Source of the DNA: Pyrodictiaceae archaeon
GTDB taxonomy: Archaea; Thermoproteota; Thermoprotei_A; Sulfolobales; Pyrodictiaceae
Reading direction: 5' to 3'
Length of the DNA: 64,000 nucleotides
NCBI GenBank assembly: GCA_027036135.1
Contig: JALVSY010000016.1
Location: 224,001 to 288,000 of the forward strand
The position numbers were made by a program, and so were the translations under genes. Position 1 is the first letter of the stretch, and each line of letters opens with the position of its first letter. This document shows, piece by piece, positions 1-64,000 of this stretch. Below the pieces are notes generated by a model that saw nothing but the letters and a program-made list of their open reading frames with translations, was not told where the DNA came from and ran no database searches.

Positions 1-915
1 GCGGGGGTGCTAAGCCCCGAGGAAGTGATACGTGTAAGAGATTATGCGTTAGCAGAGGTCGCTGCAAAGGGCCTTGGCTCTGCCGGGTTTCTCCTAGTAG
101 TTGCTGCTGCTCTTGCCTCGACGGCATCGGCCATCAACGCCACGCTGTACGGCACCGCAGGCATTAGCTACATTGTCGCAAAGTATGGCCAGCTACCGAG
201 GGAACTTGGTAAGAAAATATGGCGTAATGCCCCGGAAGGTCTTGTGGCCATATCTCTACTATCCCTTGTCCTTGTTAACACAGAGGGTCTCGAGGCAATC
301 TCTTTCACCGGTAGCGGAGGCTTCCTCCTAGTCTTTGGCTTCGTAAACCTAACCGCGTACAAGTTAAGGAAGAAGATAAGGGCTAATCCACTATTGACGC
401 TCCTAGGTGCTGCTCTAGCATTTACTGCCTTGGCGATAATGACCTATAAAACAATCATAACTAGCCCCTTTCAAGTAGCCCTATTCGCAGCAATAGTAGC
501 TATGTCATTCATAATAGAATATACCTATAGGGCTATTACGCATAGAGAACTCGAAAGATACATTGATGAAAACCTGAGGGCACGAGAAGAGGCAATAGCT
601 AACTGGGATAAATGGCTTCCAAGTGTTATCAAACACATAGTCAGTAGGCTAAAAGCAATAGAAGTCTACCTAGTTGGTAGTGTTGCTCGAGGAGAACTCC
701 ACGTCGCCCACGACGTTGACATACTCGTTGTAACTGAGGCCAAGATAGCCGAGGACGAAGTGAAAAAACTGGTACACGAGCTCCGAGAAAGAGGTATTCT
801 AAAACACCACCACCCACTGGATATCCATGTATCAACACTGGAAGAAAGGGAGAAATGGCTACAACATAGCAAGAAGTATAAGACTTTATACCAGGGCAAG
901 AAGAGTAATGAGTGA
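1..915 (+). CDS. APC-family amino acid permease (C-terminal part) fused to a minimal nucleotidyltransferase (MNT) domain; 5' end lies outside the window
   Basis: APC-type TM segments (AALASTASAINATLYG, YGQLP) followed by the pol-beta/MNT motif VYLVGSVARG...HDVDILVV and LDIHV. Confidence 0.8.
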   Translation, partial: AGVLSPEEVIRVRDYALAEVAAKGLGSAGFLLVVAAALASTASAINATLYGTAGISYIVAKYGQLPRELGKKIWRNAPEGLVAISLLSLVLVNTEGLEAISFTGSGGFLLVFGFVNLTAYKLRKKIRANPLLTLLGAALAFTALAIMTYKTIITSPFQVALFAAIVAMSFIIEYTYRAITHRELERYIDENLRAREEAIANWDKWLPSVIKHIVSRLKAIEVYLVGSVARGELHVAHDVDILVVTEAKIAEDEVKKLVHELRERGILKHHHPLDIHVSTLEEREKWLQHSKKYKTLYQGKKSNE

Positions 916-978
916 TGATGTTCGCTAGGGCAGACCTCGTCACCCTAATGGGATGAAGACTTATGGCGGAGGCTGATA
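910..978 (+). ncRNA. C/D box guide sRNA candidate
   Basis: C box GTGATGA 912-918, D' CAGA 931-934, C' GGATGAA ~951-957, D CTGA 973-976. The D' guide GTTCGCTAGG is complementary to the archaeal 23S motif CCUAGCGAAC (recalled). Confidence 0.7.
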
Positions 979-1043
979 TTATCCCATGCGCAAGACATTT
1001 TTTACTAAAGAACTCCTAGGCTAGAGCCTATGGGTGAACCACT

Positions 1044-3101
1044 ATGAAGCTGAGAACCCTTACTGTACTGATCATACCCTTGCTATTATTAATACCAATA
1101 ATCGGCGTGGCTCATAGCGAGCAAGGATACATCTGGATAAGAACCGTGACGATGCTAGTACCAGCTGTCGCTGAGACGCCTCAGGGCTATGTTGGCGTTG
1201 CATCAAGGCTCGTGGTCTCCGTTGCATATCCGGGTCATGGCATAGTATACTTCGCAGCAGAACCGTTAACACAGCTTGATACACAAGCCGCTGCAAGGAT
1301 AGCAGCAATAGTCGCATCTATCCTTGCAGGAACTGATTTCTATTCATACGATTACTTCATACACTTAAAAGCAAACTCAACAATAGTTGGGGGCCCGAGC
1401 GCCAGCGGAGCAATGGCTGTAGCCATTCTAGCCGCGCTGAGAGGAAAGACGATACCAAGCAATTTCTCCATGACGGGGATGGTTGACCCAGACACAACTC
1501 TTGGCCCAGTGGGCGGAATTCCCGAAAAGCTAGAAGCTATGGCTAGGAACGGCGTCAAGGTATTCGTTATACCGGCAGGGCAATCAATAGCCCTTGACCT
1601 AAACACTGGGCGCTACGTGAATGTCACCGCTCTCGGAAAAACACTGGGGGTAAGGGTAATAGAAGCTGATACGATCCTTGATGCCTATATTGTTGCCACA
1701 CATGACAAGGAGCTACTTATGCACATAGAAAGGCTATTAAATAAGAAGATGAATATATATGAGAAGTTTCCTTTGCTCAAGGAAAACCTCCTAGGCGTAA
1801 TAAAGACATTTATGAAACAAGGTAACACAAACCTAACATGCGCACAGAAGCTCGTAGACCAATTAGACCCAGCTATAAGGGGGTTTGTAGAGAAACTCAT
1901 TAAGGAAGCAAAAGAATACCTTGTAGAAGAGAATCGACTTGAACAGCAGGGATTATTCTACTCAGCTGCATCAAGGGCCTTTGCGGCCGCCATAGACTCC
2001 TCGATTGCTTGTAGTGTAGCTAGCTCGTTTAGCTCAAAAAATGTTCTAGACTCCTTGAGAAATCAAGCACAAAGATACATAAACGCGAGCAGCTCAATAA
2101 TTATGGAGGCAAAGAACTCTCTGAAGAAAATGCTTAGTAGGAGTCTGAACGTGGTTGAGCTACAAGTCGCTATAGCTGCAGAGAACAGGATAGATTCTGC
2201 TAACTCAGCTATAAGCGAAGCAAAGTACTATGTAAGAGTAGCAAACCAGACCACGGGTTTCGGCAAAGTAGAGGCTCTCCTCAACGCCGTACAAAGCGCG
2301 GTATATGCATACTATAGGGCAATAACTGTTAAGCAGTGGCTAGATCTTCTAAGCTTAGCCAAGCACGTGCACTCTATTAGGATAGACAAGAAGAGAATAG
2401 CAGGACTAGCAGAGAACTATTACTATATAGCCTCATCGGCTGCGACATACCTACAAGCCTTAGCGAGCAGCGCAGGACTAGTAGTCTCTCCGCCTAGCCA
2501 GTTAGCAGAAGCAAGCAAGATACTAGCAAGAGGAACGCTACAACACAACGTGACTGCTGCACTCCGTGTCCTAGCAATAAGCATAACATCGCTCTCCAAT
2601 ATAGCTACAACAATACATAAGGTATTCAACACAAATACTGAGAAGACCCTGAAAGCTAGCAGGAAGGCATTAACAATTCTAATTGGGCTCGACGAGGCAA
2701 ATAATGCGACACCAATACTCCCAGCCCTCTACGCAGAATATGCATCAATACAACAAGACATTGAAACACAGCTATCACTCTATATGCAAGCAGCTAGCTA
2801 CGCAATTCTACTCAGCGCACTCACGCAACATCGCCAGGGACAAGTCACGGTGGCAAAAACCACTTCCCCAGCCACCAAAACCGTGACAAAGACAGTTACG
2901 AGAACAGTGACAAGCACAGCTACACAAACAAAGACCCTTGTAAAGACAATTACGAAGAGCATACCCACAACGATAACAATGACGAAGACAGAGACATTTA
3001 CAAAGACACGGTCACTAACCAGCTATATATCAAGCCTGCTTATAGCCGCTATAATAGGGATAGCAATAGGCTATATAATAGGTCGCTCAAGGCCCCTATA
3101 G
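1044..3101 (+). CDS. Secreted/membrane-anchored S16 (Lon-like) serine protease, COG1750 type
   Basis: Signal peptide, GGPSASG catalytic Ser, MTGMVDPD..LGPVGGIPEKL catalytic Lys, Thr-rich linker and C-terminal TM anchor. Confidence 0.85.
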   Translation: MKLRTLTVLIIPLLLLIPIIGVAHSEQGYIWIRTVTMLVPAVAETPQGYVGVASRLVVSVAYPGHGIVYFAAEPLTQLDTQAAARIAAIVASILAGTDFYSYDYFIHLKANSTIVGGPSASGAMAVAILAALRGKTIPSNFSMTGMVDPDTTLGPVGGIPEKLEAMARNGVKVFVIPAGQSIALDLNTGRYVNVTALGKTLGVRVIEADTILDAYIVATHDKELLMHIERLLNKKMNIYEKFPLLKENLLGVIKTFMKQGNTNLTCAQKLVDQLDPAIRGFVEKLIKEAKEYLVEENRLEQQGLFYSAASRAFAAAIDSSIACSVASSFSSKNVLDSLRNQAQRYINASSSIIMEAKNSLKKMLSRSLNVVELQVAIAAENRIDSANSAISEAKYYVRVANQTTGFGKVEALLNAVQSAVYAYYRAITVKQWLDLLSLAKHVHSIRIDKKRIAGLAENYYYIASSAATYLQALASSAGLVVSPPSQLAEASKILARGTLQHNVTAALRVLAISITSLSNIATTIHKVFNTNTEKTLKASRKALTILIGLDEANNATPILPALYAEYASIQQDIETQLSLYMQAASYAILLSALTQHRQGQVTVAKTTSPATKTVTKTVTRTVTSTATQTKTLVKTITKSIPTTITMTKTETFTKTRSLTSYISSLLIAAIIGIAIGYIIGRSRPL

Positions 3102-3965
3102 CCATGGAACATCTTCTGGATCCCTTGGCTCAATACTCACGTTGATCTCTTTTCCCGTTATCTTCTTGAGCATTGATTGTAACTCCTCGGAGAGTTCATC
3201 GTACCGCTCGCCACTCTTCCTAGCATTGGATGGATGCGCCCTACGTGGTATCCAAACCTGAATAACCAATGCCTCCGAGCGCAGCGTTATCCTCGAGACC
3301 TTGTAGTCTAGACTATTAGCAAGCTTCTCTGCTACAAGCCAAAGCCCGCTCCTTTGAGAAAAAGCCCTCCTGGCCTCCCCGACGGGGTCGCTTCCCGCTA
3401 TTGACGAAATGTTTCTAGCAAGCAACAATACGTACTCAGGCACGGGATCGTCAACATCAAATTCCTCGAAAAGTCCCTCCAAGAGGCTAGCCCGTCTCGC
3501 AGTATCAAATGCCTCTAAGACGCTTAGCTGAGGAGCGGTCTCTAGGCCACAGCATGTTCGTGTACTTATCTCGGCAAGTGTCTCCGGCAACGACCTCTCC
3601 TCCACAAACATGAGCCAAGCAGCTGCTATTACTGAGCTTCGACCACAGCCGCGAAAGCAATGAACTAGTACTGGCTCTTTGAACTTCTTAAGCATCTTCA
3701 CGATATCTACTAGTGTTGGCGCGTTATACTCGCCTATCGGGCGCCAAATAATCCTTATCCCCGGCTTAAGCCTAGGCAAGGCTCTAGGATCGTAGCCAGC
3801 ACTAAGTACGTGCTCGCTAGGCGGTGAGAGAGAAACCACTGTGTTAAACATACTAGCTATTTTCTCTTCCTCGCCTAGCCTAGGCATGGGGGATACCGCT
3901 AATCTGTTTTCACGGATCCAGCGAAGCTTGAGGCCAGGAGCCCATGTAGTACTCAATGCATTCAC
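3096..3965 (-). CDS. Dual-specificity / protein-tyrosine phosphatase family protein
   Basis: VLVHCFRGCGRS (HCX5R) motif and ETAPQ loop. Confidence 0.85.
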   Translation of the reverse strand: MNALSTTWAPGLKLRWIRENRLAVSPMPRLGEEEKIASMFNTVVSLSPPSEHVLSAGYDPRALPRLKPGIRIIWRPIGEYNAPTLVDIVKMLKKFKEPVLVHCFRGCGRSSVIAAAWLMFVEERSLPETLAEISTRTCCGLETAPQLSVLEAFDTARRASLLEGLFEEFDVDDPVPEYVLLLARNISSIAGSDPVGEARRAFSQRSGLWLVAEKLANSLDYKVSRITLRSEALVIQVWIPRRAHPSNARKSGERYDELSEELQSMLKKITGKEINVSIEPRDPEDVPWL

Positions 3966-4351
3966 CCTGTTTGCTCCATTATAGGTACATACCTAACTAT
4001 ACAATCCTTGATACTCGTTAAAGCTGAGTGAAGCTCAGCTATCTTCTTAGAAGAGCCCTTGACGACCAGAATATCCACGCAGAGATCCCCTATGTGGTGA
4101 TGCATATTGCTGAGCACTATGTCCCGGTACTTCTCTATTATTTTGGCCGTATCCCCGCTTCCATTCCGTTTCACAGCTATCATTACTCCCTTACATTCAT
4201 GCTCATACAAGTAATGAGCATACTCGTGGAGAAACGACTCCAGCGCCCTCTCGACGAGCCTAGACCTATCAACACCGAGTCTCTTAGCAAGCTTATCAAG
4301 CCACTCAGCAATGCTAGATGAGACTGAGATACCAAACCTCCTCCTACTCAT
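3962..4351 (-). CDS. CopG/NikR-family ribbon-helix-helix metal-responsive regulator
   Basis: RRFGISV...LDKLA...RSRLV RHH N-terminus and a NikR-like C-domain (MHHHIGDLCVDILVVKG). Confidence 0.85.
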   Translation of the reverse strand: MSRRRFGISVSSSIAEWLDKLAKRLGVDRSRLVERALESFLHEYAHYLYEHECKGVMIAVKRNGSGDTAKIIEKYRDIVLSNMHHHIGDLCVDILVVKGSSKKIAELHSALTSIKDCIVRYVPIMEQTG

Positions 4352-4368
4352 TACTCCTCGTCCCCGCG

Positions 4369-5244
4369 CTACTGTCTTCCATAGAGGCTAGCTACTGCAT
4401 AAATAAGGAGCATAGATACACCAACAGCCCCAGAAGGTGATACAGGAACCACCATACTAATAAGCATACCCAAGGAGCCAGCCGTCATGGAGGCAACTAG
4501 CGAGACAAACAGGGCCTCTCTAGAACTCTTACCATAACTAGCTCCCAGGGCACCAGGTAAGAGAATCAATATATGCTCAAGAACAAAACCAACAACCTTA
4601 ATGAGAGAGACAACAACGGCTCCGAGAAGAGTAAAGAACACCAAGTCATAGAGCCAAATAGGCGCGCCAGTAAGAAGCGCTGAGTCACGGTCAACACCGA
4701 GGTATATCTGTGCATCAAATGTCAGTACTACACCAACAATAGTGATAATAGCCACTATGGAGGCTATAACGAGTTCGCGAAACGTTACTAGGAGGGGGTC
4801 TCCAAATACCACAGACATTATGTCGAAAGACACCGGTAAGCTAGTCTTAATATAGTATGCTGCGAGCACGCTAAAAGAGCTGGCAAACGCGACCAGGATC
4901 GAGGTAGCTAGATCCGGGTCCACCCCCTTAAATATGAGATAACCAGCAAAATAGATAACGATCACACCCATAAGGATAGATAATGCATAGATGGCATAGA
5001 TTGATGACAAGCCTATGCCAAGCCAATACGCGGTTATCACTGCGCTAAGAGCCGCGAATAGGGCTGAGTGAGGACTTGCACCTGCTAGGAAGTACAAGCG
5101 CCTAGCCGCTATGATTGAGCCAACTAAGCCAAAGAGAATGCTAGCAATAAGTAGTGCAAGAGCTGCGGCTAGCTCAACTCGGATAGCAAAGGAGTAAACC
5201 ATGAGCAAGTCAAATATTATCAGAGAGATAGCGAGCTTTCTCAA
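4369..5244 (-). CDS. Zn/Mn ABC transporter permease (ZnuB-like)
   Basis: RRLYFLAGASPHSAL, VFGDPL, KVVGFVL motifs; multiple TM helices. Confidence 0.9.
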   Translation of the reverse strand: MRKLAISLIIFDLLMVYSFAIRVELAAALALLIASILFGLVGSIIAARRLYFLAGASPHSALFAALSAVITAYWLGIGLSSIYAIYALSILMGVIVIYFAGYLIFKGVDPDLATSILVAFASSFSVLAAYYIKTSLPVSFDIMSVVFGDPLLVTFRELVIASIVAIITIVGVVLTFDAQIYLGVDRDSALLTGAPIWLYDLVFFTLLGAVVVSLIKVVGFVLEHILILLPGALGASYGKSSREALFVSLVASMTAGSLGMLISMVVPVSPSGAVGVSMLLIYAVASLYGRQ

Positions 5245-5251
5245 AGGTATC

Positions 5252-6169
5252 TCACCTCGTTGAGAATATCGAGTAAAGAGCCTTGACTTGTACTATAATG
5301 GTTCCCAGCTTATCTGGTATAGGCTCCTGTAATAGGGGAGATGGAACGCAAAGAACCGGTACCTTATACTGCTTGGCTAGAGCTAAGGTCTTTTCATCAG
5401 CCTTACCCATAGGAGTACATTTACCCAGACTAGAGCTAACTATTACTGCTATCTCCGCTCTACGACTAGCCAGGAGCTCCTTTACTTTCTCGAATTGCTG
5501 GCTAGTTATCCCTGCCTCAGGGCTAGTCATCATTAATGCCTTGAGCCTTATACCTAGCCAACTAACCGCGTATTGTACTAGAGGAGTTGAGCCGACTCCT
5601 TGTACGTCTAGCCTAGGACTGGACTCGGTTATTTCGGCTACTCTGTCGGAGATTTTTCTCGCCATTGCCAAGTAGTGCGAGCTACACGCTGGACGTAGCT
5701 CCGCTAATCTCTTCGCAACATAGTTCACAAATACTATGTAGTTATGTGGATCATATATGGGCATATGCAAGTTAGGAGAAGAAGTGCCAATAATGTTCTC
5801 TATCTTAATGCCAGGTATTCTTGGTATCTCTACTAGCTTTTTGCTGTCAATGTAGTCTCTTAACTTTATCTCGAAGGGTGCATGCCCTGTAGATATCACT
5901 AGGTCCGCTCTTTTTGCCTCCTCTATATCCTCTAGGCTTAGAGTATAGGTATGCGGATCAACACCGGGCGGTACAAGACTAATAACCCTATCTTGTGGGC
6001 AAAGTAGTTGTTTAACATCACTAGCTAATGAAGGAAAGGTTACTACTACTAAGAGGCCCTTACCCTTGCTCTGTGTACTGTATTGGTTAGGCGAGGTAAC
6101 TGTAACGTATCCAGCTATCAATACTCCCGCGATAATTATCGCTAATGAGGCCATCAGTTCGCGGTCCAT
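5252..6169 (-). CDS. Zn/Mn ABC transporter substrate-binding protein (ZnuA-like)
   Basis: VVVTFPSL, PPGVDPHTY, NLHMPIYDP motifs; N-terminal anchor. Confidence 0.9.
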   Translation of the reverse strand: MDRELMASLAIIIAGVLIAGYVTVTSPNQYSTQSKGKGLLVVVTFPSLASDVKQLLCPQDRVISLVPPGVDPHTYTLSLEDIEEAKRADLVISTGHAPFEIKLRDYIDSKKLVEIPRIPGIKIENIIGTSSPNLHMPIYDPHNYIVFVNYVAKRLAELRPACSSHYLAMARKISDRVAEITESSPRLDVQGVGSTPLVQYAVSWLGIRLKALMMTSPEAGITSQQFEKVKELLASRRAEIAVIVSSSLGKCTPMGKADEKTLALAKQYKVPVLCVPSPLLQEPIPDKLGTIIVQVKALYSIFSTR

Positions 6170-6216
6170 CGTTAGTCGCCCTTGGCTAGCTAGGATGGCT
6201 TAGAGCCCCGGATGTA

Positions 6217-6259
6217 TTGTGCACAGATATTTATAGAAGTTAATATTAGTTGTGCACAG
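6217..6259. promoter_or_regulatory. Paired palindromic operator candidates TTGTGCACAG flanking the divergent promoter
   Basis: TGTGCACA at 6218-6225 and 6251-6258 with an AT-rich TATA-like core between them. Confidence 0.6.
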
Positions 6260-6275
6260 TAGGGGGTTGTAAGGT

Positions 6276-7067
6276 ATGCAAGAGTACTTGCTGAAACAAC
6301 GCACCAACATTCATGGCCTGATAGTGGAGGTAAGGGATCTCGAGGTAAGGTACAGAGACATAGTAGCTGTTAGAGTTGATAAGCTACGGCTGGAGGGCCC
6401 AGCCCTTGTACAAGTACTTGGGCCAAACGGAGCTGGTAAAACATCATTGCTTAGAACTATGCTTGGCCTCATAAAGCCGAGCAGGGGCAGGGTAATTATC
6501 TGTGGTAGAGACGTTACTGCTAATCCCAGGGAGGCTGGTAAGTGTACAGGCTATGTCCCTCAAGTCATTACGCAGAGTACCCATTATCCCGTTACCCCCC
6601 TTGAGCTTGTAAACTATGAGCTGCGGCTACGTGGGCTAAGAAAAACCCGCACAGAGATCGAAGACCTGCTAAGAGCTGTAGGCTTATCACCGGAGGCCTG
6701 GAATAAACCACTAAGAGAGCTTAGTGGCGGACAGAGACAAAGAGCATTCATAGCAAGAGCACTTATCCATAACCCCGAGGTATTATTAATGGATGAGCCC
6801 TTCTCAGCGGTTGATCCGAGAGGCAGGGCAGCACTAGCAAGGTTTATAGGTTCTCTTAGCAAGGAGAAGCTCGTAATAGTAACTAGTCATGATCCAATGC
6901 TTCTACTGCCCTATACATCCACTATAGTCTTGATTAACCGTAGCATAGTGGCGATTGGACGCCCAGAAGAAGTTCTTAACATGGAGCTACTTGAGCGTGT
7001 TTACGGCGAGGCAGTAATGTGGGTTGAAAGACACATCCATATAAGTGATAGCCATATCGCTACTTAG
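6276..7067 (+). CDS. Zn/Mn ABC transporter ATP-binding protein (ZnuC-like)
   Basis: GPNGAGKT, LSGGQRQR, LLMDEP, SHD motifs. Confidence 0.92.
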   Translation: MQEYLLKQRTNIHGLIVEVRDLEVRYRDIVAVRVDKLRLEGPALVQVLGPNGAGKTSLLRTMLGLIKPSRGRVIICGRDVTANPREAGKCTGYVPQVITQSTHYPVTPLELVNYELRLRGLRKTRTEIEDLLRAVGLSPEAWNKPLRELSGGQRQRAFIARALIHNPEVLLMDEPFSAVDPRGRAALARFIGSLSKEKLVIVTSHDPMLLLPYTSTIVLINRSIVAIGRPEEVLNMELLERVYGEAVMWVERHIHISDSHIAT

Positions 7068-7752
7068 CCCTAGTAATCTCGAATATTATCTTTTCAACCT
7101 CGCCTCTCTCAATAACATTTCTAGGAGGCCTTTTTCCAAGACATTTTTCATCGTTTATGGGCTCGCTACAGTACATTGCCTCACTAATCTCTCCGCGCAG
7201 CTCAACAGGTGGTAGTATTGCTGCCGCTCTTATCTCGCCCTTCTTTATTGACTCTATATTCGTTATAATAGTGTATGTTAATACACCTTGAGCCCTAGTC
7301 ACGTATAGTTTCCCCGCTCCGTAATGCTTAGCCACACTAAGAACTCTCACACACTCGATATCAATAGCATAAAGGGGGTCATTTTCATCGCCGAGAATGA
7401 GTCGGTACGGCAAACCATATAGTATCCTTATAGCGTACTTAGCTTTCGCGATGCTCATCCGCGCCTTCTTATCAAGACTCATAGTCCTGATCTTATCCCA
7501 GGGTAGTAGGCGCCTCGCTATCTCTTTGCTAATCTCTTGGAGCCGCTTAACGGATTCATGCTCAGCAAGCATGCGTGGAGGGAGAAAGCTATACTTTATG
7601 CTCATTAGCTGCTTCCTAGCCTCCTCTACTAAGGCCTCTAGGCTTCTCCACTCAACAACCCCAGGTATGCTACGTGCCCGGACAATATTCTCTAACAAGC
7701 CTAGGGCATGCTCAGCTACGAGTACTCGGTAATCGTTACGTGTATCACTCAT
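7060..7752 (-). CDS. tRNA-binding protein with C-terminal EMAP/OB domain (COG2517)
   Basis: DTRNDYRVLVAE N-terminus; V.KH..A.KL, IITN, LPP..L.G..SEAM. Confidence 0.8.
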   Translation of the reverse strand: MSDTRNDYRVLVAEHALGLLENIVRARSIPGVVEWRSLEALVEEARKQLMSIKYSFLPPRMLAEHESVKRLQEISKEIARRLLPWDKIRTMSLDKKARMSIAKAKYAIRILYGLPYRLILGDENDPLYAIDIECVRVLSVAKHYGAGKLYVTRAQGVLTYTIITNIESIKKGEIRAAAILPPVELRGEISEAMYCSEPINDEKCLGKRPPRNVIERGEVEKIIFEITRAK

Positions 7753-7801
7753 CCCGAAACCATTCCCCTATCTCGGAGAACCTGGTAAGGGGCAAAACAA
7801 G

Positions 7802-8149
7802 TTACTCCTCTATATCCGCAAGGCGCTCGAGAGCTAAGCGTAGCTGACCAAGCACAAGCCTCTTCTTACTAACTAGCTTAGAAACAAGCTCGTCAACACC
7901 TCTAGCAAACGCGTAAACACCGTAGGGAGTATAGAGAAGCTCGTCGCAATGCCACATATACGGCTTAACACTACCCTCAGCAACCATCTTCACGTAAACC
8001 CAGCCATCATGCTCGGACACAGCTATAAGGACACCATCACCACCATCACAGTACAAGAGCGTGCATCCAGGCTTCTCCTCGACAACGCCTATCTTCGAGC
8101 ACATGCCGCGCTCCTTTAGAAGCTTCCTCACCGCTTCAGCCAACGTCAT
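7802..8149 (-). CDS. Hypothetical protein
   Basis: ORF with a GAGGTA RBS, coding-like composition. Confidence 0.6.
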   Translation of the reverse strand: MTLAEAVRKLLKERGMCSKIGVVEEKPGCTLLYCDGGDGVLIAVSEHDGWVYVKMVAEGSVKPYMWHCDELLYTPYGVYAFARGVDELVSKLVSKKRLVLGQLRLALERLADIEE

Positions 8150-8257
8150 ACCGTGTTACCTCGCCTCTTCCTCTATGCAGCAACATCGCTAGCAGAGATA
8201 ATTAAACCCCAACGCCGAGCCAGAATACGACACAGGAACAACCCACTATCGCAATCT

Positions 8258-8323
8258 ACATGATGACCCCGCGCCTCCAGAGCGAAACAGCCTACGCGAT
8301 GAAGAAGGTCTTGAGTGCTGACC
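8258..8323 (+). ncRNA. C/D box guide sRNA, predicted tRNA-Leu(CAA) Cm34 guide
   Basis: C ATGATGA 8260-8266, D' CAGA 8278-8281, C' CGATGAA 8297-8303, D CTGA 8318-8321. D guide GGTCTTGAG is complementary to CUCAAGACC. Confidence 0.8.
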
Positions 8324-8466
8324 TAGGTTTGTGTAGTCAAGTACAATTCTTGGTATAATTAATGAGTCCTATTAAAGTGAGGAATCTTATTTATTAAAGT
8401 CTTTTTTATATTAGTTAAAAATTATAAAAGATTAGAGAGAATTTTAGTATTAGCGATTACATGTTC

Positions 8467-8841
8467 TTACTCTACTGTTATGTCCTTTCTTTCTTCCCAT
8501 ATTCCGTGGAGGTTGCAGTAGGCTAGGGCATATATTGTGCCGCTTTTCTCTAGCTTGACCTTTATCGTTATCTCTGGCTCTGAGTAGACTGGTTCGAGCT
8601 CAATACTGGCTATTCTTATTGGGTTGAATACTCTGCCTTCCTCGTAGAACCATAGCTCTATTCTCCTAATGGAGTGCTGGGGTTCATTAGGGTGTGGGCC
8701 TACTTTGACTTTTACCTCAAAGGGCTCGCCTTTCTTTACCTTGTCTGGTGCTTCTAGCTTCGGTGTGTGGCTTTCGGCCTTGGTTGCTACTGGTCCTCCG
8801 GCTTCCTTTGTGTATATGAGTTCTCCGAATTTCTTAGCCAT
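8467..8841 (-). CDS. Superoxide reductase-like / desulfoferrodoxin class II SORL protein
   Basis: ESHTP, PHPNEPQHSI, YCNLHGIWE iron-ligand motifs. Confidence 0.9.
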   Translation of the reverse strand: MAKKFGELIYTKEAGGPVATKAESHTPKLEAPDKVKKGEPFEVKVKVGPHPNEPQHSIRRIELWFYEEGRVFNPIRIASIELEPVYSEPEITIKVKLEKSGTIYALAYCNLHGIWEERKDITVE

Positions 8842-8934
8842 GGGTTGTTCACCGTGTTAGTGTTTATAGTTATTTGTGAGTAGAAATAGTTTTTGTTTTG
8901 TGGTTGCTTTAAAGGGATTTACTAACCCAATTTG

Positions 8935-8952
8935 TTTAACTCACGTTTACAT
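8935..8952. promoter_or_regulatory. AAC-N4-GTT palindromic site (candidate redox regulon)
   Basis: TTTAAC-TCAC-GTTTACAT; identical flanks recur at 49955-49972. Confidence 0.5.
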
Positions 8953-9035
8953 AGTGTAGGTATAGAAGCACCTCTTATCACCGATTCGAATATTATAAGC
9001 TAGGCTCCCTTTAGGTAAGGCGAGGAGACTATGCA

Positions 9036-10454
9036 ATGCACGTAAAGATTATTGCCTCCCTTGGTCCCTCAACGCGCGAGGAGAGCATTATTGAGAGATT
9101 AATTCTATTGGGCGCGACTGGTTTCCGAATAAACTTTGCCCACGGTGACCCTAGTTTCTGGGAAGAGCTTATCAAGGCTGTTAGAGGAGCCGAGGAGAAG
9201 CTGGGACGACCCGTAGCTATTATGGGCGACCTTGTCGGCCCAAGTATCCGTCTAGGCATCCTAGAAGAGCCGGTTACGTTGAACCCAGGCGATAAGGCTA
9301 GTATTGTCCTAGCTGAGCACGCGAAGGGCAGGAAGGAAGCTGTTATTCCTCTTCCTCTCGAGAGGTTCTTTGCAGAGATAGAAGAAGGTGACATTATTAT
9401 TATGGACGATGGTCGTGTTCGTCTCCGTGTCATAGAGGTTGCAGGCGACCAGGTAATTGTTGAGGCACTTACTCCTGCACGGATAACTTCTCGTAAAGCG
9501 ATAGTTGTCCAGGGCAAGGAGTTCAGCTTGCCAGCTATAACGGAGAGGGATCTTGAAGCAATAGACTTCGCGGTACGAAATGACTTCGACTACATATCGC
9601 TAAGCTATGTGCGCGATGCCGAGGATCTCCGCGTTCTCCGGAAAATCGTGCACGATAAGGGCGGTGAACAAGCAATAGCTGCTAAGATCGAGACCCGGAG
9701 CGCTGTCGAGAACCTTGAGCAAATAGTTGAGGAAGCCGACCTAGTTGTTGTCGCGCGGGGCGACCTGGGCATGAACTATGGCTTAGAGGAGGTCCCGCTG
9801 CTACAAGAAAGGATAATAGATGAGGCAAGGAGGCGGGGAAGGCCCGTTGTTGTTGCTACCCAGGTCCTGGAAAGCATGGTTAATTCCCCTACCCCTACGA
9901 GGGCAGAGGTAACTGATGTCTATGTCGCGGTAAGCCAGGGTGTTGATGCAATAATGCTTACAGGTGAGACCGCTATTGGGCGTTACCCTGTTGAGACCAT
10001 TAAGTGGCTGAGGAAGATACTGAGACGCGCTGAGGAGAACATTGCTGTAAACCGGTACCCGCCTCAGGAGACCAGGTGGGCATATGCCAATAGCATTGTT
10101 GAGACAGCTGAGGCTATTGGCGCTGATGCCATATTAGTGTTCTCCATGGGCGGCTCTCTCCCACCAAAGATAGCGGCGTCGAGGCCATATGTACGCACCG
10201 TTATAGGTACTCCCAGTAAGCGTATAGCTAGGAAACTGTCTATACTATGGCGCCTAGACGTGCTCCTAGTCAATGCCGGGAGCTACGAGGAGGGACTTGC
10301 TAGGCTCGAGGAGGAGCTGTGCAGGAAAGGCGAATTATCTATAGGCGACACGGTTATCGAGGCTTATCGCTCCAATAACGAGAACAGAGTAATAATAAAA
10401 CAAATACTTAGCTGCCAGAGCGGAGTCAAGTCATCCCCCAGCACTCCTAGCTAA
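9036..10454 (+). CDS. pyk: Pyruvate kinase
   Basis: KIIASLGP, RINFAHG, AKIET, VARGDLG, ATQVLESM, PTRAE, MLTGETA. Confidence 0.97.
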   Translation: MHVKIIASLGPSTREESIIERLILLGATGFRINFAHGDPSFWEELIKAVRGAEEKLGRPVAIMGDLVGPSIRLGILEEPVTLNPGDKASIVLAEHAKGRKEAVIPLPLERFFAEIEEGDIIIMDDGRVRLRVIEVAGDQVIVEALTPARITSRKAIVVQGKEFSLPAITERDLEAIDFAVRNDFDYISLSYVRDAEDLRVLRKIVHDKGGEQAIAAKIETRSAVENLEQIVEEADLVVVARGDLGMNYGLEEVPLLQERIIDEARRRGRPVVVATQVLESMVNSPTPTRAEVTDVYVAVSQGVDAIMLTGETAIGRYPVETIKWLRKILRRAEENIAVNRYPPQETRWAYANSIVETAEAIGADAILVFSMGGSLPPKIAASRPYVRTVIGTPSKRIARKLSILWRLDVLLVNAGSYEEGLARLEEELCRKGELSIGDTVIEAYRSNNENRVIIKQILSCQSGVKSSPSTPS

Positions 10455-10455
10455 C

Positions 10456-11277
10456 CTAGACACAACCCGTCATAGCGCCGTCGAGTACTAGTGTCGAGCC
10501 GTTCATGTACTCGCTTAGTGGAGACAAGAGGTAGGCTAGGAGAGCGCCTAACTCCTCTGGCTTAGCTACTCTTCTTAGAGGAGTCATTTCTATGACGAAT
10601 CTCCTCCATGCCTCCTCAAAGCTAATTCCATGCCTTTCTGCGATCCTGGCTATGCTCCTCCTGGCACCAGGGGTATCAAAGCTGCCCAGCAGCACCGTGT
10701 AGGCTCTTATACCATTACCTGCGTACCGTAGAGCTATGCTCTTGGATAACTGTACTAATCCTGCCCGAGCGGTATCAGCTAAAGCGAAGACAGGCATAGG
10801 GTGCTTCACGGAGACCGATGAAAGGAAGACCATTACACCGCTACGCTTCTCCGCCAAGAGCTTCCTTATGTAGAGTGATGCTATGTAGCCAGGTGCTACT
10901 AGGTGGTGTTTAGCCGCCTCAACCCAGTCATCGTAACTTGCCTCGTGTATGTAACACGGCTCGCACGAGATGTTGCCTATGTTGAATATTATTGCGTCTA
11001 GCCCGCCTAGTCTGCGCCATGCCTCGCTAAGCACATTCTCTATTCCATCCCTTAGCGTTATATCAGCTCTGATGGTAATAGGGCTTTGACCCGTGGAGCT
11101 GCGTATCTCGTTCGCTGCCCTAGCTAGATTCTCTTGGCTCCTAGACACGATTGCTACTCTTGCACCAAGCCTTGCTAGTTCACGTGCAGTGAAGAAACCT
11201 ATCCCCTTCGTGGAGGCTGTCACCAGCACCCTCTTACCGCTAACCAGCTTGCTGAGAGCAGTGTACTGCTCGCTCAA
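10456..11277 (-). CDS. Short-chain dehydrogenase/reductase
   Basis: VTASTKGIG Rossmann motif, FDTPG, TPLRR, DGA C-terminal motif. Confidence 0.9.
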   Translation of the reverse strand: MSEQYTALSKLVSGKRVLVTASTKGIGFFTARELARLGARVAIVSRSQENLARAANEIRSSTGQSPITIRADITLRDGIENVLSEAWRRLGGLDAIIFNIGNISCEPCYIHEASYDDWVEAAKHHLVAPGYIASLYIRKLLAEKRSGVMVFLSSVSVKHPMPVFALADTARAGLVQLSKSIALRYAGNGIRAYTVLLGSFDTPGARRSIARIAERHGISFEEAWRRFVIEMTPLRRVAKPEELGALLAYLLSPLSEYMNGSTLVLDGAMTGCV

Positions 11278-11301
11278 GGCCTTATAGCCTTGGAGTAATT
11301 A

Positions 11302-11973
11302 CTATGTTAAAGCCCCTTCTAGTATCTTTATGCAATCCGGAGGCACATACTCTACGAGATAGACTGATTTACCAGCCTTAGAGACCCGGTAACCCTTGCG
11401 ATAAAGACACCTAGTATCAATAAGGAGAACCACAATATTCCTGCCATGCCTCTTCGCAGTATCTATTGCGTCCTCAATGCTGTTGGTTAGGTGAACCGCT
11501 ATCCTCTTCATGGGCCTAAGTCCTTCTCTCAGTATACTCGGAACTCGCTGAGCAATAGTCCCGTGGTATAATACTGGAGGTACCTCGTCTAAGGATAATT
11601 CCCGGTGCCCAAGCCTAATAGACACGCTATGACCATAGCTAGCTCTTATGAAGCGACCATTGTCTCGGAGCTGGAAACGCCCCTTGGGATCAAGAAGTGC
11701 AACAGCCACTATGTGCTCGGGGGTAACCCATTGGTATTGCTCACGGTTACGCCATCTCTCCCTAATAGCCCTTGCTAGCTCATGGACACTAACCCAGCCC
11801 TCCTCGTCCAGTTGCAGTCCCGCCTCCCAGGGTATATGCCTTAGCAGTGCGCTCATTAGCTTGCTTAAGCGGAGCCTTTGCTGAGGCGTAAGCAAGAGCT
11901 GGGCTGGTTTCCCGCAGTGAATAGGCTCCTCCGTGTAGGCGCCGCATACCCTGCACTTGTAGATCGGCCTCAA
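11302..11973 (-). CDS. kptA: RNA 2'-phosphotransferase (Tpt1/KptA)
   Basis: LSKLMSALLRH, DPKGRFQ, IRASYGHS, LYHGT, GLRPMKR..VHL. Confidence 0.95.
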   Translation of the reverse strand: MRPIYKCRVCGAYTEEPIHCGKPAQLLLTPQQRLRLSKLMSALLRHIPWEAGLQLDEEGWVSVHELARAIRERWRNREQYQWVTPEHIVAVALLDPKGRFQLRDNGRFIRASYGHSVSIRLGHRELSLDEVPPVLYHGTIAQRVPSILREGLRPMKRIAVHLTNSIEDAIDTAKRHGRNIVVLLIDTRCLYRKGYRVSKAGKSVYLVEYVPPDCIKILEGALT

Positions 11974-11978
11974 GCTCT

Positions 11979-13238
11979 CTAGGCCTCTCTCCTTTCTCCT
12001 TCATTCTTCTCGTCCCTAACTATCCTAGTCGCCTCCTCAGCAAGCGCTACAGCCCTCTCATACGCCTCTAGAACAGTCTTGGCTATGACACTAACGGCCT
12101 CCTCCGGCGAGACACTTGGCACCTCTGGTAAATCCTCTACCCATAAGCTCCGATACATCTCCTCAACGCTTTTACCACTAAGCTCCTCTAGTCGCTGACG
12201 CTCAAGCATCGTCTTTGCTAGGTACATTTTCTTGGCTAGGATGGGATGGAACCGCCATAAGTGCTGCTCTCTGTAGTCCTCCCACGGTATTCCCTCCTGC
12301 TCATAGCGCCTCTTATAGCTAACACGTATAGCATCCTCTATTAGACCCGGATCCTCCACGAGGCTAAAGACGTGCTCCCCTAGCTCATGTAGCGACTTGT
12401 ACGGGCAGAACGTGCAAGCTACACGCGGCAAACCATCTAGGTAATCAGGATGAACAACCGCGTTCTCACGCACGACCTTTACAACGTCAAGGAGTGTCCA
12501 CACGTATATCGGTCTAAACCTACCACCACTATAGAGGCGCGGCATACGTGGCGACATGTGATAAAGCCTGTAGAATCTCTTAAATGCCTCCGTCATGCGA
12601 TCGCCGTCAGCTACTACATGGGGTCTTCTACGCTTCTTTAGCCGCTTTATTGGGCGAAGCTTCATGTACGTGCACCATCGCCTCCCGCGGAACGGCAATC
12701 CTTCCTCAAGCAGCCTCTTGCGCATAAGGCTTCTATCAGCCTCCACGACCTCTAGCTCCGCGCCTATACGCTCAGCTGCTTTTACCGCGAAGTCTATGTT
12801 TCGTTCAGCCTCGAGAAAAGATACATGACTATAAACAGCATAGACATTCATATCCTTAATAATCTTTGAGAGTTCCACAACTGTTTTCAGCACTGATGCG
12901 CTATCCTTTCCCCCGCTAAAATTAACCATAATAGTTTTGCCTTGGAGCTCCTCGCCGTAACTACGTGCTACCCACTCCACGTAGCTACTCAGATCACGGA
13001 CAACGTAGACAAGGGGCCATGGAATATCCTCCACGAGGCGTGCATACTCTATCCTAATACTACCTATCTCCAAGACGCCGCCTCTAACGAAGCCGCTAAC
13101 GAGTAGGGCGCGATCAGGGCTAATCCACATGTAGGAGCCAAGCAGTCTACCATCGTTGCTAAATACTAGTGTAAAGTCAGCCGAAGATAACACGTATCCC
13201 GTTACATCACCGGAGCGAAGCACCGGGTACCGCTCCAT
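11979..13238 (-). CDS. PAPS-reductase-family (PP-loop, Fe-S) protein
   Basis: FSGGKDS, RWCT..KLRP, PIYVWT, RVACTFCP. Confidence 0.85.
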   Translation of the reverse strand: MERYPVLRSGDVTGYVLSSADFTLVFSNDGRLLGSYMWISPDRALLVSGFVRGGVLEIGSIRIEYARLVEDIPWPLVYVVRDLSSYVEWVARSYGEELQGKTIMVNFSGGKDSASVLKTVVELSKIIKDMNVYAVYSHVSFLEAERNIDFAVKAAERIGAELEVVEADRSLMRKRLLEEGLPFRGRRWCTYMKLRPIKRLKKRRRPHVVADGDRMTEAFKRFYRLYHMSPRMPRLYSGGRFRPIYVWTLLDVVKVVRENAVVHPDYLDGLPRVACTFCPYKSLHELGEHVFSLVEDPGLIEDAIRVSYKRRYEQEGIPWEDYREQHLWRFHPILAKKMYLAKTMLERQRLEELSGKSVEEMYRSLWVEDLPEVPSVSPEEAVSVIAKTVLEAYERAVALAEEATRIVRDEKNEGERREA

Positions 13239-13331
13239 TCAGCCACCCATGGGAAAACTAGGAAGAAGCATATCCCCCTTTAGAAGGCTCCCATTGTTAA
13301 AAATACTGTTCGGCAGGAATGCTTCAATGAT

Positions 13332-14348
13332 CTAGAATGGTGAGTAGCCTTCGCGGAGCCATTTAGCCACATCGAGAGCATGATAGGTTATTATTATGTC
13401 TGCTCCGGCTCTTTTTATAGCGGTCAGTATCTCGAACGTGACCAGTTTCTCGTCTATCCAGCCCTTCTCTGCAGCTGCTTTGACCATTGAGTATTCGCCG
13501 CTAACGTTGTATGCTGCTAGCGGGTAGTGCGGATAATTCTCTTTCACAAGCCTGATCACGTCCAGGTAGGCTAGTGCTGGCTTAACCATCAGTATGTCAG
13601 CACCCTCTTCTATGTCGAGGAAGGCCTCCTTAATGGCCTCGTAGGCATTGCGTGGATCCATTTGATAGCTACGCCTATCCCCGAAACGCGGCGCTGAGTC
13701 AGCAGCCTCTCGGAAGGGGCCATAGAATCCACTAGCGTATTTCACAGCATAGCTCATAATGCCTACCTCCGTGTAGCCCTCGTCGTCGAGTGCCTCCCTT
13801 ATTGCGCCAACCATTCCATCCATCATCCCGGAGGGGGCGACGAAGTCCGCACCAGCCTCCGCGTGAACTACAGCCATCCGGGAGATAACGTCGAGTGTCG
13901 AGTCATTGTCTATTAGGCTGCGCCCATGCTTCTCAACGGGTATACCACAGTGCCCATGGCTTGTATATCCACATATGCATACATCCGTGAAGATTACGGG
14001 TTCTTCGCCAAACTCTTTCCTTATAAGCCGAATCGCTTGGGGAACTGGACCGTTGGGGTCATAGGCTGCTGAGCCTAGGTGATCCTTTTTCTCGGGCAGC
14101 GGTATACCGAATAGTAGGAATACTTTAACACCATTCTCGAGAGCCTCTCCCACGACTTTGACAACGTCGCTTACTGGGTAGCGGTAGTAACCAGGCATGG
14201 CCTCTATGGGCTCCGGTTTATCCAAGCCCTCTTTGACGAATATGGGCATAATTAGGTCATCGATGCTTAGCTTCGTCTCGGCCACTAGGTCGCGTATTCC
14301 CTTTGTTAGGCGGAGCCTACGTGGCCTTGTTTGAGGAAAAAGAGGCAT
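13332..14348 (-). CDS. hemB: Porphobilinogen synthase
   Basis: RPRRLR, DVCICGYTSHGHCG, APSGMMDG, MVKPA, AYNVSGEY. Confidence 0.98.
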   Translation of the reverse strand: MPLFPQTRPRRLRLTKGIRDLVAETKLSIDDLIMPIFVKEGLDKPEPIEAMPGYYRYPVSDVVKVVGEALENGVKVFLLFGIPLPEKKDHLGSAAYDPNGPVPQAIRLIRKEFGEEPVIFTDVCICGYTSHGHCGIPVEKHGRSLIDNDSTLDVISRMAVVHAEAGADFVAPSGMMDGMVGAIREALDDEGYTEVGIMSYAVKYASGFYGPFREAADSAPRFGDRRSYQMDPRNAYEAIKEAFLDIEEGADILMVKPALAYLDVIRLVKENYPHYPLAAYNVSGEYSMVKAAAEKGWIDEKLVTFEILTAIKRAGADIIITYHALDVAKWLREGYSPF

Positions 14349-14454
14349 GCCTTATCCCACCCTCTCCTGCCAATAAGAGATGCTAAGCTTCCTGCAAATT
14401 AATTCGCTACCCTCTGTGCTCCTAAGGATCTGGTGACACACCATACCTCGGCAC

Positions 14455-15051
14455 GTGCTAGTGGTATTCCATAGACCTGGTAACCCCTCTGAGGCATCAA
14501 AGCTGCTAGCAGAGCTAAGAAGGCTTGTAGAGAGCCATTGCGAGTGCTCATTAATTTTGAAGCAATTAGACGAGGTTACTGTGGATGATTGCAGGGATAC
14601 GCACGAACACATACTCTTGTTACCTACAAGAGGCGGACACTGGCTAGAACTTATAGAGAGAGACTGCAAGCCAGAAATACTGCCCCCGTACCTACTCGCG
14701 CTTAGCATCACAAGGCAACTAGCAAGAATCAATGCTAAGAAGCCCCTACTAGTAGCGCTAAGAGCCAGGAGAGCAAAACAGCTCCAGGACAGGGATCTGC
14801 AAGTACTGACTAGGATAATGAGGCTGCACGGATACAACCCCGAAATAACAATGCTACAAAAAACAACAGATACTATACCTACTATACCAGATGCAGAAGC
14901 TGACTCCGTAGTTCCCCTCGCAATCCTTCCCGGCAAACTAGTAGATAACGCGGCCAACTACGCAAAGCAGAAAACAATACCAAGCCTAGGCCCAATACTG
15001 AGCTACGCCACCATAGACATAGCCTCGTGGATAACTAGTATAGCAGAGTAG
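14455..15051 (+). CDS. Hypothetical protein, possibly a degenerate CbiX/SirB chelatase fold
   Basis: LVVFH, LLP..GGH and VVPLAILPG resemble CbiX repeats; divergent from hemB. Confidence 0.4.
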   Translation: MLVVFHRPGNPSEASKLLAELRRLVESHCECSLILKQLDEVTVDDCRDTHEHILLLPTRGGHWLELIERDCKPEILPPYLLALSITRQLARINAKKPLLVALRARRAKQLQDRDLQVLTRIMRLHGYNPEITMLQKTTDTIPTIPDAEADSVVPLAILPGKLVDNAANYAKQKTIPSLGPILSYATIDIASWITSIAE

Positions 15052-15128
15052 CCAAAACCATAAACCCCCTTACACACTTAAGAGAAACCACAAGGAGGAA
15101 CCTAGGAGGCACCAAGGCGCCGCCGAAG

Positions 15129-15453
15129 AGGGCTCCGCGCGGGTAGGGCCGGGGGCTCGCCCTCCCCCACGCCCGAAGCTGGGCGCAACGCGGGGGCCAG
15201 TAACCCGTGTTGGCGGTGTTGGCTCCCACAGCGGCCCTGGCTGACCAATGACCCCCGTCCCGCGGGGCCGGCGGCGGCGGAGCCCCCTCCGGAGGGAGGG
15301 AGGCTACCGCCCTTACCGGGGGAACCAGGCCAGGCCCGGAAGGGAGCAACCTAACCCCGGACGCCCGGCGTTCGCGGGGAAGCGGGGTGAGGCAACAGCC
15401 AGGATAACCGCTGTGGGAGCCAACACCGCCAACACGGGGGCCGCGCGGGCCCT
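15129..15453 (+). ncRNA. ffs: Signal recognition particle (7S) RNA
   Basis: GC-rich, ~325 nt; helix 8 motif CCAGGCCCGGAAGGGAGCAACC; helix 6 CCCTCC-GGAG-GGAGGG; terminal helix pairing; long helix 5. Confidence 0.95.
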
Positions 15454-15504
15454 CGGTATAGGCGCGGTTCTCCTAATTACCCCCTTGCTGCTAGTTATCC
15501 GTAA

Positions 15505-15593
15505 GTGGCCCGGGTATCGCCCGGTGACGGCGCCGCGTAACGGCGCTGGGATGATGCCGGGTATCCGTTCCAGGCCCCTCTTAGCGGGGCACA
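15505..15593 (+). ncRNA. H/ACA-like pseudouridylation guide sRNA candidate
   Basis: Hairpin with a K-turn-like TGA/GATGA element; pocket strands CCCGGGTATC and ATCCG match 16S CGGAU-UA-GAUACCCGGG; ACA at 15591-15593. Confidence 0.65.
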
Positions 15594-15666
15594 TTTCTTT
15601 CTCGTAGTTGTCTTGTTTTGGCGAGAAGAGGGTAGTGGCGGAGATAATCTGTTCCCTATGCACGTG

Positions 15667-16146
15667 TTAATCTGTTATCGCTATGTATTCTGGTAGCCAG
15701 GTTAGGAGCTCCTCTATTACCTGGTCTGGGTCTGTTATTTCCTCTACCTCTCCTTCTTCGGCCGATATTATTCCTTGGAGTGCATGAACTATTGCTGATA
15801 GTATGGGTGTATAGGACTCTCTTGTTAGCCTGGAGAGCTTGTCTGCCACACTGGCTATTTTGTCCCAGGCATTCTCGCCCTCAATTGCTATGCAGAAGTC
15901 GTCTGGCTCCTCGAGGCCAAAGTGACATACAAGGTATAGTTTATCGCTGATCCTTACTGCTACTATCCGTGAGCCCCGGTACTCCTCGGCTGCGACCACC
16001 TTGTCACTCATCCCTTTCTCTATTATCTCGCGTAAGGGAAGTCGCTGAGTTGGTGGACCGTTTATGCTTCCCCTTAGCCTTAGTCCCCTGAGGGGCTCAA
16101 GCGCCTCGTAGACGTCGTTGTACTTGACTGTTACCTGCATGCTCAC
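15667..16146 (-). CDS. Hypothetical protein, acidic
   Basis: Clean ORF with GAGGAG RBS and an upstream TTAAATA box; no recognised motif. Confidence 0.7.
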   Translation of the reverse strand: MSMQVTVKYNDVYEALEPLRGLRLRGSINGPPTQRLPLREIIEKGMSDKVVAAEEYRGSRIVAVRISDKLYLVCHFGLEEPDDFCIAIEGENAWDKIASVADKLSRLTRESYTPILSAIVHALQGIISAEEGEVEEITDPDQVIEELLTWLPEYIAITD

Positions 16147-16222
16147 GGCTTCTTCTCCTCAACTCCGTTGTCTCCGGGTATCCTAGGCCTGGGTAGCGGA
16201 GTATTTAAGCAGGGCCTTGGCC

Positions 16223-17521
16223 TCATAGCTTTACTAGCTTGGCTATGAAGAAGCCCTGGGTGCGGTGAACATGGGGTAGCATTCTCTGGGTCTTCGGCAG
16301 GGCCTTTGGCCTCTCCCCTATTACTGGCTCGGGCTCTGAGAGCTCAGCCTCCATGAGTTCTCGGATTACTCGCCTTATTACCCAGATAGTCTCACTATAC
16401 GTGAGAGTACAGACGCTATAGACTATGGTTGCTCCTCTCGGAGCTGCCTCGAGGATTGACCGGAGCATCCGGTACTGGAGTCTTCGGAAGAACTTGATAT
16501 CTCCGCGGCTTAGCCACATCTTTACCTCGGGCTCATACTGTAGCCTACCGATGTCGCTGCAAGGGGGATCAATTATCGCTGTACCGATGCGCGAGATGTA
16601 AGGGCTACGTGCATCCCCCACGACAAGGTCTACGAGGTGTCCTAGTCTTAGCCTCCTGAGGGTATGTCTTGCCTCATTGAGTCTCTTAGCCTTTACATCG
16701 CCTGCTACCACATATCTAGCCCCTAGCCATGCTAGGTGGGTGGCCTTTATCGCTGCACCCGCCGTAGGGTCAATACCTACTCGGCCCTGGGGCTTTGCTA
16801 CATACCCTACAAGGGCTGATGCCTTGTCCTGTAAGACGAAGAGACCCTCTTGGTACTCTCGCGTATGTGGGGCCTTAGAGGCACCCTTAACTATCATCGC
16901 GACATCATACAAGTCTTTGTCGGGCTCAATTACTACGCCGTATCTTGCTAGTCTCGTAGCTAGACTAGCTACACTTATCCATGGGCTTACTCGGAGCCAT
17001 CGCGTCGGATCCCTATTAAGGCTCTGGAGGAGCTGGGCAACGTTCTCTATGCCAGCGCTTAGTAGCTCCTCTATTATCCACCGAGGAAAACTGTAGAGTA
17101 CACTAAGCCTGTCAACGCCCCCTAGCCCCTTCACGAATTCTCTCGGATTAGCGCCACGAAGCTCTAGTAATTTATCAGTATCGATGCCTATCTTTGGTGC
17201 AAGTTTCCGAGCCCTACTAGGCTTTAGTTTCCCGCTCAGCGCCTCAAAGACCAGTACTCTCGCGGTCATCCACTTAACTGAGTGGCTTGGCGGCCCATAG
17301 CCCAGGCTTGTAAGCACGTGATCGAGCAATATGTAGTTACGGGCAACTCCCAGGCTTAGTACACGAACTATAGGCTTCATGTATCCTAGCTCGGGGTTTC
17401 TCGAGAAGAATCGTATCGCTACATCGCGTAATGATGTGCGTAGCCGTACCGAGTCCGCTAATATTATTGCTGCTACTTCCTCCGGCAGCATGCTGCGTGA
17501 CCCTCTTCCCTCTTGTTTCAT
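16223..17521 (-). CDS. RsmB/NOP2/NSUN RNA m5C methyltransferase (start may be 17491)
   Basis: LQDKAS, DPPCS, IVYSVCT, GFFIAKL. Confidence 0.92.
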   Translation of the reverse strand: MKQEGRGSRSMLPEEVAAIILADSVRLRTSLRDVAIRFFSRNPELGYMKPIVRVLSLGVARNYILLDHVLTSLGYGPPSHSVKWMTARVLVFEALSGKLKPSRARKLAPKIGIDTDKLLELRGANPREFVKGLGGVDRLSVLYSFPRWIIEELLSAGIENVAQLLQSLNRDPTRWLRVSPWISVASLATRLARYGVVIEPDKDLYDVAMIVKGASKAPHTREYQEGLFVLQDKASALVGYVAKPQGRVGIDPTAGAAIKATHLAWLGARYVVAGDVKAKRLNEARHTLRRLRLGHLVDLVVGDARSPYISRIGTAIIDPPCSDIGRLQYEPEVKMWLSRGDIKFFRRLQYRMLRSILEAAPRGATIVYSVCTLTYSETIWVIRRVIRELMEAELSEPEPVIGERPKALPKTQRMLPHVHRTQGFFIAKLVKL

Positions 17522-17600
17522 GGAGGGCTATCTACATGGCTAGCAATATAGTTTTACAAGAGAGGTTGCACCAGTACTTAGCTGAGCACTAGCTGGGGGA

Positions 17601-19046
17601 ATGTCTAAGGCCTTGTCCTCCGTGGATGAATCCGTACTAGAAAAGGCAATTAACAAGATGCTTAGCGAGGGTGCTAGCTACGCTGAGGCTAGGTATCACG
17701 AGATAAGAAGAACAAGCATACTGCTAATCAACGGGGCCGTCATGGGTGTAGAGCAGAGTGTTCGCTCCGGCATTGCTCTGAGAGCCATAGTTAGTGGCGG
17801 CCTAGGCTTCGCCTCTACAACCAGCACGAGCACCGAGGCCGTAGAGAAGGCTGCACTGAGAGCTGTTGCGGCGGCAAAGACCTCCGCAACGGGCGTGAAG
17901 AACCCGGTTAGAATGTCTCCTGCAAGACTCGGTAGGGCCAAGTACAGTGTCGCCGAGAAGGAGCCTTTAGAGGACATCGCTATAGGTGATAAGATAGCCT
18001 CACTACTCGAGGAGTATAAGGTCCTCGTACTCGAGAGAAACGGGTTCAAAGTCCCAAACACAACAATGATTTATACTGATAGTGTAGAGTACAAGGTGCT
18101 CATCACCAGCGACGGTGCTTATGTTGAGAGCCGTGTTCCGCGCGTAGCCGCTATGTATAATCTAGCAGCTGTATATGGTGAGAAAAGAGCTAATCGCTTC
18201 GGAGAGCTGGGGGCAAGTGGTGGCTATGAGCGCCTAAAAGAGTTCAGGCTAGGCGAGAAGATACAGGACGACATTAATAGCCTATATATTAGCCTCGTGG
18301 AGGCAAAATCTCCTCCTAGGGGCAAATTAGACGTAGTCCTTTCCCCGGAGATAGTGGGGCTAATGGTCCACGAATCCGCTGGTCATCCAAGCGAGGCTGA
18401 TCGTGTACTTGGCAGGGAGGCTGCACAAGCTGGTATGAGTTTCCGAGCAACCTACAAGGAGGAGACAATAGGGAGCCCTACCGTAACTGTTGTTGATGAC
18501 CCGACTATACCTGGGAGTTTCGGCTTCTACCTATATGATGACGAGGGTGTTGCCGCCCGTGAACGAGTCCTCTACGATAAGGGCAAACTAGCTGAGCTGC
18601 TTCATAACCGCGAGACAGCCGCTATCTATGGGACCGAGAGTAATGGAGCAGCTAGGGCAATGGATTATTTGAGCGAGCCGATAGTACGCATGGCCAACAC
18701 TTACATGAAGCCCGGCGACTACAGCTTCAATGAGCTAATCGAGGACATAAAGCATGGTATCTATATAAAGAAGTACATGGAGTGGAACATAGACGATATA
18801 CGTTGGGGGCAGAGATACGTAGGTCTCGAGGCTTACGTTATAGAGAATGGTGAGCTCGGAGAACCAGTAACCAATGTAGCTCTCGAGGTAACCACGAAGG
18901 AACTCTATAGCTCCATAGACGCTGTTGGAAAGGACCTAGTTTTCTACGCTGGTCTTTGCGGTAAGGGGGAGCCTCCACAAGGCGTGCCCGTCTGGATGGG
19001 TGGTCCTCACGTAAGGCTTAGAGGGGTGACCATAAGGTGGGCATAG
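17601..19046 (+). CDS. tldD: TldD-family metalloprotease
   Basis: HESAGHPSEAD, DDEG, RMANTY, CGKG. Confidence 0.93.
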   Translation: MSKALSSVDESVLEKAINKMLSEGASYAEARYHEIRRTSILLINGAVMGVEQSVRSGIALRAIVSGGLGFASTTSTSTEAVEKAALRAVAAAKTSATGVKNPVRMSPARLGRAKYSVAEKEPLEDIAIGDKIASLLEEYKVLVLERNGFKVPNTTMIYTDSVEYKVLITSDGAYVESRVPRVAAMYNLAAVYGEKRANRFGELGASGGYERLKEFRLGEKIQDDINSLYISLVEAKSPPRGKLDVVLSPEIVGLMVHESAGHPSEADRVLGREAAQAGMSFRATYKEETIGSPTVTVVDDPTIPGSFGFYLYDDEGVAARERVLYDKGKLAELLHNRETAAIYGTESNGAARAMDYLSEPIVRMANTYMKPGDYSFNELIEDIKHGIYIKKYMEWNIDDIRWGQRYVGLEAYVIENGELGEPVTNVALEVTTKELYSSIDAVGKDLVFYAGLCGKGEPPQGVPVWMGGPHVRLRGVTIRWA

Positions 19047-20353
19047 ATCTCCACACGGTTGCCGAGAGCATTGCTAATAAAGTGAAGAACCGCGTTGATG
19101 AGTATATTGTCAAGCTTGGGGCAGAGAACAAGTTAATGGTCAAGTATGCGCGCGGCGAACCCAGCGTTACTCAGTCGTGGCAAACACTGCGCCTAAGCCT
19201 CTACTTAGCCAAGGCAGGAAGAATAAGTGTTAGTAGCTTTAGCGCCGAGAGACCCGATGAGATACTGAGGAGAGTCCTGGATAGCCTTGAGCTGCTCAAG
19301 CCCTCGCCCTTCTATGCCCCGTTACCAGAGCCGAGTGGCGAAAACACGGAATACGTTGATGAGACAATAAAGACCATCGTTGAGGAAGGAGATGCAACGA
19401 GGCAGGTAGAGGAGATAGGCTTCAGTGAGCCAGGCGACGTGGCTGGCAAGATAGAGTTCTGGTATCTAAAAGAAGTATTGCTGGGAAGCAATGGCGCTGA
19501 CCTAAGACATGAGGCCACTAGCTTCAACGGCTACATCAGAGTATTCAAGGGAGAAAGTAGTGGCCAGTGGAGCTGGACTAGCACCTTCTACAACCCTCTT
19601 ATCGCGCGCAAGGCGATAGAAAGAGCAGGGGAGCTCGCGAAGCAGTGCGCAAAGCTCCCGAAGCGGCGGATAGAGCCCGGTAAGTACAGAGTGCTCTTAT
19701 CACCCATGGTCGCTGGTAATCTCGTAGAGCACATAGCTATGGCAGCAAGCGCTGGCAGCATGATATTCGGGACAAGCTTCTTTCAGGGAAGAAAGCCCGG
19801 CGAGAAAGTGCTTAGCGAGAAACTAACACTACTAGACAAGCCACGGGACAATACACTACCGGGCTTCCGGGGCTTCGACGACGAAGGAGTAGCCACGACT
19901 AATAAGGCAATAATTAAGGAGGGTGTACTCGAGACGATTCTTCACAACACGAAGACAGCAAAACTCATGAATGCAAAGACTACTGGCAATGCTGGCTGGA
20001 TTATGCCAGCACCATTTAATCTCGAAGTTGAGCCCGGCGATGCCACACTAGATGAGCTGATATCAGAGCTCCGAAACGGTATATACATAACCAATAACTG
20101 GTACACAAGGTTCCAGAACCACGTAGAAGGAGTATTCTCAACAGTCTCGAGAGACGCTGTAATAGTATACGAGAACCGCGAGCCCAAGTACTGCACAGAG
20201 CGCATAAGGATAGCCGATACAATGCCACGCCTCTTCTCATCGATAGAACTCATAGAGAAGGAACAATGGCCTATACAGTGGTGGGAAGTAGAAATACCTA
20301 CCAGGATATCACACATATTGATCGCCGAAGCAAATATCTCGCTACCTCAATAA
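19037..20353 (+). CDS. pmbA: PmbA/TldE-family protein
   Basis: FDDEG, TTGNAG, NWYTRFQN; lacks HExxxH; overlaps tldD. Confidence 0.88.
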   Translation: MGIDLHTVAESIANKVKNRVDEYIVKLGAENKLMVKYARGEPSVTQSWQTLRLSLYLAKAGRISVSSFSAERPDEILRRVLDSLELLKPSPFYAPLPEPSGENTEYVDETIKTIVEEGDATRQVEEIGFSEPGDVAGKIEFWYLKEVLLGSNGADLRHEATSFNGYIRVFKGESSGQWSWTSTFYNPLIARKAIERAGELAKQCAKLPKRRIEPGKYRVLLSPMVAGNLVEHIAMAASAGSMIFGTSFFQGRKPGEKVLSEKLTLLDKPRDNTLPGFRGFDDEGVATTNKAIIKEGVLETILHNTKTAKLMNAKTTGNAGWIMPAPFNLEVEPGDATLDELISELRNGIYITNNWYTRFQNHVEGVFSTVSRDAVIVYENREPKYCTERIRIADTMPRLFSSIELIEKEQWPIQWWEVEIPTRISHILIAEANISLPQ

Positions 20354-20545
20354 CCCTATCCACTATTTTACCCTTTTATTCCAAGCCTAGGCATTATTAG
20401 CGAACTACTAAACAAACACTATACTAATACCTAGCTTAACCTGAGTAAATTTTCTATATAACAGCGACTCGTACACTAAATCTATCTAGGATAAAGGCAT
20501 TATCAGTGACAATTACAGGGGGACACATCCGGAGGAGCAATTTGC

Positions 20546-20920
20546 ATGACCACCAGCAGAGCTAAAGAGCTAAGAATGTTATCTCTAACTAGTCCTCGAA
20601 GGCTTATAGGACTAATACTAGCAGCTATAGGTTATACACTAAGCCCTCTATCATGGTGGAATGATGGTTTCGTCAATATACCTTTAAGCATTGCCACCGC
20701 CTATGTACTGAATCGCTTCTTCGGCGTTGACCGATTGCTCGGTTTCTATATAGGTTATTTAACAACGAATACTATGGGCATGTTTCTCCTTATTTATGGA
20801 GGCAGATTAGTGGCTGCAAGGAGGCAAAGCTCTAGGAAGGAAATGGTTACTAGTACTATTATCAGCCTAGTATACACCGTTATAGCCTCCATCGTGCTAC
20901 GCATTATCGGCTTACTATAG
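20546..20920 (+). CDS. Small membrane protein (LSPLSWWND motif)
   Basis: Hydrophobic ORF with the conserved-looking GY.LSPLSWWND..VNIP motif. Confidence 0.7.
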   Translation: MTTSRAKELRMLSLTSPRRLIGLILAAIGYTLSPLSWWNDGFVNIPLSIATAYVLNRFFGVDRLLGFYIGYLTTNTMGMFLLIYGGRLVAARRQSSRKEMVTSTIISLVYTVIASIVLRIIGLL

Positions 20921-22009
20921 GGTATCGATCAGCGGCTTCTTGCCAAGATACTCCGCAGCCGTCACTACGCGGACACCTCGCTGCCTCGCATAGTTCAGCA
21001 CGGGGCTTACTCCCTCACGCCATCTCTTCTCCCTTAGGAGATGATGATCATAAATAATGAGGTATGGATGTGAGCCAATAATTGTTATTGCGTTCTTTAT
21101 GGCTCTTTCCAAGTTTATGCGGTTAAACATGTACGGATATAGGTAGGTGGGAGGCCCATCAAGCACAACTATGTCCGGTCTCTTCTCGGCTATAAACGCG
21201 GCGTAATCCTCTATTATTGGGCCCATCACGTCACTAGTGTAGAATACGTTTGTATTACCTATTTTCGCGTTAAAGCCTACTACCCAGCCAGTCCTATCAT
21301 ACTCCACGCCGTGGAACCACGGCTCCGTGAACTCTATTTCCACTCCGCAAAGAGTTATCCTTCTCCCATCAGCCCACACGATAACGGCATCGTTACTGAC
21401 CTCGCTTAGCCACGGACCCTTGCTCCAGAGGCTTGTTAGTTTCCTGAACCACTTTTTGCCTCTTGCCAGGAGTTCTTTTCTTCTCTCCTCATAGCCCGGG
21501 AATCTCCTCGAAGAAGCTACTGGGAGAGACTCGATAGGATCGACATATTCCCTACTAATTGGTTCTGAATAGATATTATTCTTGTCTATGCCCAAGATAT
21601 TGGTGAGTTTCTCGTAGAACTCTCTAGCACGATGCCACTGGCTCTCATTTATGTACTCGTTGGGGTTCTTAGCGATTATCGTTTTACCCTTGAAGAGCTC
21701 TAGGGGTAGAAGCGGGTCGCCTGGACGAGGGTGATGATCATAGTGGTAATGAGTTATGATCACGCCTTTTACACGTGTGCTTGACAAATGTGTAGCTATT
21801 CTTAGTAGTGCTTGTTCTCGTAGCCTTCTCTTCTCTTCATCAGGTAGGGGGTAACTGGGCTGCATAGCGGCAGCTCCTGGATCAACCAATATATCACAGT
21901 CATCACCGTGTAGCAGTATTGATGCTGACTTTGCTCCTAGGCTATCGAACCATATTACCTCGAATAAGTTGTCCAGGTTCATGCCTAGGCTCCTAGCCCT
22001 CCTGGTCAC
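20915..22009 (-). CDS. MBL-fold hydrolase, UPF0282 type
   Basis: FDSLGAKS, DPGAA, ITHYHYDH, HG, SD, DGPPTY, DHHLLR. Confidence 0.88.
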   Translation of the reverse strand: MTRRARSLGMNLDNLFEVIWFDSLGAKSASILLHGDDCDILVDPGAAAMQPSYPLPDEEKRRLREQALLRIATHLSSTRVKGVIITHYHYDHHPRPGDPLLPLELFKGKTIIAKNPNEYINESQWHRAREFYEKLTNILGIDKNNIYSEPISREYVDPIESLPVASSRRFPGYEERRKELLARGKKWFRKLTSLWSKGPWLSEVSNDAVIVWADGRRITLCGVEIEFTEPWFHGVEYDRTGWVVGFNAKIGNTNVFYTSDVMGPIIEDYAAFIAEKRPDIVVLDGPPTYLYPYMFNRINLERAIKNAITIIGSHPYLIIYDHHLLREKRWREGVSPVLNYARQRGVRVVTAAEYLGKKPLIDTL

Positions 22010-22943
22010 TAATTATCTCAGCTATCAGGTCTCGGTACACGGGAAGACTCCAGACCCACTTCTCTTTGCTATATCCCCCGCCCAGTATGGGGGTATCCGC
22101 CCTAAGCACAATATCATGAGCTTGTAACAATTCTAGCAATTCCTTGAAGGCATTATCTAGCCCTTGAACCGCTTTTGAAAGCTCTCCTAGTAACCCCTTT
22201 TCCCTTACCAGTCTAATGACTCTACGAAGCCTAGCTGCTAGGGCTCTCTTCCAGAAATCTATATCTCCCTTATACCTTGTTGCAAGTATTATAGTCTCTC
22301 CAGGGTTACCACCAGTTAGGCGCCACAATGTCTCCGGGTCGACCTCTATGCCGAGACGACTTACAAGCACTTTGTAGGCGCTGAGAGGTAGGCCATTAAC
22401 TCTCAGTATCTCTATTCCTTTATTAGGGCTAGAGAGTAGTGCCTTTAGCCCCAGCTGTGTACCAGCTCCAATTATTGTAACACTTAGAGCTCTCCAGAAG
22501 ATTAGCTTCCTAGCAGTACCCATTAATGAATCTAGGTAGTCAAGTGTTTTCCCAGGCCCTATACCCCTATCGAGATGATCAACTATCACCAAGACATGCC
22601 TACCCATAACGCTTGGAAGACCCAGCCTTACAAGCACTATGGGCAAGGCGTAGAGAAGCGCGGATCCCGGTGGCATCTCGGAGCTAGAGGCTAGCTCGCG
22701 TAGAATAGGCTCCGCAGTCTCAGAGGCTATTAATGCGCTGTCTACGCGGTCACCCTCAATAGCGTCAACATATACTACGAGATAGTTACGGAACCCCTTC
22801 ATACTCGCGGCAAAGCGCCTCAATAAAGTACTAATCCCTACTCCCCGAGGACCGTAAAGATAAACAGCATGAACACCTTGCTTAACAAGCCCTATCAGTG
22901 CAGATAACTCCGCTTCTCTATCAACGAGGTTTTTGTACCTCAT
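21993..22943 (-). CDS. Archaeal ATPase-like protein with a degenerate P-loop
   Basis: LVDREAEL, YGPRGVGIST (K to I), VIVDH, TGGNP. Confidence 0.75.
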   Translation of the reverse strand: MRYKNLVDREAELSALIGLVKQGVHAVYLYGPRGVGISTLLRRFAASMKGFRNYLVVYVDAIEGDRVDSALIASETAEPILRELASSSEMPPGSALLYALPIVLVRLGLPSVMGRHVLVIVDHLDRGIGPGKTLDYLDSLMGTARKLIFWRALSVTIIGAGTQLGLKALLSSPNKGIEILRVNGLPLSAYKVLVSRLGIEVDPETLWRLTGGNPGETIILATRYKGDIDFWKRALAARLRRVIRLVREKGLLGELSKAVQGLDNAFKELLELLQAHDIVLRADTPILGGGYSKEKWVWSLPVYRDLIAEIISDQEG

Positions 22944-23084
22944 CTACTTCCTCTCCACGTGGCTACCCTATCTATACCCGCTCTTAACAAGGCCTCGCCT
23001 CCCAACATCAATTCTGAAAATCCCTGCTAGGAATCATGGGGGGAAGTAGGGCTGAGAAAGAGGCTTGGACTGACCTCAACGATA

Positions 23085-24497
23085 ATGGTAAGGATTGTAG
23101 GAAACCTCATAGCATTGCTAATAAATATTGCCGCTGCCTTTGTACTCGTTCGCAGATTATCTCCAAGTGATTACGCGTTTTACCAAACACTCACGAAGAG
23201 AGGGACATGGATAGGATCACTAATAGTACTGCTACTAGGTGGCTGGATTTATCGATACAATGCACAGAGAATACCGGGCTCGTGGGAGGCTAGCATAGTA
23301 ATAAGCCTGCTATCTATCCTCTACGCATTCTCGTCAGGCCTACTTATAGCCTACTATCTTCACGTGAGCATGTATATCGCTCTCTTATCGGGACTCGCTG
23401 TCTCAGCGTTTATAGCCTATGTCATGATAAGGCAAGTCCTTAACGCCCTAAGACCGGTGCGCTATGCTTTTTTAGCGATAATTTATCGTCTTTTATATAC
23501 CAGTCTCATAGTTCTACTAGTCTACTTCATCGGCTATGGAGTAGCTGGAGCACTTTGGAGCATTGTTGCCGCGGGGGCCGTAGCTAGCTTTCTAGGCTAC
23601 ACGTGGGGGAAAAGAGCGAAGCCTCCTGCTAGTCGTTGGACAGGTATAGTAAGGGAATGGATTCGGCATAGCTTTGTATTTCTACCCTCAACTATCGCTC
23701 AAATATTAGCGAGCCTGGACGCCCTAATAGCCTACCATTTCTGGGGCAGCAGGATCGTTGCAGCTTTTTTTGCCACACTTATGATTTTTTCGCTAATAAG
23801 AGAATCTATTAGTGCCGGAGCAAGCTACGTTGCCACGTACTTACTCCAGGGAGGCGAAGAAGAGAAAAGTCTACAGGGTCTAGTAGCCTTACTAGCGCTT
23901 ACCATTCCTTTGCTAGTCTTTGTTGCATCTTATCCAACCCATATACTGTACCTGATAAATCCCCATTACGCATGGGCTAAGCCAGTCATCGCGTTTCATG
24001 CTATCTACACACTTATAGCGATGTTCGAGACGTATATAGCTTCAATCGCCAGCGGCTCTATTAAGGGGAGAGCAAGAGAGTCAGCTGGCAAGCTCCTAAG
24101 GCTTACATCTCTCGCCTTGATTACCCGCGTAACCTATTTCGTATTAATCACAGTGCTAGCTGCAACCATCACTGCTGGCTCCTCCGCGCTTATTGCATGG
24201 TCTGTCTCGCTAGCTACGATGTCCCTGCTATCCATAATAGGTTATATTGAGCTAACGCCTAGTCTAAGCTACACCACGTTCAAGAGACATATTATCCTCT
24301 TAACTATTTATACTATTTTGAGCTGTCTAGTAGCACGCCTAGTAAGGCTACCGCCGCCTGCTCAGCACTTCTTTGCAGAGGCAAAGATACTAGCCCTTCC
24401 TTTTATAGAGTATGTAGTAATAACATATATAATCATAGTTTTGGTAACACCTGAGCTCAGACAAATGCTAAAACACGTATTAAAAAATATAGCGTAA
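23085..24497 (+). CDS. Polysaccharide flippase/MATE-like membrane protein
   Basis: ~12-14 TM helices; RRLSPSDYA..Q resembles the Wzx N-terminus. Confidence 0.65.
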   Translation: MVRIVGNLIALLINIAAAFVLVRRLSPSDYAFYQTLTKRGTWIGSLIVLLLGGWIYRYNAQRIPGSWEASIVISLLSILYAFSSGLLIAYYLHVSMYIALLSGLAVSAFIAYVMIRQVLNALRPVRYAFLAIIYRLLYTSLIVLLVYFIGYGVAGALWSIVAAGAVASFLGYTWGKRAKPPASRWTGIVREWIRHSFVFLPSTIAQILASLDALIAYHFWGSRIVAAFFATLMIFSLIRESISAGASYVATYLLQGGEEEKSLQGLVALLALTIPLLVFVASYPTHILYLINPHYAWAKPVIAFHAIYTLIAMFETYIASIASGSIKGRARESAGKLLRLTSLALITRVTYFVLITVLAATITAGSSALIAWSVSLATMSLLSIIGYIELTPSLSYTTFKRHIILLTIYTILSCLVARLVRLPPPAQHFFAEAKILALPFIEYVVITYIIIVLVTPELRQMLKHVLKNIA

Positions 24498-24710
24498 AAC
24501 AATCTGCCGACAAAGCAATTGAAGACCGAGGGAATGGACTACGTCATAGTTGTTGACATAAGAATCTTCAGCTATAATGTAATATTGTACTATGATATTG
24601 TAGTGGCAACAATAGCGCTATATCTGCATGGCATAAAGGAAAAGAAACAAGCAGCTACCAGTAAGAAGTGGCCATTAAAGCCTCTGCTAGCTAGTAAGCT
24701 ATTACTAGTG

Positions 24711-25427
24711 CTAATCGTTATAGCGTGTAAAGAGCAATGGATCATCAGTTATGATATAATCTAGTTTATCTCGTAGCTTATTAACTATTTCAACATCATT
24801 GACAGTCCAAAGAACCGTCTTGAGACCTAATCGCTTAACTTCAGATAAGTAGTTTTTAAGACCCTGGAGCCCCACGATCCCTATAGCTTCAACCGGTGGA
24901 TTAATGGTCTCAAGGCCTAGCTCCCTTGCTAGCGCTAGTGCCCGCTTGGCCTTCTCAATGCTATCAATGTTAATACCTAGTCGCGCATCTTTATCAAGTG
25001 TTCTTATGCGCCTTAGTGCTTCCTCGTTAAAGCTTATGAATATGACGTTTCTTAGCCATCCCTTTTCCGCGACAATATTGTAGGAGGGAGCCGCTGCGCC
25101 TAGCTCCTTAATCTCTACGAATACTTCATAGGTCTTGGGGATAGCACCTAGAACCTCTTCGAGCGTGGGGATTGTCTGCGCCATGCCTAGGTGTATACGT
25201 TTTAGCTCATGTAATGTTGCCTCGTTGACACGCATACTTAGGCCAGCTACTCTCTCAAGATCCTCGTCATGAATAACTACCGGGTAGTCATCCTTGCTCA
25301 TCCTAACATCCAGCTCAACTCCATGAGCGCCATGCAACAGTGCACCGAGGAATGACGCAATAGTGTTCTCAGGATAGCGCCTAGGAAACCCTCGGTGCCC
25401 GATCACTTTAGGCATCAATGCTAGCAT
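24711..25427 (-). CDS. Glycerophosphodiester phosphodiesterase
   Basis: IGHRG, PENT, VELDV, HD, EIK, WTVN, IITD. Confidence 0.93.
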   Translation of the reverse strand: MLALMPKVIGHRGFPRRYPENTIASFLGALLHGAHGVELDVRMSKDDYPVVIHDEDLERVAGLSMRVNEATLHELKRIHLGMAQTIPTLEEVLGAIPKTYEVFVEIKELGAAAPSYNIVAEKGWLRNVIFISFNEEALRRIRTLDKDARLGINIDSIEKAKRALALARELGLETINPPVEAIGIVGLQGLKNYLSEVKRLGLKTVLWTVNDVEIVNKLRDKLDYIITDDPLLFTRYND

Positions 25428-25521
25428 CCCCCTTGGAACTATTTTGGCCCGATTAGTGCTTGTTGCGAGGAAAGAGCTTAATATCTTAAGGTCCTACAAG
25501 GGTATAAAGGGGCCTATTAAG

Positions 25522-26421
25522 ATGGGGCCCTGGGTTTTAATAGCTTCCTTAATAGTCATAATCGTCGCTATACTTGTTCTATTAGCGTTTGCGGCTGCGA
25601 AGAGGCTGCTAAGTCCTCCGCGCAAGAAGGGAGCATGGACGCCTCAAGACTTTGGACTAGGATACCAGGACGTAGAGATTGTCGCGGATGATGGTGTAAA
25701 GCTGAGAGGCTGGTTCATAGATGTAGGGAGCATGAATACCGTTATCGCTATACATGGATATACGTCGAGCCGCTGGGACGAGACTTATATGAAGCCAGTT
25801 GTCCACATGCTTGCTCGCAATGGCTTCAATGTACTAGCCTTTGACTTCCGCGCACACGGTGAGAGCGAGGGCAAATACACTACTCTCGGCGTAAGGGAGC
25901 TGAGGGACTATAGGAGAATAATATCGTGGCTCAAAAACAATTACCCCGACAAAGCCAAGAAGGTAGGTGTCATCGGCTACTCTATGGGCGGAGCAGTGGC
26001 CATAATGCTAGCCGCCACAGAGGATAGAATCGACGCAGTAGTGGCGGACAGCCCCTACATGGATATAATTGCGTCAGGCAAGCGATGGATAAAACGAATG
26101 AAACAACCCATGCGCGGCCTCCTACTGGTAGTTTACCCCCTCATAGTCTCATTTGCCTCGCACATTGCAGGGATAAATACCGATGAGTTAAAAATAATTA
26201 ATTACGCTGACAAGGTAAAGAAACCCCTGCTAATCATAGCTGGGCGTCGCGATGACCTAGTATCCATTAACGAGGTCAACTCGTTTTTCCAAAGAGCCAA
26301 GGCGCACAGGAAACCAGTTGAGCTATGGATAACCGATTCCCCTCATGTGAGATCAATACTTGACGAACCCGAGGAATATGAAAAGAGAGTCGTCTCATTC
26401 TTTCGGAGGTGGCTAAGCTAA
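25522..26421 (+). CDS. Membrane-anchored alpha/beta hydrolase (lipase/lysophospholipase-like)
   Basis: N-terminal TM, IHGY, FDFRAHGES, GYSMG nucleophile, D and H triad residues. Confidence 0.88.
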   Translation: MGPWVLIASLIVIIVAILVLLAFAAAKRLLSPPRKKGAWTPQDFGLGYQDVEIVADDGVKLRGWFIDVGSMNTVIAIHGYTSSRWDETYMKPVVHMLARNGFNVLAFDFRAHGESEGKYTTLGVRELRDYRRIISWLKNNYPDKAKKVGVIGYSMGGAVAIMLAATEDRIDAVVADSPYMDIIASGKRWIKRMKQPMRGLLLVVYPLIVSFASHIAGINTDELKIINYADKVKKPLLIIAGRRDDLVSINEVNSFFQRAKAHRKPVELWITDSPHVRSILDEPEEYEKRVVSFFRRWLS

Positions 26422-27707
26422 TGAGCCAGGGCATGGGAAGAACAAATGCAATATTGGTTGCACTCGCTATTCTAGTTCTTCTCTACTTTGCTGGATACTA
26501 TATGCCGGCTGCTGTGCTTACTCCAATGAGGAAAGAAGGCTTGATACCTGGAACCAAGCAGACCTGGAGGTTCTATGCTAGTCTGCTAAGAAGCATACCT
26601 GGCTATGTAGGCCTTGCACTGACTTTTGTATGGGGAGTGCTTGCCGACAAAATTGGTAGGCCGCGCCTCTTATTCGTATTAGGGCTTGTCATGGGCTCCT
26701 CACTCGTTCTCGTAGGTCTTGCTCATAGCTACTTGTACCTATTACTCGTGCTAACGATATTTGGTATTGCCCAGGCAGGCACTAGCCCAGTTATATACGC
26801 GTTTATTCCCGATATAACTCCTCCTGAACGAAGAGGAGTCGGCTATGCCGCCTACTATGCTGCTAGTGTTCTTGGCTTTGCTTCTGGCATGGTTATAGGA
26901 GGAATACTTCTATACTGGAGGACCGCTTTTATCGGAGTAGGCTTAGCCTTAATCCTTGTCGCGATACCTCTATACATGTTGTCTAGGGGCATAAGAATAG
27001 GTTATGCAGAGCAAGCAACTCCTACTACATACAGTCTCCGCGGGGCACTACGTGCAATACGTAATAGAACAGTTCTGCTTATGATGGGCCAGATAGTTCC
27101 TTGGGCAATACCATGGGGGTTCATAACTTACTATGCTGTAACATACTTGCAGACAAGGTGGGGCATACCAAGGGGTTTAGCGAGCGGTATTCTCGCGCTT
27201 GCAGCACTCTCTATAGCGCTTGGCCATGTTATTGGTGGGAAGCTAGCCGATAACTTGGTAAGGAAGGGTGATGTTAATGGTAGGGTAAAGGTATCGGTAA
27301 TAGGAATATCAATAGGGTTCCTAGCGATGCTTGGTATGTTAGCGTATCCCTACCCATATGGCTCAACAAGTATCCATGCCCTCCTACCGCCCGTTATTCT
27401 CGCCCTTACAGGCCTCATATTCACCACATTCCCCTACCCTAACATAAACTCGGTTATTAGTGACTGTGTGAGACCAGAGTATCGTGGAACAGTATTCTCG
27501 CTCTACAACATACTGAACGGAACAGGATGGGCAACAGGGCCATTACTCTATGGCATATTGTCAGAGTATTTCATGAGAAGCTATCCCGAGAGAACAGCGG
27601 TAATGTACGCAGCCGTGAGTATTGAGAGCTTGTGGATAATTAGCCTAGTCATATGGTTGTTGGTAGCAAAGACCTATCCGAGAGACCGGATAAGTGCTGA
27701 AAAGTAG
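26421..27707 (+). CDS. MFS transporter
   Basis: GVLADKIGR motif A, PERRG, 12 TM; TAATG overlap with the hydrolase. Confidence 0.9.
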   Translation: MSQGMGRTNAILVALAILVLLYFAGYYMPAAVLTPMRKEGLIPGTKQTWRFYASLLRSIPGYVGLALTFVWGVLADKIGRPRLLFVLGLVMGSSLVLVGLAHSYLYLLLVLTIFGIAQAGTSPVIYAFIPDITPPERRGVGYAAYYAASVLGFASGMVIGGILLYWRTAFIGVGLALILVAIPLYMLSRGIRIGYAEQATPTTYSLRGALRAIRNRTVLLMMGQIVPWAIPWGFITYYAVTYLQTRWGIPRGLASGILALAALSIALGHVIGGKLADNLVRKGDVNGRVKVSVIGISIGFLAMLGMLAYPYPYGSTSIHALLPPVILALTGLIFTTFPYPNINSVISDCVRPEYRGTVFSLYNILNGTGWATGPLLYGILSEYFMRSYPERTAVMYAAVSIESLWIISLVIWLLVAKTYPRDRISAEK

Positions 27708-27720
27708 CGGTGCTGCGGCT

Positions 27721-29307
27721 CTAGTCTTTATCGAGTCCGTATGCCCAGCTTACCTCCCTGGCCCACCCAAGTGCTCTTTTAACAGCTGCCTTCCACCCCT
27801 TGTAGAGTTTTTCACGAATCTCTTGCGGCATTCTTGGCTTGTAAGTTTTCTCGACTCTCCAGAGCTTCTCGACCTCACTTATATTCTTCCACAGTCCTGC
27901 TGCTATTCCGGCTAGGAAGGCTGCACCGAGGCTAGTGGTCTCCCTGATTACTGGTCGCTGTACTTCCATCCCCAAGATATCAGCTAGGAATTGCATTAGA
28001 AACTCGCTTTTAGTCACACCACCATCTACTCGTAGCCTACTTAGCTCTAGCCCCGACTCAAACTTCATAATCTCTAGTACATCCCTTGTTGTATAGGCTA
28101 TGGATTCTAGTACTGCTCTCACTATGTGGCGACGCTCAGTAGCCCTCGTGATCCCGATTACGAGGCCCCGTGCATAGGGGTCCCAATAGGGGGCACCCAG
28201 CCCAGTTAGTGCCGGTACGAAGTACACACCACCAGTATCCTTAGCCGCCTCTGCTAACGGATCAACCTCGCCAGGAACCTCTATTATCTTCAATCCATCA
28301 CGTAGCCACTGTATAGCCGCGCCCGTCGCAAAAACACTGCCCTCGATAGCATATTGTGCCTCACCCCTCCTCACAGAATAAAAGACTGTGGTAAGGAGCC
28401 CCTCCTTGGAGTAAACAATATCATCCCCGGTATTCATTAGTATAAAGGTGCCAGTGCCGTAAGTGGCTTTCACGGCGCCAGCTCTGAACCCAGCTTGCCC
28501 AAAGAGCGCTGCTTGTTGATCACCTGCATCACCACAAACGGGTACTTCTGCACCAATTATTCTTGCAGCCTCTGGGCCGACATATCCATAGCATCCCTTG
28601 TCGCTTGAGGGCCTGGGCTCCGGGAGAGAGACGCGTGGAATCCTATCCATTATCTCTAATAGCTCCTCATCCCAATCAAGAGTTCTTATATTGAAGAGCA
28701 TTGTTCGCGACGCGTTACTATAGTCTGTTACATGAGAGCCGTCTTTCTCTGGAGTTGCTATGCTTCTTCCTCCACGCGTAAGGCGCCAAATAATCCACGA
28801 GTCAATCGTGCCAAGTAGTGCTTCTCCTCGCTCTAGGCGCTCACGAAGCCCAGGCTTGTTGCGTAGAAGCCACATTATCTTAGTCGCGGAGAAATAGGGA
28901 TCAGGTATGAGCCCTGTCCGTTCATGAATAACGCTGCCATACTCCTTCTTGAGTTCGTCGCTTATCGGCGCTGTTCTCCTATCCTGCCACACAATAGCAT
29001 TATACAACGGCTCCCCGGTTCTGGGGTCCCATACAACTATTGTTTCCCGCTGATTAGTTACACCAATAGCCACAATATCTCTCGGGTTAACCCTGCTCTT
29101 CTCAATCGCCTCCTTTATTACTGCTTTGACGTTCTCCCATATCTCTAATGGGTCGTGCTCAACCCACCCAGGTCGAGGGTAGAGTTGTTTGTGTTCCCTA
29201 TAGCTCCATCCATGCTTCACAATATAGGCTTCTTCATCAAATAATATGGCCCTAGTACCAGTTGTTCCTTGATCAATAGCAAGCACATACCCCACTAAGA
29301 CCACCAC
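27721..29307 (-). CDS. glpK: Glycerol kinase
   Basis: [45 protein letters not shown]. Confidence 0.97.
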
Positions 29308-29358
29308 ACTACAAACATAATGAGCGAAGTGAGAGATAGTAGGAGCTAGGTATCCAAT

Positions 29359-29661
29359 TCATGGCTTTGAGCTTATGAGAGCTAGGTTCTCAGTCATCTT
29401 TATTCTCACTTCTATTCCTAAAGATTTGGATAGAGCCTTAGCTAAGTCCCGGACTGCTTTAAGCAACTGAACCGCTTTGGAAGGGTTAGCTAGCAAACGT
29501 AGAGGGAATTTTTCAATAATTATTTCGAGAACATTACCTTGTAGGCGCATCTTTCCCTCATACTCATCTACTTTCCAGTTAAACTCAATCATAGAGCTTG
29601 AGAGATCTATCTCACTAACTTTGCCATCGATCTCTATGCTTATATGCAGGCCTAGCACCAT
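29359..29661 (-). CDS. Hypothetical protein
   Basis: 100-aa ORF co-oriented with its neighbours. Confidence 0.5.
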   Translation of the reverse strand: MVLGLHISIEIDGKVSEIDLSSSMIEFNWKVDEYEGKMRLQGNVLEIIIEKFPLRLLANPSKAVQLLKAVRDLAKALSKSLGIEVRIKMTENLALISSKP

Positions 29662-29755
29662 TCCACATCTTCCATCGACGCCGTGATATAGACTTGATTG
29701 ATTTCATATGCCTAAAAATATATTAATGAGACTTGATAGGACTAGAAGGAGCCGT

Positions 29756-29932
29756 TTATTGCTTTGTCTCTCCTTCCTTGTAAACGGTTCTTATAGTTAT
29801 TGTGCCAGATATATTTGATAGACTTATGTCTATTCTCTCTGGAGGCTTGTCAGCCTTGCTTAACATCTCAACAAACTTAGCTATTACCTGGTCGTCTAGG
29901 TTTGCCTCCATATTTATCTTTATAGTTGCCAT
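29756..29932 (-). CDS. Small hypothetical protein (MATIKIN...)
   Basis: GGGGTG RBS before the ATG at 29932. Confidence 0.55.
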   Translation of the reverse strand: MATIKINMEANLDDQVIAKFVEMLSKADKPPERIDISLSNISGTITIRTVYKEGETKQ

Positions 29933-30024
29933 GTGTTTTGCACCCCACAAACTAGGCTCGCTTACACCCTCCGCGTTTCTTAGAGAGTATGATTAGTGGC
30001 CCCTTGTAAGTTTTGACTCGCTCT

Positions 30025-31341
30025 TCACTTAGCTACTTGTAGGAGAGGAGCCCATAGAGGAAGTGTTATCAAGTATTGAATGACGAGCGATAATATGGTG
30101 AATGGGATAGAGTATTTGAAGAAGGTCCGAGGCTTTACCCGATAGCCTGCTTTCTCCGCCATAGATATCGCGACATAAAGTGCTGGTGCGGCTGCTACTG
30201 TCATATTGCTTGCCAAGGTGGCTGACCACGCCATGCCCCAGTAGAGGGGCCACGCGTTTATTCCTGTCATTTTTGCTGCATCCCTTACCATATAGAGAAA
30301 TGTTAGGAGAAGCGCGTCATGCTCAACGATGGTTGCTAAGCCGGCCACAACCCAGTAGAACACAGTATAGGCTACAAAAGGCCCCGCTAATAAGAACCCC
30401 ATGATATGCCTTGCAGCACTCTCAAGGACGCCATTTGCTTCTAAGCCTCCTACTAGCCCGAACAGAGATGCATAGAAGAGGAGAGCACGCCACTCAACAT
30501 GGTTAAGTGCCTCCTCTATTGATACACCTCTGCCGCTTATTTTATTATGGAACTCGGCTATGAGAGCTGTAAACGCTGCCCCACTCATGGTGATGAAGCC
30601 CAATGGCACACCTAGAAGAGGCCTTACCGCCATACCTATCACTGTCGCCGTGAAACCAGCAATGCTTATCAACAAGACTGGCTTGTTTATCTTCTCTTCT
30701 AGCTCCCTGGACTCGATACTAACAATATTCATAGGCTCCTTCGATATAAACAACCAATACATAATAGCAACCACTAATAGGAATGTTATCGTTAATAGCG
30801 GGAAACTGCTTGGCCTCCCATGACTCCATATAAAGTCTAGGAACTCAGCACCGGCAACGCTGTGCAGTAATTGTGGCGGTAAATCTCCCATAAGGAGTGC
30901 TGTCCCCATGAAGTTTGCCGCAAAACCAACAAGGAGTATGGCTAGTACAGGGTCTGCCCTGGTCTTTCTAGCGGCTTCTATTACTATAGTGCCGAAGAGA
31001 AGTATAACCAAGACGTTATCGACGAGTATTGATACAAAGCCAGCTAGTATCACCATTGCCAATAGGAATAGGCGATAGCTACGTATGCGCCTCGCAACAG
31101 CGTCAACCACTAGTTCGGCAAAGCCTCCCTCTATCATGTAGCCAGTTATTATCCACATACCCAGCAAAGTAGCTATTACATTCCAATCAATCTTGTGAAA
31201 AGCCTCCAGCGGAGTATACTTAGTCAACACTATCATTAGTACAAGGCCTACAAGACCCATCACACTTTCATCAATTATCCTTAATACTATACCTGCGACG
31301 ACAAGTACGAAAAGAGCAGCGGCAAGGGCTTCTACGCTCAC
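30025..31341 (-). CDS. ArsB/NhaD/SLC13-family ion transporter
   Basis: IDWN..LLGM, S.LVDNV, AANFMG..LLMGD.P, VEW..LLFY. Confidence 0.88.
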   Translation of the reverse strand: MSVEALAAALFVLVVAGIVLRIIDESVMGLVGLVLMIVLTKYTPLEAFHKIDWNVIATLLGMWIITGYMIEGGFAELVVDAVARRIRSYRLFLLAMVILAGFVSILVDNVLVILLFGTIVIEAARKTRADPVLAILLVGFAANFMGTALLMGDLPPQLLHSVAGAEFLDFIWSHGRPSSFPLLTITFLLVVAIMYWLFISKEPMNIVSIESRELEEKINKPVLLISIAGFTATVIGMAVRPLLGVPLGFITMSGAAFTALIAEFHNKISGRGVSIEEALNHVEWRALLFYASLFGLVGGLEANGVLESAARHIMGFLLAGPFVAYTVFYWVVAGLATIVEHDALLLTFLYMVRDAAKMTGINAWPLYWGMAWSATLASNMTVAAAPALYVAISMAEKAGYRVKPRTFFKYSIPFTILSLVIQYLITLPLWAPLLQVAK

Positions 31342-31528
31342 CTTTACCGCACCGCATAGCCTCTATTTAGTGGCTCCCAGCGTTCATGTGTAGCTTAGAT
31401 TTCTAATACTATTCGCCAGCCCATATTACAGTATTTCACTGCGCGTTAACAAGCTTAGAGAAATAGAAGAACGTCTTATATTGATGAGATGCTGGAGGAA
31501 TAAAAGAACAGAAGAACCAGTATTATGA

Positions 31529-32860
31529 TTAGTGACCCAGTAGGGCTAGTTCTAGTATCTTCTTTACCTCGATCTGTACATCTATTGGTAGCTTGTTTAT
31601 CACTGGCTCGAAGAACCCGTTCACTATTAGCCATGTAGCCTCGTCTTCATCGAAACCCATTAGTGCCAGGTAGTAGAGCTTCTCATAGCTTATTCTACCA
31701 ACGCTTGCCTCGTGGCTTAGCTCGGCGTCCTTCTCCTCTGTGCCTATTGCTGGTACTGTTATGCTCTTTGCCTTATCTCCTATTACTAATGTGTTACAGC
31801 TCATGAAGCCCGTGGCTCCCTTGGCCCCCCGCGCTGCATAGAGCATTCCGTTGAACTCCTCTACTGCCTCGTCCTTGACGACTGTTCTGTTGAGTATCTG
31901 TGCCGAGGTCTCTGGTGCCTCGTATCTTATGAGGGGGGCGCTGTGTACCCGCTGCTTATCACGGTATAGCGCTATGTTCTGTATTACGCCTCTGCTCTTT
32001 CTTCCGCGTAGGTCTATTCTTGGTGCAGTATGGGAGGTCGTGGAGTAAAATGCTATTGATGTTAGCTCAGCGTAGGCATTGTCTCCTTCAACTATAGCTC
32101 TCTTTACTGGCATGTGGTGTACCTCGCCTAGCCAGTTATTGATGCTCGCCACGTATAGCTTAGCGTTATTCTTCACAAACGCCTCGAGGCCTCCTAGGTG
32201 TACTGCGTAGCGCAGCGCTATTGGTGTAGTACATCCCTCTATCCAGTGAAGCTCTGCGCCCTCCTCTAGGACTATTAGTGTATGCTCTGTCTGGCCGAGC
32301 CCCTCCCTGCCTATTATGAAGACTCCTTGGAGTGGCTGCGGGATCTTGACGCCCCTTGGCACGTATATGAATGGTCCACCAGCCCATAACATTACATGGT
32401 AAGCTGTCTTCCTATTGAGTTGTGGATGTAGGCCTCGGAACGCGTACTCTTTCACCACTGGGTAGCGCTTAACAGCTTCATCCATGCTCGTAAATATGAC
32501 CCCCTTCTTCTCGAAGTACTTTAGTACAGCCTTTACAACAACGTTGTCCACATCGATGCTGAAGCCGCTAGCTAGTACCTCGAGTTCTTCCGGCTTCACG
32601 CCAAGGCGCTCAGCAGCCTTTATAGCCTCCTCTGTAGGCAGTACAGGGTTCTCAAGGCTCTCGATGAACACCTTGTACGTAACCTTCTCTATCAACGGGT
32701 CTATCTTAGGGTCTGGCGGCGTTGATCTAAGGTACTCGAATGCCTCTAGCCTTCTCCGGAGAACCCACTCTGGCTCCTTCCGTCTCCTACTAAACTCTAC
32801 GATATCGTCACGGCTTAGCTCGGTCAGAGGCCTATCCTCTAATAAGCGTGTACCGCTCAT
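31529..32860 (-). CDS. sufB: Fe-S cluster assembly SufB/SufD-family protein
   Basis: EPEWVL..RL, QTEHTLI, IEGCTTP, HEASVG, IVNGF. Confidence 0.92.
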   Translation of the reverse strand: MSGTRLLEDRPLTELSRDDIVEFSRRRKEPEWVLRRRLEAFEYLRSTPPDPKIDPLIEKVTYKVFIESLENPVLPTEEAIKAAERLGVKPEELEVLASGFSIDVDNVVVKAVLKYFEKKGVIFTSMDEAVKRYPVVKEYAFRGLHPQLNRKTAYHVMLWAGGPFIYVPRGVKIPQPLQGVFIIGREGLGQTEHTLIVLEEGAELHWIEGCTTPIALRYAVHLGGLEAFVKNNAKLYVASINNWLGEVHHMPVKRAIVEGDNAYAELTSIAFYSTTSHTAPRIDLRGRKSRGVIQNIALYRDKQRVHSAPLIRYEAPETSAQILNRTVVKDEAVEEFNGMLYAARGAKGATGFMSCNTLVIGDKAKSITVPAIGTEEKDAELSHEASVGRISYEKLYYLALMGFDEDEATWLIVNGFFEPVINKLPIDVQIEVKKILELALLGH

Positions 32861-32867
32861 ACATTAT

Positions 32868-33611
32868 TCACCTCCCACCATTGCGGTGAGCTATCCACGT
32901 GTAGCCCTTGTCCTCTATGAGCTGGACGAGGTCAAGGCCGCCCTCCGCGACTATGCGGCCATTATACATTACATAGACATGGTCTGGTTCAAGGTGCTTA
33001 AATAAGCGTGGTTGGTGAGTTATGAGTACAACTATAGCTCCGTCTTCTCTCAGCTTCTCAATAGCCTTAGCAACCAGGGGCATACTCTCAACATCAACGC
33101 CGCTATCAGGCTCGTCTAGGAGAGCGACACGAGGCCTCTGAGCCAGAACCCTTGCGAGTTCGAGTCTCTTTCTCTCACCGCCACTCATCCCTACCATGAA
33201 GTAACGTGACATTATTGAGTCGCTGAGCCCTACTAGGCCCAGTAGCTCACGGGCAATGCGGAGCGCCTCATCGGTCTTATCGACCCCCTGGAACCTCTTA
33301 ATTATCCTTGATAATAGCTCTGCTACGCGAACCCCCTCTATCTCCAGGGGCATCTGAGTAGCGAGAGTTATTCCCTTGCGGGCCTTTTCATGCGTCGGTA
33401 GCTTCGTTATATCCTCTCCCTCGAGGAGAACCCGACCCTCAAGGCGGTAGCTCTGATGACCCATTATCGCGTTAACCAGGCTGCTCTTACCAGCGCCGTT
33501 AGGACCCATTATCGTATAGATTCCAGGCTTCACTAGGCACAGCGATACCTCCTTGACCACCTCTTTGCCATCACTGGTATACACCTTTACCTTTTGGATC
33601 TCGAAGGTCAT
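32868..33611 (-). CDS. sufC: Fe-S cluster assembly ATPase SufC
   Basis: MGPNGAGKS, SGGERKR, DEPDSGVD, ITH. Confidence 0.93.
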   Translation of the reverse strand: MTFEIQKVKVYTSDGKEVVKEVSLCLVKPGIYTIMGPNGAGKSSLVNAIMGHQSYRLEGRVLLEGEDITKLPTHEKARKGITLATQMPLEIEGVRVAELLSRIIKRFQGVDKTDEALRIARELLGLVGLSDSIMSRYFMVGMSGGERKRLELARVLAQRPRVALLDEPDSGVDVESMPLVAKAIEKLREDGAIVVLITHQPRLFKHLEPDHVYVMYNGRIVAEGGLDLVQLIEDKGYTWIAHRNGGR

Positions 33612-33740
33612 CCACCGGCACCTCTCACTACTAATCTCTGTTTTGAACCCTTGTTAAAGAAAGTGTTTCACGCCTGTTAATAAAGGCTCTCCACAGGGAG
33701 AGAAAACAGCTACTTTAACACCACAACTCAGGTCAGCGGC

Positions 33741-34490
33741 CTATGCCTTACCGCTGAGTAGGATCCGCTTTAACCACTCGTAGTATCTTTTCTCAAGGCC
33801 GAGAAACTCTAGTTTCTTCAACACCTTGTCAATATCGTATTTGACTCGGTAATGCCTCGTCTCCAGGGTTTCAGTATCAAGTATCATGTATGAAGCCGTG
33901 GGAATCCCGTCCCTTGGCTGACCAACACTTCCCGGATTAACCACAACTAGATCATTCACACATAGCCTGAACGGTATATGGGTATGCCCAACAACGACTA
34001 CGTCAGCGCTGACCAGGCGTCCTCTCTTCCCAAGCCTCATACTAAGAACCGATAAATGTTCCAGGATCTTCTCCTCGGGCATATCGGGTCTAAGATAACC
34101 ATATAGAGGACTAAGAGGCGATCCATGAACAATGTAGAACACGCGATCACTTATCTGGATTCGTTGCTTAATGGGCAGCGACCTAAGCCACTCCACCTGG
34201 TCACGGTTTAGTAACTTTAGCGAAATGTTCTCCCGGGTATAAACGCTGAGCTCATGGATTCTCGGATCACAAAAACAATCAACACCAAAAGCAACAGCGT
34301 TGTCATGATTACCTCTAACTATTATCCTTGGCTCGAGTTCCCTAATAGTATCTACTACTACGTGCGGCTCCGGGCCATAGTCCACGAGATCGCCTAGAAC
34401 CCATACCTCATCCCAGCCCCTAGCATGCTCAAGCACTGCTCTTAGTGCATCAGCGTTACCATGTATATCTGATAAAACGAGAACCCTCAC
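33741..34490 (-). CDS. Calcineurin-like metallophosphoesterase
   Basis: SDIHGN, GDLVDYG, GNHD, HG, GHTH, NPGSVGQPRDG. Confidence 0.92.
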   Translation of the reverse strand: MRVLVLSDIHGNADALRAVLEHARGWDEVWVLGDLVDYGPEPHVVVDTIRELEPRIIVRGNHDNAVAFGVDCFCDPRIHELSVYTRENISLKLLNRDQVEWLRSLPIKQRIQISDRVFYIVHGSPLSPLYGYLRPDMPEEKILEHLSVLSMRLGKRGRLVSADVVVVGHTHIPFRLCVNDLVVVNPGSVGQPRDGIPTASYMILDTETLETRHYRVKYDIDKVLKKLEFLGLEKRYYEWLKRILLSGKA

Positions 34491-35557
34491 GGTCTCATCC
34501 CCTTCCTCTCGGGTGGTAGGCGACGAGGTTCTCCTACCAATTTTCTTGCTGAGACTATTACTGGGTTCCTTATCTTAAAGCGCTCCTCAGCGCTTACTAG
34601 GCCTCTCTCGTGGTAAGCTAGCGATTCCCAGAACCCGTCCTCGTATTCGCTGAGGAGTACTATCTCAGTTATCCACTTGGCTGCCTTCCAGCCATAGAGG
34701 CTTGGGAAGAAGAGCCTAGCGGGGAAACCATGCTCCCTTGCTAAAGGCCTATCATCTACATGTGTTATCACTGCACCCTCTTCGGTAGCGATGCTCAATG
34801 GAACTATTGATGCATAGCCCCATGGATTCCGGGCTGCTAGCCACTTAGCCGAGCTAGCCACGCCTACTTCCTCCAGCAGCTCTGAGAGCCACACACCCCG
34901 CCACTGGTGCTTTCCTGTGCTCCAGCCCGTGACGCAGTGAAACTCGTACTCGCTGAGCAACCTGCTACGCCTAACAAGCTCCTCGTAGCTAAGTGTCTTG
35001 GGGGAAGAGACCTCGCCACTTATCCTTAGCCGCCACCCATTAATGCTTATCTCGGGGATTCCCTCAGCAACATAAACTATGAAGCGGGGTACTGTTATCT
35101 GGCCAGATGCTGTCTTAGAGCCTCTCGGCTCTAGGAAAACCGTGCCTATTGTATTGCCCTTCCTGACCACTTTCTCCGCCCCGAGCTTCTCGGCAACAAT
35201 GCTACTAATCTTGCTAGAGATGCCTGCCTCCAGAGCTCCAGACACATTTACCACATAGCCCCCGCTCTCAACTACCCTCAGCTCACCAATCGAGTCATTC
35301 CCGATTCTCAGAGGGTATGCATAGAGGTTGAAGCGCCTACCTATGTACTCCCAGTGAACACTATCAATACCTATCCCTAGCTCAGCGCCAAGGGTGTCTG
35401 CTAGAAACGTGGTTGCTTTCTTAGCGACCATCGTAATATCATTGTACCTCTCTACATTGTCTATGTCAACTGTGCACTCAAAACTATAAGGCACCAGAGT
35501 ACCAGCCATCAAGATACCGTTGTAGCGTACCAGGCAACCCAGTACGTCGCGATACAA
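34487..35557 (-). CDS. Sulfite-oxidase-like molybdopterin oxidoreductase with an N-terminal extra domain
   Basis: WRLRISGEV, FHCVTGWS, EHGFPARL, YGWKAAKW, GFWE..YH.RG. Confidence 0.88.
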   Translation of the reverse strand: MYRDVLGCLVRYNGILMAGTLVPYSFECTVDIDNVERYNDITMVAKKATTFLADTLGAELGIGIDSVHWEYIGRRFNLYAYPLRIGNDSIGELRVVESGGYVVNVSGALEAGISSKISSIVAEKLGAEKVVRKGNTIGTVFLEPRGSKTASGQITVPRFIVYVAEGIPEISINGWRLRISGEVSSPKTLSYEELVRRSRLLSEYEFHCVTGWSTGKHQWRGVWLSELLEEVGVASSAKWLAARNPWGYASIVPLSIATEEGAVITHVDDRPLAREHGFPARLFFPSLYGWKAAKWITEIVLLSEYEDGFWESLAYHERGLVSAEERFKIRNPVIVSARKLVGEPRRLPPERKGMRP

Positions 35558-35674
35558 AAATAATTACACCTCTAGGACAAGGCTTTTCTCCCTCAGCACC
35601 ACTAATCCGCTTTTCGTAACAGGCCAGCCGAATCACTACCAGCGGTATAGCTAGGCTAGGGGTGGCTCGACGCA

Positions 35675-36547
35675 GTGAACAAGTGTACAAGAATAGGAGA
35701 TGTACTAGTATGTGTGGGCGATATGAGAACAAATACAACCATAGTCAGGGACATAGTCATTGACGCTTCTCTCCCCCTTGCAAGGCTCCTAGCCAAGCCA
35801 CGCCTCCTGCTACTAACACATGGCCATGCTGACCACTTTAGGTATGCTCATGAATACCGTGGCTCGGGCATAGTCGTTGCTGCTCCTCGACACTGCCTAC
35901 CCCTTGTGGAGAACCCTGCAATTAACCAAATGGCCACTATCGGGTGGGCTGGCCCTATTGATGAGGAGCTCGTTACAAGGTACTTTGTCGGGAGAGGAGT
36001 AAGAGTTGATATAATCCTCGAGCCCGGCCAAGTAACCAATGGAGTTGAGGCATTAGCAGCACCGGGCCACACCCCTGGCCACCTCGTCTACCTCGCCGAG
36101 ACAAGGAATGCACGGGTACTAGTGGCAGGCGATACCGTGCTTGGCGAGGACTATCTAGAGAAGACACCGCTCCCTTATCATACCAGTACGCTGTGGCTTG
36201 AGGGGAGCCTCAACAGGATCAAGAGTCTGGATATTGATGTCCTTGTGCCAGGCCACGGGGAGGTAGCTATTGGTAAGCGAGAGGCTCGTAGACTAGTTGA
36301 AGCAAACTTGTCAAAGATCGAGTCAATGCTGCGCTTAGTGGAGAGCGTCCTACCTGGTTCCAGCGAGGACCCAGTCTATGTAGACGAGGTTGTTGCGAGG
36401 ATTGCTGAGAAACTGGGCTATACTCGTAGTAAGAGAGCGTACTCAGCGCTATCGCCCACTATCCGTGCACTCTTGTTAGCGTTAAAGCATAGGGGGCTCG
36501 CAGAATCAATACCATACAAAGGGGTACTAGCGTGGAGAAGAAAATAG
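35675..36547 (+). CDS. MBL-fold metallo-hydrolase
   Basis: THGHADH, PGHTPG, GD, PGHG. Confidence 0.9.
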   Translation: MNKCTRIGDVLVCVGDMRTNTTIVRDIVIDASLPLARLLAKPRLLLLTHGHADHFRYAHEYRGSGIVVAAPRHCLPLVENPAINQMATIGWAGPIDEELVTRYFVGRGVRVDIILEPGQVTNGVEALAAPGHTPGHLVYLAETRNARVLVAGDTVLGEDYLEKTPLPYHTSTLWLEGSLNRIKSLDIDVLVPGHGEVAIGKREARRLVEANLSKIESMLRLVESVLPGSSEDPVYVDEVVARIAEKLGYTRSKRAYSALSPTIRALLLALKHRGLAESIPYKGVLAWRRK

Positions 36548-37610
36548 GGCCCCGGGCTAGGCTCTGGAAACCCCTACTCGGCAAACCTGGTTTCGTCCAA
36601 TGCCTCGTCTGCGAGAGAAGATGCCCTATAGCCCCGGGTTCTCGCGGCGCTTGCGGCAACTACGTGAACGCTAGGAGTGAGCTACGCCACCTGGGCTACG
36701 GGAGGCTAAGTGCTATCAAGAGCCGGCCTATCGAGATAAAGCCCCTCTTCCACTACTGGCCCAATAGCACCGCGCTGACCTTCTCCGGTGGGGCTGCAAC
36801 TTCTACTGTCCATGGTGCCAGAACCACCTACTAAGCTTCCGCCACCCGGGGCCAGAGGACCCAGTAGTTGAGCCAGCAACACTGATCCGTGAAGCACTGC
36901 GCAGCGATGACGAGGGCCTTTGCGCGAGCTTCAATGAGCCAGCAACCCTCTTCGACTACCTACTTGATGTTTTCGAGCTAGCTAAGAAGAAGGGACTCTA
37001 CGGCTCAATAGTAACTAATGGATACTTCACTCCCAGGGCAATAGATATGCTCGTAGAAGCCGGTGTCGATGGGTGGAGCATCGATATCAAGGGCTGCCCA
37101 AAGCTAAGAGAAAAGAAGATACTCGTGCCGATAAACCACGAGTACGTGTTTAGGAATGCCCGCCGAGTCCTAGATCACGGCGGCCACGTAGAAATGGTCC
37201 ACCTGGTAGTAACTGGTGCAAACGATGACTCGGAGTGCTTTGAGTGGATAATAGACAAGCACATAGAGTACCTAGGACATAGTACACCGCTTCACATCAA
37301 CCGGTACTATCCCGCTCATCATTGGAGAGAGCCGCCGACACAGGTTGAGAAGCTCCTAGAGTGGCGCAGAAAAGCGCTACGAGAAGGCATAGAGTATGTC
37401 TACATCGGTAATCTAGGGGACCCAGAGCTAGAGACCACGCGGTGCCCGAGATGCGGAAAAGTACTGATAAGGCGAGAGGGCTATCGCGTCACCTACTTCG
37501 CCCTAGACTGTAGCAACGGGAAATGCCGCTGCCCACGATGCGGCTACCCCGTGAATATCCGTGGCCGCTACATACCTGGTAAGCTATGGGTTCCCCGCAC
37601 GCTTCTCTAA
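36532..37610 (+). pseudogene. AmmeMemoRadiSam-type radical SAM enzyme, frameshifted
   Basis: CxxCxRxC and RPIEIKPLFH in the first frame; a 1-nt loss at ~36787-36790 shifts WGCNFYCPWCQN, SFNEP, VTNG into a second frame that is open to 37610. Confidence 0.85.
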
Positions 37611-37651
37611 CCACTCATAATGAGTGGTATCAAAGCTGGGTGACCCGGGCT

Positions 37652-38719
37652 ATGAGGAGCCAAGCACTACTCGTCATAGCCCTGGCCGCATTACTAGTCC
37701 TCGCTGCACTACTAGTGCTCAGCCACCACGGAGCCAGGGAGGCGACTACTCCTAGGCACCCCATTACCGCTGACCAGTATCAGCGCATCCTCGGAGTAGG
37801 CCTAGCTGTTGACTGGCTAAACTATAGGAGAGTTGAGCACTGGTACTTCTACTGGAGAAGCCACGGAGTAAGCATACCAGCAATGATAAGGGCCAAGGGC
37901 TTCACCCACGTAAGGATAAGGATAAGCGGCGACGTAGTAGCGAACAAGACGCTTCTCCACATGCTAAGAACAGTGGTAAATGATTGCCTAGGAGCTGGCC
38001 TAGTACCAGTCATAACCTATACCGCTCCGCGCCTAAGAGGAGGGGATCTCAGCTCCTCTGCCCAGAGACACTTTGTCCAATGGTGGGTAACTGTAGCCAA
38101 GTATCTCCGAGACGAGCCCTACCTAGTCTCATACGACTTAGTAATAGAGGGTAGCGGCGCTCTCAGAGACAAACAAGAGCTACTAAACAGGCTTTACAAC
38201 GAGACCATAGCCGCGATAAGGAGAATAGACCCCTACCGAGTAATCATCGTGACTCCCGCCAATACCTCGAGCCCTTTCAGCCTCAAATACCTCAGAATCC
38301 GCTTCGACAACTACACCATCGCTGAGTGGCACATATACGCGGGCGGGCCAAAAGGACCCCTACAGAAACCCTTTGATAAAGCCTTCATCAAGGCAGCGAT
38401 AGAGACCGCGCTCAACTGGTCCAAGGAGACACACGTACCCGTGTACATGGGTGCCTGGCGACCAAACAGGATACCAAAACATAATAAAGAGAGACTACCA
38501 GACGGAGCACCCCGTGGAAAATACACATTGAGCGTGGCAATCCAGTTCTCAAAATACATGGCAGAACAGCTATGCAGCCACCACATACCATTCACAGTGA
38601 ACGCAGACACGCTCTTCATAGACTACGAGAAACCAGGTTGGTACCCCAGCCAAGAACCAATAATAAACACGATAATCAACACATGCAAAGCCATAGAGAC
38701 CAACGAGGAAAAGCACTAG
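37652..38719 (+). CDS. Secreted GH5-like (cellulase family) TIM-barrel protein
   Basis: Signal peptide, GF.HVRI, YDLVIE, AIRRIDP.R.I, EWHIY, VYMGAW. Confidence 0.8.
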   Translation: MRSQALLVIALAALLVLAALLVLSHHGAREATTPRHPITADQYQRILGVGLAVDWLNYRRVEHWYFYWRSHGVSIPAMIRAKGFTHVRIRISGDVVANKTLLHMLRTVVNDCLGAGLVPVITYTAPRLRGGDLSSSAQRHFVQWWVTVAKYLRDEPYLVSYDLVIEGSGALRDKQELLNRLYNETIAAIRRIDPYRVIIVTPANTSSPFSLKYLRIRFDNYTIAEWHIYAGGPKGPLQKPFDKAFIKAAIETALNWSKETHVPVYMGAWRPNRIPKHNKERLPDGAPRGKYTLSVAIQFSKYMAEQLCSHHIPFTVNADTLFIDYEKPGWYPSQEPIINTIINTCKAIETNEEKH

Positions 38720-38792
38720 AAACAATATAACCAGGACAACAAGACTACAACAACATACACGGCGGCCCGCCAACCAGCCATGGACTAGGACT

Positions 38793-38870
<78 letters not shown>

Positions 38871-39012
38871 CGCTTTGTCGCTTTTGACGTATTGGCGTTT
38901 GCTCGTTCCTGGCTCTCTACGCTCCACTGTTTCTGCTGCCGATCAAGCATTGAACCAGTAATGCAACTATTACTCATACTGCTGCAACCTTAAATTTCCA
39001 GCAGTTAAGACA

Positions 39013-39384
39013 TCACGGTGTGAGTGGGTGTAGCTCTATAGCGGCGGACGTAACTATTGCTAGAACATGCCTCCTTTCAAGCACTTCTAGGGCCTTTACT
39101 ATGTTTCTGGCGAGTTTCTCGACGTTATCCCTTTTTACCGGCTCAGCGACATAGATAAGCCCGTACCTTATCCTCCTCCTTAGGTTCGTTTCCAGGAAGT
39201 CACTGTCTCTCGTCAATACCGCTCTTCCATCACTGTTAGCCAGGTCTACCACTTCCCTATCGCTTATGCCTCGATAGCGGGTCTCGGGAATCCATACTAC
39301 GTCGAGCCCCATGCTCCTAAGGAGCCTTACGAGCGGCCAGGGTATATTCTCGTCAGCTAGAAGCTTCGGCTGCGACCACCTCAA
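39013..39384 (-). CDS. DUF5615 PIN-like toxin (VapC45 type)
   Basis: LLADENIP, GISDREV, VLTRDSDF. Confidence 0.9.
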   Translation of the reverse strand: MRWSQPKLLADENIPWPLVRLLRSMGLDVVWIPETRYRGISDREVVDLANSDGRAVLTRDSDFLETNLRRRIRYGLIYVAEPVKRDNVEKLARNIVKALEVLERRHVLAIVTSAAIELHPLTP

Positions 39385-39595
39385 CCTTCCTTAGGGTCTC
39401 CAGGGCATACCTTAGCGCCTCGTAAACAGCCTCCACGGGTATCCTGTAGTTCTCAGCAACCTCCTCAACACTCCAACCATTAGCCAGCGCCTCTAAGATA
39501 TCATCAACGGTTATACGGGTTCCCTTGACCGTGGGTCTCCCACCACGCCTACCCGGGACTATCTCGAGCCACCTATACCCTGGCAGCGTTACCAT
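39353..39595 (-). CDS. DUF433 antitoxin
   Basis: PGRRGGRPTVKGTRITV, EEVAENY, EALRYA. Confidence 0.92.
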   Translation of the reverse strand: MVTLPGYRWLEIVPGRRGGRPTVKGTRITVDDILEALANGWSVEEVAENYRIPVEAVYEALRYALETLRKVEVVAAEASS

Positions 39596-40105
39596 CTTCC
39601 AGGCACCTCCATGTCCTGCTCCAGCTAGGAAGGTAGTATATAGTATAGCGCTATATCCTTGTGTTTATGTGGTAGAAGACTCACTTATTTTTGCTTGCAC
39701 TTCTTTTCTTTATTCTGTTAATAATTCAGGTCCTCTACATTCTAGTCCCGGTTTTCGTGTGCAATAAGCGTTCTCTGTGATTACAATAACTCTACCCCTG
39801 GGCCCGTCTGCGGGGACGGGCACGCTCCTATATCAAGACTACATGTTGTACATTATTGGTCTGGGCAAGTGTAGAGCCGGCTCTCAGGCCTCAACGCCCC
39901 TCTCTACAACCCTCTGTAGGGCCTCACCAATACGGGGCCTCCAGGCACAGTAGCCTCGTGCCAACATGAGCAGCACCTCTACAGCTGACCACGAAGCCCT
40001 CTATTACAAGATTATTCGGGCAAGTCTTAGGGCAGGCTGAAGCACCAGCTATAATAATCTCAGCCGAACGTAACTAATAGTAAGGGAAGATTAATGTTTC
40101 TAAGC

Positions 40106-40417
40106 TTAGCGGGAATACTGGGTATAGGATACTGAAGTATATCGTTGAGAAGTATGCCGTAGGAAGGTTATTTGCTTATCAAGCCCTCTAAGCGTTTCCC
40201 TGACCCTTTCCGGCTTCTTCTTTAGCTCGTAGGCTCTCATACCCGTCAAGAGCTTGATGAGAACGAACAATACCTCTGAGAATACAACACTATTAATAAC
40301 GCTATTAATATAGCCTATTGTTTCGCCGCTAAGCACGGATTCTAAGACTCTTTTAGCTGCTAAGTCACCAGCATAGTATCTAATTATAACGTTGGAGTCA
40401 ATAAAGGCCGAACTCAT
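40106..40417 (-). pseudogene. Truncated VapC/PIN toxin
   Basis: FIDSNV and VFSEV motifs, a 12-nt duplication (INSV-INSV), C-terminal acidic PIN residues missing. Confidence 0.7.
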
Positions 40418-40599
40418 CCTCTGCCTCCCTTAAAGCCTTGTCGATCTTCTCCTTTTCCACCTTTATAGAGCCGAAAACTTCCTCAGCAATATCCTTGCCC
40501 AGTATCTTGATTATGACTACCTCCCCATCTCTTAACTCCTTTATTTTATTAAGAGGCTTGAAAACATCTCTCATACTTGGCCCGTATAATCATAGACAA
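40398..40599 (-). pseudogene. AF2212/DUF104-like antitoxin, frameshifted
   Basis: MIIRAKYER then a frame change to VFKPL...LRDGEVV...DEFGLY*, overlapping the PIN start. Confidence 0.75.
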
Positions 40600-40805
40600 T
40601 CCGCCTACCTCCCTACACCTAACTATCCTCAATTAATAGTTAAATAGCTTTCACCATGATGTTTAAGCCGAGCACTAACGCCAAGGCTACTACTTCGCTC
40701 CACCTCTACTATTCTTCGTCCCCTCTACAAAATTCTCAACAACATTTGAATCCTCACCGCAACTGGCCTAAGATTAATACTAATTTCATGGGAACAACAG
40801 TGCCT

Positions 40806-40861
40806 AAGTGCTGGCCTTCAAAGCCGATAGTCCAGGGCTCGAATCCCAGCGTGTCCTGCCA
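40806..40861 (+). repeat. Degenerate copy of the tRNA-Arg 3' half (att-like)
   Basis: About 40 of 55 positions match 38816-38870 by manual alignment; ends in GCCA. Confidence 0.7.
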
Positions 40862-41035
40862 TAGTAGTAATCTCTTTGATACCCATATCAATGTCCAATA
40901 TAATATTTATCGTTTCATTTTATTTAAACTTAAATATTTGACAAGCTTACGGGAAGTTGAGGCTTTGATTGCTGTATAACTAGTGATTCTTATATACTAG
41001 TAGCCACATCTTATCCTACATGGTGTGTCTACCTT

Positions 41036-41266
41036 ATGGGTAGGTATGTTACTGTCTCCGCTAAGGTTAGGAGAGAGCTTCTAGAGGAGGCTAGACGGCT
41101 GAACATCAACGTCTCCGAGCTTATAAGGAGGGCTCTCGAGGAAGAGGTACGACAACGTAAGTTGATAAAGCTAGAGGAGAGGCTAAGAAGGAAGCACAGC
41201 ATACTCGCCAAGATAGATGTAAATGAAATAGTGAGGCTAATCCGGGAAGATAGGGAAACAAGATGA
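41036..41266 (+). CDS. RHH antitoxin (CcdA/VapB-like)
   Basis: VTVSAKV..EL, INVSELIRRALEEEV, LIREDRE. Confidence 0.9.
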   Translation: MGRYVTVSAKVRRELLEEARRLNINVSELIRRALEEEVRQRKLIKLEERLRRKHSILAKIDVNEIVRLIREDRETR

Positions 41267-41667
41267 CGAGGCCTATGTATCTGTTTGATGCCTCAAGCGT
41301 TGTTAGAGCGTTCAAAGAAGCTAAACTAGTGCCATTGGGTGGTCAGGCATTACAATGGCTAACAGTGTACGAGGTTCTTAACGCTTTTTGGAAAGAGGCC
41401 TATCTGTTGCACAGGCTTGACCCGGAGGAGGCTAGCTCCCTAGTTAGCGACTTTGCAGAACTAATCCAGGAGATGCTCATACTCGAGCCTATGGGCCTCG
41501 AGGGAGACATTTTCCGGATAGCAGTTTCTAAGGGGATAACAGTTTATGACGCATCCTACATAGCCCTAGCCGCAAAGCATAATCTAATACTTGTGACAGA
41601 GGACCAAAAATTATCTCGTACTGCGAGCAGCATGGTCAAGGTAGTGAGTCTAAGCGATATTACATAG
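41263..41667 (+). CDS. VapC PIN toxin
   Basis: LFDASS, YEVLN, ITVYDASYIALA, LVTED; ATGA overlap with the antitoxin. Confidence 0.92.
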   Translation: MTRPMYLFDASSVVRAFKEAKLVPLGGQALQWLTVYEVLNAFWKEAYLLHRLDPEEASSLVSDFAELIQEMLILEPMGLEGDIFRIAVSKGITVYDASYIALAAKHNLILVTEDQKLSRTASSMVKVVSLSDIT

Positions 41668-42002
41668 GGTTGATAAATTTCCTTAACTAGGTCAGCACCG
41701 ATTAACACACTTATACTTTCTTTCACATTTCTCACGCTTATCGATACACCTATGTCTCTCGACCAAGCTGTTGAGACTCCTAGAAGATGTGTCGCTAAGC
41801 CCGTAAACCTGCAACAACTATGTAGCCGGGTGATACCAGGAGCCTCTGTAAGACAGCTATGGGGACGACCCCATGTACATCACCTGGGAACATCTTTAAT
41901 AATTCTCGTGAATTCTTATAGGCTCAACACTTATCCCATAGTTGGTGTAATAATTAGGGGCTTACCGGGTTGCTCTATAGTGGCTAGTTATTGTTTGCTC
42001 CA

Positions 42003-42470
42003 TTATTCCTTACCGCAATCGAGATACTTGATGAGTATTGCTGCTGGTTGGCCCCCGAATGGCTTATAGTCTTCTATTATCTCGTAGAGCCGGAATCCCC
42101 TGCTCTCATAGAACTTTAGTGTCCGTAGGTAGGGCTCGTAATCCATGCCCCCATACGTCTTGACTGTGAGGACTGGTTTCCTCCTATGGCACGCGTACTC
42201 AGCGGCTGCGTTGACGAGGAGCGTGCCTAGGCCCTTGCCCTGGAAGCCTTTCTCGACAGCTAGCCACGCTATCTCTAGGCAGCACTCCCTCTCCTCGAGT
42301 AGCACAAAGCCGCGGACAACACCATTGATCCTGGCCACGAAGCCGGGTAGGTGCCTCGCAGCACTCTCTACCTCTCTAACAGCGCCTGGGGTAAACCGCT
42401 CTGGGAGACCATGAACTATCTCAATAACTTTTTCGGCATTACTGCTGCTTAGCTTCTCGATGCACGCATG
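42003..42470 (-). CDS. GNAT acetyltransferase; 5' end possibly damaged
   Basis: LAV...QGKGLG, VKT, FYE.RGF. The frame stays open upstream of 42338 (IEKL...LPERF) without an in-frame start codon. Confidence 0.7.
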   Translation of the reverse strand, partial: HACIEKLSSSNAEKVIEIVHGLPERFTPGAVREVESAARHLPGFVARINGVVRGFVLLEERECCLEIAWLAVEKGFQGKGLGTLLVNAAAEYACHRRKPVLTVKTYGGMDYEPYLRTLKFYESRGFRLYEIIEDYKPFGGQPAAILIKYLDCGKE

Positions 42471-42573
42471 CTGCGTGGTCGCTTCGCCCTCGGCACTCCA
42501 AGCACTGGGACGTGAGCCAACCTTCTAGCTTGATTGCGTTTTTACTAACACTTATGGATGTAATGGATTAGGC

Positions 42574-43494
42574 TTAACTTGGATACTTCCCTACTATGTC
42601 TTTGATTTCTTTTTCTCTAGGAACGCTGTGTGATCCTAGCCTAGATACTTTGAGTGCTGCTACTAGTGAGGCGTATTGTAGTGCTTCGAGGAGATCGGTT
42701 CCTTGTGCTACTTTTAGCAAGGTTGCTGCTGCGAATGCGTCTCCGGCGCCGGTAGTGTCTACTACACGTGGTGCTGGGTACGGCTCTATGTGTTTTTGTC
42801 CCCTGGTTCCGTAGTAGAGTGCTCCTTTTTCGCCCATCTTGACTACTACGTGTCCTGGACCGTGTTTTGCTATCGTCTTGGCTGCTTCTAGTGGCTCTTT
42901 CCCGGTCATAGCTTTTGCCTCTACTTGGTTGAGGAATACTATGTCTACGTATCGGAGCAATGGGCTTAGCTTCACTAGGCCTAGCTGGGCTAGCCTCCTA
43001 CCAGGGTCCCATGATACTATTGCGTTGCTCTGTTTTGCTAGCTGTGCTGCCTTTATGGAGGTGTCCAGTCTTAGGCTTGCTATATGTACCGTCTTGGCGT
43101 CGCTTATTAGATCCGCATCTACCTCGCCTGGTTCCAGGTCATCAGCTACCCCTTTGTGGCCGTAAATGGTTATATCCCCGCTCCGCGTGATGACTACTAT
43201 GCTGAAGCCCGTCTTGCCCTGGGCGCTTATTCTTAGCCCGCGTAGGTCTACTTTGTTCCTCCATAGCTCCTCGTATACTATTCGGCCAAACTGGTCAAAG
43301 CCTATTTTTGCCACGATGCCGCTGCTCCCGCCGAGCCTCGCCACGTCTATCGCTACGTTGACTGCTGAGCCTCCTGCTCCTCGATTTTCCTCTTTTATCT
43401 CTGCCTCCTCGTCTGGCCCTGGGAACTTGTCAACAATTATTCTTATATCGACAAGGGCATGGCCGACAGCCACTACGTCTAGTTGTTTATTCAT
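42574..43494 (-). CDS. PfkB-family sugar kinase, probable ATP-dependent phosphofructokinase
   Basis: GGSAVN, DPG, N..E, DTTGAGDAF; overlaps the aldolase gene. Confidence 0.85.
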   Translation of the reverse strand: MNKQLDVVAVGHALVDIRIIVDKFPGPDEEAEIKEENRGAGGSAVNVAIDVARLGGSSGIVAKIGFDQFGRIVYEELWRNKVDLRGLRISAQGKTGFSIVVITRSGDITIYGHKGVADDLEPGEVDADLISDAKTVHIASLRLDTSIKAAQLAKQSNAIVSWDPGRRLAQLGLVKLSPLLRYVDIVFLNQVEAKAMTGKEPLEAAKTIAKHGPGHVVVKMGEKGALYYGTRGQKHIEPYPAPRVVDTTGAGDAFAAATLLKVAQGTDLLEALQYASLVAALKVSRLGSHSVPREKEIKDIVGKYPS

Positions 43495-44309
43495 TTGAGT
43501 CCCTCCGCTGCCTCCTCGGGGCTCATTTCGCCCACTAGTACTGTTTTACACGCTTTTGCCATTGCCTCGATGTCTTTGGCTTGGAAGATGTTCCTCCCAA
43601 CTACTGCTCCCGCTGCTCCCGCGTCCCTGACTGCCTTGAGGTCTCGGAGGAACTCTAGGGGCTTGTCTCTCTTTGGGCCACCACTCATCATTACTGGTAC
43701 TCCGGCAGCTGCTTCAACGACTTTGGCGAAGGACTCCTTGCTACCAGTATAGTATGTCTTTATTAGGTCTGCTCCGACCTGTACAGCGGCCCTTACCCCA
43801 TAGAGCACGATCTCGGGGGCATAGCGATTGCTTATCGTGGGGCCACGTGGATAGGCTAGCTGGAGCACTGGCAGGCCATATGCCTCGGCTGCCTCTCTTA
43901 TAGCAACCCAGCGCCTAAGCATCATATCCTCCATGGGGCTTCCCCAGTAAATTGTTGCCGCGACAGCGTCTGCGCCAAGCCTTACAGCATCCTCTACAGT
44001 ACCTATGACGCTCTGCAACAATCTCTCATCGGGCGGGCGGAGATTAGTCTTGCTAGTGATCTTGACTATAAGCGATGTCCTACCGGTCCAGATGTCGGCA
44101 AATAGTTTGGCATCGCCAGGTGTAAGCATGACGGCGTCAACACCAGCGCTGATTACTCTCTCCAAGATAGTTCTCGGGTTAAGCCTATCCTCGGGAAAAT
44201 CGCTTGGGCCGTGCTCGAACCAGTGATCAAAAGCGAAGATTAATGTACCTCTAGGATCTATTATTCTCTCAAGGCGTGCTTTCTTCCCGACAGAGGAATA
44301 AGATACCAT
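43491..44309 (-). CDS. fba: Archaeal class I fructose-bisphosphate aldolase (DhnA type)
   Basis: AFDH..EHGP, YPRG, GADLIKTYY, SGG, VGRNIFQ. Confidence 0.93.
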   Translation of the reverse strand: MVSYSSVGKKARLERIIDPRGTLIFAFDHWFEHGPSDFPEDRLNPRTILERVISAGVDAVMLTPGDAKLFADIWTGRTSLIVKITSKTNLRPPDERLLQSVIGTVEDAVRLGADAVAATIYWGSPMEDMMLRRWVAIREAAEAYGLPVLQLAYPRGPTISNRYAPEIVLYGVRAAVQVGADLIKTYYTGSKESFAKVVEAAAGVPVMMSGGPKRDKPLEFLRDLKAVRDAGAAGAVVGRNIFQAKDIEAMAKACKTVLVGEMSPEEAAEGLK

Positions 44310-44396
44310 GCTGCACCTACCTAGCTTAAAATGTTAGGCTTACCATACACCTATATTATTTATCTCACAATTCAAATTCAATTACTAAGAGGCTGC

Positions 44397-45266
44397 CTAG
44401 CGCATTGCTAGCCACCAATTACACCCAATATACATGATTATAGAGCCAATCCCTATTAGAAAGATCCCGGCCACGACAGGCAACGTTAATACCGCCGCTA
44501 CCGGGTCCTTGCGGGCAATCAGCTTATAAGTCGTCGCCAACGCTACTCCTATGCCCCCAATAACATAGTACGCCGCGAGTGCCTCCCACTTAGGGCCCCA
44601 GCTATCGGGTCTCCAATGTGACGTGAAATGCGTAGGCACCCTATTAGGTATGAAGGGATAGATAATTATTCCTAGCAGAATATAAGCTATCGAGGCTACA
44701 AGGAGCATTTGCGCAATTGTATTCGAGATACTGGTTCTAAAGCCCGGTTTACTTTGCTTATCTGTAGGTGCTCGTGCTAGAAGGACTATATCCTTTAGCT
44801 TAGAGGGTGCGTCACCGCCCACGTAGATAACGCTCCCATCTACGAGTCTCAGCTCAACAAGGTTATCAAGTCTCTCAGAGAATATGTAGGCCCGTCCAAC
44901 ATCTTTGACTTCATAATACCCGGAATAGAACACACCGGGTACGGCTGTTCCTCCAAGCCTAATCACCGGCCGTGCCTTATCGACAATTCTTGCCCCAACA
45001 ATATTCTCTAAAGGTACATCTATGCTGCCGCAAATTCCTAAACCTATTCGCACAACATTCCTCTTAACACTAACCCTTACAGTGCAAAGCTTGTCGAGAA
45101 ACGCCAAGAAAACAAAGAGCCCCATGACCAGCGCCATGCCTAAAAGCATGAATAACGCCGCAGGACGACATGGTGGGGCAAAACCACTATATCCTAGGAA
45201 AATAGTCACAACCATCACTATCAGTATCATTAAGATTCTGCCCACAAGCCTAGTATACGACACCAA
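44397..45266 (-). CDS. Membrane protein with a bacterial PH-like domain and DUF1648
   Basis: IRLGGTAVPG..SG.Y; P..VPTHF....PD.WG. Confidence 0.75.
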   Translation of the reverse strand: MVSYTRLVGRILMILIVMVVTIFLGYSGFAPPCRPAALFMLLGMALVMGLFVFLAFLDKLCTVRVSVKRNVVRIGLGICGSIDVPLENIVGARIVDKARPVIRLGGTAVPGVFYSGYYEVKDVGRAYIFSERLDNLVELRLVDGSVIYVGGDAPSKLKDIVLLARAPTDKQSKPGFRTSISNTIAQMLLVASIAYILLGIIIYPFIPNRVPTHFTSHWRPDSWGPKWEALAAYYVIGGIGVALATTYKLIARKDPVAAVLTLPVVAGIFLIGIGSIIMYIGCNWWLAMR

Positions 45267-45385
45267 TACTCACAGCCTCACTATTAACAAGATTATAATA
45301 GGTATATAATAATCCTATATAGTAGCTGGCAAGATCGCAAGCTATGAGCCTGCTAGGTGGTGGACAAGGAGCCTAGGCGACGCGT

Positions 45386-45919
45386 ATGGACATCGTCTAT
45401 ACAGTTGGGCACTCCAATAGGAGCCTCCAGGAGCTACTTGGCCTTCTTAAGCGTAAAGGAATAGAGCTTGTCATAGATATTCGCCGGTTCCCGGGTAGCC
45501 GTAAGTTTCCATGGTTTAATAGGAAGAATCTAGAACATGAGCTAGGCCGTATTGGGGCAGAGTACCTGTGGCTCGGTGATAGGCTTGGTGGTTTCCGCCG
45601 CTTCGGTGTCGATGTTGAGGACACTGATGGTGCGACTTGTTTTACTTCGCCGGGTTTCCGTGCGTACGCGTTATACGTGACAACTAATCCCTATGCGTGG
45701 GAGGCTGTGCTCCGCGTAGAGGAGCTAGCTAGGAGCAAGAGGGTTGCCTTGTTGTGTCGTGAGAGGCTTCCTTGGCGTTGTCACCGCAAGATATTGTCCG
45801 ATATTCTCGTGCTTCACGGATTCACGGTCTACCATATAATTGATGAGAATAGAGTTATTAGGCACAAGCCTGCTAAATGCGCTAAGCTCTTACCAGATGG
45901 CCATGTTTTCTATACTTAG
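45386..45919 (+). CDS. DUF488 family protein
   Basis: YTVGHS, DIRRFP, LGG.R, LLCRE....CHR. Confidence 0.9.
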   Translation: MDIVYTVGHSNRSLQELLGLLKRKGIELVIDIRRFPGSRKFPWFNRKNLEHELGRIGAEYLWLGDRLGGFRRFGVDVEDTDGATCFTSPGFRAYALYVTTNPYAWEAVLRVEELARSKRVALLCRERLPWRCHRKILSDILVLHGFTVYHIIDENRVIRHKPAKCAKLLPDGHVFYT

Positions 45920-45924
45920 CCTAC

Positions 45925-46923
45925 TTATTTTCTTATTTTCTCTAGGCTTTTGGCTGGCTTCTCCGGGCTACTATGTATAGCTCCTAGATAGAGTTCTCGT
46001 AGCCTTGCAGTGATGCTTGGGCTTAGTCGTGGGAGCCTCAGGGAGTTGATGTATTCTCTTAGCCTTGACTTGTCCTTAGCTATGATTATTACTGTGTCTA
46101 TGGGAGCACTGTCTAGCGCGAATCTTATAGCTATTTGCCCCGGGGTTCCAGGCAGCGTTGCTATGATTTTCTTCATCTCGTTGTAGAGCTGGAAGGCCCA
46201 GCTATACCACCCACGCCTCCTCAATACGCGGTGATCTCGTAGCTTCTTCTCCTCGCCAGGCCTTATGCTCTCATCTAGTACCCCTCCTGCATGAGGTACC
46301 CTGGCTATCGTCCCTACTTTCTTCTCAGCAGCGAGCCGGGCTATTGTGAAGCCAGGCTCTTGTTCAAGCATGTTGTACACGAATTGTAGTGCCTGTGTCT
46401 CCTCGTGGCTTAGGGCTTCTATTGCGTGCTCAAGTACATCTGTCTCTGGGCCAAGCGCTACACCGATGGCCTTGGCGTAGCCCTCGTCGTGTATCCTCTC
46501 AAGGGTTCTCCAGAGAGCCCTGCTTCTCAGAACCTCCAATGGAGGATTATGCACCTGGACAAGATCTATTGGCTTCTTGCAGAGCCTCTCACTGCTCCTC
46601 TCCACAGCGCTTATCAAGTACTCAGGGTCGTATCGCCGCGGCGGAGGAGCCTCCCCGCTATAGAAGTCATACCCTATCTTGGTCGCAACGATTATTCTCT
46701 TGACACCTTTCTCGCCGAAAGCCTTGCATAATAGCTCTTCTCCGTAGCCATTGCCGTACACATCCGCTGTATCATAGAAGTTTACTCCAAGGCTCTCGGC
46801 GTAGCGAAGCAGCTCTATAGCCTCCTCCTCACCCACATCGCCATAGAGACCGGTGAGACTGTATACTCCAAACCCTATCCTTGACACGCGCAGACCCGTA
46901 CGTCCCAGGACCCTATACTCCAT
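45925..46923 (-). CDS. Aldo/keto reductase
   Basis: LGRTGL.VS.IG, DTADVYG, ATK, DL.Q.H, YNML. Confidence 0.92.
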   Translation of the reverse strand: MEYRVLGRTGLRVSRIGFGVYSLTGLYGDVGEEEAIELLRYAESLGVNFYDTADVYGNGYGEELLCKAFGEKGVKRIIVATKIGYDFYSGEAPPPRRYDPEYLISAVERSSERLCKKPIDLVQVHNPPLEVLRSRALWRTLERIHDEGYAKAIGVALGPETDVLEHAIEALSHEETQALQFVYNMLEQEPGFTIARLAAEKKVGTIARVPHAGGVLDESIRPGEEKKLRDHRVLRRRGWYSWAFQLYNEMKKIIATLPGTPGQIAIRFALDSAPIDTVIIIAKDKSRLREYINSLRLPRLSPSITARLRELYLGAIHSSPEKPAKSLEKIRK

Positions 46924-47033
46924 GCGCCCGGGTCACCCTCGGCTCAACGACATAGAAGCTGGGACCAAGACGCTACGAAGGAGTAAAGAAGCATTAACTA
47001 ATGACGAGAAAAGAAAGGCAGTATGGGCTTGTT

Positions 47034-49890
<2,857 letters not shown>

Positions 49891-50071
49891 TGTCTCCTCT
49901 CGTTAGAGGCTCTCTTACCATGTTTTCACGTGTTAAAAGAACCCACCTTATATCTTTAACGAGTGTTTACATTAGGCTATGGCAGATACGGGGATACCAC
50001 ACAATTACAAAGAACATTAAAACAAGAATTAAGAGGTTAGAAGAAGAACGATCTATTGGAAAAAGTTAAGG

Positions 50072-50686
50072 CTACTGAAATGTTACCTTTCTGTTCTTTA
50101 GGCTGCGGTTCAGTAGATCCGCGTGCTCCAGTGTTACTTGGTACTCTGCTAGCTTCTCTAGCTTGGTCTCGCCGTTCTCTATCTTTACCTTATTCACGTA
50201 TACCTTGCCTTCATCGAAGCCTACTGTGTAGACGTATAGGTCTTTGCTGCTTAGGTATTTCTTTACCTCCTCGTCCTTTAGTGCCTCTGCTACGCCACCA
50301 GCAGCAAATATTCTTACGTGGAACACTATTGTTCCTGGAATGTTCTCTTTAGCTGCCGCTTTGAGTAACTTGACGAAGCTCTCCTTTACTTTCTCTATTG
50401 GGTCCTCGCCACCGAACTGAAGTAGTACTACTTGTGCTCCGAACTCCTTTACGCGCTTAGCTACCTCTTCCTCGTTCTTGCCTAGCTCTACCATGAAGTG
50501 ATATGTCACGCCACCGCCATGATCTAGGAATGCCGCCTCTGTTGCCGTTGCTATACTGCTGCATATTATGTTCTTAGGAGCTACTACTGCTAGTTTGTTC
50601 ACTCCTAGGTCTGCTAGAGCTTTGCCCACCAGCCTACCAGTTAGGGCTCTTAGGTAGATTTCTTCCTCGAACGTGGTTAGAGCCAC
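50072..50686 (-). CDS. Hypothetical protein, probably highly expressed
   Basis: GGTGAG RBS, codon choices like the window's abundant-protein genes, no recognised motif. Confidence 0.75.
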   Translation of the reverse strand: MALTTFEEEIYLRALTGRLVGKALADLGVNKLAVVAPKNIICSSIATATEAAFLDHGGGVTYHFMVELGKNEEEVAKRVKEFGAQVVLLQFGGEDPIEKVKESFVKLLKAAAKENIPGTIVFHVRIFAAGGVAEALKDEEVKKYLSSKDLYVYTVGFDEGKVYVNKVKIENGETKLEKLAEYQVTLEHADLLNRSLKNRKVTFQ

Positions 50687-50929
50687 AGTTTCTCACCGTA
50701 CCCGATACGGTTTCGGAACACTATTTATTTTCAACGCCAGTTAATATAAACACCTGTTACAAACAAGTATGGAACATAACAAGAATATTACTTATTAATT
50801 TCTAGAACAAAGAATGAGAATAGAATACAAAAGATAGTTGCTTATAAATTCATAGAGAATAGTTATAGAAAAAATAATAATTACTAATCATTGACAAGAT
50901 AAAAATACAAAACGCTAAAAGATAAAGTT

Positions 50930-52300
50930 CTAATATTGTTTCTCTTCTGCTGTAATTGCTTGCTTCGCTTTTGTTGCGGTAGGCCATAATAATACGTAGA
51001 TAACAAAGTACGCTGCCGCTGCTAACAAGAATGCTAGAAACGCTATTGTTAACGCTTTCACAGGCGTTATTACGGCTAATTGATTCACCGGGCTCATTAC
51101 TGAACTCGCTTGCGGGAATAACTTAGCTATACCCATAGCCTTCAATATATGATAAGTAGTTGGCGTTGTATCTAAGAGAACTACTGAGTTTATTGTACTA
51201 ACAATTGTAGGAAGATACTGCTTCGGTATATGTATACCGTAGCTCGCTAGCTTATTTAGAGCTATATGACCCGTTAATATGTCAGGCCACGCTGCCACGA
51301 AGAAGGGATACTGACTAAACGCGTTAAGGAGTTCTCCAGCAGCTATAGTAGCTATACCAATTATTCCGCCGAATAATAGTACTTTTGCATGCCTCTTTGT
51401 TAATCTATTGCCAAGAAGAGCTGGGAGCGAATAAGCTAGGGCAAATATTTGGATCGCTACAAATACCATCTTTAATACAAAGAGCCATGATACATTGTAG
51501 TAGGCTTTACCTCCATCAACACTCCAGCCAAGAGGAGCAAATATATTATTAAACTTATAAGGGATATTCTCTAAGCTTATAGTATACCAGATCCCCAAAG
51601 GAATCATCAAGCCTAATCCTATTGCTGCAGGCTTAGCTAACATTTTTGCAACTTTTAAGGCTCCGCGTTTTTCTTCATCGTCCCCTGATAGGAAGTACTT
51701 ATAGACCATTGCACCTATTACTACAAGCGATGTTACAGTGAAAGCACCTACTATGCTCTTAAGATATAACGGCCAAAATGTAGGATTCTTAGTAATAGCA
51801 TCTACAACATTTAGATAGAACTTATGATGCACCGGATCATAGCCAAGCCCTGCTGGTATATTTAAGAATGCGAATACCGCTCTGAAGCCAAACGGTATTA
51901 GTAATGCCGATATACCTAGCAAGAACCCTATGAAATAATGTGCCTTCCTACTCCAGCGGTCCCATCCGTACCAAAACGCTGATATACTAAAGAAGTGCAG
52001 CACTATCATTAGTATAGCTATACCGAACGGTATCAATGTTATACTGCCAGCAAATCTAAGAAAGTGTGGATAAAAACTTAGTAGGAATACTGTAAATGCC
52101 GTCGCAAATACTCCTCCAACACCATAAGTTGCAGCATAGAATCGCATAAGAGACTTAGCAGGTTTCTCTAGCTCTTTTTCGCCTCTATCGGCTCTCCACT
52201 TAATATATGGTATTAGCCAAGCTAACCCCATTCCTAGATTAACCATAGTTATATGTATGGTAAATACTAGTGCAAGCATTATTGGTGCATAGCCCACCAT
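50930..52300 (-). CDS. Cytochrome bd oxidase CydA' (second CydA-like subunit)
   Basis: FTIHI..VNL..G, WYGWDR, GELLN..SQYP homologous to CydA but with degenerate ligands; RBS GAGGAG before the ATG at 52300. Confidence 0.8.
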   Translation of the reverse strand: MVGYAPIMLALVFTIHITMVNLGMGLAWLIPYIKWRADRGEKELEKPAKSLMRFYAATYGVGGVFATAFTVFLLSFYPHFLRFAGSITLIPFGIAILMIVLHFFSISAFWYGWDRWSRKAHYFIGFLLGISALLIPFGFRAVFAFLNIPAGLGYDPVHHKFYLNVVDAITKNPTFWPLYLKSIVGAFTVTSLVVIGAMVYKYFLSGDDEEKRGALKVAKMLAKPAAIGLGLMIPLGIWYTISLENIPYKFNNIFAPLGWSVDGGKAYYNVSWLFVLKMVFVAIQIFALAYSLPALLGNRLTKRHAKVLLFGGIIGIATIAAGELLNAFSQYPFFVAAWPDILTGHIALNKLASYGIHIPKQYLPTIVSTINSVVLLDTTPTTYHILKAMGIAKLFPQASSVMSPVNQLAVITPVKALTIAFLAFLLAAAAYFVIYVLLWPTATKAKQAITAEEKQY

Positions 52301-52391
52301 TATCTCCTCACCATTTTTGAGCAAGTTATCTATGTCATACATGGTACATAATTATAAAATATTTAGATAAATAATATAAGTTAATTAAAAA

Positions 52392-54176
52392 TTACCTAGT
52401 TTGGGGTTTTCCAGGTACCCATAGTATTCGGTAAACTGCATATACCAAGCCAAATGCTATTGCTAAGAAGAACACCGCCACCAAAGCAAGTTCCCAGGTC
52501 GGCGGGGCATTAGGTGTTATTATCTCATCAACAGTTACTAAGCCATATATTGCCCATGGTAGTCTACCAGTCTCTCTTACAATCCATCCCATTGTACTCA
52601 CTGTCTGTGCTATTACTGCTGCAACTGGTGCTAATCTCAGCCAGAACCTTGAGGGTATTGTACTTCCTCTTATTCCCACTATATTTAATGTCTTATCTAT
52701 AAGGCTCCATTTGTCTCTAATAACTATGAGCGCTACTATAAGAGCGTAGAATCCTATCAGTAGTGCTAGTCCTATCTTTGTATAGTATACATAATGGATT
52801 TCAATTGGTGGTTTACAAGGCTCTGGAGGCATTCCATTAAGCTTACAGTAATTAGCTGGTATTTTATCATAGCTTGGCAACTTGGCGCTCAATGATCCGT
52901 ACGCTAGTAGCGGCATTATCTTGTCTGTACCTAGGAGTCTTGATAGACTAAATATGTGTTTTGAAGTGCCCTCCATTGCTGCGAACTTCTCTGGTTCCCA
53001 ATGAGCTACTGCACGCCCCATCTCATGGCCAGCTATGAATCCTTGATAAGCTATAACTATGGCTGTAAATACAGCTGCAAATTTAAAGGCTTTCTCGATG
53101 TAGCGACGGTACTCTGGGTCAGCGTTTTCTGGCATTTTGAGCAGGCGCAGTGCATATCCAGCCAGTACAGTAAATCCAGTTACTGTTAATCCGGCACCAA
53201 TACCATGCATTAATGTGGGAATATAAACGGGGCTCTTAAAGGCGAAGCTCATTATACCAACATGTCTCATCCATACATTTATTATATAGGTTAGGATGTT
53301 CTTTACTGGTATGTTAAGTAATAGCTGTGCTGGTGTAGTTTTTGTCCCAGCCAAGGCAAGACTACTTATTGGTATACCAAGCTTAGCTGCAAGTTCTTTT
53401 ACTTGATTCAGAGTTAGGTGCTGAACTGTAGTTTTATTGATGAAGCTAGCCAATATGCTATTCTTGAGCTTCGCTCCATTAAAGTATTCTCTCATTAACT
53501 CCTGCATAATGTTCGACGGGATGGCTACCTTTACAGCATCCTTAGTTGAGCCTAGTATGCTTACATGAACCATTTTTAGCGCTGTTATATTTAGTAATGG
53601 TATTATATCCTTAGGTATGTATAGCATTATTTTTGGATAACCTTGACTATAGAGATATGTGCCATTTGGTATATATGCTGGCATTATACCGTATGGAGCT
53701 GTCATAGCACTGTTTACACTAAGTATCATAGCACCGCTATACCAAGGCCCTATAAATCCTAGTAGTGCAATCGCTGCTAGCACTTTTGGCGAGAATTTAT
53801 TCCATCCATACCATAACATGTAAAGGAATATCACTTCTAGCATGAATGCAAATATCTCCGCATAGAATGGGAAATAAACTCCAGTAGCACCACCAATCTC
53901 AACAAAACGTGGCCATAAAAGCACCAAGCCAAATTCTACCAAGGTACCAGTAGCAGCACCTACCGCAAACACTATTATGAAGCCTTTAGCAAGAGTTCTT
54001 GCTATCCGCATCCAAACTGCATCCTTAGTACGCAGATAGAATAAGAGTGCTAGGAAAACCATAAATGGCAAGCCCAGCACATACTGAAGGATAATCCAGT
54101 GTATATCAATCCCTATAAACGATAATATCCTATCTCCCAGCGGGGAAAACTGCGTCCAATGAACAACGGCACTCAT
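52392..54176 (-). CDS. cydA: Cytochrome bd quinol oxidase subunit I
   Basis: IHW, FAVGAATGTLVEF, EIFAFMLE, MHG, EPEKFAAMEG, GWIVRETGRLPW. Confidence 0.93.
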   Translation of the reverse strand: MSAVVHWTQFSPLGDRILSFIGIDIHWIILQYVLGLPFMVFLALLFYLRTKDAVWMRIARTLAKGFIIVFAVGAATGTLVEFGLVLLWPRFVEIGGATGVYFPFYAEIFAFMLEVIFLYMLWYGWNKFSPKVLAAIALLGFIGPWYSGAMILSVNSAMTAPYGIMPAYIPNGTYLYSQGYPKIMLYIPKDIIPLLNITALKMVHVSILGSTKDAVKVAIPSNIMQELMREYFNGAKLKNSILASFINKTTVQHLTLNQVKELAAKLGIPISSLALAGTKTTPAQLLLNIPVKNILTYIINVWMRHVGIMSFAFKSPVYIPTLMHGIGAGLTVTGFTVLAGYALRLLKMPENADPEYRRYIEKAFKFAAVFTAIVIAYQGFIAGHEMGRAVAHWEPEKFAAMEGTSKHIFSLSRLLGTDKIMPLLAYGSLSAKLPSYDKIPANYCKLNGMPPEPCKPPIEIHYVYYTKIGLALLIGFYALIVALIVIRDKWSLIDKTLNIVGIRGSTIPSRFWLRLAPVAAVIAQTVSTMGWIVRETGRLPWAIYGLVTVDEIITPNAPPTWELALVAVFFLAIAFGLVYAVYRILWVPGKPQTR

Positions 54177-54386
54177 CCCAGTGTCGCCTCTTACCTTAGT
54201 TTCCCCTTATTTCTAGAACGAAACTGTGCCAGTTTTTAAACAATAATTGCCACAGTCTCTACTGCGAACTTTAACAGAGTTCAAACTGATATAACACATG
54301 ATTAAGGAGAAGGGGTAAGGAACAATATAAATAGATTAGAGAACAGCCTTAGGCGAGTTCATGACCTATTTTATCACTAGGTATCG

Positions 54387-55196
54387 TTACTGCTTCTTTT
54401 CCAGGGCCTTAGCCATGGCCTCTGCTAGTTCTCTCATCTTCGCCTCTGGGTCCCTGGCCTTCATCACCGCTGAGGCTACTAGGACTCCTATTGTGCCGAG
54501 TCTTATAGCGGCTGCAGCGTCTTCTCCACTAGTAATCCCGGCACCAGTTAGTACAGGTATATCGGGATTAACCATTCTCACTAGCTTAAGGGTGTCTGTC
54601 ACAACCTCGGGCTTTGCCTTTGAGACGGGTATACCTGTGCCTATGAGCTCTGGGGGCTCTATGGCGAGCATTGTGGGTGTTAGAGCTGCCACGGCAGCCG
54701 CGACCGTGGGTGTGTCAGCGCATACAAGTGTCTCGAGCCCTACTTGGGTTGCTCTCCTAATAGCATGATCGATGTCGCTAAGAACCATGCGATGCTCGCT
54801 ATGATTGAGAAGCGTCCCCTTAGCGCCAGCTTCCTTTACGGCCTCTGCGGGGAGAAACCCAGTATGGGCACCAGGCTCCACAGGGTCAATGTGCTGCGCA
54901 TAGACAACAGCCTTGTCAACGACCTCGCTTACCCTGGAGATCTCTGTAGAGGGAACCGCTAGTACTACCCTAACAGAGCCATTGTACTCCTCAGCTACCT
55001 TCTCTGCTGCAAGAGCTATAGCTAGTCCTTTATCACCGAAGGCTGTTGGATACGCCTTATAGTTGACAACTAGTACTGCCCGCCAATCCCGCTTGTCCCG
55101 GGCCTTGGCCTCGGATACAACGCGTGCATGCAGCCCCGATAACAATACTGTGCCCACGCTAGCTCCCCACAAGAGGGGGCAAGCACGCCTATACAA
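54387..55196 (-). CDS. tpiA: Triosephosphate isomerase, archaeal type (N-terminus probably overcalled)
   Basis: VNYKAY, AQH, GAHTG, NHSEH, IEPPELIGTG, GAGI. Confidence 0.96.
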   Translation of the reverse strand: MYRRACPLLWGASVGTVLLSGLHARVVSEAKARDKRDWRAVLVVNYKAYPTAFGDKGLAIALAAEKVAEEYNGSVRVVLAVPSTEISRVSEVVDKAVVYAQHIDPVEPGAHTGFLPAEAVKEAGAKGTLLNHSEHRMVLSDIDHAIRRATQVGLETLVCADTPTVAAAVAALTPTMLAIEPPELIGTGIPVSKAKPEVVTDTLKLVRMVNPDIPVLTGAGITSGEDAAAAIRLGTIGVLVASAVMKARDPEAKMRELAEAMAKALEKKQ

Positions 55197-55237
55197 GAAT
55201 CTTAGGGCAATGAGCTCCGTGATTCTTAACTAAGAGG

Positions 55238-55299
55238 GGCTCGGTGAGGAGATTCCTCATCACATAGAGAAAGCAGTTCGCCAGCTCCTCTTCATAGCC
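55238..55299 (-). ncRNA. C/D box guide sRNA candidate (16S rRNA)
   Basis: C ATGAAGA, D' CTGC, C' GTGATGA, D CCGA with 12-nt guides. D' guide GAGCTGGCGA is complementary to 16S UCGCCAGCUC. Confidence 0.75.
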
Positions 55300-55392
55300 T
55301 CAAAAAGACAAGCCCCTAAAGATTTTTAAAGAAGCTTAAAAACGCAAAAGTATATGTAGTTAAAAACGAAATATAGTTATATGAGCCTGGCC

Positions 55393-56577
55393 TTAGTCGT
55401 GCATTTCCTCGGCTCCGCTTAACATCTCGCTGTGCTTTATCTTCGGCTTTATGTATTTCTCGTAGTCCTTTGCCTCCTTGAACCTGTCCTTGAGCTTCTC
55501 TAGTACCTGTGGCAGTGTCGTGTACTCCATTTCCTCGGGGCCTAGCCGGTGCGGCATGAATGGGCCGTGGCGCCTCATGTAGTCAGCTATTAGCTGTGCG
55601 GTTCTCCTAGCCTCGTCGAACGCTGGGTCATCGAATAGATCTGTCGGGCCTATGAGGCGACCCTTGGTTATGTTAAACCCGAGGCCGACTATCCTGGGTG
55701 GTCCGTCAAATCTCGTGCACTTAGCGTCCTTGAGGCCTACTGGCATCAATGGGCCCCAATGGCTTCCTCTCATCCAGCCTGCTACGAGGTGTGGGAAGCT
55801 GAATGGCTCTAGTATCTCGCCTAGCGCTGGGAAGCCGCTCTGTGCACGCACTATTGCCACGGGGTCGTCCTTACCGACGTAGCGGCCTGCTATGAGGTTT
55901 AGCCTCTCAACACTCACTACTGCTGCTATCTCGTTATCGCTTTTCCTGAAAACCCTCTTCACAACGTAGCGGCCAGGGGTACCAATAAGGGCTAATAGGT
56001 CGTACATCTCCTCCGGCGTGTTTAGTACAACGTACTTGCCTTCCATCACATCGAGTACTTCGAACTTGAAGCCATCATGCATCCTTGGGTCAATCACTAA
56101 GCCCGCTGTGTTGAATGGGTCGGCAAATATCCTGAACATTGGGAAGTTGAAAGCACCAGGCTCGGTCTTATCAGCCATAAATATTACTATTGGCTCGCTC
56201 TTCCTCTCAACAATCTCCATCTCAGCTACTCCTGGCCCTAGCCCCCTTACATTACCGGAGAAAGCATCGCTTAGCAAGTCCTGGCCAGCAGCGTATAGCC
56301 CGAGCTCCTTAGCCACCTCAGCAGCCTTCTTGAAAGCATCCCATGCAAGTCCATGTATATCGGGGCTGTCAACTCCCTTACGATGAGTCATTATTAGCTG
56401 GAGATCGTCTCCAACATGCGTCACAAAGTAGTCTATGATTAGTCCTTTCCGCTTAGCCTCGGCAAGAACCCTTGAAGCAGCAGCCATTGTGTCAGGATGA
56501 ACCTTGTGATGACCCGCTAGGCTACCTATATCGGCCTTAATTACACTAATAGTAACCTTTCTCTCCTCTGCGCTCAT
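55393..56577 (-). CDS. fbp: Fructose-1,6-bisphosphate aldolase/phosphatase
   Basis: SVIKADIG, GDD, YAAGQDLL, DKTEPGAFN, YVGKDDP, GWMRGSH. Confidence 0.98.
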   Translation of the reverse strand: MSAEERKVTISVIKADIGSLAGHHKVHPDTMAAASRVLAEAKRKGLIIDYFVTHVGDDLQLIMTHRKGVDSPDIHGLAWDAFKKAAEVAKELGLYAAGQDLLSDAFSGNVRGLGPGVAEMEIVERKSEPIVIFMADKTEPGAFNFPMFRIFADPFNTAGLVIDPRMHDGFKFEVLDVMEGKYVVLNTPEEMYDLLALIGTPGRYVVKRVFRKSDNEIAAVVSVERLNLIAGRYVGKDDPVAIVRAQSGFPALGEILEPFSFPHLVAGWMRGSHWGPLMPVGLKDAKCTRFDGPPRIVGLGFNITKGRLIGPTDLFDDPAFDEARRTAQLIADYMRRHGPFMPHRLGPEEMEYTTLPQVLEKLKDRFKEAKDYEKYIKPKIKHSEMLSGAEEMHD

Positions 56578-57454
56578 GCGCTACACCCTCTCCTACTCAT
56601 ATCTCAGATGTAACTAGGGTATATCAGAGGCTATTAACAAGTTTGCGCCGCGAATGCAATAATTATGAGTCTTAATAGTCTATTGTTCTCAAATATTATA
56701 TGTAGGGCAATAAGAGATAAGAAGTAATACAAAGAAGCCCGAGGGAGCAACCTAGATTATTATACATATTGTAGCTAAGAAGTATTCTTAGTATAATACT
56801 TCTATAATGGCTACGCGTAAGAGGGCTATGAGAATACAGGCGAAGTCCGATCTGGGCCCTAGCTCATTATAGCCTGTCAGGCAGAACAGCGGTATTTAAG
56901 TACAAATCCTTACTCTAAACACTATTTTTATTGGCAATTAACAATTATAAAGAGTAAAAGTTATTAAAAGTGTACTGAGTTTACTCCAAGATTAGTTGAT
57001 AGGTCTCTGCCTCTATAGTGCTACAATTGATAGAGCTACCAAGTTGGCTGTGCTCTCTCAGGAGGATAGTATAGCGTTCATTAATATTACTTTGTCTAAG
57101 AGAGATGTCGTCCTCTATACTGTACCTATTCGGTAGCTATCAATATACTGAATACTAGATCTTTTTACTAATATTATTATGTACAATTTAGCATTTCAGT
57201 AAAAACAGAGTACTTAATGCCGGACTATTTCCCTCGGATTTAGTAGCTTGGACTATGAGGGAGAGGCCTGTTGTTATATTAGTTTAGTTTAAAATAATTT
57301 GTGTATTTTTTGAAATAATAGTATTATAGTTGTCAGCTAGAACTCTTAATATTGCCGGCGCATCACAAGACTAGAAATCCTAGTAGTATAGGTATAGAGC
57401 CTTGCCGAGGAGTAATGTAATACAATAATGTAGTTTTTATTAATAATTTGTGTC

Positions 57455-58078
57455 CTACGTGAGTTTCCCTCCTTTTTCAACGAGTCTTATGAGGTCTAAT
57501 GTGTCGAGTACTCTCTCTATGTTGGCTCCTATGTTTATTCCTATTTCTTGTAATGCATAGAGCAGGAGTGGTAGATTACCCCATATTCTTTTTCCCTTTA
57601 TCTTGTCAAGTAACTTGTTAAATCTCTTTGTTATGTAGCGAGCTATTGGTGCTAGGATCTCTCTCTGCGTTGTTGCCAGGTTTATTCCCTTAGTACGTGC
57701 TAGTTTTCGCGCACCTTTCGTGAACCCTCTTGGTGCATACACTATGTAGAGGATATCTGCTGCAGTGAATAATTTACTCCGGAGCTTATTTACCTCTTTT
57801 AGTACTCTCCTTATTTTCGCAGCTAGTTGTGATGGAGATAGTGGTCTAGAGGCCTGCGTGCTAATATAGTACGCTATGAGGAGAGGGTTTGAGCCAGGCA
57901 TTTCGGCTAGGAATATCGTTACTGTATAGTCTCTTGTTGTATACGTCTCCAAAGGCTTTTTGCTTATTCTTTGCAGCTGTGACCATATTGAGAGGTAGCG
58001 CCTAGCCCCTCGTAGCAGTGGTACTAGGGCTGTGTTGAGTATTCTTATTCGCTCCTCAACCCGCTGTAATGGCAGCAT
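57455..58078 (-). CDS. Basic hypothetical protein with a weak Mrr/restriction-endonuclease-like segment
   Basis: YIVYAPRGFTKGARKLA...GINL resembles the Mrr_cat C-terminus; no clear PD-(D/E)xK. Confidence 0.6.
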   Translation of the reverse strand: MLPLQRVEERIRILNTALVPLLRGARRYLSIWSQLQRISKKPLETYTTRDYTVTIFLAEMPGSNPLLIAYYISTQASRPLSPSQLAAKIRRVLKEVNKLRSKLFTAADILYIVYAPRGFTKGARKLARTKGINLATTQREILAPIARYITKRFNKLLDKIKGKRIWGNLPLLLYALQEIGINIGANIERVLDTLDLIRLVEKGGKLT

Positions 58079-58189
58079 TGTTGCTCCGAGATAGAGTGGA
58101 GTAGGTGGGCTACAGCTAAGTGTAAAGGGCCGTGTATTCTCCTGTGTAGAGTATTAAGGGGCTTGGTTCCCGGTACTAGTTTATTTCTC

Positions 58190-58221
58190 GCCTGACAGGT
58201 TACAGGATTATCCTGTCAGGC
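58190..58221. repeat. 10-bp inverted repeat built from two CCTGWCAGG palindromes
   Basis: GCCTGACAGG (58190-58199) ... CCTGTCAGGC (58212-58221). Confidence 0.7.
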
Positions 58222-58251
58222 CAAGGGAACAGAGATTCAGGGGAAGGTGGG

Positions 58252-60093
58252 TTATTTCTTTTCCTTTTGTTCTTTCTCTCCCGGCCTCGGTATGTAGTAG
58301 TACTTGCCGAGTCTTCGCTGCATTCGGTCGAGGAAGCTTCCTTCCTTGTTTATCCTTGGTCTCCCGGTTTCTGGATCCTTTCTTATCGTTATTCCTATTT
58401 CTGCTAGGAATTTGTTCATACCCTCGTTTAGTGGTAGTGGCTGGAGTGCGTGACCTTTTATGCCGGGGGTGCCGGTGAACACCATTACCCGGTTCGCGAT
58501 GTAGTCTTGTACGGCTATGTCGTGCTCAACTACTATTGCTGCGGCTTTTCTTGCCTCGGTTAGCCGCTTAATTGCCTTGGCGACTATTAGTCTTTCTTCT
58601 ACGTCAAGGTAGGCGGAGGGCTCGTCTAGCAGGTATATGTTGGCTTCACGTGCTATTGTAACGGCTACTGCTACTTTTTGTAACTCTCCGCCGCTGAGCT
58701 CATCGATTCTCCTATCAAGGAGCCGGTCTATTCGTAGCCTCTTCACAATTTCTACATTAATCCAGCTGCCTGGAGCTAATGCGGAGGAATTGGTCTCTCT
58801 TAGTAGTTCCTCTACGGTCTTGTCCTCGCCGAGTGTCTGTGGGCTTAGTCTCTGTGGCTTGTAGCTTACTTTGAGCTTCTCGCCTGGTTTTCTCACCTCG
58901 CCTTCTACGGGTTCTATTTCGCCTGCTAATGTTCTTACAAAGGTTGTTTTCCCTATGGCGTTGGGACCTAGGATGCCTAGTACTTCTCCCTCGTATACCT
59001 CGCCTGGGTCGACTTCTAGGTTGAAGTCGTTCAGGCTTATTGTGAGCCTTGTCCACTCAATGTACTTTGTTGATGTCTGTATTGCTTGTAGTGCCTCCGT
59101 TGGGTTGATTGTATATTTTATTGGCTCGTTTCTTATCCTCATGTTCTCCGCTGGTAGGTAGCCTTTCAGGAAGTAGTTTATCCCGGCTCCAACGGCATAG
59201 GGCTTCGAGGATATACCGTAAACGCCTGGCTCACCATACATTATTACTACGTGGTCTGATAAGTAGTCAAGCATAGCTATGTCGTGCTCGACTACAACGA
59301 CGTAACTATTCTTTGGCATATAGCTCCTTATTACCCTGGCTACTTTCACGCGCTCCCTTACATCAAGGTAGCTGCCTGGCTCGTCGAAGAGGTATAGGTT
59401 GGCATCCTTGCTGAGCACGGCGGCTATCATGAAGCGTTGTAGCTCTCCGCCACTGAGCACACGTATATCCTTGTCAAGTGCACTAGTGAGTCCTAGCTCC
59501 TTGACGAGTTCCCGCCATATGCCTCTCTCATCGGCTTTCTCTAGTAGGGCTGCAACGGTACCCTTTACTCTGCGGGGTACAAGGTCTATGTATTGTATCT
59601 TATGAGCAGCTCTTATTTTTCCCTCAGCTAGTGCGCGGAAATAATTCTGTATCTCGGTGCCACGGAACCTTCTAATTATCTCGTCCCATGAAGGCTCTCG
59701 GTCTGGCTCGCCGAGGTTTGGTTTAAGCTCGCCTGCTAGTATTCTTAGCGCAGTAGTCTTTCCTGTACCATTCTTGCCGAGAATGCCGAGAACCTTGTCC
59801 TGCCTAGGCACAGGTAGGCCGTAGAGCTTGAAGCCGTTGACGCCGTACCTGTGGAGAAGCATCTTCTCTAGCTCGTCGGGTAGATTCACTATGCTTATTG
59901 CCTTGAAGGGGCACTTTCTTACACAGATGCCGCAGCCTATACATGTTTCCTCATATATTACTGGCTTCTTGCGGCCCGGATCCATTTCTATTGCTTTGCC
60001 GCCTGTCTTGTTGACCGGGCAGAATACTATACACTCCTTGTTGCATTTATTGGGTTTGCAGAGCTCATAGTCTATTACCGCTACACGCACCAT
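58252..60093 (-). CDS. rli: Ribosome recycling factor ABCE1/RLI
   Basis: N-terminal Fe-S Cys cluster, two ABC domains (LSGGELQ), RPRINK. Confidence 0.97.
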   Translation of the reverse strand: MVRVAVIDYELCKPNKCNKECIVFCPVNKTGGKAIEMDPGRKKPVIYEETCIGCGICVRKCPFKAISIVNLPDELEKMLLHRYGVNGFKLYGLPVPRQDKVLGILGKNGTGKTTALRILAGELKPNLGEPDREPSWDEIIRRFRGTEIQNYFRALAEGKIRAAHKIQYIDLVPRRVKGTVAALLEKADERGIWRELVKELGLTSALDKDIRVLSGGELQRFMIAAVLSKDANLYLFDEPGSYLDVRERVKVARVIRSYMPKNSYVVVVEHDIAMLDYLSDHVVIMYGEPGVYGISSKPYAVGAGINYFLKGYLPAENMRIRNEPIKYTINPTEALQAIQTSTKYIEWTRLTISLNDFNLEVDPGEVYEGEVLGILGPNAIGKTTFVRTLAGEIEPVEGEVRKPGEKLKVSYKPQRLSPQTLGEDKTVEELLRETNSSALAPGSWINVEIVKRLRIDRLLDRRIDELSGGELQKVAVAVTIAREANIYLLDEPSAYLDVEERLIVAKAIKRLTEARKAAAIVVEHDIAVQDYIANRVMVFTGTPGIKGHALQPLPLNEGMNKFLAEIGITIRKDPETGRPRINKEGSFLDRMQRRLGKYYYIPRPGEKEQKEKK

Positions 60094-60229
60094 TGCTCTC
60101 TCCCACTAAGCCCCAGGGGAGGCGCTAACCAGAGTCTAAGTAATATAGGCTAAGTAGATAGTACGTCAATAATCTAGGTAGTCAATGGGAAACATTAATG
60201 AACAAGAGAGTGCGGTGTATTTGTCTCTG

Positions 60230-60329
60230 GGGCGTGTATGAGGAGTGGTGACGGCACGGAGTAGTAAATGCTTTATGAATCCTTGCTAAAAACTATGCGA
60301 TGAAGAAAGCAAGGTTGTCCGACACGCCC
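60230..60329 (+). ncRNA. C/D box guide sRNA candidate with a long D'-C' insert
   Basis: 7-bp terminal stem GGGCGTG/CACGCCC, C ATGAGGA, D' CGGA, C' CGATGAA, D CCGA. Confidence 0.75.
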
Positions 60330-60336
60330 GCTACGA

Positions 60337-60447
60337 TTACCACTCCTCTTCTTCCCATTCTTCCTCTTCTTCCTCTTCCCACCATTCCTCTTCCTCTTCT
60401 TCTTCCTCCCACCACTCTTCTTCCTCTTCCAGTACCAGCCATCTCAT
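60337..60447 (-). CDS. 36-aa Glu/Trp-rich peptide
   Basis: MRWLVL followed only by E and W; mixed GAA/GAG codons; GAGGG RBS-like element and TTATTTA box upstream. Confidence 0.6.
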   Translation of the reverse strand: MRWLVLEEEEEWWEEEEEEEEWWEEEEEEEWEEEEW

Positions 60448-60553
60448 CGTAAGAAGTCCCTCGCCTGGCTCTTGCTCCGTCATGTGGATAAATAAGCGGG
60501 ATGCTTTTAGTCCTTTCCCAAATCTCTCTCCCTTATAGAAAATGACGGAATAA

Positions 60554-61084
60554 CTAGGATTGAGCACGTTGGCTTGTTGCCTGGATTCTAAATAGTCGCG
60601 TCTCGACGGGGTAAATGGCCACCCTGGTTATGTCCATCCTCGTTGGCTTGGACTTGATTAGGCACTCGGCTTCCTCTAGCTCAGAGAGCTCCGTGTCTAT
60701 ATTGTGTGGTGTTGCTATTAGTAGGGCTACTGTTTCTCCTGGCTTCGCGCCACAAGTGCTGGCTACTTTTCCTAGGTTTTTCTCGTTGCATAGTATGCGG
60801 AGGACTTCGAGTCCTCTCTTTCTAGCCTTGCTAAATCCGTATCTGGTTAGTGTGTATGCTTCCAGCAGGGCCGTGATCATTTCAGGAATGCTGTATTTTT
60901 CTGCTAGGAAGCTTGGCACAAGTACTACGAGAGCCTCTTCATCCTTTATGGACTCTATCAGCTTTGCTAGCTTATTGTTAAATACCGTACACTCTAAGTA
61001 GATGTTTAGCCTTCCTATGTTTGGGAGTACTATGCTATGTTTTTCTAGTTTTGATAATTTTCTTAATGAATTCAATATCTTCAC
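60554..61084 (-). CDS. cgi121: KEOPS subunit Cgi121-like
   Basis: ARKRGLEVLRIL...LGKV...GAKPGE resembles the Cgi121 core. Confidence 0.6.
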   Translation of the reverse strand: MKILNSLRKLSKLEKHSIVLPNIGRLNIYLECTVFNNKLAKLIESIKDEEALVVLVPSFLAEKYSIPEMITALLEAYTLTRYGFSKARKRGLEVLRILCNEKNLGKVASTCGAKPGETVALLIATPHNIDTELSELEEAECLIKSKPTRMDITRVAIYPVETRLFRIQATSQRAQS

Positions 61085-61631
61085 CAGTTACCTTAGCTAC
61101 CTCTTCTACGCTGTAACCCTTCCTCGAGACGAGTTCTTCCACGGTTTCAGCCTTGTCCCATGGGAATATTATCCATGCATCAGTCTCTTCTGCATAGAAA
61201 TCCGGGCGGTGCATAGACCATGGCTTTAGGTATAGTGATGCAGTGAGTATCTTCTTGGGACCATAATGGTTTAGGAAGTTAACAGCAACGTTTAGTGTCT
61301 TACCCGTATCGGCTACATCATCGACTACGAGTACTACTTTGTCACGTATATCCATTATGAGTGGTTGTGTAACTACTGGCCGCTCGGCAGTCTCGCCTAT
61401 TGATTTATAGAACTTTATCTCAAGGGCTCCCATTGTTGCTACTCCGAGATAATCTGAGAGCAAGCGGGCCGGTATCCATCCACCACGGAGAACCCCTACT
61501 ATTATGTCTACCTTCTCTATCCTTGAGCGTACCTGCTCAGCTATTGTTACGCAGTGGTGCTCTACTTCTCTCCACGAAACTGGCTTGAACTTTATTGGCT
61601 CAGGATGCCTATATGTGGTCATAGCCTCCAC
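61035..61631 (-). CDS. Purine phosphoribosyltransferase
   Basis: RGGWIPAR, VLVVDDVADTGKT, WIIFPW. Confidence 0.92.
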   Translation of the reverse strand: MEAMTTYRHPEPIKFKPVSWREVEHHCVTIAEQVRSRIEKVDIIVGVLRGGWIPARLLSDYLGVATMGALEIKFYKSIGETAERPVVTQPLIMDIRDKVVLVVDDVADTGKTLNVAVNFLNHYGPKKILTASLYLKPWSMHRPDFYAEETDAWIIFPWDKAETVEELVSRKGYSVEEVAKVTGEDIEFIKKIIKTRKT

Positions 61632-61815
61632 CGCGGCTAATGGCTCCTCAATTCTTGTCTCGGTCTTTTAGCATTAAAGTGTTGGGTCTTTCAATATGTT
61701 GTTAAAAATACATTGTTCCTAGCTTACCATTTCAAGGATGAGGGTAGGTAAAAGAACAATACATCTCTCTAGGTATAGGGTGTAGGTTGTATTAAGCTCA
61801 TTGTTGGTTTTGAGC

Positions 61816-62157
61816 TTATTGTTGTTCTCCGCTTGATTTTTCGAGTGCTTGGGCGATACTCTCCGATGATATTGCTTCTGCTTTTTCTTCAGTAGGGGCT
61901 TGGGCGAGTAGTGATTCTCTTATCTCCTCTGCTCGCTGCTGCTCTAGTAGCATTTGCAACTTACCTGTTCTCTTATAGAGCCTTATCAGCCTTGTTACAT
62001 AGCCTGCTATTTGGTTTCTTAGTTTCTTAGAGCCAACGTCTACTAGTCTTGCGACTACTTGCTTGTTGTGCTCGAAGTCTTCGGTGAACAGGTCGGGGTA
62101 CATGTTTAGTAGTCTTCTAGCTGTCCTCTTTACTAGGCCTATTCTGACCTTGCCCAC
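61816..62157 (-). CDS. rps17e: 30S ribosomal protein S17e with an acidic C-terminal extension
   Basis: GKVR...[24 protein letters not shown]; GTG start. Confidence 0.95.
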
Positions 62158-62301
62158 TCTTCTTTCCCCGCTACTTGGTGCGCTATGGGAGGGAGTTATT
62201 AATAGTGTATGCATAGCCTTGTACGAAACGCTTATATAGAAGCGGCTGGGAAGGCAACCTACACACGGTTAAGAGAGGGTAGAGGAAACGGGGGAGTACC
62301 T

Positions 62302-64000
62302 ATGTCTGCGCCTGCGCGTATTGCTACTGTAGAGCCAACTGGCGTACCAGTGCTCATACTCAAGGAGGGCACTCAACGAACTTATGGTAGGGAGGCCCTC
62401 AGGGCAAATATAATGATTGTGAGAGCAATAGCTGAGACCCTAAGGACAACCTATGGTCCCAAGGGCATGGATAAGATGCTCGTGGATAGCCTCGGTGACA
62501 TCACTATAACTAATGATGGAGCAACAATACTTGACAAAATGGATGTACAGCACCCAACAGCTAAGCTAGTAGTACAAGTAGCAAAGGGCCAGGACGAGGA
62601 GGTAGGCGATGGCACCAAGACAGCAGTGATATTCTCCGGTGAACTACTCCGGGTCGCTGAGGAGCTACTAGACAAGAATGTACACCCAACAGTGATAGTG
62701 AGTGGCTTCAAGAAGGCCTCCGAGGAGGCAATAAAGAGACTATATGAGATAGCGGAGCCAATAGACATAAACAACGATGAGGAGCTAAAGAAGATAGCAA
62801 TGACAAGCCTAACAAGCAAAGCCGTACATGGTGCACGCGAGTACCTAGCAGAAATAGCTGTTAAGGCCGTAAGACAGGTAACCGAGAAGCGTGGAGACAA
62901 GTGGTACATAGACCTAGACAGTATACAAATAATAAAGAAGCATGGCGGCAGCCTAAGAGACACACAGCTAATCTATGGCATTGTTCTTGATAAGGAGGTT
63001 GTTCACCCTGGTATGCCTAAGAGGGTTGAGAACGCCTACATAGTACTACTAGACGCACCACTAGAAGTAGAAAAACCAGAAATCGATGCAGAGATAAGGA
63101 TCAGTGACCCAACCTATCTCAAGAAGTTCCTCGAGGAGGAAGAGAAGATACTAAGCAGCTACGTGGAGAAGATCTACGAGGTTGCTGTTGAGCGTATGAA
63201 GAGGGATGGCTTGGAGCCTGGTAAGGCTGGTATAGTGGTTATTACTCAGAAGGGTATTGACGAGGTAGCACAACACTTCCTAGCAAAGAAAGGAATAATG
63301 GCAGTAAGAAGAGTAAAAAGAAGCGATATTGAGAAGATATCCAAGGCTACTGGAGCAAAGATAGTGAGCAACATAGAGGACCTATCACCGGACGACCTAG
63401 GCTTTGCCAAACTAGTAGAGGAGAGAAAGGTCGGAGAGGACAAGATGGTGTTCATTGAGGGCTGCCCCAACCCCAAGGCAGTAACAATACTCATACGTGG
63501 CGGTCTTGAGAGGCTCGTAGACGAGGCCGAGAGAAGCCTCAACGATGCGCTACACGCGGTAGCCGATGCCATAAGGGACGGAAAGATAGTTGCTGGTGGT
63601 GGCGCAGTAGAGGTTGAGCTAGCTAAGTACCTAAGAGAGATAGCACCAAAGATTGGCGGCAAGGAGCAGCTAGCAGTAGAGGCCTTCGCAAAGGCGCTCG
63701 AGGGCCTACCAATGGCACTAGCCGAGAATGCCGGCCTAGACCCAGTGGAGATAATAATGAAGCTGAGAGCCGCCCACGCCAAGCCTGAGGGTAAGTGGCA
63801 CGGCATTAACGTGTTCAAGGGCGAAGTAGAGGACCTAATGAAGCTAGGCGTAATCGAGCCAGTTAGTGTGAAGGCAAACGCCATAAAGGCTGGTACAGAG
63901 GCAGCAATAATGGTGCTAAGGATTGACGACATCATAGCAGCTGCGAGGCGCAAGGAGGAGGAAGAGAAGGAGAAGAAGGGCGGCGAAGAAGAAGAGAAGG
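62302..64000 (+). CDS. Thermosome subunit (group II chaperonin); 3' end beyond the window
   Basis: [42 protein letters not shown]. Confidence 0.97.

What the first reader, a model, noticed from the sequence alone, without database searches (positions are those of the whole stretch)
15103..15475. SRP RNA enclosed in a canonical bulge-helix-bulge: candidate spliced, circular SRP RNA
Seen: sequences flanking the SRP RNA pair into a long stem. In order: TAGGAG/CTCCTA, GCGCC(15117-21)/GGCGC(15461-65), a 3-nt bulge ATA(15458-60), a 4-bp helix GCCG(15122-25)/CGGT(15454-57), a 3-nt bulge AAG(15126-28), then AGGGC/GCCCT. Both bulges lie 3' of the 4-bp helix. Known: this is the substrate geometry of the archaeal tRNA splicing endonuclease, and BHB-dependent SRP RNA circularisation is described for the permuted Thermoproteus gene. 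Inference: this non-permuted SRP RNA is excised like an intron (~15128-15459) and may be circularised, with the flanks ligated.
Basis: partly seen in the sequence, partly recalled or inferred. Interest (0 to 1): 0.75.

Follow-up and report, generated by a model that had tools for sequence, protein, structure and literature searches.

The report
Splice-motif-flanked, probably circular SRP RNA
The signal-recognition-particle RNA gene of this extreme heat-loving archaeon is framed by the cut-site shape that the tRNA-splicing enzymes recognise, so the RNA is most likely cut out and closed into a ring, as transcript data from a close relative show.

Summary
An archaeal SRP RNA (Rfam RF01857, 15136-15447, 169 bits) is extended by a 6-bp helix. 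Outside that lies a canonical bulge-helix-bulge (BHB): a 4-bp helix 15122-25/15454-57, 3-nt bulges 15126-28 and 15458-60, and an outer helix 15117-21/15461-65. A further 10 bp of leader-trailer pairing follows.

The motif is conserved in the family, which neighbouring record titles name Pyrodictiaceae. A strict BHB sits at the same place in 10 of 15 evaluable loci. All four central pairs and the outer helix show compensatory changes. Controls were low: swapped flanks 7 of 210, shuffled flanks 3 of 5000.

The genome encodes two splicing-endonuclease paralogs and RtcB. The cut rule reproduces the canonical intron site in 5 of its tRNAs.

RNA-seq contigs of a relative give the key evidence (two runs, one study). 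They best fit genome G031, whose gene is colinear and carries the same BHB. Each is a closed 363-nt cyclic contig, as a 333-nt circle gives at an assumed word length of 31. The joint lies exactly at the predicted cut sites.

No RNA data exist for the window's own organism. Flank ligation and the circular-to-linear ratio are untested.

Verdict: a new, non-permuted variant of the Thermoproteus BHB-circularised SRP RNA.

The parts
15060..15069 (+). TATA-like promoter element (ATAAACCCCC). Inferred; it implies a transcription start near 15089.
   Evidence: By eye, the 15 family loci of alignment A1 show an A/T-rich TATA-like element about 55-75 nt upstream of the Rfam 5' end. In other families of the order the element lies about 26 nt upstream, as in L002. 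Neither the promoter nor the start site was measured.
15089..15127 (+). Leader, the 5' flank removed at the first cut. Its start is inferred.
   Evidence: The 3' end is fixed by the BHB cut rule. The 5' end is inferred from the spacing to the TATA-like element.
15103..15113 (+). 5' strand of the outermost leader-trailer pairing. TAGGAGG 15103-09 pairs with 15469-75; ACC 15111-13 pairs with 15466-68.
   Evidence: Present in the MFE and centroid folds. Not conserved in the same-genus relative G004, whose outer helix is 6 bp only.
15117..15121 (+). Outer BHB helix h, 5' strand (GCGCC).
   Evidence: Its sequence is free but its pairing is kept in relatives, for example AGAACC/GGTTCT in G004.
15122..15125 (+). 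Central 4-bp helix H, 5' strand (GCCG).
   Evidence: All four pairs are paired in 13 of 13 family sequences, with 2-4 pair types each.
15126..15128 (+). Bulge 1 (AAG). Predicted cut between 15127 and 15128.
   Evidence: The cut rule was checked on 5 tRNA introns of this genome. The relative's circular junction begins at the equivalent of 15128.
15129..15134 (+). Inner helix h', 5' strand (AGGGCT). It extends SRP helix 1 and stays in the ring.
15136..15447 (+). SRP RNA, colinear and not permuted.
   Evidence: Rfam RF01857, 169.2 bits, model 1-317. It is the only copy in the genome.
15128..15459 (+). Predicted excised and circularised RNA, 332 nt.
   Evidence: BHB cut rule. An equivalent 333-nt circle appears in RNA-seq contigs of a relative. 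In a circular fold the junction sits in a 5-nt loop GGUAU closed by C15454-G15128.
15448..15453 (+). Inner helix h', 3' strand (GGCCCT).
15454..15457 (+). Central helix H, 3' strand (CGGT).
15458..15460 (+). Bulge 2 (ATA). Predicted cut between 15459 and 15460.
15461..15475 (+). Trailer strand of outer helix h (GGCGC 15461-65) and of the outermost pairing (GGT 15466-68, TCTCCTA 15469-75).

Best explanation
The SRP RNA gene is transcribed with a leader of about 39 nt and a trailer. These pair with each other and extend SRP helix 1 into a canonical hBHBh' motif.

The crenarchaeal splicing endonuclease cuts between the second and third base of each 3-nt bulge, at 15127|15128 and 15459|15460. This genome has two PF01974 paralogs, one predicted catalytic and one structural. 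RtcB then joins the two ends of the excised 332-nt piece. The result is a covalently closed SRP RNA whose Alu-end helix is capped by a 5-nt loop.

The ring is most likely the stable, working form. It has no free ends to fray or to be degraded at the very high growth temperatures of this family.

Shown: the motif, its conservation and covariation, the enzymes' genes, the cut rule on this genome's tRNA introns, and a closed circular SRP RNA contig joined at the homologous cut sites in a relative.

Inferred: cleavage and circularisation in this organism, the promoter and leader start, ligation of the flanks, and that the ring is the mature form.
For: 1. Anatomy. The coordinates are exact. The SRP RNA is full length and colinear. 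The MFE fold holds helices h' and h and the outer pairing, the centroid part of helix H; z = -9.97.

2. Family conservation. The SRP RNA was found in 18 of 29 family genomes. A strict BHB coaxial with the SRP ends (h>=3, h'>=5) occurs in 10 of 15 loci with both flanks. G040 adds one more, read by eye across two contigs. Relaxed forms with h of 1-2 bp occur in G018, G017 and G039.

3. Covariation, in a BHB-anchored register. H1-H4 are paired in 13 of 13 sequences with 4, 2, 4 and 3 pair types. h1-h3 are paired in 13, 12 and 11 of 13, with 3-4 pair types. In all, 140 of 143 cells are paired, against 83-85 when the 3' partner is slid by one column.

4. Control that keeps relatedness. Giving each locus another family member's 3' flank yields a BHB in 7 of 210 combinations, against 10 of 15 with the locus's own flank.

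5. Specificity. Other families of the order gave a strict coaxial BHB in 7 of 93 loci, mostly in AT-rich sequence. This genome's RNase P RNA has none.

6. Enzymes. Two PF01974 hits (110.8 and 45.2 bits) and one RtcB (599 bits) are present.

7. Cut rule. For 5 intron-bearing tRNAs of this genome, the same scan and rule give the intron length that ARAGORN reports and place the intron at the canonical 37/38 site.

8. Transcripts. Runs X4 and X5 each hold one 363-nt contig (depth 365 and 466) with a joint from 15456, through the letters CAC, to 15128. The contig fits G031 (18 of 19 differences). G031's gene is colinear and single copy and carries the BHB. Its predicted ring is 333 nt.
Against: - No sequencing run holds the window's own organism; all 7 listed runs had a word share of 0.05. 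Nothing about its RNA is measured.
- The transcript evidence is two runs of one study. They are assembled contigs, not reads. Contigs cannot give the ratio of circular to linear RNA, and they can lose rare precursor branches.
- Contigs of the other study (X1, X2) do not reach the RNA ends.
- The match of the 363-nt contig length to a 333-nt ring rests on an assumed assembly word length of 31, which no call states.
- 5 of 15 family loci lack a strict motif, and G034 shows none that I could recognise.
- The covariation table uses registers chosen by the structure scan, so it leans towards the structure. The unguided MAFFT alignment A1 is off register by one column for part of the rows, so I did not run the formal pair count on it.
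- BHB geometry alone is common by chance genome-wide: 2525 hits.
Confidence: 0.78

Rival explanations
1. The BHB is a processing signal only. The endonuclease releases the SRP RNA and RtcB closes it for a time, as with archaeal pre-16S and pre-23S rRNA. The ring is then reopened or trimmed, and the working SRP RNA is linear.
For: The layout of leader-trailer stem, BHB and enclosed stable RNA is that of archaeal rRNA processing stems, where the ring is an intermediate. This rests on passages read in PMC7758197 and in the bioRxiv preprint 10.64898/2026.03.23.713588. Contigs cannot measure how much linear RNA is present.
Against: In both RNA-seq runs the SRP RNA of the relative assembled as one unbranched closed cycle at high depth. 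This is the expected result if junction-spanning molecules dominate. Only 8 + 12 extra bases lie between the cuts and the Rfam ends, and they form a stable capped helix. The Thermoproteus ring is the functional form (PMC4731332, section 3 part 2 read).
Confidence: 0.15
2. The leader-trailer helix is an ordinary extension of SRP helix 1, or a stem for another nuclease or for termination. Its BHB shape is coincidental, and the tRNA-splicing enzymes are not involved.
For: BHB geometry of this strength is frequent by chance in the genome: 2525 hits. This genome's RNase P RNA also has a short leader-trailer extension without bulges.
Against: The two 3-nt bulges and the exact 4-bp spacing are kept while the helices change sequence. 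The swapped-flank and shuffle controls are low: 7 of 210 and 3 of 5000. The relative's junction falls exactly on the two canonical cut positions.
Confidence: 0.04
3. The circular contig of the relative is made in the test tube or by the assembler, through ligation during library preparation or template switching. Linear SRP RNA would then end at the BHB cuts in vivo.
For: Only contigs were seen, never single reads. The library method is recorded only as paired-end cDNA RNA-Seq.
Against: The same closed 363-nt contig appears in two runs. From recalled biochemistry, not tested here, endonuclease products carry 5'-OH and 2',3'-cyclic phosphate ends, which common library ligases do not join. Even under this reading, cleavage at the BHB is confirmed.
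Confidence: 0.03

Closest known systems
Permuted, circular SRP RNA of Thermoproteus tenax and T. uzoniensis (Plagens et al. 2015, PMC4731332; passages and section 3 part 2 read)
   Same: A leader and a trailer of the SRP RNA precursor form a BHB. The tRNA splicing endonuclease cuts it, and RtcB is proposed to close the ring. The ring replaces free ends in a hyperthermophile.
   Different: [quoted passage not shown] Helix 1 is absent there, and circularisation is needed to restore function. Here the gene is colinear (Rfam model 1-317). The junction caps an extended helix 1 at the Alu end, and circularisation is not needed to restore the fold. The lineage also differs: Pyrodictiaceae by record titles. 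That paper proposes an ancestor 'with simple BHB introns', not a BHB around the whole gene.
BHB processing stems and circular pre-16S/pre-23S rRNA intermediates of Archaea (passages read in PMC7758197; preprint 10.64898/2026.03.23.713588; PMC3326292)
   Same: A long leader-trailer stem holds a BHB around a whole stable RNA. The tRNA-splicing enzymes excise and circularise it.
   Different: The rRNA rings are intermediates that are reopened. Here the enclosed RNA is the SRP RNA, and the ring is probably the end product.
Archaeal tRNA introns with hBHBh' motifs
   Same: Same geometry and same cut positions. This was tested on 5 tRNAs of this genome.
   Different: In tRNAs the excised piece is discarded and the ligated flanks are the product. 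Here the excised piece is the product.
Circular SRP/7S RNA species reported in Sulfolobus, Halobacterium/Haloferax and Thermococcales (passages read in PMC3326292; PMC12558985; the 2026 preprint)
   Same: Circular RNA molecules derived from the SRP RNA gene of archaea.
   Different: Those are described as segments or low-abundance forms. No BHB is assigned to them and their function is unknown. In my scan of the order's large-genome family f13, which I did not identify, 1 of 10 loci gave a weak AT-rich hit.

Membership tests
Archaeal SRP RNA (Rfam RF01857) | Covariance-model score above the curated cut-off over the full model | tested here: met
   169.2 bits against 96.5, model 1-317, 15136-15447. 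Single copy in the genome.
Canonical hBHBh' substrate of the archaeal tRNA splicing endonuclease | Central helix of exactly 4 bp | tested here: met
   15122-25 with 15454-57: three G-C pairs and one G-U. Paired in 13 of 13 relatives.
Canonical hBHBh' substrate of the archaeal tRNA splicing endonuclease | Two 3-nt bulges on opposite strands, each 3' of the central helix (two-fold symmetry) | tested here: met
   15126-28 and 15458-60. tRNA introns of this genome show the same layout.
Canonical hBHBh' substrate of the archaeal tRNA splicing endonuclease | Flanking helices h and h' on both sides | tested here: met
   h is 5 bp and h' is 6 bp, followed by the SRP terminal helix.
Canonical hBHBh' substrate of the archaeal tRNA splicing endonuclease | Cleavage by the endonuclease at the second/third bulge bond | not testable with these tools
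   Indirect only. The genes are present, and the relative's junction lies at exactly these bonds.
BHB-dependent circular SRP RNA (Thermoproteus type, PMC4731332) | Leader and trailer of the SRP RNA precursor form the BHB | tested here: met
BHB-dependent circular SRP RNA (Thermoproteus type, PMC4731332) | Circularisation junction seen in transcripts | tested here: inconclusive
   Seen in a relative: 2 runs of 1 study, contigs only. No run holds the window's own organism.
BHB-dependent circular SRP RNA (Thermoproteus type, PMC4731332) | Circularly permuted gene with the junction in helix 8 | tested here: not met
   The gene is colinear, model 1-317. The junction lies at the 5'/3' end of helix 1. 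No permuted pieces were found in 5 family genomes that lacked a full hit.
rRNA-type circular processing intermediate | The ring is reopened to give a linear mature RNA | not testable with these tools
   Contigs cannot show ends or proportions.

The most novel reading that the evidence does not exclude
In a whole family of the most heat-tolerant archaea (Pyrodictiaceae), and probably in a neighbouring family (f9), the universal SRP RNA is made as a covalently closed ring from an ordinary, colinear gene by the tRNA-splicing machinery. The ring is the working form. This would be the first non-permuted universal non-coding RNA matured in this way. It would also supply the missing evolutionary step for Thermoproteus: once the RNA is circularised anyway, permuting the gene costs nothing.
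Probability: 0.5. Interest if true: 0.8.

Novelty: new variant of a known kind. Interest (0 to 1): 0.72.

Why it matters
SRP RNA is one of the few RNAs shared by all cells, and it is taken to be linear except in two Thermoproteus species with a scrambled gene.

A conserved splice-site frame around a normal SRP RNA gene shows that the tRNA-splicing enzymes have a further regular client beyond tRNA and rRNA. A closed transcript in a relative supports this.

It suggests that end-less RNA is a standing adaptation near the upper temperature limit of life. It also gives a testable order of events for how permuted RNA genes can arise: circularisation first, permutation second.

On the practical side, covariance models and annotations that stop at 15136-15447 miss 20 nt of the mature RNA. 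Standard RNA-seq pipelines that discard back-joined reads will under-count it.

Tried and rejected
- Own-organism transcripts. The look-up of sequencing runs gave 7 runs, all with a word share of 0.05. None is the window's organism.
- Runs X1 and X2 (the other study). Their contigs cover only 15141/15180-15400 and say nothing about the ends.
- Permutation in family genomes without a full Rfam hit. G040 and G033 have the gene broken at contig ends. G014, G016 and G036 gave no match at all. There is no sign of permuted genes.
- Formal pair counting on the unguided MAFFT alignment A1. The flanks are off register by one column in part of the rows, because h' is 6 or 7 bp. I used a BHB-anchored table in a script instead and say so.
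- BHB around RNase P RNA of this genome: none.
- Wider survey. In families f26, f35 and f37, which I take to be Thermoproteales-like from genome sizes and hit patterns only, a general scan of 16 loci gave scattered, inconsistent hits. No SRP-end BHB was recognised. Rfam hits there are partial, so this is weak.
- Genome-wide BHB count as a rarity argument. Rejected, because 2525 hits show the shape alone is common.
- Downstream element 15476-15625. No Rfam family matched at E<=10 apart from two weak chance-level hits. The fold z-score is -0.56.
- Earlier findings of this scan by place: nothing.
- Literature. No paper in the searched library links a BHB to a non-permuted SRP RNA, or reports circular SRP RNA in Pyrodictium or Ignicoccus. 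Papers outside the library were not seen. These include the P. abyssi RNA-ligase circRNA study and the Berkemer BHB survey, both recalled only.

Full report
**What is in the sequence**

The stretch 15136-15447 (+) is a full-length, colinear archaeal SRP RNA (Rfam RF01857, 169.2 bits against a cut-off of 96.5, model 1-317). It is the only copy in the 2.2-Mb genome. Working outward from the SRP RNA:
- an inner helix h', 15129-34 with 15448-53;
- a 3-nt bulge AAG, 15126-28;
- a 4-bp helix GCCG/CGGT, 15122-25 with 15454-57;
- a 3-nt bulge ATA, 15458-60, on the other strand;
- an outer helix GCGCC/GGCGC, 15117-21 with 15461-65;
- after a small internal loop, ACC/GGT and TAGGAGG/TCTCCTA.

Each bulge lies 3' of the 4-bp helix on its own strand, which is the two-fold symmetric hBHBh' layout. 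The minimum-free-energy fold of 15095-15485 holds helices h' and h and the outer pairing. The central 4-bp helix appears only in part, and only in the centroid structure. The z-score is -9.97 and 0 of 100 shuffles fold as well.

**Is it more than chance?**

The shape alone is not. A genome-wide scan found 2525 motifs with h>=5 and h'>=5 enclosing 14-420 nt. Position and conservation are what count.
- With the SRP core kept and the flanks shuffled, a BHB coaxial with the SRP ends and as strong as the real one appeared in 3 of 5000 trials. Any strict coaxial BHB appeared in 205 of 5000.
- This genome's RNase P RNA has a short leader-trailer extension but no BHB.

**Relatives**

Record titles of the nearest hemB neighbours name Pyrodictiaceae, Hyperthermus, Pyrodictium and Pyrolobus. 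I therefore take family f1 to be Pyrodictiaceae.

The SRP RNA was found in 18 of 29 family genomes, 16 of them over the cut-off. Fifteen loci have both flanks; L020 is cut 14 nt after the gene.
- A strict BHB coaxial with the SRP ends (h>=3, h'>=5) is present in 10 of the 15. The central helix usually starts 13-14 nt before the Rfam 5' end and ends 8-9 nt after the 3' end.
- G040, whose gene is split over two contigs, adds one more, read by eye.
- G018, G017 and G039 keep the central helix, the bulges and h', but have only 1-2 bp of outer helix.
- G011 is imperfect, and in G034 I recognised none.

**Covariation**

The table below uses a BHB-anchored register, so it is fitted to the structure.

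| Pairs | Paired in | Pair types |
|---|---|---|
| Central helix H1, H2, H3, H4 | 13 of 13 each | 4, 2, 4, 3 |
| Outer helix h1, h2, h3 | 13, 12, 11 of 13 | 3, 3, 4 |

- The same-genus genome G004 has an entirely different outer helix, AGAACC/GGTTCT.
- Overall, 140 of 143 cells are paired. Only 83-85 are paired when the 3' partner is slid by one column.
- A control that keeps relatedness gave each locus the 3' flank of another family member. It produced a BHB in 7 of 210 combinations, against 10 of 15 with the locus's own flank.

**Outside the family**

In 93 loci of 10 other families of the order, strict coaxial hits occurred in 7, mostly weak and AT-rich. In those families a TATA-like box lies about 26 nt before the mature 5' end, as in L002. 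In the 15 f1 loci of alignment A1, by eye, it lies about 55-75 nt upstream, which leaves room for a leader.

Convincing motifs outside f1 are L017 and L070 (2 of 3 loci of family f9) and L110 (family f7).

In 16 loci of three families that I take to be Thermoproteales-like, no consistent motif at the SRP ends was recognised. Rfam hits there are partial, so this is weak.

**Enzymes and cut rule**

The genome encodes two splicing-endonuclease paralogs (PF01974, 110.8 and 45.2 bits). From recall, that is the heterotetramer pattern of Crenarchaeota. It also encodes RtcB (599 bits).

I checked the rule 'cut between the second and third bulge base' on this genome's own tRNAs. Eleven short-intron ARAGORN candidates were examined.
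- Five have a strict BHB whose predicted excision has exactly ARAGORN's intron length.
- All five start four positions after the first anticodon base, which is the canonical 37/38 site.
- One has boundaries identical to ARAGORN's.
- The other six had no matching strict motif.

Applied here, the rule gives cuts at 15127|15128 and 15459|15460 and a 332-nt excised piece.

**Transcript evidence**

No public run holds this organism. Seven runs from two studies hold 5% of the sampled words. I laid four of them.

RNA-seq runs X4 and X5 (one study, organism B) each hold a single 363-nt contig, at depth 365 and 466 and about 88-90% like the window. It 'goes back 329': the joint runs from 15456 to 15128 with the three letters CAC between. 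No cover exists outside 15128-15456.

Among 25 loci, the contig's 19 compared differences (those shown by both RNA-seq contigs X4 and X5) fit G031 (locus L025) best, at 18 of 19. G031's gene is single copy and colinear. It has the BHB with a central helix ending in C and a second bulge ACA. CAC is therefore the last central-helix base plus the first two bulge bases. The contig resumes at the third base of the first bulge. The joint lies exactly at both predicted cuts.

The predicted ring in G031 is 333 nt. A closed cycle printed with a word length of 31 gives 363. That word length is assumed from the 31-letter word index and is stated by no call.

Contigs of the other study do not reach the ends.

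Limits: one study, contigs rather than reads, a relative rather than this organism, and no measure of linear RNA.

**How it most likely works**

1. A TATA-like element at 15060-69 implies a transcription start near 15089 (inferred).
2. Leader and trailer pair, and the endonuclease cuts both bulges.
3. RtcB closes the 332-nt piece. In a circular fold the junction sits in a 5-nt loop closed by C15454-G15128, on top of a helix 1 extended by 6 bp.
4. The flanks may be ligated to each other, as in splicing. This was not tested.

I think the ring is the mature form (about 0.6-0.7 given circularisation). The relative's RNA assembled as an unbranched closed cycle, and the extra 20 nt form a stable cap. 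The rRNA-like alternative, a ring that serves only as an intermediate, cannot be excluded.

**Comparison with the known**

BHB-dependent circularisation of SRP RNA is described for T. tenax and T. uzoniensis (PMC4731332; passages and section 3 part 2 read). There the gene is permuted, the junction is in helix 8, helix 1 is lost, and circularisation restores function. The authors suggest an ancestor with 'simple BHB introns'.

Here the gene is colinear, the junction caps helix 1, and the lineage is different.

Circular 7S/SRP species are reported as segments or minor forms, without a BHB, in Sulfolobus, Halobacterium/Haloferax and Thermococcus. I read passages in PMC3326292, PMC12558985 and the 2026 preprint.

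Eight full-text searches found no paper describing a BHB around a non-permuted SRP RNA. Papers outside the library were not seen.

I did not test it.

**Verdict**

- Flank ligation and the state of the mature RNA in this organism remain open.
- This is a new variant of a known kind.

Noticed in passing
window 15507-15594 (+): A conserved RNA-like element of about 85 nt follows the SRP RNA on the same strand, 60-141 nt downstream. It is present in 8 of 16 family loci, in four genera. It has a covarying 7-bp hairpin with loop GCGUAAC, kink-turn-like GUGA / GAUGA boxes, a second small hairpin, and a CACA end before a T-rich run. It is single copy in the genome. It has no Rfam family, and its fold z-score is only -0.56. 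It may be an undescribed guide-type small RNA (H/ACA- or C/D-like).
   Followed up: partly
window 15474-15484 (+): TAATTACCCCC resembles the TATA-like element upstream of the SRP RNA (ATAAACCCCC, 15060-69). It lies about 25-30 nt before the downstream element. It overlaps the 3' strand of the outermost leader-trailer stem. It may be that element's own promoter. This is inference only.
   Followed up: no
genomes of family f26: In one genus (g87), 7 of 8 mostly complete genomes give only partial Rfam SRP hits (models about 99-273). In a sister genus (g105), 0 of 5 genomes at 99-100% completeness give any hit. This pattern is expected for divergent or permuted SRP RNA genes of the Thermoproteus kind.
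   Followed up: partly
G313:C44:3279-3591 and 4913-5230; G064 contigs C244 and C57: Two full-length SRP RNA genes occur in one genome. In G313 they lie 1.3 kb apart on the same strand.
   Followed up: no
G000 C30:291222-291330 (-) and C7:282279-282396 (+): ARAGORN labels two intron-bearing tRNAs 'Pyl (cta)' and 'Stop (tta)'. Both have clean BHB introns of 33 and 42 nt at the canonical site. The odd anticodon labels probably come from ARAGORN's intron placement, which is offset by 2 nt.
   Followed up: no
window 14352-15051: Two overlapping ORFs on opposite strands lie just upstream of the SRP promoter: 14455-15051 (+), 198 aa, and 14352-14957 (-), 201 aa. Neither has a Pfam match. At most one of them is likely to be real.
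   Followed up: no
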